A stretch of 63,301 nucleotides of DNA, the filler included, from Choristocarpus tenellus KU-1152 (Eukaryota > Protista > Phaeophyceae), in the NCBI GenBank assembly GCA_964200185.2. It is 6 parts of 6 records of this genome, joined end to end, with 100 filler letters (N's around TTAATTAATTAA, not from the genome) between each part and the next. Parts side by side here need not be neighbours in the genome. Positions count along the whole stretch, not along the records: positions 1 to 16,842 come from CAXNAD020000760.1; 5 more parts are not named here. One strand, given 5' to 3'. Shown piece by piece: positions 1 through 63,301 of the stretch; positions within the stretch are counted from its first letter, which is position 1; every line of letters begins with the position of its first letter. Under the pieces are notes generated by a model. The model was not told the origin of the DNA, did not search any database, and saw nothing but the letters and a program-made list of their open reading frames with translations. Made by a program: the position numbers and the translations under genes.

Positions 1-811
1 GGGGCGGGGGGGGGGGAGGGGTCCATCCGATCGCAGTGATTCGAAGTTCGAGTCACACAGGCACTGGGGATTGTATGTCTGCTCTACTATCCTCCTGTCT
101 TCTCACTACACCACCAAAAAAATACCACCTGGGCAACCACAAGTTTCTAGGGCGACGTAAACCAGCATTATTCCGGATTTGGTTGGCAGCCTGCGCATCA
201 AAAGTTCCTACTTGAACCACTCCTTTGGATGCATCTTTGGTGTCCTGGATGCTACGCGAGCCTACAGACTCAGTGGGTGGCTGTGTGACTTGACAAGGGG
301 CTCTGGGTCGATCACTCAACGCTACAGAACACCCTGAACGACTAACTGGAAAAATGCTGCTGAGGGAGAGAATGCCACACAAGTAGACTGTACTCCGAAA
401 AATCACTGCTGTGTGCTGTGCAATTGTTGAGTCTTACTAGAAAAATGAGAAGGACAGTTGTGAGACCTATGTTTAAAATCGAGCCTTTTTGGGGGGAGTG
501 GGCTGCCAACTAATGCAGGAAATTCCCAACATTGGATATATTTCTTGACCTTTGCAGACAATTAAATCGGAGGTCAGAGCGGTGTGAGGGCTGTGTTATT
601 TTCCACCAAGAGAGTGCATAATTTGATACACCACCAAGGGCCACAAAAAATCTCACATAGTCGTACAACATTGCCAACTCAACCACAGCCTATGTTCGGA
701 GCTGAACCCAATGCACTAGACATACTGGAGTAGAACATGGCAAAAGGGTGAGATTGATTACGGGGAAAACACCATATCCTTCCAAACCCTTGTCCAAGAA
801 GACAAACTCAC

Positions 812-3800
812 CACTTGAACTCCTTATGACAAACTTTGCACGCATCTTTATCCTCCTGCGAGGATGAGGATGAGCTGTGATAGCTTTGCAGCCGGCGGGC
901 CCGGTCCTTTTGTGCATCAATCCTAGAGTCCCTGGAAACTCCCCCTCCTATAACCTTGCCTCTTGTAGCATCGTCGTCTCCCGCCCCCCCATCCTCCCCA
1001 CCTACCCTTACAGTACCTATTCCCTTGGCCTTCTTCAAGCTCACCATTACAGGCGTCCTCCGGCGCATTGGCAATGCAGCGCTGCTTGTCTTGCGGACCG
1101 AATCCATTTTTTCACGATCCGACTTCGTCCCAAGAGACCCACCTGAAAAACCCTTTCGCGGTGTGCCCATCCCAAGCTTTGGTGAAGTAGACAGAGATCG
1201 CTCTCTCGCCCCCAATTGATTCAGAGGGTGCACAGTGGTGAGCTCAAGTTTGCTTTGACGATGGGTCACTCCATCGAGTCCAATCCTCGCGCCATTACCG
1301 TTTCTTGCACCAACATTATGCACTTCGCCTCTTCTCGCCAGTCTCCAAACTACTATCACACTCAGAATGGCCATGGTGACCGCAACCACCACTTGCCAGT
1401 GAATCAACCCCTCACTATCCATGCCCCTGCTGCCGCAATCCCCTCGCCCCACAAGCACCTTGAACTCCACTGCCTTGCTGTGGCCCATTGCATTCCAAGC
1501 CTGCAGTGAGTAAGTGTATCCACCCCCAGGCTCCAGTCGTGTGTCCAAGAAGGAGCGGTTTGGCCCGTCCATGACCTTGATCCATTGCTTACTGTGTCCC
1601 CCATGCTCCCTATTAGACTCACTTGCTGCCCAGCGAGGTCCTTGTTGGTTACCACCCCAAGCCCTCTTCAAAACATACTTGTGCACTGGGAATCCATCCT
1701 GATCACCCTCTCCACACTGCCACTCTATACTCACTGATCCACACGAGGAGTTTGTTGCACGTACTTGTGTTGGGGCCAGTGGTTCCTCCCCCATGCCCCA
1801 CAGCTTCCACTTCATCCCACGCACCAGACGCTTCCGATAAGCTGGGTGCTTAATGCCAAGGTCCTGCTCCAAGAGGTGTCCCTGTACAGGAAAGGGCATG
1901 TGGGGAGCTCAACGGTGAGTGTGAGGCGTGTTGGTGAACATGAGTGGATAACAATTCCTCTATAATCTTATGCGATTTGAGATGTCTATTCTATTGGTAC
2001 TGGAGAGTACAGACGAAATATTTTTTTTAAAAGGTAGCACCCTAACTGATATTGCACATTTTATGGGATGGCGTGTTGCAATTGAGGTGTCACCAAATAT
2101 GCAAGACGGAAGGCAGAAGAAACGAATCCTCAGCATGGTTGCACAGATGTGATTCATCAAGTAGCCAAAGTAAATAGCACCACGAAGTGTAGGGTTTTGA
2201 CAAAAAAAAGAAGGATATCACAAGTGCTTGAAAGTGCAACAGCATGATGCTTGGAGTACTAAGTGACACAAAGAGATGCGTGATTATATAAGCCCTAACC
2301 CTAACCCCTCTGAATACCGTGGGTAGGTTGATTTCACAATAACTTCAAGCACATCCCGCCTCCTGAACTTCTTCTCCTTACGGCTTGCTTATGCTGCTGG
2401 ATGGGGATAGGCAACACTCCAACCAGAGGCTTAATTAGGCCACTTCATACATACATGATGAAAGAAGAACAACAGAACATCATACAATGACCCGGGGTCC
2501 CCATCACGATCTCACTCAACTGTCACATGATCTGAAGTGTGCACTTCGAAGTAAAACTACTTGATAAAAGTGATGTACAAGCAAAGGACAGTTGCCGGTA
2601 CAGTCAACACAAGTTAGCCTGCTCACATTCCTAGGACATCTGCACTGGATCGTGTGCAAACATGTCACCTAGCCCACCTGGTTCGCAACGAGCTCTGGGA
2701 AGTCGTAGCCGGTGACCACATTGCTTCGCATGACCTCGGCAACCTCCTGAGGAAGCTGGACAGAGTGCACAACCCATTCAGCAACTTCATCCACCGTCAG
2801 CAATGAGCCTGCCATCAAGCAGATGATAGGAGGCGAGGGAGCGAAGCAATGCAGTGAAGAGCACAAACAGACGGTTGCGCATGTGAGAAGGGAGGGAGGA
2901 GAGCCCCGGTTCAAGACCAAGGAGGCAGATGATGATACCCACCTCGAGTCAAAGGAGTGTGGCACTACCCTTTCTCACATTCCATTATCTAGGGGCATTC
3001 TACACCAGCATCTAAAAAATAAATAAATAAATAAATAACAGGACTGCGTATGACAAAACATGTAACAGACCAGCACATGAGATATATATATATAGAGAGA
3101 GAGAGACAGAGAGAGACCTAGACCAGTGCGACAGTCTCTGCATGACCCCGTCCCATCCTAAAAAGAAGGGCGCCACCATTATTTTCTGGTTGTAAGCTCC
3201 TGAGTGTCGGCTGAGTATCTTTGCAGCGGGTTGGTTGGCCTTGTCTTCCTCACGATCTTCCTAGTTCGGTGGCGTCTAGTCTAGATCAGGCTGCACGAAC
3301 AACAGAGTTTCGGAACTCAAAATTTTGATGGTTTTTCAACTTTGGAAACATGGTGCAAAAGGGTTCCTCTATGACTTTGGATGCTCCAACAAGTTCCTCC
3401 TCTCAGAGAGAGTGGTGGAAATGTTGAGAGATTGCAGGCAGGCAGGCAGGCAGGCAGGCATCGATTGATTGTCCGGTTCAAGTTGCGGCGATGGGGAATT
3501 CGCGTGGACTCTGCATACACTAGAAAACCTCGTGTCATGAAGCAGATCCTTCAAGGGCAAGTTCATTTGACTTGACGATGGGTCGGCCTTGTTCAAGGGC
3601 ATACAACAAAGTACCAGTACAGATACAATAACTTCACGGTGAGTGTGCGCAGGTCACTCACTAATAACACTCTGTTGGTGAGTGATGCCACTTACAGAGA
3701 GTACAATAGCCACAGGCAGAGTGGCGAGGCATTCGAGGGCCCTAGATGAGCAGCTATGAGCAGCTAACTAACTGCTGGAGTAGCAATCAATCACCCTAGA

Positions 3801-6800
3801 GAGGTGGTAGCCAATCACACCATCACCTGTTCAGAATATATATATATATATATATATAATTTTAAACACCTGTTGTGGCCTTTCTTGCTTTAGAACTGAG
3901 TGCTGAGAGTCAACAGCTTGAGAAATGCAAGCTGAAGGACATAGTTGACCCCGCCATGTATGACTCTATCCGCCACACATTGAACACTCTGTCCAAGAGG
4001 ATTCAGGTGAAGGTAGGAGGATGAGGACGAGCACGTTGCACTGTGCTCTGTTCCACTTCGGTCTCGCTTACTGTCACAGAAGCTCATCTTCCCCCATAGG
4101 TACCAACAAATCCAGATTCAACAAAACAATACATGTGCCTCCTTTGAGCACATGTTCATCGTATGAGACGCAACACAATCTCCCCATACCTTGACAACAC
4201 ATTCTTCTTCCAACCACCTGGTTTCAAATTCGTGATAAGCACCCTCCAAAACCTCCACCCTAACCCTCTGTAACTATAATTTTTCTTACAAAGTGAGAAA
4301 TTAGAAGCTTTCACACCCTGAACAACGTAACACTCCACACAATGTTATGCCCACAGCACTCCAGTCCAAAACACATACAACAAAATGTGGTGCCTGTAAC
4401 ACTCTGGACCAAAACATACACAGCAGTTGCTGCTGTTTTAGCGTAAATTATTATGCCGTAACACAAAATGTGCAGTTAGAACATAGTGTTACTCCTTAAC
4501 ATTCTCCAAAGTATTGTGATAGCACCCCACTGTGTTGTACCATAATATAACATCACAAGTTACTCGAATGAAACAGGAAAAATCGCACTGTTCATCTACA
4601 GACTTCACGGACACTAGTGTCTCTCAGCATCACAATATATATATTTGCTCGTTCTTGATTCCATTTAAAGTGTTGCATGGTGATGATGACTTGGGTGTGC
4701 GATCACAAATCCAGATGATCTATCCTTCCCTTGCATTGATGTTGTGAATCTCACACAAAAACTATTCATTCACTTCTAGTCCGGAACTTCTCCACAAACT
4801 CTACCCTACCTAGCCAGCATTACATTTTGTGTTGTGACACAATGTTTGTATCACATTAAAATGACCACATTGTGTTACACCCATAACACTGACGACATAA
4901 ATATGCACAACACTATGTAGTGCCCAGAAAAATCCGGATCAAATCACATGTGTGTTATGTAAGCAACAGACACTCTTGCAACTCTATGTTAACACAGTGG
5001 TAACACAGTGCTGCAAAAGTGAAATATGTTGTCCAAGATGTGAAATCTGCAACATTGATTGTCAAGAGAGCATGGGGCCCATAAGCAAAAAATCTCTCTT
5101 GCCGTTGCAGTAAGAGCTCAATGCACTCCATTAGGATCACACAACAGTATCCTCCATGACCAAAACAGGAATGACTGGCAGGACACGTGCACCACGTACT
5201 CACCCAGTCGAGTCCAGTATGATAGGAGGTCTGATCTTGATAGGGTTTTATCCTCATTCAAGTCGAGGTGTTTGAATACACTTTCCACACCAGCTGCTAT
5301 CTCTGATGCCTCGTCAAGGCCTGCACCCCCTGTGCCTGTGACAAGCTGATGAAGAAATGCAAACGTGTGGGCGATGCAGTATGGAGCTAATAGGTTATCT
5401 TATGGTTGGGTAATGCTTCACACATAGAGACCCAAGTGAAATAGTAGCAAGTACCGACTTGGACCCTGCAAGTATTGCACTTCGATCTTGGATTTTCCAC
5501 CGACAACAGCCTTGGAATTAACGTTCTAACATTAGTAGCGCCACTAACTTGAAAAGAGTTTTAACCACACACGATTGACCCTCTCAATGTTTTCTGAATA
5601 CTCAACAAGTGTTGTCTGACCGTTATTAATTATTCCGTCAAGAACATGAGTTTGCACTTTTTCAAATGCTCTATATTATTTCAATTTGGCAAATACAACC
5701 TTTGAAATGTTACACTCATTACTCAGGGTATCTAAACCACCGTTCTTCACACACCCCAGCAATTTCCTGAGGTCAACTCTAGTGATGAGCAAATTGCCTT
5801 CAGGGGGGACTTACAACCCCTAAAAAACCTCCATCAATTCAGTTCTTAATATTCAAGCTTTCTATCACCTTTCTTCATATTCTAAGAGTGATTATATAGA
5901 TGTGAGGTGGGCACTAACTCAAGGAGGAACTATATATACTCTGCGGAAATGTTCATGATCGTACTCTACAGGACCTTGAATGGGATGACCAATCTGTGAA
6001 TTCACCTTGGGGCAGCGACATAAATGTTAGCACCAGGTAGATCTTATTGTGAATAAACACCTGGGTGAGTTGTCTGAAGAACTGGCAAATGGAAATCCAT
6101 CGAAGAGAAAAAACAGGCGAAGAAAAACTCCAATTTCCACGCTCAATACGAAAACGGTCAGAAGTGGTAGAGACTTTGTCCATGAAAACTCACATCTTGA
6201 ATTTCTTCGGACTCAATGAAGCCGTCATGGTCCTTGTCTGCTCTGTCGAAAAATTCATCTACGACAGCTTTCGGCATTTTCACCTCCCTCGCCATCGTTC
6301 CAACTCCTCCGACCAACATCTTGGCTCCCACTATGGTGAGCAGAGACATCGACACGAGTACCAACACCTGAACTAAACAAAGAGAAATTTTCCAAGCCTC
6401 AGACGCGCGTTTTGGGCTGCTGCTTCCACGTCTCAAATCTCCTCTTCTCGTGGGGGGCTCCCATCTCAACCCCCCATTACTCCTTGCCGAAGATTGAAGA
6501 GGCCCATCAGAATCAAGTTGAGAAAACTTCTCTTTACCATCACAGGTCGAAGAATCAACTATAGCTGAGCCAGGGAGGAGCATGGACACTTTTTCAAAAC
6601 CAGATATTGAAGAAAATGCCTCATCTGGGCTGGTAGTGGTCGGGTGAGATAACCATTGCCACCGCCTGCTTGGTGCCTGCCTAATCCTTCCCTGGGAGTA
6701 GGGAGAACTAGCAGCTGGTGAGACCCCTGACGGCGAGCTTGTTCTCATCCTTCGAACCATTCCCCATCTTCTACCAGAAAGGGTCAATCTGCTGAGTCGT

Positions 6801-6901
6801 ACACCCTCGGGGGGCCCACACGAGGACGGGGAGGAATCTTCTGAGTCCTGGCAAGTGGAGTCGGTACAGTTGGAAGGAGGTCGTGCCACCTCCCACTCCA
6901 T
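812..6901 (-). CDS. STIM-like EF-hand/SAM membrane protein with FN3 domain and probable FYVE-type zinc finger (multi-exon, 3' end not found in window)
   Basis: Exons 6901-6194, 5345-5204, 2808-2678 and 1881-812 join in frame with GT-AG sites. Product: S/R-rich N-terminus, TM (ISLCLVQVLVLVSMSLLTIVG), EF loop DKDHDGFIESEE, second EF DLNEDKTLSRSD, SAM (LTVDEVAEWVVHSVQLPQ...YRKRLVRGMKWKLWG), FN3 (W...Y.L...LEPGGGYTYSLQAWNAMG), TM, basic tail, then CKVCHKEFKW at the last donor. Confidence 0.8.
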
Positions 6902-7570
6902 TACGACCCACGATATTGCACGAAGGTATTTTGCACTGAAAAAAAATTCAGCATTCCCAGTAAACACAAGGACATGATAGTAGGGAGGGAAGGAGTAGAT
7001 TGGGAAAAAAGGTTGGGGCAAGGGAAACGTTGGTGGAAGATGTGTTTAAGTCTCGGCCCTAACTTTGTAGAGGATAGCAAGCGCAGGACAAAGTGGAGGG
7101 GATACCACTGGTCCAAATATGTCACCTATAAGAATCCGTGCACTTGCTGTCTCTCTCTATGAGGTGCACAACAAGTGTGTCCTGAACATGACTTTCATTC
7201 CTGGTTGGTGACCAAATTTTGTATTCTCAGAGCCTAGCCTACAAGTTAAACATTTCTTTCTACTATAATTTAGAAAACTTTAACTTTGTCCCATTGTAAC
7301 TGCTGTGGCAAACGCCCACTTATGCTAGACATCCTTCAAAATGGGTGATATTGTTGATGGGGTTTCACACATTTGGTCATTACCTGGCATTGTGAACTTT
7401 AGTGAAGGATGTCCAAGATCAAGACCTGGCTTGAGGCTCAACTCCATAGGATGTTGGGATTTGATGAGGTAAATTCGACTTCCTATAATGTCTAGGGATG
7501 CATCTGTGAGCGGACTCGATGTCTTGTGTTCGATACCAACTTTTCCCAATTTCCTCATCCTTGTCCTCAG

Positions 7571-9045
7571 GTGGGCGAAATTGCCAGCCACCTTCTTACC
7601 TTCTCTTCTTCGCAGACAGCTGAATTGAGACTCTACCTTGAGCAGTTTCTGGGGGATTCAAAGGCAAGCTATGGAAATGAGAAGGCTGAGCGAGAGATCC
7701 CATTATCTATAGTAACGTCACCGACCTTAGACAACGGAAAGAAGTGCGATCGGTCCCGCCCTTTCGTAAGAGCTCATATATGATGTCTGACGCGTAATAT
7801 CGACTACACCTCACGCTTTCATCGAATCTGTTGCAGCAGGAGGTCCGTGACCTTTGCTCAGAACTCATCAAGCGACTGGGGAATGAGGGGGTAAGGAAAG
7901 GAACTAAGACTGAGGCGAAGGGTGACTTTTGGGATGCCACTACATCTGAGATAGGTCATGCATCGAACCAGACAGCTAGACAGGGGCAGCGACAGGGGCA
8001 AGGAAACAAAGGGAAGGGTAAGGGAAGAGGGAAGGTATACCAGAAAATTGCTGCTGAGGATTTTTGGGGGGGTGGAACCTCATCAAGCATGACAAGCGTA
8101 CCTACTACTCAACCTGTAGCAACCCCACTCCCAACCACTAACCCATCACGTACTATTCCAACCCAGTCTGGCAAGAAAAAGAAAGCACCATCCACTACTG
8201 CTCCATCGCATGCCTCGACTTCTGGTGGGAAGAGCAAAGGAGGTGGAACTCAACAGCGTCCAACAGTGAAAGCAGCTAGCCCTCAGCCCTCTACCAAGTC
8301 ACAACTTCCGCCACAAAAATGGTCGGGAGTGACCTGTACCTGCATGGCAATAAGGCACAGTCTGATAACCAACTGCACGACCTGTGGCAAGATAGCCTGT
8401 GAAGCAGAGGGTGGTTACGAATGTTCGTTCTGCAGGTCTCCCCTCCCTGTAACAGGGAGGGAACCCACAGCAACTAACAGCTATGCAGGGTCTGCGAATG
8501 ATCAGCCACAGTCGGCGGCACTGGCAAAGGCTGTTGCCCGCAAAGAAAAGCTCCTGCTTTTTGACCGTACATCCGTGGCCAGGACACGTGTCCTAGACGA
8601 TCAGGGAGATCACTTCTCTACCTACAATTGGCTATCACGGGAGGAGAGAGAACGTGCCGAGGCCAATGAAGTGGCCCGCAAGGAAGAGCAGTTGGCCAGA
8701 CGTAGAAAAGTGACTGTGTCCTTTGACATTATGGGACGCAAGGTTGTTGAGGCAGACAATGAGGAAACACCACAAAGTTCTGGTGAAGCAGTGACAACTC
8801 TAGGCGAGCAGAGGGATGCACAACTTCAGGGTAGTGGAGATAACAGTCCCGAGTCAAGGGCAGGAGAAAATAAGCAAAGTTCACTTCCTGACCGCCCATC
8901 ATTGCATAACTCGGGTCTACAGGGCCGTGCCAAGGAGGTTTATGATATCATGCGTGCCAACCTGGACAAGAGGCAAAGACACGTCCATGGTACTAGCAGA
9001 AGGTCCATTAGCAATAGAAGTACTAGAGATCCTAGGAAGGCTTAA
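7571..9045 (+). CDS. ASC-1/TRIP4/Rqt4-like C2HC5 zinc-finger protein (first exon not located)
   Basis: Long exon ~7840-9045 contains CTCMAIRHSLITNCTTCGKIACEAEGGYECSFC (zf-C2HC5), then KEKLLLFDRTSVARTRVLDDQGD and VTVSFDIMGRKV, typical of the family. Probable upstream exon from 7571 (VGEIASHLLTF). Confidence 0.85.
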
Positions 9046-9326
9046 TGGTGCAGCCTATACCCTGTTACAAACAAGGTCCAAGGCCACCATTATTGCCAGT
9101 CAGTGATACCTAAAAAGGTAAGACGCTCAGTGAATCATCTCCTTCCATGTAAGGAGGTAGACAGCAAGATGAGAACAAGGAACTACCGACTATTGTCCAA
9201 ATGGATAGTTAAAACAGTTAAAACCTGAATTGCAAGTTAGGCTCTTTCTTGATGTAATTTTTCTAACAATTACGTTTCAAAACTGTGATCAATGCCGCTA
9301 CAGGCCTTTTGTGTTTCCTGTGACAA

Positions 9327-11386
9327 CTAGGGTCTCGCAACATTGGTTGAAGTGTCCTCTTTGGCACTCATTTCTTCCGTCAGCTGAATCAAAAAGTCTG
9401 TGCAGAAAATGGTAACGGCAATGGGGATAGCCACTGCAACGAGGTTCTTGGTCATCCCCCGAAGTGCAAACTGCGGGCCATCTTCCCGGTGAAGCTTTGC
9501 CAATGTTGCCCTCACCCCTAGATCTGTCTTGAACATTTCATTTCGAAGCACATCAACAGGGTTGGTCAAGGCAGCCCCAGCAACCCCTGCTGCAACTGAC
9601 TTCTTCGCCGACCTCAGGAGAGTTCCGGTTTGATCTCCCAGGTCTGCTGGGGGCAGCATCCTCTCCATATAGTCCTGGGTATGGAGTTAGGGATTAACAC
9701 ATGATTGGGGCCGCATTGAGACACCCATGACAGTGCTCACAAGAAATTATGTTGCACAGGTACATTGCATGGAAACTCTTGAAGATGCATCTTTATCCTA
9801 CTTGTTGTAGTTGAACATGGTGTGTCTTGGCACTGGGCAATTTCTTGTATCTTGAATCACGTGACAAAAAAGATAAATTTTAGACGAGTGGTTGCAACGC
9901 TGACAACAAATTCACTGTGTATATAGTAACTCCAAGCACAAGACTTTCTAGATTTTTTGTTGCCCTACCTGGGTTATGCTGTTCAAACGTGTTGGGATTG
10001 CGCACCAATACTGCTCACCTTCACAGCCACTGCGACACAGTACTTGGGGACAGTTTTCATGACTCCGGCTGAAGTTCCATGCCATAGACCTGCAATCCCT
10101 TTGTGGTGGTATATACCCCTCAATGCCTCCAGAACAGTGCGGTAGGAAGTTGCAGGGTTCTAGTTTTGGGATAAATTTGTAAGACACACAAATAGACAAC
10201 AGTGCAGAGGAGAGAACAGGAATGGTGAAAGACAACCCTACATATTACGATGTTTTTACCAGTTTGATCGATTAGAGTCGAAGGGCTGAAGGCACCCAAG
10301 ACTGCGTACCACCCAAGCTCGATGTTGAGATCTAAAAATGGATGTGGAAAGGGATCTGTGTTATGGAGATAGAGAATACTGAACCAGCAGTGTTGGGTAG
10401 TTGAACAGTGCAGGGAGAGTTGTCAACTGCATTACAGAACACCTTTTGGTGTAAAATTGAAGCCAAAACGAAGCACACTGTGATAGAGGTGCTACATGCA
10501 CTAAATGCTATTGCATCCCACAAAAAATTGTTGCAGATTCACAGTTTTGAACATATTGAAGCAATCTGTTGATACAAAGGTTTTGTTGATGACTGTGAGG
10601 TTAGAAATCTTGTGCCTGCCCACCTGAATCGTGATGCTGAGGTTCTCCCAGGCGGTAGGATGCAGGTGGGGTCAACAGCAGAGGACGAGAGGTCCGGGCG
10701 GGGCGAAAAGGGTGGTCGGCAGTCAGATTTTGGTCCCCACTTGTGTGGATGATCGATGGAATTCCAGAGATTCGACCACCCCGTTTGATGTGACTGTGAT
10801 CCATGGTGTTCTCCTGCCTCTCTCAGACCTATCCTTCACTTAGATTGCAATGCAGGTCGCACCTTGCACGGATGATGGGCATGTTTACCAGCTGAACTGA
10901 AGTAGAGCATATCAGGGGAGGCAAACCAACAGCTACAACACGGTTGGAGCATCCCCTGTCCTCGAGCGCGACCTTTCCCCGATCACTTCCGTAAAATATG
11001 AACGCACGAGCCCACGTCATCTGTAGGCGACGTCAACGGGCACGGACCACTTCGTCAGTGATGCCACCCCTCCTGGTGTGGTGTCGTAGTCCATATATTC
11101 AAGAAAAACTGGTAGAAGCATTGATTCTACAACAGCATGTTCGCTGTCTTTGCACTAATTTGACTGCCACACCACCAACAGACACAATTCTCACCCCTAA
11201 AACCGTAGCCGTTACTCCCCTGTAAGGTGGTTTGAGTCCTTCTATGTAGCGCTTCAGTATGCCACCCTGGATTCCCTTATCAAAGCCGCTCTGACCCATA
11301 GCTGATGCTTTCCATAGTGGGAAGTTGATGCATGCCGCAAAAGCCGAGGCAGCCAGATGACATGCGGGGTAGTCAGCTTTCGACAT
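9327..11386 (-). CDS. Mitochondrial carrier (SLC25) family protein, atypical
   Basis: Exons 11386-11195, 11020-10863, 10636-10624, 10159-10019 and 9674-9327. Three carrier repeats with PLWKAS / PIIRAS / PVDVLRN and second-half motifs YRG, LWHG, LRG. Confidence 0.8.
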
Positions 11387-11815
11387 GTAGTTTAACTTCT
11401 CTGCCACCAAAGGATCTCGAAGATTTCGGAGATTTTCACCGGCGTACAAAAGAGGTTCTCCTCCACCTCTTCACCCACCTAACCGCTGACGCCCCATTCA
11501 GTAACCGAGAATTTATATTTGAAAAATATGGTAGTATGTCATATGGTGACTTTTGTTAAGAAAAAGAAGGTTAGAGACGCCATCTAGTGTTTTAGGCAAG
11601 TACTGCAATCAACATAGTCAGGAGTGTTGATATGTATAGGGAAGTTCCTACAAACAACGAAACAGCTATTATACTTTAATAGAGATAGAGAGGACAAGGA
11701 GTCCGTCGACACTACTGAGAATCTTCCGGGCTGCATGTTCCCGGTCCTGACTTTTTCAATCCCGGAGTGGTGCATTTTTTCCTAGGACGGTAACTTACGT
11801 GTCCGAGAATCAAGG

Positions 11816-13903
11816 ATGCAGTCTCTCTTTCCCGTACTTGCTGCTGTACTGATGCTTCTTCCTGCGACTACCCATGCCTTCGTACCTGTAAGCTGTAAGT
11901 GGGACCTCTTCAGCTCTGATTTAATGAATCGCCATCGTGTAGGATTTGTCGGAAACAGAACCCTATGTCGGACATGTAACGACACCAACTTTAACCATCT
12001 GCTCGTTTTGTCAGTGCGCCTAGGTTCTACCGTCGCCAATCGCGCACCCATGTGCACTTCATCCATGAGTGTGCGCTCTTTCCAGCCTCGTGGAACAGTG
12101 GTAGTGTCCATGTGCACCTCGGATGGTGGGGAGCCTACGTCTGAGGTCGAAGTAGTCGATCCCATTGAACAGACCGCACCTGTCGAAGTCGGGGAAGATG
12201 TTACAGAGGAAGTGGAAGAGGAGAAAAAAATGAGCCCCTTGGAGATTGCTAAGGCGGAAAAACTGGCCGAGATAGAGCGCCTCCGCGCTAAAGAGAAGTT
12301 CATCACACAAAAGACAGGCGAGCCCATGACAAGATTGTGGGGTGACTGATGTTGTCATTTGGTCAACTGAAAATCGTTCTTATTGTCAGTAGGTAATTGT
12401 TGCGTTTTGAATCGATCGTCCTTGGGGTGGTCGGACCAGACAGTTGATTCAAGTGGACGTTTGTTAGCCGATTCAACTCAATCTCCCCAAGCTTAACCAC
12501 CTCCCCTTACATTCTTGTAATAGTGCTGTTGCAATGAGGTGGTGCATATCAGTGTATATTTTTGGGATTGATGTACGGCGCTTATGTGTATACCGACTTA
12601 TATGTGTTGGCTTTTCCATACCATCCAAGTGGGACGCCCTTACGGATTACTTGACCTTGGCATTCACTTGAAATATTCACGGATGAGTGAGGATGAACTC
12701 CCACTCGAATGGTACTCAGAAGGTGGAGTCTTGTAATGCACGTTTCTGTCTTCATCCTCCAAATTAGCTGGAGAATTGAAGTTTATGTGAACGTTGGAAT
12801 GATTCCATTCAAAATTTTCGTGGTATTGTGCAGTATATATGGATGCTATCGTGGAGTTTTGTTTTCCACTGTCTTGCCTGTCTTTGTTTTGCAAATTTAT
12901 CTGCAGTTTGACCTCATCCTCGATCATCTCCTTAAGCTCTAAATAGAGTCATCCGCAGTTTCTTGTACAAGAAATCTCATGATAAACGTGCTGTTACAGC
13001 TAAAATCCCAAGATTTGCTTAGTGAAGTAATCTCGCTGAATTATCTACGTGCTCCCTATTTTTTGTATTTTAACTGGATGATGTGCCTGTAAAGATGACC
13101 CATGATTGATCTCCTTGCAGTGGTCCTTCTTTTTGAACCAGTGCAGATTCTCAAATCACTTGGATTCCTAAGTACTCGTCGAAATTTCAAACTTTGTATA
13201 TTCAAGTAATGAACAATACAAAACCACAATATCCTCAAGTTCGGACCAGGTTGTAGTTTGTGAGTGTATGAATGCCAGTGGGAACAGGAACATCCTGAAA
13301 CTTCCACATCCATTTTATCACTCCTTAATCTTTTGATTTCATCAGTGTGTGTTTTTATGGCGTTACCATTTTTTGTGCCTGCTGTGTTGCCTGTCACCTT
13401 CAGAGCAGCATTTAGCAAGTACATTTTCGCGATGTATATAAATCCATCTACAATGCACCATTCTACACTCTGACAGTATGTGTTGCATGGCCCTGACATC
13501 TTTTTAGACTCAATGTAATATACCGACCGCCGCAGAATGTATGATTCAAAATGTAGTATACATACTTGGTGTATATGTGTAACCGCTCAGTGCCCTAAAC
13601 CTGCCAACACCAGGTGACTATGAGTGTACACAGTGTGCCTTTGTCTACAAACCAAATCAGGGGGGGCAGGGGGCCTTACCGGGAACTGATTTTGAGGATC
13701 TACCTTCAACATGGTGCTGCCCCGTGTGCCGATCACCAAAGGACACATTCTTGGCACAGACAAAGACCATCGCTGGATTTGAAGACAATCTTTCATACGG
13801 TTTGGGAGCTAACACCTTGACATCAGGACAGAAAAATCTCCTCATCTTTGGAGGCCTTGGGCTTTTCTTCTTGATCTTCCTCGCGGGTTATGCATTGGAG
13901 TAA
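11816..13903 (+). CDS. rubA: Plastid-targeted membrane-anchored rubredoxin (RubA/RBD1 type)
   Basis: Signal peptide + HAFVP motif. Exons ~11816-11894, 12015-12317 and 13614-13903. Last exon reads YECTQCAFVY...PGTDFEDLPSTWCCPVC...AGFEDNLSYGLGANTLTSGQKNLLIFGGL..GYALE*: two CxxC plus the C-terminal TM. This exon is absent from the ORF track. Confidence 0.92.
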
Positions 13904-15541
13904 CTAAATAACTTTTCTTTGGTCTGAGGCATGTTAGCTACTTGGATGTGTAACTGAGAGTACATCACAGGTGGAATTATGGACTAGTCAGCAGGGAGGA
14001 AAGGAAGATGTTTATTCTGTGACACACAAAATGCATCGGTTTGTTGAATCCCAGGGGACCCATGCCAGCTAGAGACCTAGATGTAACCTGAAGTAGATCA
14101 AAGTACAATCACCAGGAAAAGACCAGTGTGGGAAGGTCAGTGATGGGGAATCTCCCTTCAGTTTTTATATGGAAGCGTGTGAGTTTAGAAGTCTTGAGTG
14201 CTGATGCCTCTTGTTTTGTGCAGGTACTTGTACTTCATGTGAAACTTGATTGGTTGTCCAGAAGTAGAGTACAATATGCTTGTCTGCCAAGGGTGGTACA
14301 TTCCAGGAAGTGTTGTTTGTATCCGCACCATGGCCTGTGGTGTATAAGGTGCACCGACACTCCCTGAACAGTTTCGAGGTCCTTCCTCAACAATTTCTTT
14401 GAGCAGAAGACTATCACCATAGAACAATACTGCCATATGTGAGTTCTTTCAATCATTGATGCAAAGCAGTAGAATTTTATTATGTTCTGAACATGCTGGC
14501 ACGATCACCAGGCCCAGCTCCTAAATTTGTGTGTTTGTCCTGCATTCATAACAGTAGTAATGTTGCAATTTTAGGAGTATATCCTTCAATGCTTCCAGGG
14601 CTAGGGGTACCACCACTTGGCATGTTCGCACTTTATGATAGATGTTGCCCGTGAGTGGTGCTGATGGTTGCCAAGGGAATGCAATACCCTATGATTTAGC
14701 ATAGCAATAGAGCTCTATTAATAGAAAGCAATGTCATGATGTACTTGACCAGCCTTGTGTGTTTGCATGCTTACTTTTTACCCATGCACGTGTTCATAGA
14801 TTGCTGTACTCTTGTGTCCTGTTCAAGCACCATTGGTGTGCAATGGTCCAATGCAAAATGGTAGTCACCTACTTTCTATGGTTGAAAACAGAATCCCTGA
14901 CAAGAGTGGGTGTGGAACTGCAACAATGCGTTCCCGAATACCATGCCTAGAGTTCTCTGTTCCTGAGACAACCAATGATAGGTCTGAGAGCACTATGGGG
15001 TGCACTAGAGTCCTTGGAGATCAAGACCAAAGAGCAACCAATAACATACTGCGATCAGTGAGTGAATAATTGAGGGTAAGGTATTATTTGTCGCATCTGT
15101 TTTCACTTCCTTGACCATCACCTGCTCCCTGTGCTTGGAGCAGCAGCTTGTACATCTACTGTCATATCACACACTGGCCTTAACTAGATCAATGGCATCA
15201 CCGACTGTGCCAGCAGCAACTCAACATAGCACAAAGTTAGAGCATTAAGTTGGAAATGATTGGTATCTGATTGAAGAAATACACTTACGTTCAGAAGTAT
15301 CTCATCAAGATGGATTGCTATGGACTAAATGGCTGGCTTAATAGTTTGGTCATTGGTTTACTAAATTGACTAATACAAAGCAAACTCACAAATCACGGAT
15401 CACCATCATCTGAGTTGTCGCTACCAGCACAGCAGATGCCATGGACTCCAACACATCAGCCCCCCCAGGCGCAAGCGTGAGACATCCCCACCCCCAGGAG
15501 GTAATAAAACAGGCCCTTTTGACGGGGAGACATTACCAATG

Positions 15542-15801
15542 GAGTGAAAGTATCTTGGCGGGTACAAATTTTGCCCTGTTTGTCCGTTCAAGGCTTAGCT
15601 TCCCACGGGTTTTTTTTATGACATTTTACCTACTCTGAAATATTTCGGAGAAGGTAAAATGCATACGTTATGAAAAGGTGTGTCCAGAATAAGGATGTTG
15701 ACACTTCCTAACAAAAACGATAGCCGAAATTTCATCAAAATCGCAACATTTGACTTTGGTCCCAAAATGGACGCGGCTCTACCTCTAAGGTACTTTGACT
15801 C
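15542..15801. mobile_element. MITE family A copy 1 (PIF/Harbinger-like)
   Basis: TIRs GAGTGAAAGTATCTT...AAGGTACTTTGACTC with 3-bp TSD ATG. Homologous to the copies at 35634 and 61894. Confidence 0.85.
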
Positions 15802-16380
15802 ATGACTCCATCTACGTAGACAAATCTTGTTGCAGACACTTCCACATCTCCCGTGAGGATTCCACCCTTTCCTTTAGACTTTTCAGGGGTAATTATCTAA
15901 TGCAATAGGAAAAGGCAAGAGCATCTGCATAACAAGGCATCATTCAACATGCTCTATTCCGGGCACTCACCCAAGATAGCATCAATGAATTAGTGTACTG
16001 CACTGCTCAAACAGCAATGCGATTTTTATTGGCACAGATTAAATTGCATGCAAAGACTAAATTCAATCAGCACCGGCATTCATTCAAGTAGCAGTAATAG
16101 TAGCATTGCAACACAGTCCGAGCAAAAATATCATCACCTCTCGATAATGCAAGCTGAAGACATAAATGGGAGGTGGAGTAAATCATTTCAAAAAACATTG
16201 TCCACAAACCCCTCGACAATACGAATGAAAAGTCACCCGTGATCATCCCACCTCCTTCCCCCCATCCATGGTCCCACTTTCTTTCCTCAGAAGAGAAACA
16301 AAATATAGCATTAGAAAACAAAACACATTTTCTTAAATCCTAATCTGTTCTTCAAACGTCCAAGGAAACAGCTACCCTAC

Positions 16381-16480
16381 CTTGTACTTCCAGAAGTCGA
16401 CAGGTTGGCATCTTCATTCGCAGCCACCAATGCAGCTCCAGCAGCCGCATAGGTCACACCCAAGCCGGCAGTAAGGGCTA
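16381..16480 (-). CDS. Possible isolated coding exon of an unidentified gene
   Basis: Open frame ALTAGLGVTYAAAGAALVAANEDANLSTSGST between an AG and a GTAGGG donor. No recognisable domain. Confidence 0.3.
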
Positions 16481-16842
16481 CTATGCCAGTGCACTCTCCA
16501 GATTTATATTACATCCACCATTTAGCACTATGTTTTTCACATTACAATGTTGGCAGAAGCCTCCTGCATCAACTTTGTTGTACCGTAACTTTTGATCAAC
16601 AGCAATATTTTTCATGAAAATCCATTTGTTGTAATCGCATAATCATGCTTACCTTATTTGATGGGTCTCGGTTGGTCAACTTGCAATAGTCGTGAGAAAT
16701 ACAGGACCATACTTGAATCAAGTAATACGCACGCGCGGTTCGCGTGGGGTGCCGCACGGCGCGCGCGCGTGCATTCAAGGACGATTTTAAAACAGAAGAG
16801 GTCATCTTCACCCCCCGGAGAACATGCACGTTGTTAACAGCG

Positions 16843-16942
16843 NNNNNNNNNNNNNNNNNNNNNNNNNNNNNNNNNNNNNNNNNNNNTTAATTAATTAANN
16901 NNNNNNNNNNNNNNNNNNNNNNNNNNNNNNNNNNNNNNNNNN
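16843..16942. other. Artificial contig spacer
   Basis: N44-TTAATTAATTAA-N44 (six-frame stop linker). Confidence 0.97.
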
Positions 16943-17036
16943 GGGGGATGTGTATAGTAAAAGCCCTTTCCCGATTTTGCCCCAAAAGGACCCCCTGGTT
17001 TAAACCCCCCCCCCCCCCCCCCAGATACTTTGGGTC
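16943..17036. mobile_element. MITE family B, partial (right end)
   Basis: Ends in poly-C AGATACTTTGGGTC, like the right end of 52416-52594. Truncated by the gap. Confidence 0.75.
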
Positions 17037-17225
17037 AAGCATTTAATAGTACTCCATAATATACTCCAAATATTATTGTTATGGTACTGTCTCCCCAGAG
17101 AGAGAGAGAGAGATGTTTGGTGTATACTTTTTTATTATTTCTGGTGAGGCTTGGGGTGTTAGTTTGCCAAGCTCCAAGTTCCTACTTCGTCATGTTCTGA
17201 GTGATAGGCTAATCGGTCACCTCAC

Positions 17226-20200
17226 CTCCATGCATGGCTGAGGCATCGTGAAATTGTACAAGCCCAGGCCACCAGCTGCTGTTCCAGGATGGCAATACGT
17301 GCTTGGTGGACACGCCACTGGGCGGCGGAGGCTGAAACCCGAGTAATCAAAACCTGAAGCATCAGAGACCCTTGTTGCAAGGGAAGGGATTGAAATATCT
17401 GCATCAACAAGTAGATGTGAATTCTGAGACTCTGGGACTATGGGGCACAATATTTGCAATATGGGTATGACATCACAGCTCCCTACTTGTGACACTTGTG
17501 CAATCAAGCTTGTTTCATAACCTCGCCATCCACCAAACCATGGAGCAGGGCACAAGAGGGTCAGGATTACTATCACTCCTCAGGTGGGCTTACCGAAAGT
17601 TTTCTTCGTCACCAAGGTGAGTGCAGGCGGAGTCCAGACAGAATCGACCCCTCAATGGCACAAATGACGATGTATATGAGAGAGGGAGGGAGTGAGCCTC
17701 CATCCAGAACCTGCGTTTTTCCAAAGTGTTAGAAGATTAAGATCTTAATATTTCCAGGATACTGAATCTTGGAGAGCTTCCTTGACATGAGCAGAATCCC
17801 TAGATCATTCCTATCTCATTACGATTCAAACTTTACCAATGAGCATAGGTCCTGTGTAAATTGACATCTTCAAATTCTCTTTGAGTACTAATCCAACACT
17901 ACTAGTATTCCCTGTGAAATTACGCAGACTCGCTGTAGAGCATGCAGTCCACTAGGCACTAAACAACTTTGGCAGAACAGCTCAATTTCTTATTCCGAAA
18001 GGCAACCAACCTTGCTGGGAGATTCGACATCTGCAACCCAAAATCTTCAGTTGAGTTGGTCCAGCATGCTGTGTTGCGAGAACCAAGCACCAGTTCGTGG
18101 CCCGAAGGTGTGTACCCGGGTCGGACAGTTGAGATGCGCTCAGCATGACTCAATGCAGGGAAAAGTCTTGAACTTGGACTTCAGGCATGAGTGGAAATGG
18201 TGTGAAGAAAGGAGGTTGAAGATTGAGATGAAAGCGTTGCATATTGCTTGGTGATTACATAAGCAGTAGTTGGTGGAACACTTGTTTCCTCATACGTGAA
18301 ATATGTTGTGTGAACCAAAACCTTTTTTGTCATTGGAAACATAGAGGACTCACTAGAAATTTGACACTTTGGTGCGCATCAGCAGGTCGTGATGCTTAGT
18401 AGTGTATAACAACATCAATAAGACAGCATCTTCCCAGCGCCATATCACAACTCATTGTATCTTGCACTGTTGAAGCAGTGAAGGTCTGCCTCTCAGTTGC
18501 TCTGCTCACCTTGGATGTCCACAAGTTGTCGCTGTGGTTGCTGTGCCTTCTAGACAAAAGTGACCCTCGGGGCACGGCTGATCAGCTAATCCCACACCAG
18601 TTACATCACACACTCGACCGGCAGGGCAAACTCTTGGCACGGGAAGACCTTCTTCTGGGCAGTGAAAGCCAATAGGGCAGCGGAGGCATGCACTTCTCCC
18701 ACGGTTGGGCTGATAGGTGCCGGTTGGGCAGAGGGTGAAGTTTCTGTTTCCCTCTCCAGGGCAGAAGGCACCCTATGAGCCGTAGTGAGGCAGAGTGGAT
18801 GAGGCACTGTTACGTGGCGGTTCTGATGGTTGGGAGGGAATTTGAAACAACAGGGTGGGATTTGCCTTTGCAGGTATGTTTTGAGCCCTCTTGCAAAAAT
18901 TTCTAAGATGTACAACTACTACAAGAACACAATGGAGTACAAGCCAGGCATGCTTGCTTGTTCTGAGAGTTCATGCAAGTATGCCACATGCACATTAATC
19001 CATTCCCGGCATCTTACATCTACACAGCTTTGAAGCCTCCAGTGAGGATGGCACAACATGCACAAGGCCCTTGTGAAGTAAAGTTGGTATTTTCTCTTTG
19101 ATGCGTTTACACAACATAGTGGGATGCATAATGGGACATAATGATCTCATTATTTAGTGTTCAAATTCGGCTATTACATTATCTCCCAGAGAAAATGCAA
19201 TGGGAACTTCTTGAATATTTATAATGGGCAGATTTATGTGTGAGGTAAATTCTCTGGATTTGGACATGCCCTGGATATATTCTATCATTACTTATGAAAC
19301 AATAACTGAAGATACACCACTTTGAAAGAAAATCAAAATATCAGTCTTCCGCAAAGTGATCCTTGTATAGCTCACCTTTGGGCACGGTAGGATGTTTGCT
19401 CTCTGCAAACCAGGGCAATAGCTTCCTCCTGGACAGGGTCCCGAAATTTTCAATGTGGCTCGGTCTGCAGTGAAGTCCAGTCCATTGTTGGTTATCTAAA
19501 ATAGGGCAACAGTATAAAGGCGGCAGTATTTGAAAGTGGTAAGTCTGCTACATAGTGTTTGAAGAGCGGATTCAAAAGTGCACCAGGGTCCTCCTGACCA
19601 ACGAAATTGTGACCGCCACTTGCATTCTATGACTTTTTGCAACAATACACTGTTCCAGACATTACCTCGACAAACATTGCTGACTCTTTTGCTGTTGTTA
19701 AACGCAGCATTGCTGCAGGCGCATGTGCCATACCATCTAGTGGTCGAAGATTGTGACGGATGACTCCATGCCCAAGATTGATAGCCGCAGGAGGTGGAAG
19801 AAAGCACAGCAAAAGTTGTGAACTAAGAAACGTTGCCTCTATGTTCATAGTCCCAACACGGCATGCCAAGTTGGATGAGTTGACAAAGTACTGGCCTGTA
19901 ACAAAGAGGCTAAGACTGCGACCGTCGATAGTCTCATTCTGACCCACTTGGTCTGTTGAGGCGTCTGCCTGTTTACGCCGTCCAGATTAGTTATTCCCCC
20001 ATGGTTGGCAAGATGTTGAGTTTTTTGATGGAATATTCGAAGTATTGTCAAGGGGACACAATCAGAAGTCCTTCAATGCCCATTACATCCACCTTCAAAT
20101 AACTCACAGTAATTTTTTTTCAGTTGACATGATAGTAAGCGAATTCACACAGGATATAAGACCTCAGATCATGCGGTTAACTTTACTCTGTCCAATGCAA

Positions 20201-23200
20201 TATAGCGAGGTTCTAGCATTCCAAAGGACAAGCTAGGATAATAGTAGGGGAAAGCCCTGCAAATAAATACAGCATGCTGAGAGAGAGAGAGTAGCTTGCG
20301 GAAGAAACAAGGTGGCCATTTATCACTCTGGCTCTTGCAGGTGCTTGTTGTAGTTCTATAACATGAACCAAAGATACTTATTAGGCACTGACTCCAATTG
20401 TCGAGTTTATGCCTCAAGAATCTATTCTTTGATACACAGCCTGCAATTATTCAAAGTAGGATCCTTCCGAATGCTGTACCATTGATGATGCAGAACTCTA
20501 CAAGGTGTTGAGCTCTCTTCTTGCTTCATCTGTAGGAAAAATGCAAGGTATTGTATTCTCCATATCATATGTTCCCAGTAGGCTTGAAGGCTTGAGACGG
20601 GTTAGTACTATTATCAATATTGCAGTTGATTAATTGAATACCTGATACAGGAAGGACACTCCACTCTCCGTATAGTCTTGCCCATTGCAAGTCACCTGCA
20701 CGATGAGGATGGACACAACACCCAAGAACAGCAGAGTTTAGGAAGCAATCATGACCGAATGCAGAACAGTGTCAGTGAAGACTGTTCAAAAAATACATGA
20801 AGGGGGTCTGTCCACAACATGGGAGTGATACTGGTATTTGTTCATCATACATGTGTAGCATCCTAAAATCGGCAATGGGTCTGAGCTCAAAGGAATCATA
20901 GTTGTAGTTAGAGTATAACAGAAATATAGCAAATGGCATTCCTTACCTACAGCCAATAGATAGGAACTAACCTCTACATTTGTGAGACGTTGTAAGTAGA
21001 GGGGATAATAATGAGCCTCGGGGAACAGAAGGCGACTGCCAGTGAGTGGATTACGAGCTGTCTGCCTCTGCTCGCTCAATGCAGTCCACTGGAGCCCTCC
21101 TGATTCTGGGTGGAGGGGTGGAGTTTCGCATACAATTTCCTCTGAACTAATATACTGTCCAGGTACTGGTGGTGCTTCACCAAAGCGACATGCAAGAGAT
21201 GTTGAATTGACAAAGCCAGATCCGTAGAGGGTGATGCTGGTACCCGCTGCTTCAGCAGGCCCAGATACTGGCATAATGTGGGAGAGTTCCTTTCAATTAA
21301 GAAAGGGTTAAGAGAGTAGCAGGAAAACAGGCAAACATTAATATATGGAGTTGCTTCCAGGAATTGCTTTCAAGTTTTTTCAAATGTTGTGCAAACAGGA
21401 TTGATAACAAAAACAACAAAAACAACAAAAATAGCAAAAATAACAAAAATAAGAAAGCATCACCACAACAAGCTACGATGTTGGAGGAATCTGATGCAAG
21501 AAGGGAGGAACTGTACTGTACAAGTTGGGGATATTGCTTGCCGAAAAAATATTCCAACCCTGAGTTAACTCCTGAAAATATCTAATGCAGCCTGGAGTGT
21601 CTTACAACACGGTGTAATAGCAGTAGAATAGGAGGAAGATTGGCATGAGTATTCGTTCAATGGAACAACGTAAAATATTATGCATGTTCTCCTGCTGAGG
21701 TAATCATACATTGAGTGAGACAGATTTCTTTTCTTGTATTCAAAAGAGCACTCTTGGGAATTGGTTCAAAGTATTCCCACTGATGAATATTTACTTATTT
21801 GCTAGCCTTTCGTCAAAAAAATTCTTGACGCAGATTTGCTTATCTAGGAGCTTGCCAGAGCTCCATTCATCCTACTTCTCATGTACCTATAAGCACATGT
21901 GTATATTCATGTAGACTATCGAGTTGAAAATGCTCTTAGAGAGCTTAGACTATAAAAAAATTCTGATCAACAAATTTTCCATTGTTGCAAAGTCAATTCT
22001 AAACAGGAGTATCAATCAACGATTCCCCTACCTGGTCAGTAAAGTAGAAAAATGGAAATCGGTTGTCAGTGTAGTCCTGATCATTAAGGGAGACTTCCAG
22101 GGGGTATAACCCTTCCTGGTGTGGTGGAGCACTGCAGAGGATCTTTGAAGCGCTTATTCTCTCTGCAAATACGACCTTCCCTCCAAAGCGACACCGTAGC
22201 TCATTTGTCTCTGGGAAAGGTCCACCATAGATCCGCACACTGAAATTTCCTGAAGCAGGTCCAAGGTGTGGTACAACTGCATTGATCTCTGGGGATAGTT
22301 CATAGAAGAACGACACAGTCTCTGAAGAAGAAAAGGCAGAAGATGAAAGTTTACGTCCTCCAATACCAGCATTGTTTGACACCTTCAAGGAAACTTTGCC
22401 TTGACCATTAAAGAATGGTGGGGCCACACATAATATAGCTGTTGAATTGAAGAAGTGCACTGCAGGGACAGTCATGCGGGCATCAATCCCAGTGGGACCA
22501 AATTGGCACGCCAAGCGACTTGAACGACGGAAGTTTGAACCAAGAACCATGATCTGCGTCAAGGACAAGCAAGGCTTAATATTGAAGCTGAGACTTATCA
22601 AGTGTTGGTATCTCTTTGTGACAGTGCTCTGCAGAACAACAATGCCACGTGAAGAGAGAGCACAATTTAGGTTGTTCCGTGTGCTTGAGAGTGTGGTTCA
22701 TGAACAGATCACCTCTCCTCTCTTGCAATTGATGCCATTTCCTTTTCTAGAGGAAATTTGTTGCTGCACTGGAAACACCAATGCCAATTGTTATTTTTTT
22801 CATCCTTCTATCCGGTATTGAACCTATTGTCTACTCTGCTGCTTACAAACTAGTTAGCATTTTCAAGAAGTTTGATAATATGAGTCTGTAAGCAAAAAAA
22901 GGAGGATATTCAGCATCACAGAATAGTGGCCTCGAAAAACAAGCAAATGGAATGTAGTTCATAAGGACTTTCTGACCATTCTGCTACATTCCAACAGGCT
23001 GGAATTCTTCCAAAATTAGTGCCTGTAGCACTTGCGTATGATGTAGCACAGATTGTTGCAATAAAATAATATCCAAATTGAGAAAAAACAACATGCCTGT
23101 TAAGACCACAATAGTCCTTATCATAAGATGAAAATTTAGAGAATGCAAGTCCTATTTCAAGGATGTTAAATACCTGAGGTTATCCCTCCTCCCTATGATC

Positions 23201-26200
23201 TTGCATGCCAAATGCCATACGTAGATGTAACTTTGCAGCAAGATGAGAAAGTTTTCCTGTGTGCGAAAAAATCTACTGCATGCAAAAACACCCCAAACGA
23301 GGAGTTTTCTGATATTTTGAGAGGGAGTAGGTAGCATAAATCCTAACTGTATGAACTCAATATATTATTTTTCTCCTTCAGCTCACCTCTGTTCCTCCAT
23401 ATACTGGTCCATGATTGGGTATTATTCTGCCAATGGACACAAGTGGAAGATAGGAGTAACTAGCCCTGCTAACTGAATAGTCTTGGGCATTTTGAGTCAC
23501 CTCAAGGTTAACAACCCCGCCTACTTCGGATGATATCCCTGTGACAGCTTCAGTCACAAGGCTACCAGGAAGGATCCCATACAGCATGGAAGCGTTCACC
23601 TTGAGCATGGGCAGGTCTCCTCCAGTGATAAGGCTGTCACTCCACTCAATCTCTGCCAAATTGGGTGACCATGTGCGTTGCCAATACTCAGCAACAGACA
23701 CCCCAGAAGCATTTATTGCCACACCCTCCAGAATAACATGATAGCGTGTTCCTGTTGAGACAACACCATATCCGTCCGGAGCAAGCTCTGCACCAAAAGA
23801 GTATCGTGATACATTGACAACAACAACAGCTGGAAGGTTTTCAAGTTCAGTGGCAAGAAATGTTGCTGTGGCATTGTGTGGGATTGGCGATGTTGAAGCT
23901 TCATCACAAATTACCCCAGTCGCACGTTCATCACACTGTTGGCCAAAACTCACAGAGAATGTACCATCAAAGGACGATGTTGTGGAATTGTGAATGGAGA
24001 CAATGCTCAACTTCGACCTCTCTTCTTCGGTGGTAGTCAATGACAATCGAGAAGCGTTCAGGTGCACTTGTCCCCACGTATCTGAGAATGCCTCTGCATA
24101 TAAGATATACCATGTGTACCCCATGCTAGATCCAAATGCTGGCACACGCTCCACATAAACCTGCTGGCCCGTTACCTCCCACACTGCCATTCCAACTTTA
24201 GAAGGAGTAGCATCCCAAGGAACTGCTGAAGATTCAATTGTTTCAATGGTAGAATTAAGGGTGTCAACTGTGACATTGGAATAGAGGGAAAAAGAACCGT
24301 TGTACTCAGCAATGGTGATGGCATGGACATCACTAGCCACACCTCGTGTAGTCTCTATTACTAAAATACTTGAGTTTGTCCCTGTTAACCCTGATTTGTT
24401 GACATAAAATAACTCAACATCTCCAGCTGCGGAAAGGGCCGAAAATGTCACTGTCCACTCCATGCCACCATCCTTGCCAACAGGAGTAGAGGACACTGAA
24501 ACGTTGCTCCCTGCAGTTAATATTTGCTCAACTGCAAACTCCATGTCCTCAGCAGTAGCATTATACTGTATTGTTGTTGTGCTTCCTCCAAGGCCAAGGG
24601 TGAAGTGTCCTCCAAGTGGTAGTGAGACAAGCTGGACAACAGAAATATTGACCATGGGGTTTTCGCCTGAGAGATATGTGCCATCTACACTGAGGATACT
24701 ATTTCCAAGTGTTTCCATTTCCGGTAGGGTAATCACCCATGTGAAGCCACCATTGGAGAATGGTCCGAGACGACTCACTTCAGTAAGTTCAGGCAGCCCA
24801 AGCCCCTCAATAAGAGCGGTCTGCAGAGATGCTGCACTGGCTGTGACTCTGAGTGTTTCAGAGTTGCCATTAAGGGTAATGTCAAACCTACCACTAACAA
24901 CTCTTCCACCATTTCTAATCTCTGTCGTTTCAGCCTGTGCACCAATGCCTGTGAGCTGAGCTTGAACAACAACCAGCGGTTTGCGGTTGCCTGACTGTCC
25001 TGTTCTTCTCCCCTCCTTGATATGTGGGAATGTGATGTCCCATGCATATGGCCCGACTGTTGGAAGAGATGCATTGACCTCAACATCAACAGCAGTTACT
25101 CCTGGTATCTCAAGAAGAGCTTCTTCCACATCTGATGCCAACATGCCCACCTTCACCCACCCTGAACGATGCTCTGGCCATCCACGAGGCGCAGTGTCCA
25201 TCTCAAGCCTGAAGCGGCCTCCAGGTTCATTTCCTGGTTGCAATTCCTCTATCACTATGACAGGTCCGGTTCCACTCAGTCTTGCTATATCTGCGGTCAT
25301 GAGAGGAATATTTCCATTAACAGTCGAACCAGAAAAGGTAACTTTCCACTCACGTCCACCATTTGAGTCAGTGCTGTTTTTTCCCCCTCCTGAAACAGTG
25401 ACATTATCAATCCCGTCAAGGGCCTCCAGCACAGCCTCAACCTGGAACGTGGTAGTTGTTGAGTTATGATGTTGTCGTTATCAAGCTTTTCGTTGTGATA
25501 CAACTTGCTTTAGAAAAGACATAAACACTTCAAGTGTGACCATATCGTTGCATACGAAGAAATGAGCAAGGCTTATAGAAACCTGTTCATGCAAGTATAT
25601 AGCAATTCATTTTCCCCAATTGACCTGTCGATCACAATATCCCTTTTCGAAAGGTCTACTCAACCAAGCACAGAGGCAAGATACATCAGTGCAAGCATAT
25701 TGGTGAAGTGAGGAGCAAGGTGCTCCATGAAGAACCTAAGTGGGTACAATACTACTGTCAGGGTAAGCAGGTGTCCCATTTGTTTTGAGGAAAAAATATC
25801 ATTTTGAGGAATAACTCAATTGAGATTTTCTTACGCTCTATACTCTGGAATACACCTACTGTTAGTCTTGCATTAGCAAGGTGTGGGTCTTGCTGCAGTG
25901 TAAATTATCGAAAAACATGGTCCTAACAACTTCACCTCTCCTGCAGACGCATTGTATGGGATGAAAGCCGTAGTATTCTCACTAAAAGATAGCTCAAACT
26001 CCCCACCAATTGCTGCACAAGTTGTCTCAACAATGACAGAGACTGTAGCACTGTTCCCACAGTCAAGTGATGGCATGGGTTCAGAATTCTCCACAAAAGT
26101 TATTTCCCATACTCCACCGCCAGAAGTACTTGTGTTGACACGTGAAACCCAAACACTCCCAAGAATGGTGGGGTCGATGGAGGTCAGTACTGATTTAACC

Positions 26201-29200
26201 TCTGATGCGTTAGCATTGTAGCCAAAGTCTGGGATCTTGCTTGCCCCCATGAAACATCCATCAATTACACCGCTTGAAATTGTGGATGTCACACGCTGAA
26301 CACCCTTTTCACAATAGTCGTCGGAAACTTGTAGGGAGACTGTAGCTCCCTTGCCTAAAAGTCCTTCACATCCCACAGTAACGTTTCTTCTTGTCTGATT
26401 AGGATAATTCCAATCCGAAAATGTGATTACCCACGAGTTTAGGCCATTGAGATTGGAGCTATCAGCTGATACTGCAATGTTTCCGGCTGAGGATATGTTT
26501 GAAATAGCTTCTAAGACATCTTTCTCATCTGCATCGTATGCAATCTGTTGGCTTGCCTCCTCATCAATTGTGATATACCATGTACCACCAAGTGGGGTCC
26601 CCAGGCCAGATGTCAACTTTGATACTGTTAATGAAGCATCACCAGTGTGTGCTGACTTAAGCATTGAGCCTGACATGTCTAGACTCTCAGGATACTGAAC
26701 TCCTGGCAGCTCCACTTCTCCGCAACATGCCTTGAGGAGAAGCTGTGGTCCTACCAAACCAGAAAAGGTTATGTCCCAATAGAACGTCTGTACTATCAGA
26801 TTATTAACCAATTGAGAGGATCCATACCAAAGACTTGAAGCAAGATCAGCTGAATAGTACTGGGCTCCGGTTGGTCCAACCCGGGTGACGCTCACATTGC
26901 CAAGACCATGCAGGCTGGAAAGGGCTTCGCGCACCTGTGGTTTGCATTATTTAGAGAAGGAACACCATGGAGTATTTCCAAAGCACTGTTGGCTCTACTT
27001 TGTTGTCCAAGTAATTTATCTGATCAGTGACAGATGTTTGCAGGGAACACTTGCAGAATTTCCAAAGGTTACATTTTTCTTTTAATATTTTTCATCCCTC
27101 ACTGCACCTTGCCCATGCAACACATCTAAATCTCACTACGAAGCACTGAAATACTTTTGTGCATGCACTCTGCTGACTTGGAAACCGACTAGTATATTCT
27201 CACCATAAATTCCAAATCTATACAAAATTGCAATCGCATAGACGGTTCTATGTTCTTCATGACAAAGGTAATATACCATCGTATGGTACTGAGTCAAAGT
27301 AAACAAGAAGTACCTAGAGTTACATTCATATGCAAAATTCGAATTTTGACTCACTGTACCTGGCAAACATAACTGCATGATTATGAAAAATATTATTTAA
27401 TTTCTCTATTTCCGTACACTTTCTCCATAGCATGTGCCACACAGGAACAAGAGAAACATACCACACTGTGTCAATCATTTCCCACAACCCAGCAACAGAT
27501 GATATACTTGGATCCTGGAGTCATTATCATTACAAGTTGAAGTTTGAACAACTCGAGTTATGTACCATTTCAGCTGTGGCATTGTACTGAAGTGGTGCTG
27601 TCCACTCATCCCAAAATCCTAGGGAGAAACCCCCTGATATAAAAGAGCTAGCAGTAGTGGCCACTCGCTGAACCTCTGGGGAAGAAGCAGACTGTATTTC
27701 AAATGTTTGCCCAACTGCACCATCCCCTGTAAGTGCTGATGAGTCAACTGATATGTCCGGAACATCTCCAGTAGCAAGTGGAAAGAAAATTATCCAGGTA
27801 TAGCCACCGACAGTACTGGCATTCATGCGAAAGACCTCAATATCTGTTCAGGAACAGGTGCAAGTTAATCAACACAAATTTTGCGAGCACTAGTGAGTTC
27901 TATGATGAAGACCCTAGCTACATAACACACAAATTAAACTGACGTACTTGCTTCTCTCACAGGATGGTGAGCAATCCTGTTTTCCTTAATCCTTTTTTGG
28001 TTTTCCAAAATATCCTGTGCCATGTGCTGACACTAACCTTCAGAGTCGTAAGGTGAACCTAAGGCCTCAATGGCTAGCTCAACTTCAGCTTGATCAGAAT
28101 CCCATGCCAGCAGGTCACTTCTGTTGAAATCATTGAATATTCGAAAGAAGCCTCCTATAGAATTCCCCTTTGCATCTTCAGAAACAGTTGCCCTTGTCCC
28201 AGTACCACCAATGTTGGTTGAATCGATTGACATGAGATCATAGTCGCCATACGGATCCTTGAAGGTTACCATCCAAAGAGATCCCCCGTTGAGTAGTTGG
28301 AAGCGCGACACATCTATCTCCTTAACACCATCGAGTGCCTCCAGGGCAAACTCAACCTTTGAGGATCATGCAGCAGAAGATGTTGTCACAATGGTATACT
28401 GAGAAGTGCATTAAATATTCCAAACAAAGTGCTTGATAAATTACCTCAAAAATACTGCGGTGTACAAGGACCTCATCTCTCACTCACCTCTGCAGCTGAA
28501 GCACTACATGGCAGAATTGATGTACTTCCATTGGAACCAAGTTTAAGGCTGAAGTTGCCGCTGACTGGAGTAGAAGTTCCAGGGCGTATCTCACTAACAC
28601 TGACTAACTCACTACCCCACAAGTTTTCCTCCACCTTTAGCAAGGGGAGATCCCCAGCATTATTGAGAAAAGTCACAAACCACTCTGGGCCAATTGATTG
28701 ATTGACACTAGAGCTCCGGGAAACCTCAACATCACCGATTTCTTCAAGAGCCTCCAGTGCAAGGCGCACCTGTGAATGATTTTTTATTAATGAGTTTAGA
28801 ATTGCTGCTTTAATCGATGATTGGTCCAGAGAGTGAGTACACCCGGATGTAGGAGTCCCTCAGGTGGAATGATATCGAGCCTCACTATGTCCAACTGTGA
28901 AAATAAAATAAAATAAAATGAAAATAAAATGAAAATAAAATAACAAAAAACGTTCGACCCTCCAAAACCATTGTAATGTACTCTGGGGTAAGAGTGTTAG
29001 CTGTACAAGCACCCACACTTTCTTTAGTTTCCTTATATTGTGACAGTAGATATTATACGGGGTATGATGCAGCCTGACATGCTGGGAGGCCTGTAAGTGC
29101 TTCTACATTCCCATCATACTTTCTATATTCTGTACTAGATGCTTGGTGCTACCACATCAGAATTCCTTTGTTCAATAGTTGTCTGACCAACCAATAGATC

Positions 29201-32200
29201 TAACCTCAACAGCTGTAGCATTGTGCAAGATTTCAGTGGTGGTCTCTCCATGAAAAAACAATGTGAAATCTCCGCCTGAAGCAGCACCATCGAGCCAGAT
29301 ACGTTGGATCTCCTGGAGAATACAAGATAAGTTAGCAATGTGATGTGAGTGTAACAACCATAAATGTGGTAAAGATGCTTCCTTCCCACACATTGACTGT
29401 GAAAATAATATTTTTGTGGTTGTTTAGGGGATAATTGAGCATGCTGTGGTTGTATGCTGAAGTACATTCTACCGCAGCTTCTAGTGCAGATGGTTGATAT
29501 AATTCCCTTCATACCGGTGTCATTCCATTACATAATATTTTCCACTCTATCAAAAAAGATCCCTGCCCGATTAGCTATGTTTTGTCATGAAGTATGAGTC
29601 CCACCCAGGTGGGGTGATTCTAAAGCCTTGCCAACAATAATACTAACTTTTCTATCCACACACAATCCTCATGGTGACTTGGGTGTTTGAAAATATCCAC
29701 CACAACTCTGAAGATTTGAATCATCATGTCGTTTCCCATCATGCAGGTTTTTTCTTCACAACCTAGACCAATAAACCCAATAAACCCAACCATATATATA
29801 TAAATATATAACTTTGACTGTTTCATGAGTAAAGTCCTCCCGCTTCAAAGTAATGAACCTTCTCTGGATATCCGTTTGGGATGTTGTTTGGCAAAGAAAT
29901 GCAATTGCCTTTGTTTGAACCCTAAAGAGTACATATTGCTTGGAAGGACTTCTATTTTGCACAAGGTAGAACAATAACATTACGTCATCATTCTGGCAGA
30001 CATCTCAACTGACTCCAAACACCCTACCATGGGTAGCTTGGATGATTTTCGCACCTGAACGGTTCCCTTTGTTTCTTCTGATACTGCTACTGAAATTTTT
30101 CCTGTCGTGTTGGTTGCGTATCCCTTCATCATGTCTACATTACCAAGATCACCAGGAAAGATTACAAGCCAACTTCGATCGTCATCATCAAAGTCCAGTT
30201 TGACTTGTGCAGTTCCATTTGTCCATGTTGAAAGTGCTGTAAAGTTTGCACTGATGGCAGCAAGGAGAACCGCAGGACTGGCAGAGAATGGAATTTCAGC
30301 AATATCGCCATTGAGCTCAAGCTTGAAGGTGCTTGAATCTTCGTCATTCCCCTGCAGTATCGAGCAAGATGCAGCAAGGTAACACCACAGGAACGCTGGT
30401 ATTTTGATAATATCAATGCAGTCGTTGATTCTTCTTCTAAGACTGATAGTATTGCAGGTTGCAATGTCAGAACCTTGACATATTGATCAAATTGTCCAAG
30501 CAAGTATGATGAATGCTAAATCTTTAGCACATCTTCACTCATTGGGTTGCACAGACTTGAAGATTTTGTCATCTTTCATTCCAGCATAATTTGTCACACT
30601 GGTCATGCATCACCTGGCCACTCTACCCTTCCCAATCCTCCATGCTGCTCTTCATTTTTTTTAATGATGGAAGTGTAGATAATTCAACCTTCCAACCACT
30701 GTCTCCTAGCACTTGCCACTAAACAACTCCTTCACTCTAATTGCAAAGGAAAGGATACACTTTGGTTCATGCTTCACTCCATGATTGAAATATGTGAATT
30801 ACGAAATTGATATTATATGCTCTAGGGCACTATGGTTGCAGACTCTTATCTTTGCAGAAGTATGATATACAAACAACCTGCAAGGCAGACCTCACCGTTA
30901 CAGTTACCCGCTGAACCTCTGAAATGGTACCTCCAATCCCTGGCGTCAGAGTGTCAAATGCCTTGATTGCCACTGTTTGCACCTGAAATGAGAAAAAAAG
31001 ATGTGATCATTCATAAGCATAAAAATCCTCTCACCAGAGAGTGGTAGGAACAGAGTTGTTTCTGCCTTATTGCAGGGATCACCGAGCCAAGAGATTGGCA
31101 TGTATGTTATTTTCTCTTTAGTGGAGTCCCTCAAATTCGAAGCAGTTAACATGAAACAGATGTGGATCTTGAATACTGTTCTTGTTCAATGTGTGCCAAT
31201 AATTGACCTACAACAACTAGCCAGTAGCACACCTCTTTACGATATGTTGCATTCAGACGTAACTCCTGAATTTCGCCTTCAGCAGGTTCCATAGTGAGCG
31301 ATAGTTTTACCTCCACTGGCACCAAGAGATTCTATGTATTCAAGAGGGGAAACAGGAAAAATAGAAAGCATAGAAGGACAATTCAAGGAGATTGTGGAAT
31401 TGACAACACACTGTGCGCAGTAGAGGATAATTGAATGACATTGTTTGGCACTTGGAACCACATTGTTTGGCACTTGGAGCAACATTGTTGGAGGATCAGT
31501 CAGCAAGATGGAGTGGTGGATGATGCATGTACCTGAGACACAGTCACTGTCTGGATTTCATCAACATCATCCCATGCAACCGTTACAGCTTGCACTTCTG
31601 GATAGACAGGATCACTTGATACATTGACATTATAAATTTCCTTTGATGATTGAGCCACAGATGTTGTCACAGTCTGCACCTCAGGAGCCCATGCTAATCC
31701 CCAAACCTGACAGAGGTTAATGAATAATGATGTGAAGTTCTTCAATAAATATGCTTTAAAATACTTGGAGTAGAGAGCAGTGTTTGGAATTTAAATTAGT
31801 TGCAAAATGAAAATATCTACAGAAGGATGGTTTGGTTTATGTGTGGCTGATAGTTGGGTACCATCTCCAGCAATTACGGAGCTGGTGACCTTGCCTTCAT
31901 ATGTAGCAGTATTGAACCTCTAATTCATCACTTTTCACCTCAATTTCCTGCTCCTCTGGCCGAGATGGAAGCTGTGGTGTTTGACATGAGACTAACCCTG
32001 AAGAATGATATTCGGCCACCACCTCAATGTCTCCAAAGCGACAACGCAATAGGTCATCCTTCTCCCTTCCACGGTGGAATGGTCCACCTTCCACTCTTAC
32101 GATTGTTCCTCCACTAACTGGCCCCCATGCAGGCTCAATACTAGCAACAGTTGCATCACGCTCATAAGAGTATTGCACACCCGAATTTGTAAAGTCATTC

Positions 32201-35200
32201 CCTCCGTTGACTGATATCTCAACAGAAACAGAACATGGAGCACCTCCATCTACCGTTGGCGCTATGCACTTCACATGATCCAATCCAACTTCAGACGCAA
32301 AAATGGCTGGCCCACCACCAAACAAGCAGAGAGCAGATAATTTTTCCTCAGCTGATGTCCAATTTTGCAGTACTGTCTCCATTTGTTGTCCAGATATGGT
32401 GACCAGAGTTCCGCCTGAGACAGGTCCACTACGTGGGGAGATGTCAAGCTCACCCAAACCCGGATAATATACAAATGGGAGGAAGGTCTCGCTGAACTCT
32501 TGACCATTGTTGGAAACACGAATGTGGACGGTACCCCCTTTTGGTGTTGATGCTGGGGCTATGCATTGAATTGAAGTGTTAGATATTACAATGGCAGAGG
32601 TAGCCGTTTCATTGAAGACACACTGAGCATGTCTATTGAGAAAATCAAACACAAAGTGATCTATGGTGGAGTTAGTAAATGTCGTGGCGTTGGACGACAT
32701 GTTGGTAGGATTTCCCACATAGGACGGATCAAGGGTGACAGTGACAAGAGTACCACCAATTGAAGGTCCACTCAAAGGCTCAAGGCTTCCTAGCACAATT
32801 GGGGGGTGGTACTGGAATAGAACCTCATCACCATTTCCAGAAGCAACACGTTCCATACCACTTGTCCACTCCACCCCACTGTTGATGCTCACAGCAAAAG
32901 GCACATATGGCCCATAGCCAGGAACAAGGTCACTTGCCACACCTAGAGCACTTGTGCCAGTGAGGTTTTGTCCATCAACGACAAGGGCCTGTGTAATGTT
33001 CCCCAACAAAAATGTTGGGACCAATGACAGGTTGAATGGGGTCATTACAAGCACATATCTTTATCCTCTGTTGAGTAGAAGAGCCAAATCTGCTAGAACA
33101 TTTTATATGGATTCAGAAGTTACTACTCAGCAGGGAAACATAAGGTATACAATCTAGGTTGGTGTCTAGGTGCGACAAAAAATCCAATGAGGGACTCTCT
33201 GATAGTAGCATAAAACTGAATCTTGGAGAGGATTAGTCATCTAAAAGAGTATAGAAGATCAGATGTACGAATTCCACAACTCCAAAAATATTTTGCATGC
33301 AAGGTGTTTCATAATTCAAGGACAAAGCATATTTATGTTTGGTTGTGCTCTACTGTGTCTGTAAAGGTTGGAAGGTTGGAAAAAATTTTAAGTTTAAAAT
33401 TGGTGGGGCAGATTGAACTCATCACACTTAGTGCTGAGACAGTAACCATCGAATGCATCATTGTGTCCCCATAGCTGCCTTTCTCAGCACAATACCTCTT
33501 TCAATCATTTAAAAGTGATGTGCACTCAGCACACGATGGGCTAGCTACAGAAGAGTTGAGATTTTTCCTGAAGAACAATCTTCTACACATCTATTGAACC
33601 ATTGATCTTGTAACATCTGATTTTGAAGTTCTACAGAATACCGAGGTCATATATCCTGAGGTCTTCACCATCTCTATCCTGGTGCAGCATTTGAATTCCA
33701 AACTCGACATAAACAACTTTGAGGAAAAAAATGATTGGATGGAGAAAGGCATATGCAGAGCAAAGTGCAAAGCTACAGGTAATGGTATCATCACTATTGA
33801 CACTAGACAGATATAGAGTTTTGAGCCCCCTGAACCTGCACCTCTTTGTTCCAAAGTGCTAGAAATCTTTATAAGCCTGGCTTGACTCCAGATCAACGAT
33901 ATGATTGTCCTCCTTGCATAGATGCAGTGTAAAGGATATCCAGTCATGATGTACAATTATATCAATTTGTTCTAATACATTGTGGCACACAGAATTAGAA
34001 ATCAAATGAAGAATTCGATAAGATGTGGCCTACAGCCTGAAGCCATATGACCTGGATGTAACATCTAGCTCTCCTACTTCAATGAACAAATTTTGCACGA
34101 GATATGAAGCAAATGTTGCCATCAGGTAGAGGTTCTGAAATGAATTTAGGAATCTTTTGATATTGGTTCTTGACAGAAATATGGAATCTTTATCCTCTGT
34201 TTAACCCTATATTGATTCCAGATGTGCATGCTTGGCCCTGGATAAAGATTTCAGTCTGTTTCGCTGGCTCTTTCTTGAATTTTCCAATAAATATAATAAA
34301 TATTATAACCAATAACCACACCCGCACTACCTCTGTAAAACACATTAACCAGATATCTCTACTCACCTCAACTTGTCCAACATGAGCAGGCACACCCTGT
34401 GTTGTGAACTTTACTGTCCACTGCAGTCCAGCTCGACCCATTGTGGGGGCATTGTAACCTGCTGAAGATACATTAACATCTCCAATACTATCCAAGACCT
34501 GAAAGCAAACAGCAAGTTTCACCTTGTTGCTGGAAATCTAATATGTTCTTATGGGATTTGATTGACAGGTAACTTAGGGTTAGGGTTAAACAGTTGGCAA
34601 CGGAGGCATACATCAGAAGGATTGTTCTCTCACCTCTAGGGCTGCCTCAATCTCAGCCGCACTAGCATTGAAGGGGAGATATGAGGTTCTTTCATGTCCA
34701 AACCAAAGTGAAAAAGTTCCAGAAAGTTGGCTAAATGTTCCATTTGATAGCATCTTGGTTTCAATCAAAGCTCCTGGTGGACCCCTAAGATCATTGTTAT
34801 AGACCTGAAATACGATTGGAGATTGACGGTTGACTCAACTTCAGCAGACAGTCTCAATTTGAAATTCAACACAGATTATGGATAGATCTCATTATTGTTG
34901 CATGTGTTGTATATACTATTCCAAGGAATATATGCTAGTACAATATAACACATACTGAGCATAAGAAGGGGCAGCCAGCGATGTGCATTGATTTCTACTG
35001 AGCTACCGCTTCCCACTAACACAATTTCAGGTCACCACCAGCTTCATAGATCTTTTGGTTGAGCAGCCAGTCGTTGTATGAGAGCTTTAGCAATACAATG
35101 AGACATGTTTAACATAGTATGCTGACAATGACTTTGTCCTCTCCTCTCTCTCTGTTGCGTGTCTATTTTTCTATCATGTATTCAGCGCCTATATTCATCA

Positions 35201-36708
35201 TAGCCAGTTTTATAAGTACTTCAATTGAGGTACAGAGTTCTTCAAAGAACACAATACTGCATAGTATCACATGTGGCTCTGCAATTGCTTTGCCCTTCTT
35301 CCTCACAACCTTGTACCCTTTATCATCTACTTTTTTCTACTTACCCAAAGATTTGGCACTTGCACATCTGCAGGAGAAAACTCAAGCTGCCAAAGGAACA
35401 TATCACCAACGGAGTGTTGATGCTCTGCCCTTTCCACTGTAACAAATCCGTCTATCACTCCAAGACCATTGACAGCCTCTGCCACTTCACCCGCTGTTGC
35501 ATTGTAGGGCAGTGGAGATGTGGTATTGCTGCCTATGACAATTGTAAACACCCCTCCAACTGGACTTGTTCCATTGGAAGTCTGCAAAGAGTTGATTGGG
35601 GTATGAGGTATATGGAATTGGAGTTGTCTCTTAGAGCCAAAGTATCTTAGAGGGTAGAGCCGCGTCCATTTGGGGGCCAAAATCCAATGTTGCGATTTCG
35701 ATATAAATTTGGCTATTTTGTTTGTTAGGAAGTGTCAATATCCTTGTTCCGAAGACATCTTTTCATAACGTATACATTTTACCTACTCTGAGATATTTTG
35801 GAGTAGAAAAATGCCATAAAAACCTACAGAAACCAAGCCCCTAATGGACAAACAGGGCAAAACTCGTACCCTCTAAGATACTTTCACTCTTAGCCATTGA
35901 CATAGGGAAATTCATAGGCTGTTCCTTCAGACATCATGCATGCCAATAATACTGTGCCTTCATGTTGCACAGAAATTCAATACCTACACAATCTCTGACC
36001 TTGTGTGGAGGGGAAAAACAGAAAGTACTCATTCTCAAAATGAAATGTGGAGAATATATTTTGTGCATTTTGAACTAATCTGGTAATTTTGCACTGAAGC
36101 AAAACCCCACGCACCTCATTCACATGTGCCACAATTTCAGTTGTGTCACCTCCAGTTAGGTTTGAACCATTTATTTGCAATACTGGGACATCTCCACTGC
36201 CGTCTGCCCAGATTACAGTGAAGACCCTACCACGATAACCTTCATCAAGCAGTGAAGCCTCTACACTTACATCATCAATGCCATCCAGAGCTTCAAGAAC
36301 AGCCTCAAACTCCCATGCAGACATGTCATGTGCCAGGGGTCCAGTGTGGTCATTCCCAAACATAATTTCAAACGTTCCACCAATAGATTCTGTGCCGTTG
36401 ACCTCAGTTTCCACCTGTAGCACCACTTCCCCTGTGCTTGAGGTCATGGAAAGGGAAGAGTTGTCTACCATCATCTCCGGGTGATTACCTAAAAGGTCGT
36501 CAAATGTGACAGACCATATGTAACCGTGCATTCCTGTGTACCCACGGGTGACTGTAACTTGACCAATGGACGACCCCAGGGACTGCACTGCTGCACATAC
36601 TGCAGGGGCTGATGAGTCATGTGCTAGTAGTACCGATCCAATGCTCGGGTAGGTAAGTGTGAAACTACCTGAGAGACGAACATTTGATGCTAAAGTAACA
36701 ATTTGGAC
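17226..36708 (-). CDS. Giant secreted/surface protein: ~100-aa beta-rich repeats, multiple IPT/TIG domains, C-terminal Cys-rich (GCC2/GCC3, ephrin-receptor-like) repeats; partial
   Basis: More than 20 exons, e.g. 36708-36115, 35581-35345, 32988-~31920, 26934-~25935, 25441-~23386, 22552-~22033, ~21290-20970. Recurrent EVQxV..GGxFxL..TxxIxYNAxAxxVxxALExL..W.VTF..GD repeats, IPT motifs (P.SGP..GGT.V.I.G..F..CxFG..VEVSxNGQDF), then CPGGSYCPG, CLPGRVCD, CPPSTYCHPGT. Confidence 0.8.
35634..35889. mobile_element. MITE family A copy 2 (inverted, intronic)
   Basis: GAGCCAAAGTATCTTAGAGGGTA...TACCCTCTAAGATACTTTCACTC with TSD TTA. Confidence 0.88.
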
Positions 36709-37459
36709 CTGACAATAGAACAACACAAGGAAGACTTGTAAGCTGCAGTATACCACATTCTTCATTTAGTAGGGAAGGAATTGGAATTGGCACAAAAGTA
36801 TCATTTTCTGATATGTTCACATTCCAGGGAGGTGACATTTGGAAAAACTAGTATTAGAAGTACAGGTCACAATCCGGATCATCACTGCGAGAAACTATTC
36901 TATACACCACATATTTGTTCATAAGCTTGCATCTGTATCTGTACTGTTCTATGTTTCATAAAAGCAACAACATTGGCCCCTTATGAAAGAACTGTACTTA
37001 AATACTAGTATTTTTTTTATTCTGAAGTACCGTCTCACAATTTTAGTATCAAATAATGTCCATCTCAACCTTAATGCTGGATCTGGAGAAATATTTCTTT
37101 CCACTTCTAAGAAGTGTTTGGTTCTATAGATACCTTAGCAGGGCGATTATTGTGCTGGATGGAGGATAGTTACTGCAGATTAGATGTAGGGGTTCGACAA
37201 GTCAGAGTACCTTGCAGATTCAGTCAATCCCAGCGACAAAATGTAATTATCCCGTCACCCTATGCGCGCTAGTGTAGAGTCCACACATTGTGCCGGTCAA
37301 TCAGTTGAAAAGTCACTTTCTCCAAGTGGAATGAAACTAGGACGAGTCCTCTGGCATGTTGCAAATGGTACTTTAGGTGAAACAACTGGAGGTTGATGAA
37401 AGGCTAGAAGTAACTCTCAGAGACTAAGAAGACAGCTTGTAGAAATAAGCTGAAGTATT

Positions 37460-37548
37460 GGCTCAAAGTATCTGGGAGGGGGTAGAGGCTGTCCATTTGG
37501 GGTTAATTTTTTCATGTCACGATTTTAGGGTGATTTGGTTGCATACGT
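37460..37548. mobile_element. MITE family B, partial (left end)
   Basis: GGCTCAAAGTATCTGGGAGGGGGTAG..., collinear with the 52416 copy. Runs into the gap. Confidence 0.78.
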
Positions 37549-37648
37549 NNNNNNNNNNNNNNNNNNNNNNNNNNNNNNNNNNNNNNNNNNNNTTAATTAA
37601 TTAANNNNNNNNNNNNNNNNNNNNNNNNNNNNNNNNNNNNNNNNNNNN
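37549..37648. other. Artificial contig spacer
   Basis: N-TTAATTAATTAA-N. Confidence 0.97.
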
Positions 37649-37697
37649 TATGTATGTATGTATGTATGTATGTATGTATGTATATATGTATATATGT
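37649..37697. repeat. (TATG)n microsatellite
   Basis: Tandem TATG next to the gap. Confidence 0.9.
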
Positions 37698-37849
37698 ACA
37701 GCATAGCGGAAGTGCTTTATCTTCAAGTGGCACCTTTCACAGATGCTACTGAAGAGTTGCTTCAATCCGCTCACCTCCCTACTGCTGCTGTGGTAAGGGC
37801 ACAAATGTTCTAGGAGGAAGGGCACAGTGATATGTGAGAGATGACTGCA

Positions 37850-40609
37850 CCTCTTCACCACTGAGGCACGACTCCTCGCCAAACAGCCTCGCATGAGTGT
37901 TTGCATGCACACAGCGGCCCTTATCCTCTTGTTTGCCACTTCCCTCAATGCCAGGAGCTCCTTCGCATCAGGTCGCGGCTGCACCCACATTGTACATGAA
38001 ATTGTAGGGATGCCACACAGAGTGAGTGCTAAATTAGTGGAGGAGAGACAATGGCTCTTCTTGGAATTATTTTTGAGTACGTACACTGTATATTTGGCCC
38101 TGAGCAAATTGCATGACAACAAAGCACGTACTCAGAGGAAAATACGCTTTGGTTCAATGTGTCTCTCGCCTTCAAGGGTTCATTGCTTTGCTCAAAAAGG
38201 AGTCCTCAACCTCCCCACCCCCCACCCTTCTCCTTGAGTATCTGGTTTTCAACACCCAACAGACCTGGAATCCGAAATATGAGTGTGCAGGCTCGGAGAA
38301 CACCGTTTGGAAACACAGCTCCATAATAAATTTCCTGCTGATATGGGGACAGTCAGTGACATTCAGGCTAGAGAGCGCTGTGCAGTTATGAGCAATCTGC
38401 GATATTCCAGCCTCCGTGACATTCTGGCACCCCCCAAGGTTGAGAAAATGAGCGTTCATTTTCGTCAGTGCTTGAAGGCCAGAGTCATCAACCCGCTCAC
38501 AGCCTCCAATGTCCAGCTCAGTGAGGTTCTTGAGGCCACCAGCGAGTGCTGAAAGACCATGGGCGTTGACCTAGGTTCCCAATGTTTTGTTGTGGGGATA
38601 TTGAGCTGTTTCAATCCTTGGTTACAAGGGTCGTACTGGTGTGAAATGAGAAGAGGCAAGTTGGATTGTCGAGGAGGGAGAATGGGAAGTGGCAATAGGT
38701 GAGGAGAGCCAAACCAATTGAGAGGTACGCAGGTTTAGACCCCTTTGCATTCTATGCCACCTTTCTTACCCTGGGAAATACACTCTACTTTCATTTTTTT
38801 TGTGCGCAAAATAGTGTATGTAAGATTGTTATTCTTCCTTTCCGCCCACAAAGCGACACCACAAGTTGGCTGAGGTTCTTTCTACAATTGAACAAAATTG
38901 TCTTTTTTCTTTTTCCTGGGAACATTAAAAATAATAATAATACAATAATAATTATAATAATAATACAACAATGCCTACCTCTCAATTGGTTCGGCCCAGA
39001 AGAGAACAACATTGAGCCCAAATACAATCAAACGATATGGCAAAAGGAAGAGTCACTTGGATGTGCTATGCCTGCCTTGTACTCCAAGTTGATAAAAAAA
39101 AATTGCCTGTAAGGCATCCTGTAAATTTCCTAAATGATTGAAAAACACAATTTTCAACGCAAAGATCTCCCCCTAGCTTGTTCATCTGTCAACTTCCGTT
39201 CAGGGTTACCTGGGCGCACTTGGCGATGTTCAAATGTTTCAGCCTTATGCATCCCTTGGCAATCTCGGCGAGATCTTTATTGGAAATTTTTCCACAGCCT
39301 GAGAGACTGAGCTCAGTGAGACCACTGCAGCTATGGGCTAGGGCACGAACACTCTTCCCAGTCAATTCCCCACAGCCTGTAAGCATAAGTTTCTCTAGCT
39401 TAGGGCACCCATGAGCAACGGAGAGGAGGCCTGGGTCTTGAGTATGTGAACATCCAAATGCATTTAAATGTCGCAGCTCATGACAGCTACGACCCAGTTG
39501 AATAAGGGCGCGGTCCCCATATTCCCCAACTTTGTCACACTGGTTGATGTTGAGGTAGGTGAGACTGGTGCATAGCTTGGCCAGCTCAGCAACCCCGGTA
39601 TCACTTATATGATTGCATTGTTCCAATGAGAGAGAGCGCAAACTCCAACAGCCACCGGCAAGTACCCGGAGCCCCAGGTCAGTAAGGTTTGTGCAACCTG
39701 TAAAGTCTAACTTTTGAAGGTGCTCACCACGGAGAGCAAGAGAGCGAAGGCCCACATTTGTGATACTGTGACATCCGCTCATGTTCAACTCGCGCAGAGA
39801 AATTGTGTGCCGGGCCAAACACCAAAGGCCTACATCAGTGACTTCACGACAGTCCCGGAGGCTGAGTCCAATCATGTCTGGACGAAGCTTGCAGACCTCT
39901 TGAACCACTGCATCCGTAACAGACCGTCCCGTCTCTGTCTGATGAGCATTCAGATCCTGGGCAAGGCCATGATCTAGGGGTGAGGGGGACCTACTGAGAT
40001 ACTTGGACTCATACACATGTTGTATGTCTCCGTAAGTATCACTCCTTTCGCTTATAACCTTCTCTATAGTACTGACTAGGTTGTGCTTTGAGTATGCTCA
40101 CCTTTTTTGGAGATACCAGATTATCAAGACTTCGCGTGAAGGGGGAGATTGAAATCGACACGTTAGAAAAGGAGGAGGGTGCCACGCACCAAACGCTTCT
40201 TGATAGAGCAGTCCCTCTCCTCCAAGAAGCTAAGCAGCAGGGAGCGCACTGCACGCACTTGCTGGCGGTCTTCTTCTATCACTTGAGCCGCCTTGGTGAG
40301 ATTTTTTTTTGGCAGGCCAATGCCTCCAGCAATCCCAAGAATTTTAGATGGTGCCGCGGGGTTAACATCTGCCTCACCTTCTGATACCCTCGTTGATAGG
40401 AGTGGAAGCTGGAAGACCTCGAAAGATAAACGCTTCGGTGGAGGAGGGGTACTCGGTCGGGTGAGGCTGAGATGTATACTCGCTGATGGCTCAGCTGATG
40501 ACCTTCGCGGACGCTTGCGTGCCCCACTTTTTCTCTCAGTTAGATACGGCGAAACAAGTGTCTCTTGGAGATCATTGCTCTCCAGCGACCTAAGGCTTGC
40601 CACCGTCAT
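37850..40609 (-). CDS. Cys-containing LRR protein (FBXL/AMN1-type repeats) with IQ-like motif; partial at 3' end
   Basis: About 12 LxxLxLxxCxxVTDxGL repeats (39975-39210, ~38570-38265). The exon near 37979-37850 has AAVCMQTLMRGCLAR (IQ motif). No F-box recognised. Confidence 0.8.
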
Positions 40610-41789
40610 GATATGAGGCCTTTATTATGATGCCTTGCAATGCATAGAAGTAGCGAAGAGACTTGGTGGTGTGGAAGATGAAACCGTCTACTGAAGCGAT
40701 ACTTCTTTTTAATATATGTTGCTTGATGTCGTGCGTAGACGTACTCGAAATAACAGTCATCAATTGTCGATAACCAAATTTGAGTCTTCTTAACCACCGT
40801 TCGGAACAATACTGATATTGTGTGCAATCGATATAATGCTATTATCCCACAGGACAATCCAGAGTGGGGGTTGGTCACCAACAGGTTCCTCATGAAGGGT
40901 AAGCCCTGTTCAACATTTCAATGCCAGCAATCAGTCATCAACCCTAAGGGGGGCAAAACGGATAAGCTTTCCATGTTGTAGGTGATAAAATCTGATATCT
41001 GACAGGCGAACACGAATTGCTACGACGTATTGATACCTAACTACGTCTACGATACGACTTTATCCTTCCATTACGTCGACTAAGGAAAGTACGTTTATCT
41101 AAACTTAATTTTTGTGAATTAATTGGGTATACATGGTTGAATGTTCGAAAAAAGAGGTTGAAGTTGTGGATACACGACTTGATCGAGTGAAGGCACTTGC
41201 ATGTTTCATTGTTGAAGCTTTTATGCGGTCTTCATTCTTTCTCATACGTGTTGTTGGCGCAGGTCGTTGAGCTTGGCGGATCTTCTACAGTTGTAGATTG
41301 TACAGGAGGATGGCACTATGTATAATTGTAAGCAGGAAATTGTGCAAATTACCTTGGGAGGTAATGCTATTTGTTAGTAGTGAAGACAAGAATGTGTGAA
41401 GCCTCACACGACCCCCTTTGCTGAGCGTGATTACATGGTTGAAATTAGAAGAGAGCAAGAGAGCAAGGGAGATCTCTAACTGTGTTAGTCAAGTTTTTAC
41501 CAAGGAAGGAGGAGGGATGCAACCATAAGCAAATTCACTCTCTTGCAACCACCAAAATTAGTTTCAACGCTATGGAACTATGGCTTGACCAGGGCCAGAA
41601 GATTCGAGATTGAAACCTTATTATCAAGTAGATAAAATGGGGAAATAAAAACAAACGATGGAACTGCACTCGTAGAATACAAATCAATATAGGAAATGTA
41701 GGTGAGGCTACACGTTGCTGTTGCTGTGACTAGATTCCTCCAGTCCTCAGGGGCAAACACCATCTAGTATTCATCATACGCCATCCTTG

Positions 41790-42100
41790 TCAGTTGTACG
41801 GCACACCCAACTTACGTCTGATTCTGTCCAGGAAGACGAGGAGCTGCACATCGTCAGGGTTCAGTTTGTTTCTCGTACCTGTTGCAATATTCATAGAGAT
41901 GACGAGACCATACGCTTTGAATCATTAAAGATTAGGGTTACCTGTGAAGTAGGTGAGTTGATCATTAAAGATTAGGGTTAGGGTCTAACCCTAAAGCCAC
42001 CTCTTCCATCATCTGTCCTAAGGCTTACCGCAATCTTGAAGTGATCAACTTCCACTCCTCACAATGACTGTTCCATTGATTGGGGCCTTGTGGTGAGATG
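41790..42100 (-). pseudogene. Possible decayed hAT transposase C-terminal dimerisation domain
   Basis: With one frameshift: SPTS..DSKRMVSS/MNIATGTRNKLNPDDVQLLVFL, resembling the hAT consensus P.TS..SER.FS....T..RNRL.P..V..LVFL. Confidence 0.35.
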
Positions 42101-43189
42101 AGTTGCACGACATGTTCCTGCTACTCAAAATAATACAGAAAAAGAAAAACTGATGAGCCAAACTTCAATAATATAACGGATTGTTTCTACACTTATCAAA
42201 ACAGGTGGATTGAATCATTGTGATTCACAACAACATCAACCACTAGGTACTGCTTTGAGTAGACCAAGACTTAGGAAATGATGGGGGTGTCATGAGCGTT
42301 CAGAAGATGACATTACATTGCCAAGGCCAGAGCCTCGGCGTTTACACACATGAAAGTAAACAGTAAACCTCTCACCATCTAACTTTTGGACACCAAACAT
42401 TGTAAGCAACCGAAGACAGGCGTAAGTATGCATGCGTAGGTCATACTCCAGTAACACAAAATAAGAAACTATTTTTCACTCTTAACCTTGCAAATTACCT
42501 CAACAAATGTGGTATGATGTTGTCAATGATGATGAATGATCAGAGCGAGCAGCTCTCTTATTGGAATTTGAGGTGAACAAACACAAATCACCTCTAATCG
42601 TCCCTAAATTAGTCAAATAGATTCTGACATTTGTTGGACCTGCCTTCCAGGTATCTGTGAACAGGTCAAGAGGATGGGAAAATAATTCAACCACAAAATT
42701 ACTTGGAGTACAGTACAAGAAATAGACACAATTGCAGGACAACCCTGCCACCAAACTTGTACAACACCATGTTAAGTGTTGGGGTTTCGCACCCTATCTC
42801 CCTATTCTCAGGTGAGGATGGATGAGCATTGTGTCTGCAAAACCGTATATTTCTGGTTTTTACATCACTTTTGCCTCTTTTGCCTCCTCTGTACAACGAA
42901 TCTTAGGTTCAGTTCAATACATACACACTTGAAAATAGTTCCAGCAGCAACTAGCACAAGCAACACTATGTCCTACCTACACCTCAACTCAGACGGCACA
43001 ATAAATCCAAGCGAGCAACTACTTACTACTATCTCCAAAACTCACCTTTGCTGCACCAAGGATAGAACTACACTCAAGAACATTCTTTGGGCACCTCCAC
43101 CAATCAAATCTCTTCACACAAAAAAAAACGCCCCCAACAGATCGACTCCCTATCTTATTATGTCTTTCCCCTCTGCCCCCATTCATCAT

Positions 43190-44872
43190 TCAGAGGCCTG
43201 TGATTGCACTCCCTGCAGGCACTCCACCACCTCCCAGAAGTACAGTGCGGAGGGTGCGTGGCATTGGTTCTTTACTGAAGTTTGATGCCGACAGGATTCG
43301 ACCCCGACTGGGGAGCCCCAACACAGTCTCTTCTTCCAAGTTTGCAGCCAGCAGCACTGCCTGACTCATCGTGGTGCGCCAAGAGCAAGGGAGAGCAAAT
43401 ATCGGAACAGGTTCAGGGTATGGAAGGCGGTGGACATGAGCAGAGTGCAATCTGTTGACACAATTGCGGGAATCCTTCCCCCAGTCCCCATGGAGAAGGA
43501 ATACACGATCACCTATAGGGGGTGAATCGGCCCGTAGGTCCATCATAGAATCAGACACCCAACAACTCCAATGCCTCGCTCCATACCGCTTCGAGCAGAA
43601 GTGCAATGATAATACACCACTTAAGTTCTACATACTACTAGTCTAGTGAATGGTTAGAGTATCTCTAGTGAACACACCATCTCGTCCATGCAACATCCTT
43701 CACCTTTCCTATGGCGTCTTCAACGTCAAAAATGGGACGGATGCCACTAATAACCTTCCTCTTCTCATTGCCAAGGTCCACCACAAGCGAGAGGTACTTG
43801 CGACTGGGTTTATTGCCATGGTCAGGGTCGGGCACAGCTTCGGCCTTGACTATGCGTCTGCCATTGCCACATCAGATGCCGTCATTAAGGGTACCCAGCG
43901 TTGGGGGTTTGTTAGGGCAATTGGATGTCTAAAGTGGATGTGGGGGAGTACAAAGATAAGGCGAAGGGGTTCTTAAGTTGCTGCACTCTCCTAAAATGAA
44001 AAAAGGGCTCTGTATTATCTTGACATAGCTCTGGGTCGCCTTGTTCAGGATAGAATGCCTAAATCAATGAATGATGGGCGGAAGGCACAATATACTGCAT
44101 CTTTGGCAGAGCAAGTTAAGAAAATGTCAAAGACCAGAGCGCCTGTTACAAGAATAAAAAGAGACGAGATCATTTCGCTCACTAGAATACTCTATTGATA
44201 AATACTCACTTCACTAGTTGTAGAATTCGTACAAAAAAAAGAAATGCAACATTGATCAACAAAACAAATATTTGTGCTAGTGAAACAGACCCAGATATTG
44301 TTTGGGATATTGGCAGTAATCACGTTATTGCGGGACATTCCGGAGGAAACAAAGGGGGAGGAGAGGTGACATAGCAGGCAATGGATACAGGGGTAGTAAG
44401 TGCTGTAGGCTCACCCGACTCGGATGTCCATCGCTTCAAATGCATCTACGCTAACGCTCGCCTTAAGCTCCGGAACCTGTGGGAGAGAGGGGGGCGAGGG
44501 CATCCGTTTTGTGATAACCACTATACATCATTAGACATGTCGTACAAACAAATAGGGGTGTTGGAACGGCAACCTCTGGAGTAATGGATGACCTATTGAG
44601 ATATCAAATTATTGGTACTCCTGCAAACTCTCAACTTGCACTAGCGCCTTGCAACTCACATCATCAGCGTTTGTTATTTCTTCAGCTAGAGCCGGAGATA
44701 CAGCCATACGCTCTTCCCAATGACTTCCCCTTGGCCCAACACTGCCATATCCTGTTTCACTAAACCTCGCGCATTGTTGCGTGTTGATGGGGGGGATCAC
44801 AAAGGCCTCACAGAAGCTGAGGAGCACTGTCGACCCAACAGCAATCCCAATCCCTCTGGTGAGAGAAAACAC
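43190..44872 (-). CDS. Plastid-targeted stand-alone tRNA-binding OB-fold protein (CsaA/Trbp111/MetRS-C-like); first exon not located
   Basis: Exons 44872-44660, 44476-44415, 43857-43704 and 43360-43190 give ...VLLSFCEAFVIP...DAFEAMDIRVGRIVKAEAVP..SRKYLSLVVDLGNEKRKVISGIRP..IGKAVLLAANLEEETVLGLPSRGRILSA..VPAGSAI. Confidence 0.8.
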
Positions 44873-46035
44873 CTGAAACGGCAATACATTGCAGGGTTCG
44901 GACTTTCTGGCTTGTGTTTTGTTGATCGACGACACAAGGTTGAACAAGTCGGATGTATTGTCCTTACTAGGGTTCCAGGCACGAAGTTCATACCTTCATT
45001 GGTTTTTGGCTCTGATCAGAACCAAGCCACCGGATCCGGTCCTTCAGGACAGGCTTCTCACAAAGGGTGGAAATTGGAAGTGGTTCTCAAAGGCCACAAG
45101 TTCGAGATGTCTGGTTTTGTGTTTTGGTTCATGATACAGGAGTACACCCACCCTTCAAACGAAACGCCTCTAGGGTTTCATGAAAACAAAGAACAACCGT
45201 TGGCAACGTTAATTGTAGATCATTGGAGGGGTTAAGACGGAGATCAATGGAAAAAGAAGAGAGACCCAATGTTTCGGAGGTGGAATGGGTCACAGTCGAG
45301 CGCCTGCTAGGTTTCGCTGTTGAGCGGGGTGTCACTCCGGATAAGGTGGCGATGGACAGGTGATACACCGAGTATTGGAATGGGGTGATGCATATTTTGC
45401 TATGTTTGTGGGCAGAGATTATCTTGGGAATTGGAAGCGAGGGAACGTGAAGATGATCAATGATGGGCGTTATCCTCTATTTGTCTCTCTCTTAGCTCAG
45501 GATAGGGTTTTGAAATATCCGAAGACACACCTCGGTATGTACCCAGGTATAATGGAGCGAATCCCTAACCGCGTAGTTGTTCGTGACTTATGCTCAACAT
45601 TTTCTGCTCCTCGGCACTCTTCGAAGGCCTTTAGGTGTTTTCTACGCTCGAATCTCATTTCTAATGCTGGTAGTTGATTGCGGTAGGTGACACGATTTGT
45701 CTTTCTTGAAGTCCACTTCAGAACTTCACAGAAATGATCTCTTCGCACACCGCATTGCACTAAGTACATATCTCGGACTGCCCCTCATCGTCTGAACTCG
45801 TCTTGACGTTCACACCTCATACGTCTGCCGATATCACTCTTCCAGAGGTGGCACTCCAGTTCTCGCCAAATCTGGGGACCCATTTCCTACCACAGACATA
45901 CCTCTCGAATCAACCCAACAGGTGGGCATCTTCGCCAGCTACGACCTCCACTAACGTCGCTCGCCCTCTCCAAGTCCTCAACGGAATATATGAAATCCAC
46001 ATGACCCTATCATCACAATATCAACCGTTGTGCAG

Positions 46036-46824
46036 CCTGTGCTCATCTTATTGGATATGAATGGGACACTGCTGTACCGAGCTAAGGGAACTCTGGAGGG
46101 GCCGAGTGCCCCCCCCCATAGCTTCCAGCACGCAGACCTCTTCTACTACTTCCGACCCGGGGCCAAAGACCTGGTGCAGGCGATCCTTGCTCATCCCCGT
46201 GCTCGCTTGGCCTTCTATACCTCGATGCGGGGATCGAATGCTCTTCCAGCAGCGCAATACCTTCTCCCCGAAGGCAGGTGTGGAATGCCACGTTTGATGG
46301 GGGAAATGGAGCTTTACATACTGTGAATGAGGTTTAGTTGTGTCATTATAATCGTATGAGGAATTGGTGGCACAGTACAAAACGTATGCACATGTTGAAA
46401 AGGAATCCTACACCGTCCGCCAACCATCCAACCTTTGCAAACCTGCCTCTCCTTCCTCCTTCCTTAACGGTTGTCGTGGTTCCTCGTCGGGTCTTGTTAG
46501 CATGGAATCTGAGGTGTACGACCGTCCTTTCAATGTCCGAGATCCTATGGGAAAAAACGAATGGGATACCATGCGAGACCTGGATCGTGTGTGGTCTGAG
46601 AGTGGAAGGGTGGGCTCAGGCTTCGGACCAGAGGACACATTAATGGTTGATGATAGTCCCCAGAAGTTGCGCCATATGCCTGACAATGCCTTGATTGTAC
46701 CTGAGTACAATGAGGCTCGCATATACCTAGAGACTCACAGCAGAGATGGGGAAAGGGATGGTGGAGATGGAGCTGCCAGCATGGCAGACTTGCAGTGTCT
46801 CTATCACGTGAAGGACTATCTAAG
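46036..46824 (+). CDS. NIF/FCP1-like HAD-superfamily protein (internal exons)
   Basis: Exons 46036-46277 and 46501-46824: LILLDMNGTLL, FRPG, YTS, RDLDRVW, TLMVDDSPQK..PDNALIVPEY. Confidence 0.85.
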
Positions 46825-47607
46825 GTAAGCAAGGTCGAGTAAGTCCCACAGGAAGCACAGGATGACACCATCATGATGGAGATGTTAGAGGCAGACATTG
46901 GACACTTACCTTCTGTAGATAGAGCTTTCTCAAGAAATACCCTGGAGTGTGTTGTTTTCCTCTCCACCTGACTTGGAGGATGTTGTTTGCCTGGTGTACT
47001 TTGGGGTTTGAATGGGATACATGCCTATCTGTGTCAACTACACTCCACCTTCCTCTCCTGTACTTGTGTGTGATGATGTGCGCTCCCTCCTCCCGCCTCC
47101 AACATTTCCTTCCCCGTAACCTGACTCCCTTGCAATTGCTGCTGTTCTCCTCAGTCGATTGCTAGATGAGTGTGAGGGAGATGTCCGTGTATACACAGTT
47201 GAACGTCCACTTGCTTTGGACATACCCCCTCGAGAACCATAGCATAGTACTACTATAGCGATGGAGCCATGATATACTATCATTTTTGTTACGCCTTCAA
47301 CACGGGTGTGTGAAAGATGATGCAGTTTATATGTGTGTGTGTGTGAATTGAAATGTTTCATAAGCATAAATAAACTGACTCAATAGCTTTCAGTTTACTC
47401 TATTGGATAGAAATGTGCACAAAAGGGTTTGTGAAGCTCAGTAATGATTAATTTTAGAGAGTACTGGGCACCTTGGCTAAGTATATTTGAATTGCTCTCA
47501 GTGATTTATTGGTTTGTAGGGATTCAATGCCTTCCTATTACCAACAAATCTGTATTGTTCTTGTGATTTCTGAGTGGTCAAGTGTGTTAACCTCTACTTT
47601 TGAACAT

Positions 47608-50600
47608 TTAGTAACCCCTTGCCCTCCTTCGGTTGTCCAAATATGATCTCAAGTCTTTGTAGGGGGATGGAGGGAAGGGCAATTCCCACATCCGGCTGTA
47701 GTTTTATCCTTTTAATTAGTAAATTGTGTTCTGAAAGGAAAGTATACAGTGACTCACTCCATTGCCACATTATCATTACACATATTTGCAGCGCAAGATA
47801 CTAGGACTACTTCGAGTCGTTCTGGGCCTTTAACTTAATTTAGCTGAATTTAACATTTATAATTAATATTTCTAGGAATATATCTTGACCTTGTGCCTTG
47901 CCTTGCCTTCCACCTTTGCTACAATGCTGTAGTCCACCAGTGTGCCCAAGGTAGGGCCACAGATGGCGCATTATCTTGGGCATACTTACGCCAGAGTGCA
48001 ACAAAGCAAAATGGCAACCTCAGCTGCTGTGGCAAGTCAAGGCCTGTAGAGAACAGTTGGACTAAATACCTGTGGGACTAATCCTCCCTGCCTTCCATCC
48101 TGCATCCACCTTGAGCAAGAAGACCACATTCCCAGGATATTACCATGTGACAAAAGATGCTGAGGGCCTCAGGAAAGTATTGCCTGTAGGCAATCGAGAG
48201 ACTGCCACGCACTTGAACAACTAAAATAACATCTTGGCACAATAGTGTTCACACTGTACCGGCCTGTTTTCCTACACTTAGAATGGCACATCCTTTTAGT
48301 TCCACTTGGGCTGCAGCTCAGTACCGGGTGTTGTATCTCTCTCCACCTCTAGAACAACCACGATTCAAGAGTTCGCAAACAGCGGGATCTAGGAAAAAAT
48401 GGTCCCAATAACGATTCAGAGCGAGTCCCTTCCCTTTAGAAAAAAAAAGGTGTACCCTACTGGGACCGACCAGTCTCAACACACACTCCTCCACAGAACG
48501 ATCCAAACACAGGAAGTGAAAAAAAAAAGGAAGGCAGGCATGATGTATTGTCAGGTCCCCCACCTACAATACAACGTCCAACATCCCTTGCACAAGACAC
48601 AAAACACCATTGGATGGGTCGTTCTTGGGGGCAATATTGAGCTAAACCCTTCACTATAAATATATCGTAAAAAAACCCTACTATTCCGCACTGAACAAAA
48701 AAACAAAACCAAAAACATACGTGTTGCCTGCCGTCTATCTCCCAGGGTTACTTACTGCTTGAAGAGGAAGCAGAATCACTTCTACGCTAGATATTGCTCC
48801 CAAACCAAGTGAACAGTAAACCCAGAGGAGTATCGGGAGGCACAACAAAAAAGAGTACCACGAGATACTACCTCAGTAAGAGTCAAGAACTGTCAAGGAT
48901 TCAAAAAACAAGCATGTGCACAGAGGAACAACTGGTTGTGGCATGTACCCGGATGAGAGATTGGTGCCCCCCCCCCCCGAAAAAAGAAAAAAAGAAAAAA
49001 GAAAAGGCCCCACCCCCCTCCCCCCCCACCACCCTCCTTTCCCTCCAAACACACACACAGCTGCTACAGCACTAGAGCCCGCAAAGAATATTTGCAATAA
49101 TCGTTTTTAGTGCCTTTTAAGGCATCTGATGAGCATACACAGAGGCTATGTATGCACTCTCCTCTCCAAAAACAAGGCATGCACAAATCAACACGTGTCG
49201 ATCACTGGAGCGTGTCGAAATGCACCCTCTCACCACAGTCAGTGCCAGGGGAGACGCATTACTTCAAACAACAAGCACAAGAAAGGCCACCGACCAGCAC
49301 CGACCCTCCTCTACACACACACTCCTTCCCTCACACACTACTTGGGGGGAGATTCCCATCGTTGCACTATCACTATCACCATCTCAGCTCACTTCTCACT
49401 CGGAACCTCACCCCAACCTGGTACACCTCACTGGGGTAGTTAGTAGGGGCAGGATCTAAGTAGTTACAAACCCATCCATCCACAAAATCAACAGTAGTGT
49501 CTCCTCTGGAGAACATTGCATGGGGATAACACGATCCAGAGACAGCAGGTGAAGGATGAGATCACGCACCCGCTACGACCTGCTCTCTCTCTCTCTCTTG
49601 CAGTCCACCTATACTCGTCTTGTAGCCCCACGATCATTAGAGTCTGTCCGAACAAATCAGAGTGGGCCCGACCAAAGCCCCAACAAAATACCAATACAGG
49701 TCAAGCATCGTTCGTATTGGGAGTAGGGGAACCAGGGAACAACAGTGTGGTGTAGTAAGCGTCAGGTCATGGCATTCTCCTTTGGTAGAGGGACGTGGGG
49801 TTGTTGGGTGACCCAGAGAGCGGAAGTGAAAAAAAGGGGAGGACACTTTTTCTCAGAAATTCGGAAGGTTCTAAGAAGGGGGGGGGTACGATCACGAACA
49901 GCTATTCAATACTGCGCTTTGGGGGCATTGTTCCTGGTGTCCAGTTACATTCCGTGATGCATTGTGCTGACTTAGGGCTGACAGTCCTCCTCCACACAGA
50001 CGGTTGAATGCAGAGGGGCACCACAGAAAAAAATAAAAAAAATAAAAACAATAAAAAAAATAACAACAGTAATGCGTATCAAACTGTTTCTACTTCTTCT
50101 CCACCGCCTCTTTTGGAACACGCCAATAGAAACCTCGTACTACACAGTGTGTACCCAACAAACTTGAAAAGAAAGAAGACATGACTTGATGAACTTTTGT
50201 CTTGACAGGAAAGAGGCACCGGTAAGAGTTCCAGCAACAAACTTTTAATGTTTCATCTCAAGGGACATTTAAATAGCACAAGGCAGAACTGCTAACAGCT
50301 TCCTACCTTACAAAGTGCAGTAAACTCTATTAATCAAGAACAATGCCAAACGGTGGCATCATTCCCCCCCCCCCCATTTCCCACAAATTCAGCTCCACTC
50401 TTGTCAAACCTACTCTTCACTCCTCTCCCTCCCCTCCCACCCTACCTGCAAATGTACCTATACCCTCCAACAAACATACACTCCCTTTCCCCATGATATC
50501 TTGGAACCGTCAGTGTCCAACCCTAACCCTAACCCTAACCCTAACCCTGTTCTCGCCTGGTCTCGACGGAGCAGGAGACATCACATCTAACACATTCGCC

Positions 50601-51371
50601 AATGCGGGGAAAGCCTGGGGTACATTTAGCAAACCCAGTCCCCCACGAACAAGGTTGTTGGCCTGCCGCTCCACTATTCGCGCCAATACCTGACACACAC
50701 ATAACACACACACAGCACACAATGACAGCATCGTAGTAAAGTGAGACACACGTGGGAACACATCGTAGGCCCGGTCTAGGACCGTTCTTTTTGCTGGTCT
50801 AGTACCGTGTGTTAAATCTTCACCATCTTGTAAAAACACTCCGATAAATATAAAAAAAGAAGTGGATTTTATTATTTTTTAAATCACTTGTATATTCTAT
50901 CGATAAGCAGGGGGCCCTTTCCACCAAAAAAAATTAAGAACCTACTCTTCTGCACTGCCAACTATTCTTGTACTGCATGCACAAAATATATCACAGGTGA
51001 CAAATAAATCCAGGGCAACACTTACTTCAAAACAGGCCTGATTGCCATGCTTCAAAAGGCATCAGAGAGATGGGGGGCATCATAAGAGTTTCGAGGGGCT
51101 TAAAAGGACAGAATTGTGATTCATGAGTGTTGATCACTGTCAAGGGCACTTTGAGCAAACAACACATGTACAGCTTGTCCTATTGTACATCCATACTTTC
51201 CTAGGGGAGGTCAACAACTGGAATTCACGCATGGGGATGGTGCATGTTCCACAAAGGTCCAAACATCATCACTTACCCCCCAATTGGACAGCCTTACTCA
51301 TCCCATCACCACATACCAACCACATGGCCAAAGAAGGAAAAACTCAACCCCCCCAAAAAGCTCGGATAATG

Positions 51372-51402
<31 letters not shown>

Positions 51403-51500
51403 TCTTCTCAGAAGGAGACCATTCATTTCGCCTGGTTGGAAAATTTCCGCACCTCATGCCCGTCGCAGAAAAAAAAACTCAATCGAAGCACACGCCTTCC
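47608..51500 (-). CDS. Scattered putative exons of an unidentified gene
   Basis: AG/GT-bounded frames such as VLARIVERQANNLVRGGLGLLNVPQAFPALANVLD (~50690-50560) and EVAILLCCTLA / RMWELPFPPSPYKDLRSYLDNRRRARGY* (~48025-47608). No domain recognised. Confidence 0.35.
50519..50547. repeat. Interstitial telomere-like repeat (CCCTAA)n
   Basis: About 4.5 tandem CCCTAA units. Confidence 0.85.
51367..51400. repeat. (AAT)n microsatellite
   Basis: Tandem ATA/AAT. Confidence 0.85.
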
Positions 51501-51681
51501 TGCAATAAACAACATGACAAAGAGTCACGCATGGTACCCAGTAGTACTAACCCTAAGCCCTTAAAATGCACTCAAACTCATCGACCACAATAATCCATAG
51601 TACTGAAAAAGAGTACAAGGCGGCAGCAGCAGGACAACAATCGAAGAGGAAGCTAGAGGGGGGATGGTCAGGGGAGGGGGG

Positions 51682-51781
51682 NNNNNNNNNNNNNNNNNNN
51701 NNNNNNNNNNNNNNNNNNNNNNNNNTTAATTAATTAANNNNNNNNNNNNNNNNNNNNNNNNNNNNNNNNNNNNNNNNNNNN
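51682..51781. other. Artificial contig spacer
   Basis: N-TTAATTAATTAA-N. Confidence 0.97.
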
Positions 51782-51897
51782 GAAAAGTGCATTTACAGTA
51801 ACCATCCAACGTATGCAATCAAATCACCCAAAAATCGCGACATGAGAAAACTGACCCCAAATCGACAGCCGCCTCCCCCTCACAGATACTTTGAACC
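51782..51897. mobile_element. MITE family B, partial (inverted)
   Basis: Ends CAGATACTTTGAACC. Interior matches the 55694 copy. Confidence 0.75.
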
Positions 51898-52415
51898 AAG
51901 TGGAGAGGAAATCGGAAATTATCAACAGGTCCGGGTGTGAGGGGAGAGGGAGGAGGGTAAGTAAGTCCAGACCAAGACAAAAACGTAAATATCGCTGCTT
52001 GTCTGGGTGGTTGCTTCTTTCTCTTCGATAAACTTTTGGGTATGCACGCACATGCCATTAATTATGAGTGGATAGTGAAGGGTGAGTGTATTGGCGGGAG
52101 GTTTTGACAATATTTGCTTCCTGTGGAACTGAGTACGGCATCCGGCAAGATTTACAGATTGAGGAGGGGATGTAGAAGAGAATGAGGAAGAGTCAGGAAG
52201 AAAACGTGTATGAAGAGGTGGACGGCACCCTGTGTAAAAGAGTTTTGAAGAAATAATGAGTTGATATGAGTACAAAACACTTCAACATTTCGATTCTTCA
52301 GTGATCCATACATCAATGAACCGGGTCTGGAAGGTTAGCACCACTCAGAGTAATATGTAGAGAAGAATGTTGTATCATGGGCTACTCATCTTTGTTCTTA
52401 ATATGATAAACTATT

Positions 52416-52594
52416 GGCTCAAAGTATCTAGAGGGGGTAGCGGCTGTCCTTTCGGGGGCAATTCGTTCATGTTGCGATTCTTGGGTGATTTAGTCGCATA
52501 CGTCGGATGGATAATGTAAATACTCTTTTCCTAATTTTGGTCCAAATAGACACCCTGGTGTAGACCCCTCCCTCCCCCCCAGATACTTTGGGTC
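52416..52594. mobile_element. MITE family B full copy
   Basis: GGCTCAAAGTATCTAGAGGGGG...CCCCCCCAGATACTTTGGGTC with TSD ATT. Confidence 0.85.
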
Positions 52595-54848
52595 ATTACC
52601 AGTTGATACTGGCCATTGATTTGCACATCATCGGTACTGGTCGTTCCTCACGCTAACGCCATCAGCACCTCATCATAGCATCATCCATTCGTGTTAGAAT
52701 ATCTTTGTCCATAGAAAAACATGGAACGGTTCCCATCATATCATACATACAAGCACAGTATGTACCATACGAGTTATCACAGAGATTTGTTTCAATTTTT
52801 ATTCTTTATTTTTTTAATCTTCGCATCAAAATGATCAGTTGCGTACCATGTATGTGTTGATTATTATTTTCTTCTGCGGTTGGCATTGACACCAATGGAG
52901 ACCTCAAGGTTACTCTACCTTAAGTGTACCTGATACACAACTGGATGCCATATATTCAGAGGCGAAACATCCTCAAACCCTCCTTCTTCACAAGGTGACA
53001 AGCTTCTACTCAGAGCATGCTTATCTTCCTTTGAGTGTGTCCAGAATACCCACTACAGTATCTACATCTATTTTATACCAAATATTATATACCACACCCA
53101 TTTTTGTACCGCTTTTTTCGACATACACCAAAAAATAGACTTCACTACACTATGACACCCCTTCTCTACAAACTTGTCACTGCGCAAGAAAGCACGATTC
53201 GTTCAATCTCAGGTTTGAACAGTTAATGGGCCTTACACGATTCCCCTTCTCGAAACGTTTCAACAACAAAAAACATTACTTAGCGTCAGCAAAGAGCAGA
53301 ATGCCCCAAAATACATCTGTGTTCATTCCCTGTGCGCCAAAAACTTCTGAGTACTTCATTGTTGGTATCCGTAAGAAAATAAAGACTGAATTATACTTCT
53401 GGAGTACTCTCAACACTCACAACAAGACTACCACCTACTACAATATACCAAAAACATTTTTGAAAGTAGTGTATAATTTCCACCCCATTCGAACAATCCC
53501 AAAACACCTCTACAAACATAGACCTTCATCAGATAGATGTCCTTCCTCTCCTGCCCATCAAAATTCACTCTAGATTTTCCACTTACACCATTCCATTATA
53601 TATGTATATATATAATTTGAGAATGAACTATTGGAACACTACAAAGTACAATTAGAGCATGTTGGTAGTAAGTACAAGAACCGTATCATAATTGTAGAAC
53701 TCCCTTTGGTAATGCTTCCACTACAATTTTAATTATTCTTCAAGTACTCGGACCGTTCCTAATGGTCGAAGAATATAGTTGGGGGTTTGAAGGGTTTTCA
53801 TATACTTGACTTTTTGAGGCTCAAATTCCGATTTCAGTCATTTTTTCCGATATCTCCTTATGATTTTCCCCCCACACCATTAATAAATTCAGTATAAACT
53901 AGTTACTGTATTCAATCCATGGCATTGTGTGGTATTATTATATAGTATTGATATGTTCGTTGTTGATGACATACGAAAAAAAAGATTGTGTGAGTTGATA
54001 GACGGTGCAATAATAATAATATTTTGTTCGTGGATTCTCCGCGCGAATGTTGTGGGACCTTTCATAACAGAAGAGTACCTGGAAAAGTGGAGACTTACCA
54101 AATATATAAATACGTCAAGGTTAGCCCAGACAGCTGTGCAGATCCAGCTGGGTGAGTTACCCCAGGAATAATGTGTCTTATAGCGTAATCTTGTCTCAAA
54201 ACCCTGGGATTGTTTTGGTGGGAGCTTCATCCCTTTTGAAGTTCCTGTACCTGGTGGTGGTCTGGTCGGTACATCACAATGTTATGACCGGGCCGAAGAG
54301 GAACTCTTTGCTTTGCTTCACCACCTAGCGGAAGATCCAAGAGGGAGCGCACATTGCCTCTAGGTAGGATGCCTGACAAGAATATTTTGTTTCATAGTTA
54401 ACTAGATGGCAGTTTCTCGAGTCTTCAAGAACACCTTTAACTCCTATTTCCAAAAGGGTATCCTACTAGTAGTAGTGGTACACGTGGGGGGGATTCGAGG
54501 CCATGTACATTAGCCCATACTAGATTCACTAGCTGGATTCCTATTTCTATTCTATATTGTTGCCTTGCTACCCTTCCTTTCCCCCTACAGCAGTTATATG
54601 ATGTCGCTGCTTCGTCGAAAAGTGGCTCACTACCTCACTTTACTTCAAGCTTTGCCTAGGTCTTCTATGCTAAAGAGGATGCATGCTACTGTTGGTTCCA
54701 TTGGCTGAATTCCTGCGTGTCCCTCGCACCCCCGCAGTCTCTCATATCCGTTAGCATCGTACACCGTCATATTCCTCAGGTGCCCAACTACTGTTGCCTC
54801 TTGTTAGTGCCCGGCGTTTGTGTCACGGATGATCCATTAGAATCCAAC

Positions 54849-55555
54849 ATGGGCAACGTATCGACTACCCGGAAGCGTGGCCTTGCGAAGGAGCACGAGA
54901 AGTATTGCAAGCCCACTGGGTGAGAGAGAGCAGATATATTTGCAAAGAGAATCCTTCCCGAGCGCATCCCCTGTTCCTAATCGTCGATTTTGTATCTCAA
55001 GCAGTCGTTTCCCAAGCCGAAAGCATTCGTGTTCCAGCCACACACCATGCCCTGGTTCTGATAGTCTTGTTTCCTTCACTCTGGGGGGAGAAAGGCAAAA
55101 CTTGAGGGAGGTCATGTGTTTATCATTTTCTCAGCTTGATAGTGTCTTGGCTGGACTTGCCGGTCTCTAAGTGCTCTTCCCAGGTCGCTGTCTCTATTCC
55201 CCTTCGCACGAACCCCACTTAGACCCCTCCCCTTTTGTTGAAATTGAATAATATATATAATTGGCTCTTCCCTGGTAACCGCCCATATTCATGCCAGACC
55301 ACTAGCCCATGTTAACCTTCGACTGAAGGAACCACGACTCGCTCATTGCCCATCGTTCCTCCCCCACCTCACGCCTATATCAGGCTCTACGACACCTGCC
55401 CCTGGGAGGAAAGGGTTGTAAAGCGTTGGATATATGAGGGTCATGTTGCCCCACGCTTCCCAGGGAGAGATGTGCCAGGCTTGGGGCAAGGGGGAGGGAA
55501 GGGTGCTGGGTCAGGGGAGTTGGAGCAGGAGGGGCAGGCAATTGCCACAGAGGAG
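54849..55555 (+). CDS. GW2/DA2/Sip5-like RING E3 ligase, N-terminal part (truncated by gap)
   Basis: Exons 54849-54919 and 55384-gap: MGNVSTTRKRGLAKEHEKYCKPTGLYDTCPWEERVVKRWIYEGHVAPRFPG. Resembles the GW2/DA2 N-terminus (EKYTRPQGLY..LI...LAPCYPG), with an MGNxS myristoylation motif. Confidence 0.7.
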
Positions 55556-55655
55556 NNNNNNNNNNNNNNNNNNNNNNNNNNNNNNNNNNNNNNNNNNNNT
55601 TAATTAATTAANNNNNNNNNNNNNNNNNNNNNNNNNNNNNNNNNNNNNNNNNNNN
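55556..55655. other. Artificial contig spacer
   Basis: N-TTAATTAATTAA-N. Confidence 0.97.
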
Positions 55656-55693
55656 CAGAGTGTCATCGTAGATCAGTGGCAAAGGTCAGCAAT

Positions 55694-55880
55694 GAACCAA
55701 AGTATCTGTGGGGGGGGGGGAGGGGGGGGGGTCTACAACAGAGTATCCATTTGGACCAAAAACAAGAAAAGTGCACTTTCAATATCCATCAAATGTATGG
55801 AACCAAATCACCCCAAAATCGCAATATTAAAAAATTGGTCCCAAATGGAAAGCCACCACCCCCCCAGATACTTTGGCCCC
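55694..55880. mobile_element. MITE family B full copy (inverted)
   Basis: GAACCAAAGTATCTG...CAGATACTTTGGCCCC with TSD AAT. Confidence 0.82.
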
Positions 55881-57352
55881 AATATTACACAAGTATGGTC
55901 AGGTTCAAAGCTGCTTGTCATCAGATCCGTTCTCAAGAAAATTCGATTTGATTATCCAAACTCTATGCGGTAAGCACTACAGATTGTACAGCTGTCCTAT
56001 CCTGTCTGTCACTAAACCAATCAAATGACAACAATGAAAACAATAACATGGGCAACTCAAATGAAGGGGTCAGTGTGTGCAATGCAAAGCAATGCTGAGG
56101 CAAGTACTGCACAAAATTCGAGGGAGGAAGGGGAACGACAACAGTGAGATGGTTGAACCCAACAAGCACGGAACAAGGCAAAGATGTAGACAGTTAAATT
56201 AATGCTACATTTAAATAGGTAGTGCAGTGTGCCATGTAGAGTGTGGTGCCTCTGACCACAGGTTGGGCTAGTCCCTGGACAACAGTAAAGAAAATAAGAA
56301 ACGCTAGAAAAAAAATAATAGCAAAAATAGCAAAATTGTGTAGAAAAGACAAACATATACGTTCAACTTAGGGTTAGGGGTCAGAAAAACATAATAAATG
56401 TGGTTAACTGTGATTAATTTCTTAGTATAATTTCGGCGGTGGAGACTGTTCCTCAAAATATCTTGACATGTGAGCACCGCCACAGCCAGGAACAAGAAGG
56501 ACCTCAAGGATCAGTGCAGACAGTGAGGTAAGGTATGATGAAGGTGGACATGTGCTGACATGTGTTGACATGGGTTGTGAACCAGAAAAAAAAGAGCAGA
56601 TGATTCCAAAGATTTGTCATTATCTGTGCAATATAGGCTGGTAGTCCATATGGTTTATAGGTGTTTAGTGACCATTATTAGACCACAGGAATGTTGACTA
56701 AGTGGAACAAGTGTCATTGACTTGTTTTCGTGTGCTTAGAGCAATAAGTTCGAACCTCAGATGATTGATTTACTTGATATAAATGGACTGATGGAGGATT
56801 ACTGACATAGTACTAGGTACACAGGATAAGTGACATAGTACGATGTAACGGCAGGACACGTTTTGATGTGACAGCTGATGTGTCAGCTGACATATGCAAT
56901 AAACAATAAGATAATAGAGAGAGCATCCCCCCACCACCGAGGGCTGTGCTCACTCCGCTAATAAATACATCCATACCACACAAAGCAAAATACTCTACTT
57001 GAGTAGCTCTCTTTTGCAAATTATCATCATTCCAAAGACTTGTCATTATCATGATTCCAAAGGTGGTTACCTATTGGAAAATCAGCAAAAATAATCAAGA
57101 AACTTCAAACTGAAAAGCTGCAGCGCTACGTCTACTTTTTCAACATAAAAAAAACAGCAAGCATCTTTGGGCACATTGTGTTGGCCTGCTTCAAATAATT
57201 ACTGCTACCCATGAGATATAATAAACGTTGGTGTGTTTTAGAGAGGCCTGTCAATCCAATCAGTAGACAATCCCTGGAAATTTTACTCAATCAAGTTCAA
57301 TTTGTGAACATATTATTAGTCTTGTCACAGTGGTTCAAGGGCATCTCTTCAC

Positions 57353-58381
57353 CTGTGGATTTGCCTCCCCAAAGGCTTTTAAACGCTGTCTAACAATCCC
57401 AACCTGCTGTGGGGAGAGGAGACCGCCTTTGCCACTGTCAGATCCAACCTGTGAAGCAAAGATTTGATTGATTAAATTATCCATAGGCTCATCCCTCAAT
57501 TTGTAATAGGATACAAGCATGGGGAACAAAAATGCCCTAGACTTTGGGATTCAAATAGTTCAGGTTTCACAGGTGTACGTTTAATGTGTAACACCATTGG
57601 GGTATGAGTGTCTAAACGATGAGGGGGTGGGAGAAAAAGAATCCCCCAAGTAAAGTAAAAGGCAGCAGGGCTTTCAGTAGTACCTTTTCTGATTAAGAGG
57701 AGGGAGAAACAGTGGTCAATAGTTGTTCCATCAACCCATACGTGATTCACTGTCATCTGAGGGGAAAAGAAGAACAATCCCTGTCTTGTCATTAGACATA
57801 AGTGTCATCTTTGGTTGAGATGCAACCTCTTACTCTCTATCTCTTGAGTCACTAGGTCACAGGTTACAATAGTACCATCATTTTGTCACAAAATTAGGGT
57901 CAAAATAGCACACTCCATTCAACACACAAAACCAGAGTCATGGAAATGTAGCTTGTTGCAATAGTGATACAGAAGACAATATTGCATCACTCAGAAGGGT
58001 TACTTATATTTGATTCTCAGGTCTGGCACGTGAATCCCCAAACACATCCACCTCTGACCTCTGCACCAAACTACAGAAAATCCTCCAATCAATCCTTGAA
58101 GAAAAGATTATAGTACATGCACATCATTACCTGACATCCTTCATGTCTAATTAATCCCTGTCTCAAGTTGCTCAGAGTATATACTTTAAGGTGCTGAGTC
58201 ACGAGACACTTTACCCCATCTGTTAACGAATATTTAACTATAATTTAAGGAAACTAAAGGGGTTAGGGTTAGGGTTAGATGATCTGAATACCTGACGTGC
58301 TGCATCATCACATCCAACCCTGCTGAAGATGAAAATAATGGAAGGGAGAAGGTTCTTGCGCTGTAGCTCACGAACAACAAA
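57353..58381 (-). CDS. Ski2-like DExH RNA helicase fragment (ISE2/Ski2/Mtr4 type)
   Basis: Exon 58381-~58292 FVVRELQRKNLLPSIIFIFSRVGCDDAARQ (motif IV, LP.I.F.FSR..C). Exon ~57448-57353 VGSDSGKGGLLSPQQVGIVRQRLKAFGEANPQ. Confidence 0.7.
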
Positions 58382-59160
58382 CTGTACACAGAAATATGGA
58401 TAGGTGAGAGGATGCAGTGGGTTGAGGTGACACGGCTTCATGAAGTCTCTCATTGTAAAAGCAATGGATAGACTAGGAACAAGGATGGGGTAGAGTATGG
58501 CCGTATACGGTTAGAGATAAACCAATCAGGAGAGAAGACAGGATATACAACACTGTACCTGGAAGGTTATCAAAAGAATAACGAGTTTGACCCTGACTTC
58601 AATACAACTGCCACAAATCAGGTGGCAGGTGGTATCATTCAAAGAAAACTGGATTATACTACGTAAACATACATACAAATGAACACTCATTAGGCAGCAC
58701 ATTGAGTACATTGATACCAACAGTCTTCATGTCCACAGTGTCTCTCAAGCATTAAATAATCGACAAAAGCATGATATGCTAGTGTCCATAACTTAACAAC
58801 ATATCGAACATACCCAGACTCAAGTAGCTTCAAAGCAAAGATCAACATGTTCTCTATCCACCCACTGGGCCCCATCTCTTCATATAAAACAAAGACCACA
58901 TCCTACCTCCCACTGTGAGAAGTTGTAAAATGACAAGGACAAAGCACACTTGAAAAGGTTACAAGTTTTACCATTGTTCTAAAACAAAGTGCACCGAGGT
59001 CAGTAAACTCACAGGATAACTTGGGACCTCCTTTTGTGCAGCATTCTTAGATCTCTTCTGATCTTCTCTCCTCTCTGCTCCCTTGTCTCCCCCCCCTCTC
59101 CCCCTCCTCCCTCTATAACCTCCTCCCTGCCTCCTCTTCCCCCCATAGTACTTGCCCCCT

Positions 59161-59260
59161 NNNNNNNNNNNNNNNNNNNNNNNNNNNNNNNNNNNNNNNN
59201 NNNNTTAATTAATTAANNNNNNNNNNNNNNNNNNNNNNNNNNNNNNNNNNNNNNNNNNNN
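59161..59260. other. Artificial contig spacer
   Basis: N-TTAATTAATTAA-N. Confidence 0.97.
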
Positions 59261-59304
59261 TCCTCTTCCCCGGTTTCCACCCTTCCCCATACCTAAAAAA
59301 AAAT

Positions 59305-60110
59305 TCAAGAAATTTTTGAAATTATGCATATCTTTCCCATTGCTACCACGAAGCAGTCGAAACTATCTGGCAAATCGTAGTCTCCTCTGTAGTTTTTTCT
59401 CCCCAACTCCCCTCTTGGTATGTAGTCCTTTATCGTGAAGGTCAGGTTTTCCTGTTGCTTTGCCACCTCTTCAATCACGTCAGCTTTCTCGTCCACAATC
59501 CGCTGTAGTTTATCCCGTATCGCTCTGGCGTTCCTACCTGAATAAACAGGGGGGTGAATCCGAGGAGTGCGAAATATTTCCTCACTTCGACCCTGTTCTA
59601 TGCTTGGATCATGGATTTCTCTTTTATCCTTTCTACCAGTGTCGCTGAAGTTATCAAACCTTCTCCAATCGTCAATCTGTCTCCCCCTCCCATCCCTCTG
59701 TCCCCACCTACACGTCCTGGTTTATTCGCCTGTCATAGTTTCTGGAGGATCTCTATCATGTGGTCTATCCTTTCCGTTAGTTTGGCCACCTCATTCATCT
59801 GGTCCTGGGCTTGACTGGGGTCGCCTTCAATCCTGCTCCTTGCTTCTTCTTTCTCCTCCCCCTCTCCTTTCTTCTCTCCCTCCCCCTCTGCGCTGAAGCT
59901 CACCTCTCTCTGTACTTGTTCAATCTCCAGCTGCATCCTCCGTGCCGCCATTGTTTCCATCTCTTCCTCACTTCCTTCCATCCTTTTTCCTCCCCCCATC
60001 CTTGCATTGTTTTTCTCGTCTCCTCACCCTTTTCCTTTTCGTTGTTTCCCAGGAAGGTTTCCCATGCCTTCTTGTTCTCGTCGTTCGTGCTCTCCCCCCT
60101 TTCAGCCATA
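59305..60110 (-). pseudogene. Frameshifted E/K-rich coiled-coil ORF, possibly a retroelement gag/ORF1 relic
   Basis: Intronless, broken frames (MNEVAKLTERIDHMIEILQKL*...) with strong purine skew, next to other retroelement debris. Confidence 0.3.
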
Positions 60111-60599
60111 CTTTAATCAGGAAAGCTTGCTCGGAGGTGGTCTTGTTCTCGCCCTCCTCGTCTTGTACCCCTGGTCCTCAGCCCTCTTTTACAATACTGA
60201 CCATTCCTTCCCCTTCCCTCTTCCTACCACTCATTTATTTTAACCTTTATCCCCCCCTCTCTTAGCCAGTCAATCCTTAACTATTCGTTCCCTTCTTGTT
60301 TACTTCTTCTTCTTTTCTCTACCCTCTCTTGTCCTCTGCCCCCAGCCAACCAGAATTCTTCCGCCCACAAATCTCAGATTACTTCATAAACGTTCTCTTT
60401 TCTTTGGTTTCCTTCCTGACACATCTCAAAAATATCAGAGGGCATAATAAAAAAAATACTAGTGATATTGGACATCAGCAGATAATATTCTGTGTATGTA
60501 TAACCATGTAACTCCACTACTACCTTTCGGCAACAAGCCTTTACAGTGACAAGTTTCTCAACACTCTTAAGCGACTCATCCAAACTCTAGCCAGGGGAG

Positions 60600-61680
60600 A
60601 CGCAGCTGGACTGGTTTAGTTTGAGGGTATATTACATCACTCATGGCCTCTGATGGGTTTCACACGAGGTCAGGGAGGATCCCATCAGGGTGGGTGATAT
60701 TGATTTCATCAAGGGTGAAGGTGTGGATGAAGAAGAGGTCACCAAGGCCAAAAAGGCATATGCCATCTTGCTGAGGAGTACCAGCGGGTTATACAGGTAC
60801 ATTGTCCGCAATGCAGTGTCACCTTGAGGAGCTTGGCAACAGCTACGTGAACATTTCCTAATCCATTCAGACGAAGAGATAGCTAGGCTTCAAAAGAAGG
60901 TGATGGCAGTCAAGATGCCACGGGGGTCAGACCCCCAAATCGCTCTTACGAAGATGTTGGGCTGGGTTGGCCAGATGGCAATGATGGGGCATGTGATGTC
61001 CGAACAGGTGCTCCAAATTGCCATGTTCGATTGTTTCGACGATGACTACCAGATAACCAAACAATACCTTCAGCATCATCACAAGAGCAAGCGTACGAGA
61101 GCTAAGATTCAGCAAGCTACTCGTTCGCGCTATTCCTATCTGCAACGAGAGGTAGCACATGGCGGAGAGCCTAGGAGCGCTCTCGCCGTAGGGACTATGA
61201 ACTTGACAAGGAGCCAAAAACGGGTCAGCCGAGGAGGCAGTGAAGGTATGACTAGTCTCCGTACAGACCCTGGGACGACAATATCTCGTGCCAGGGGGCT
61301 GACCAAGTGTATTGGTCAGATATTTCGGTTCTTGTATGTTTGGAAGACCGTGTTACAGCTGTGCAAAGAATGGCCACCTGCGAGCTGTGCGCCCCCAGAG
61401 GAGGGCAAACCCGTCAAAGTCAACGGGAGTACTAGCTGAACCAGATGAACCAGCTAGAGTGTGAAGGAAGTACAAGACCATGTTAGCAGATGTAGCCGAC
61501 AATGGCAAGGTGAGATTGAATGCTTTCGAAACATGATGTTTTGATTCGGGGGCTTCCTATACTGTGACGAAAGACTCAACATACATGTTTGACTTCACCA
61601 CATGTCCACTAGGCCACAATATGATGACCGTGGCTTACGGCACATCACTACCCATTGTGGGTTATGGCAAGATTGATTGG
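60600..61680 (+). mobile_element. Decayed Ty1/copia gag-protease
   Basis: UBN2-type gag (GAWQQLREHFL..EIARLQKKVMAVKMPRGSDP) with stops and frameshifts. Copia protease motifs FDSGAS (~61541) and VAYGTSLPIVGYGKID. Confidence 0.75.
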
Positions 61681-61893
61681 AATTTCAATGTTGGCTGCGT
61701 TGAGTGAGTGCATTTTGCTTTGGAGTCTGTCGCATTTGTCCCGAAAAATAGCTTTCAATCTTCTCTATCCGTAATCCGTTTAAAGGATAAAGATGAGATA
61801 GTTTCGGTGTTTTATTTGTTGTTATCCGCGTATTTCCCTTCACATCCCTGAGGACTAGAAGGCATATCGTATCTACTCTCACTCCAAGAGCTA

Positions 61894-62151
61894 GAGTGAA
61901 TGTATCTTAGAGGGTACGAGTTTTTCCCTGTTTGTCCATCTGGGGCTTGACTTCCCAATGGTTTTTAATGGCATTTTACCTATTCCAAAATTTTTTGGAG
62001 TAGGTAAAATGTGTATGTCATGGAAATGGGTGTTCGGAACAAGGATATTGACATCTCCTACCAAACATGATAGCCAAAATTACATCAAAATTGCAACATT
62101 GGATTTTGGCCCCAAATGGACGCGGCTCTACCCTCCAAGATACTTTGACTC
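61894..62151. mobile_element. MITE family A copy 3
   Basis: GAGTGAATGTATCTTAGAGGGTA...TACCCTCCAAGATACTTTGACTC, flanked by GCTA on both sides. Confidence 0.85.
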
Positions 62152-62589
62152 GCTAGGGGGGTTGAGTATAGTATCTCCTGGACTGATCGAGAGTACAGGG
62201 GGAGTATGAGATGGACGTTTACTGTTATGGATGGAGGTCTAGATCGGCGAGAGTTCAGGAGGTGGAGACTGGACGCTGAGGTTACCATTTTGCAAGCCCT
62301 TTACCTGGTGGTTGTGCAAAATTCTTTGATTTTTCTGCTGTTTTATTTTGCAAGAGCTCCATTGTTTGATATGTTTTGTCTGTTTTCCATCGAGACTACA
62401 CTTGTGATTCGTGTGAGTGATGAGTCTATTAGAGTGTTAGCGGATGATATTCCTCTAGACCCCAAGACTTTAAGAACGGTACATAGTTCTCCTGAACGTG
62501 GTTTTTAGGATCGAACTAGAGCAGAAGAGATGTCTGATTTGTTGTTTGAATGGCAGCTGGGTGGAGGCTGTCTTACTCCCTCGATGGAG

Positions 62590-63301
62590 GGTAATTTTCC
62601 CCCTGGATGAGGGAGGGATGAAAATCCTACCATAAAGATCTGGGGCACAACAGGGAGACCCACTGGGACCCCTCTTATATTGCATGGCAACACACAAGGC
62701 CCTGCAACAGGTCCAATCGGTTTTTGGACCCCAAGGGATATCCTCCCGAAGCTACCTGGACGACACATCCATATCAGCAATAGAGATAGGCCCTAACACC
62801 ATAGCTGCTTTTGAGCACTTAAAAACTGACTCCATGAAGTAGATATTGACCTAAATATGGACTAGGCCTTTGTCGCACCTCCCCAGGGCCACAACCCATG
62901 CCCTTCGAACTGGAGCTCTTCTCTGCAGCGGGAATTCTACCTAGCCCCGAACCCCAATGGCATTGTCACATTGGGGGCTCCCGCGAGAATATATAGCTTT
63001 ATCCAAGCCCATATGACTGAGGTGATCGAGAGCTCTGGGACACGAACTCTGGCCACACACCTCAGTGAGATGGAGGACAAACAGGTGACCTGGCTCCTCA
63101 ACTCCTGGTTCCTCTCCTTCCACCTAGGCTAGCTACCTTGCGAGGGTCAATCCCCCCCTCCTGGCACACTCAACCATGGAGAAAGCAGACAACACCTCAT
63201 TATGGACACTAGAGAGGATAATGGAGGTAGCTGACTCGACAGAGGCGACGGATTTCTTTGAAGGAGGGTGCAACAATGGGTCTCTCCGCTTAGAGACCCA
63301 C
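62590..63301 (+). mobile_element. Decayed non-LTR retrotransposon reverse transcriptase (CRE-like)
   Basis: GAQQGDPLGPLLYCMA (from ~62642), SYLDD (Y at 62753), and thumb region GIVTLGAP...HLSEMEDKQV...SYLARVNPP, with stops and frameshifts. Not in the ORF track. Confidence 0.82.

What the first reader, a model, noticed from the sequence alone, without database searches (positions are those of the whole stretch)
812..6901. STIM-like luminal Ca2+ sensor (EF-SAM) wired to FN3 and a FYVE-like tail instead of an Orai-gating coiled coil
Seen: four spliced exons give TM - canonical EF hand (DKDHDGFIESEE) - second EF (EDKTLSRSDLLSYW) - SAM (LTVDEVAEWVVHSVQLPQ..VTGYDFPELVAN..YRKRLVRGMKWKLWG) - FN3 - TM - basic tail - CxxC (CKVCHKEF). 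Known: the animal STIM1 EF-SAM, as I recall it, reads EDKLISVEDLWKAW..WTVDEVVQWLITYVELPQ..LSGHAMPRL..HRQKLQLKALDTVLFG, which is collinear with this region. Inference: a two-pass ER protein with luminal EF-SAM whose output is a phosphoinositide-binding zinc finger rather than CC1/SOAR. This could be a store-operated Ca2+ sensing or membrane-tethering system in ochrophyte algae. The ORF track splits it into unrelated pieces.
Basis: partly seen in the sequence, partly recalled or inferred. Interest (0 to 1): 0.85.

Follow-up and report, generated by a model that had tools for sequence, protein, structure and literature searches.

The report
STIM-type calcium sensor module in algae
This alga has a real, spliced gene for a membrane protein whose outward- or lumen-facing part closely resembles the calcium-sensing EF-SAM module of animal STIM proteins. 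That module was thought to be confined to animals and their closest relatives, and here it is joined to a fibronectin-type domain and a FYVE-type zinc finger instead of STIM's Orai-activating coiled coil.

Summary
A minus-strand gene has four GT-AG exons in the window (6901-6194, 5345-5204, 2808-2678, 1881-812). A fifth, last exon lies on the neighbouring contig G000:C21294. The protein is about 731 aa: cytosolic N-region, TM, two canonical EF-hand loops, SAM, FN3, TM, basic tail, FYVE-type finger.

Exon order is supported three ways. An mRNA-like ortholog (P0152) is colinear with all five exons. A relative's contiguous genomic contig (L013) has the same five exons. A public run holds a high-depth contig that joins exon 3 to exon 4.

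A SAM-only family profile ranks STIM1, STIM2 and C. elegans STIM first in the whole PDB (E 6.5e-8 to 2.5e-5; next is Caskin-2 at 1.3e-4). The AF2 EF-SAM model (pLDDT 91.7) matches the three STIM EF-SAM structures best (Z 15.7, 12.1, 10.5; next 8.6).

The finger is FYVE at family level (Vps27 1e-8; Pfam FYVE in 57 of 60 members). This copy has lost most of the R(R/K)HHCR signature.

The family occurs in brown algae, diatoms, pelagophytes, oomycetes and haptophytes. The genome has an Orai exon and no SOAR match. Ca2+-store sensing, ER location and lipid binding are inferred, not shown.

The parts
6194..6901 (-). Exon 1: first in-frame ATG at 6901, then a 168-aa Ser/Arg-rich N-terminal region (inferred cytosolic), TM1 and the first EF-hand. 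Ends at donor GAT|GTGAGT.
   Evidence: tblastn of P0152 residues 1-71 maps to 6364-6197.
6323..6388 (-). TM1 (exon 1 residues about 172-193). Four K/R in the 15 residues before it.
   Evidence: Kyte-Doolittle maximum 2.45.
6203..6238 (-). EF-hand 1 loop DKDHDGFIESEE. The calcium-ligand positions 1, 3, 5 and 12 and the Gly at position 6 are all canonical.
   Evidence: Pfam EF-hand models at E 6e-5 to 1e-3. Across 39 family members position 1 is D in 39, position 6 is G in 37, position 12 is E in 38.
5204..5345 (-). Exon 2: linker plus the second EF-hand. Its loop DLNEDKTLSRSD lies at 5229-5264. Ends with one extra base before GTGAGT.
   Evidence: Pfam EF-hand_6 E 1.4e-3. Family conservation: position 1 is D in 39 of 39, position 12 is D or E in 39 of 39. 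tblastn.
2678..2808 (-). Exon 3: the N-terminal two thirds of the SAM domain (LTVDEVAEWV ... FPELVANQ).
   Evidence: On its own, its best PDB hit is STIM1 EF-SAM 2K60, E 0.027. Family SAM profile scores 74 bits here. Its 3' end is joined to exon 4 in a contig of run X3.
1786..1881 (-). Start of exon 4: the last SAM helices, ending in the L-W-G motif that aligns with STIM's L-F-G.
1477..1776 (-). FN3 domain, with an N-S-S glycosylation sequon at its start.
   Evidence: Pfam fn3 18.3 bits, below the cut-off of 25. Orthologs score 27.3 and 61.1 bits. Sequon.
1345..1407 (-). TM2 (exon 4 residues about 159-179), followed by W-R-L-A-R-R.
   Evidence: Kyte-Doolittle maximum 2.44.
841..1344 (-). Cytosolic tail of 168 aa. 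Net basic (33 K+R against 18 D+E), 17% Gly+Pro. No SOAR match and too short and proline/glycine-rich for a CC1-SOAR unit.
812..840 (-). First Cys pair of the FYVE-type finger (CKVCHKEFK, then a split Trp codon). Exon 4 ends at 812; donor is TG|GTGAGT.
   Evidence: The spliced contig of run X3 stops at 810, where intron and exon 5 stop sharing letters.
1..811 (-). 5' part of intron 4, running off the contig at a poly-C tract. The last exon (47 codons plus stop, the rest of the finger) is outside the window at G000:C21294 3089..2945 (L002 1624..1480, minus strand).

Best explanation
The locus encodes a protein of about 731 aa that crosses the membrane twice.

Shown:
- An EF-hand pair is fused to a SAM domain. 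This unit is homologous in sequence and predicted fold to the EF-SAM calcium-sensing unit of animal STIM.
- An FN3 domain follows it directly, then a second TM, then a basic and probably disordered tail of 168 aa, then a C-terminal FYVE-type zinc finger.
- There is no CC1/SOAR.

Inferred:
- EF-SAM-FN3 faces the lumen of an endomembrane store (or the outside of the cell), and both termini are cytosolic.
- With Ca2+ bound to the two canonical loops, the EF pair clamps the SAM and keeps the ectodomain compact and monomeric.
- When Ca2+ falls, the unit loosens and self-associates, as STIM EF-SAM does.
- This clusters the TM helices and therefore the cytosolic tails and fingers.
- Clustered fingers gain avidity for a lipid or protein on a facing membrane. 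That could be PI3P in relatives that keep the RHHC motif. In this copy, which reads KHAC, it is more likely another ligand.
- The result would be a tether or a signal.

The protein is one member of a family present in brown algae, diatoms, pelagophytes, oomycetes and haptophytes.
For: Gene model:
- Phases and GT-AG sites fit.
- The mRNA-like ortholog P0152, one ORF in a 2.4-kb contig, is colinear over all five exons.
- The relative's contig L013 carries the same five exons in order.
- A contig of run X3 at depth 167 covers 810..1884 and continues with the reverse complement of the end of exon 3.

EF-SAM homology:
- Exon 3 alone finds STIM1 first.
- SAM profile A2: 2K60 at 6.5e-8, 2L5Y at 1.2e-7, 6PW7 at 2.5e-5, against 1.3e-4 for the best non-STIM SAM.
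- AF2 model of ortholog P0152 residues 38-201: pLDDT 91.7, pTM 0.84.
- Foldseek top three are the STIM EF-SAM structures, TM 0.71, 0.64 and 0.56; the next is 0.43 or lower.
- VIA-align Z 15.7, 12.1 and 10.5; the next is 8.6.
- Atlas neighbours include two STIM clusters in which 100% of members carry the STIM EF-hand family (SOAR in 100% of one).

Ca2+ competence: ligand positions of both loops are conserved in 39 family members.

Finger:
- Profile A3 hits Vps27, WDFY3, EEA1 and Hrs FYVE domains.
- Pfam FYVE matches 57 of 60 members.
- The fold of the closest ortholog's finger matches FYVE domains, probability about 1, TM 0.55-0.60.

Topology: two hydrophobic segments, signal-peptide-like N-termini in P0008, P0019 and P0028, and one TM between EF-SAM-FN3 and the FYVE finger.
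Against: - Nothing here measures Ca2+ binding, oligomerisation or location.
- No run on record as RNA was found, and only the E3-E4 junction was seen directly.
- The EF-SAM fold was modelled on ortholog P0152, not on the window's own spliced protein.
- AF2 may have learned the STIM EF-SAM packing from the PDB.
- Both EF loops look able to bind Ca2+. STIM has one binding and one 'hidden' loop, so affinity and switching may differ.
- An FN3 lies between SAM and TM, so STIM's way of passing the signal to the TM need not apply.
- This copy lacks most FYVE lipid-binding residues, and its closest ortholog has no Pfam FYVE hit.
- If the protein sits in the plasma membrane of a marine alga, the EF-hands would be permanently saturated.
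Confidence: 0.6

Rival explanations
1. It is the functional equivalent of STIM in store-operated Ca2+ entry. On store depletion it directly or indirectly opens the alga's Orai channel, using the tail and finger in place of SOAR.
For: The genome has an Orai exon above the Pfam cut-off (39.3 and 38.6 bits) that keeps the pore glutamate in the context L-V-E-I-S-I. It has no SOAR match. Published work states that Orai-bearing diatoms and brown algae lack a detectable STIM and should have another sensor (PMC11085791).
Against: There is no Orai-binding element and no coiled coil of CC1-SOAR size. Oomycetes have EF-SAM-FN3 proteins, yet Orai was reported undetectable in Phytophthora and Saprolegnia (PMC9694693). 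That argues against an obligate pairing. No interaction was tested.
Confidence: 0.15
2. It is a cell-surface receptor or adhesion protein. The extracellular EF-SAM-FN3 uses Ca2+ only as a structural cofactor, and the FYVE-type finger directs endocytic sorting. No store is sensed.
For: FN3 domains are typical of extracellular proteins. Some relatives carry several FN3 and tandem EF-SAM-FN3 units behind a signal peptide (P0019). Both EF loops are canonical and could be permanently filled at seawater Ca2+. FYVE domains usually act on endosomes.
Against: The EF-SAM unit is conserved as a whole with the STIM-type packing. The only characterised proteins with it are Ca2+ switches. Animal STIM1 itself is partly at the surface, so surface location and sensing do not exclude each other.
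Confidence: 0.2
3. The resemblance to STIM is generic or convergent: an ordinary EF-hand pair happens to sit next to an ordinary SAM.
For: With the whole EF-SAM profile, calmodulins outrank everything because of the EF-hands. The Pfam STIM EF-hand model matches only 5 of 39 members, weakly. Identity to STIM is only 19-23%.
Against: The SAM alone prefers the three STIM chains to all other SAMs by about 8 to 11 bits. The inter-domain arrangement matches over about 147 residues, with Z about 2 to 7 units above any other chain. Segment order and spacing are colinear with STIM.
Confidence: 0.05

Closest known systems
Animal STIM1/STIM2 and C. elegans STIM (EF-SAM structures 2K60, 2L5Y, 6PW7)
   Same: An EF-hand pair outside the cytosol, packed on a SAM domain, with the same order and spacing of elements. 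These are the best sequence and fold matches. The membrane protein carries its output on the cytosolic side.
   Different: FN3 is inserted between SAM and TM. This copy has an extra N-terminal TM and cytosolic region. The second EF loop looks able to bind Ca2+. There is no CC1/SOAR/CAD and no polybasic end; instead there is a disordered basic tail ending in a FYVE-type finger.
FYVE-domain proteins (Vps27, Hrs, EEA1, WDFY3)
   Same: Eight-cysteine cross-braced finger. These are the best profile and fold matches. Many family members keep R-H-H-C.
   Different: No WxxD and no RVC motif. This copy reads K-H-A-C-C-K-C. Four further invariant His/Cys positions suggest an extra metal site. The finger sits at the extreme C-terminus of a membrane protein.
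Uncharacterised algal and oomycete proteins, e.g. Ectocarpus siliculosus D8LBP1 (P0154), Phaeothamnion CAM9753437, Chrysoparadoxa CAM9278012, Chrysophaeum KAJ8612240, Ditylum A0A7S4V3N0
   Same: Where the relative was inspected in full (for example P0008, P0014), the same architecture and clear homology; for the others named here only homology was checked. The window's gene is a member of this family.
   Different: They are annotated only as hypothetical or unnamed. None is described as STIM-like in the papers searched.

Membership tests
STIM (stromal interaction molecule) | Compact EF-SAM unit outside the cytosol (EF-hand pair docked on SAM) | tested here: met
   SAM profile top three are STIM1, STIM2 and C. 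elegans STIM. Fold Z 15.7, 12.1 and 10.5 against 8.6 for the next chain. Foldseek TM 0.71. Tested on the family and on the closest ortholog; exon 3 of the window alone also finds STIM1 first.
STIM (stromal interaction molecule) | Cytosolic CC1 plus SOAR/CAD Orai-activating coiled coil | tested here: not met
   No PF16533 match in the genome or in the ten relatives scanned. The tail is 168 aa, 17% Gly+Pro, with a longest Gly/Pro-free run of 33 aa.
STIM (stromal interaction molecule) | Single-pass type I topology with the TM directly after SAM | tested here: not met
   FN3 lies between SAM and TM. This copy has two hydrophobic segments.
STIM (stromal interaction molecule) | Ca2+-dependent unfolding or oligomerisation, and activation of Orai | not testable with these tools
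   Needs biochemistry and cell imaging.
FYVE zinc finger (PF01363) | Eight Cys in four CxxC-like pairs, and profile similarity | tested here: met
   Invariant Cys pattern. Vps27 FYVE E 1e-8. Pfam FYVE in 57 of 60 members at E<=1, best 1.4e-7. The window plus L002 carry the same Cys pattern.
FYVE zinc finger (PF01363) | PI3P-binding signatures WxxD, R(R/K)HHCR and RVC | tested here: not met
   This copy has K-H-A-C-C-K-C, no Trp before the first Cys pair, and C-I-C in place of RVC. Diatom-type relatives keep R-H-H-C only. The closest ortholog P0152 has no Pfam FYVE hit.
EF-hand | 12-residue loop with ligands at positions 1, 3, 5 and 12 and Gly at 6 | tested here: met
   Loop 1 is fully canonical. 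Loop 2 is D-x-N-x-D ... D.
SAM (PF07647, PF00536) | Pfam model match over the gathering score | tested here: inconclusive
   The window's SAM is split by an intron and exon 3 alone has no Pfam hit. Ortholog P0152 scores 20.3 bits against a cut-off of 20.5. 27 of 39 members match SAM_2, best 1.9e-11.
Fibronectin type III (PF00041) | Pfam model match over the gathering score | tested here: inconclusive
   The window scores 18.3 bits against a cut-off of 25. Homologous segments of P0014 and P0019 score 27.3 and 61.1 bits.

The most novel reading that the evidence does not exclude
The EF-SAM Ca2+-sensing module is not an invention of animals and choanoflagellates. It is an older eukaryotic unit, or one transferred between lineages. 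This EF-SAM-FN3-FYVE family would then be the missing store sensor of Orai-bearing stramenopile and haptophyte algae, coupling luminal Ca2+ loss to Orai opening or to membrane-contact formation through clustering of its cytosolic fingers.
Probability: 0.15. Interest if true: 0.95.

Novelty: new variant of a known kind. Interest (0 to 1): 0.8.

Why it matters
Published surveys place the origin of STIM, and the recruitment of a SAM domain to Ca2+-store control, at or near the base of animals (PMC7016017; PMC11506743). They also state that diatoms and other Orai-bearing algae have no detectable STIM and must use some other sensor (PMC11085791).

A conserved STIM-type EF-SAM outside the cytosol, found in brown algae, diatoms, pelagophytes, oomycetes and haptophytes, gives that open question a concrete candidate that can be tested genetically. 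It also changes the picture of how the EF-SAM module evolved. The new output, FN3 plus a FYVE-type finger instead of SOAR, would be a different way of turning luminal Ca2+ into a cytosolic signal.

Tried and rejected
1. Looked for the last exon inside window 1..811 in all three minus-strand frames. It is not there.
2. The whole EF-SAM profile against the PDB is swamped by calmodulins and says nothing about STIM. It was replaced by a SAM-only profile.
3. Pfam on single exons gives only weak EF-hand and FN3 hits and no SAM hit.
5. No run on record as RNA holds the locus. One run of unknown kind nevertheless held a spliced contig. The single read-laying run covered only 1..2000, so the E1-E2 and E2-E3 junctions were not seen in reads.
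6. Collins and Meyer 2011 (PMC3175768) is not held.
7. L003 (C6771) was considered as the last exon and rejected. It fits P0152 worse than L002 does (40% against 55% identity) and looks like the end of the second paralog.
8. The joined spliced protein of the window was never searched or folded, because it has no reference. Exons were searched one by one, and natural full-length orthologs (P0152 and others) stood in for the joined protein.

Full report
**What is in the sequence.** The window is the whole of contig C760 of a 164-Mb, 27,310-contig eukaryotic assembly. Read from the DNA, the exons are:
- E1 6901..6194 (236 codons)
- E2 5345..5204 (47 codons plus 1 base)
- E3 2808..2678 (2 bases plus 43 codons)
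- E4 1881..812 (356 codons plus 2 bases)

All have GT donors of the GTGAGT/GTGGGC type, pyrimidine-rich AG acceptors and matching phases. Introns are 848, 2395 and 796 nt. Exon 4 stops in the middle of a Trp codon at TG|GTGAGT, so the gene continues past the contig start.

**The missing last exon.** Nothing in 1..811 encodes the rest of a zinc finger. Searching the genome with the C-terminus of a full-length relative found an exon on contig C21294 (L002 1624..1480, minus strand). It has these properties:
- It begins with the single G needed to complete the Trp codon, right after an AG.
- It encodes 47 residues, Y-H-K-A-K-H-A-C-C-K-C and then the remaining Cys pairs, followed by a stop.
- It lies 156 nt from the end of its contig.
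- That contig end overlaps the start of C760 over about 76 nt around a poly-C tract, at roughly 80% identity. This looks like a poor-quality assembly break.

In a relative's contiguous 18.5-kb genomic contig (L013), the same five exons lie in the same order, with the finger exon 740 nt after exon 4. The window's E1-E4 and the L002 exon map to them one by one. The predicted protein is about 731 aa.

**One transcript.** Three lines of evidence:
- P0152, a 560-aa relative encoded as a single ORF in a 2.4-kb contig with flanks on both sides (mRNA-like), aligns colinearly to all five exons.
- Diatom members come from MMETSP transcriptomes.
- In public run X3, whose kind is not on record, a 1232-nt contig at depth 167 covers 810..1884. 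It then runs on for 157 letters that begin with the exact reverse complement of the end of exon 3. That is a spliced E3-E4 junction. The contig ends at 810, just where the intron and exon 5 stop sharing letters (both start GT). Flanking intron contigs have depth about 12.

The E1-E2, E2-E3 and E4-E5 junctions were not seen directly in reads.

**Is the EF-SAM STIM-like?**
- Exon 3 alone (53 aa as translated) has STIM1 EF-SAM 2K60 as its best hit among 177,635 PDB sequences (E 0.027).
- Exon 4 found 296 relatives. Many are full-length with the same architecture.
- A profile of the whole EF-SAM region (A1, 39 sequences) is dominated by calmodulin hits and is uninformative.
- A SAM-only profile (A2, 54 sequences) ranks STIM1 (6.5e-8), STIM2 (1.2e-7) and C. 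elegans STIM (2.5e-5) first. The best other SAM, Caskin-2, follows at 1.3e-4.
- AF2 on A1 (first row P0152:38-201, about 60-80% identical to the window in this region) gives pLDDT 91.7 and pTM 0.84.
- Foldseek against the PDB puts 6PW7, 2L5Y and 2K60 first (TM 0.71, 0.64, 0.56 over about 150 columns). Nothing else exceeds 0.43.
- VIA-align gives Z 15.7, 12.1 and 10.5 (135-147 residues aligned, rmsd 2.6-3.1 A) against 8.6 for the next chain, which matches the EF-hands only.
- In the ESM Atlas the three nearest clusters are an oomycete cluster (fn3 in 96% of members, SAM_2 in 91%) and two genuine animal STIM clusters.

I conclude that the EF-SAM unit, not just its parts, is homologous to STIM's. 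Two caveats apply. The fold was computed on an ortholog, and AF2 has seen the STIM structures.

**Calcium loops.**
- Loop 1 (DKDHDGFIESEE) is fully canonical. In 39 family members position 1 is D in 39, position 3 is D or N in 39, position 6 is G in 37, and position 12 is E in 38.
- Loop 2 (DLNEDKTLSRSD) has D at position 1 in 39 of 39, a hydrophobic residue at position 8 in 39 of 39, and D or E at position 12 in 39 of 39.

From my own knowledge, STIM's second 'hidden' EF-hand does not bind Ca2+. Here both loops look competent.

**Other parts.**
- FN3: weak in the window (18.3 bits), above cut-off in homologous segments of relatives.
- Two hydrophobic segments.
- The tail between TM2 and the finger is 168 aa, net basic and rich in Gly, Pro, Ser and Thr, with no room for a CC1-SOAR unit. 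SOAR is absent from the genome and from the ten relatives scanned.
- Finger: the family profile (A3, 60 sequences) hits Vps27, WDFY3, EEA1 and Hrs FYVE domains (1e-8 to 7e-5). Pfam FYVE matches 57 of 60 members. The modelled finger of P0152 matches FYVE domains best (probability about 1, TM 0.55-0.60, E about 0.01-0.07).
- Most members, including those traced to named diatoms, read K-R-x-R-H-H-C. The window's subclade has lost most of that motif, and P0152 has no Pfam FYVE hit.
- Twelve positions are invariant in the finger, four more than FYVE's eight cysteines (H25, H43, C48, C54 in A3 numbering). This hints at a third metal site. It is unexplained.

**Topology (inferred).** The FYVE finger is a cytosolic domain in known proteins and lies one TM away from EF-SAM-FN3, so that block is luminal or extracellular. 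Single-pass relatives start with signal-peptide-like segments directly before the EF-hands (P0008, P0019, P0028). The window's subclade has an N-x-S/T sequon at the start of FN3. The compartment, ER or plasma membrane, is not known.

**Distribution and context.**
- Named members: Ectocarpus (D8LBP1), Phaeothamnion, Chrysoparadoxa, Chrysophaeum, the diatoms Ditylum and Stephanopyxis, a Pavlovales haptophyte, and oomycetes. All are annotated as hypothetical.
- The genome has a second paralog on C18369, possibly ending on C6771.
- The genome has an Orai exon above the Pfam cut-off that keeps the pore glutamate.

**Literature.** Three sources bear on novelty:
- STIM was not detected in diatoms, which are expected to have another sensor (PMC11085791).
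- Neither STIM nor Orai was detected in two oomycetes (PMC9694693).

Four full-text searches found no description of a STIM-type EF-SAM in these lineages. Subscription papers were not searched.

**Mechanism.** Shown: the architecture, the homology, and the conservation of Ca2+ ligands. Inferred: the EF-SAM reports luminal or external Ca2+ by switching between a compact Ca2+-bound form and a self-associating Ca2+-free form, as in STIM. This clusters the TM helices and the cytosolic fingers, and the clustered fingers bind a facing membrane or a partner with higher avidity. Direct Orai gating is possible but unsupported. The reported lack of Orai in oomycetes that do have the family argues against an obligate pairing.

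**Limits.** The joined spliced protein of the window has no reference and was not searched or folded. Exons were handled one by one, and natural orthologs stood in for the joined protein. The organism was not identified. The nearest named relatives are ochrophytes.

**Verdict.** This is a new architectural variant built on the STIM EF-SAM sensor module. It is widespread in stramenopiles and haptophytes, and in the papers searched it is not described.

Noticed in passing
window 7831-9045 (+): A 404-aa ORF with zf-C2HC5 (41 bits) and TRIP4_3rd (44 bits). This is a TRIP4/ASC-1-like gene, head-to-head with the EF-SAM gene across about 930 bp.
   Followed up: partly
window 9327-9668 (-): An ORF with a weak mitochondrial-carrier match (20.7 bits, cut-off 22.3). 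Probably one exon of a carrier gene.
   Followed up: partly
L005 310-810 (-) = G000:C13992: An Orai exon (Pfam Orai-1, 38.6-39.3 bits) that keeps the pore glutamate in L-V-E-I-S-I. The genome therefore has Orai but no SOAR match.
   Followed up: partly
L008/L009 (G000:C18369) and L003 354-530 (-) (G000:C6771): A second EF-SAM paralog, with the EF2 and SAM exons split at a different place. There is also a second FYVE-type last exon resembling the P0011/P0024 type.
   Followed up: partly
window 1-110 and L002 1660-1780: The assembly breaks at a poly-C tract. The end of C21294 and the start of C760 overlap over about 76 nt at only about 80% identity, probably from poor reads at the homopolymer.
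   Followed up: partly
alignment A3 (family finger), positions H25, H43, C48, C54 of P0152:492-560: Four invariant His/Cys residues beyond the eight FYVE cysteines. This suggests a possible third zinc site. The conserved His of the R-H-H-C motif may serve as a metal ligand rather than a lipid ligand.
   Followed up: no
window about 880-935 (-): A short basic helix-like motif just before the finger (A-R-R-L then a Ser run) is shared with relatives (E-A-A-R-R-L in P0152 and P0001).
   Followed up: no
window 2291-2307, 3434-3460, about 3836-3858 (introns): An interstitial telomere-like (TTAGGG)2, a (TGCC)n run and a (TA)n microsatellite lie inside introns 2 and 3.
   Followed up: no
run X3, window 810-1884: A run whose kind is not on record holds a spliced contig of this gene at depth 167, so it behaves like RNA. 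The gene appears to be well expressed in that sample.
   Followed up: partly
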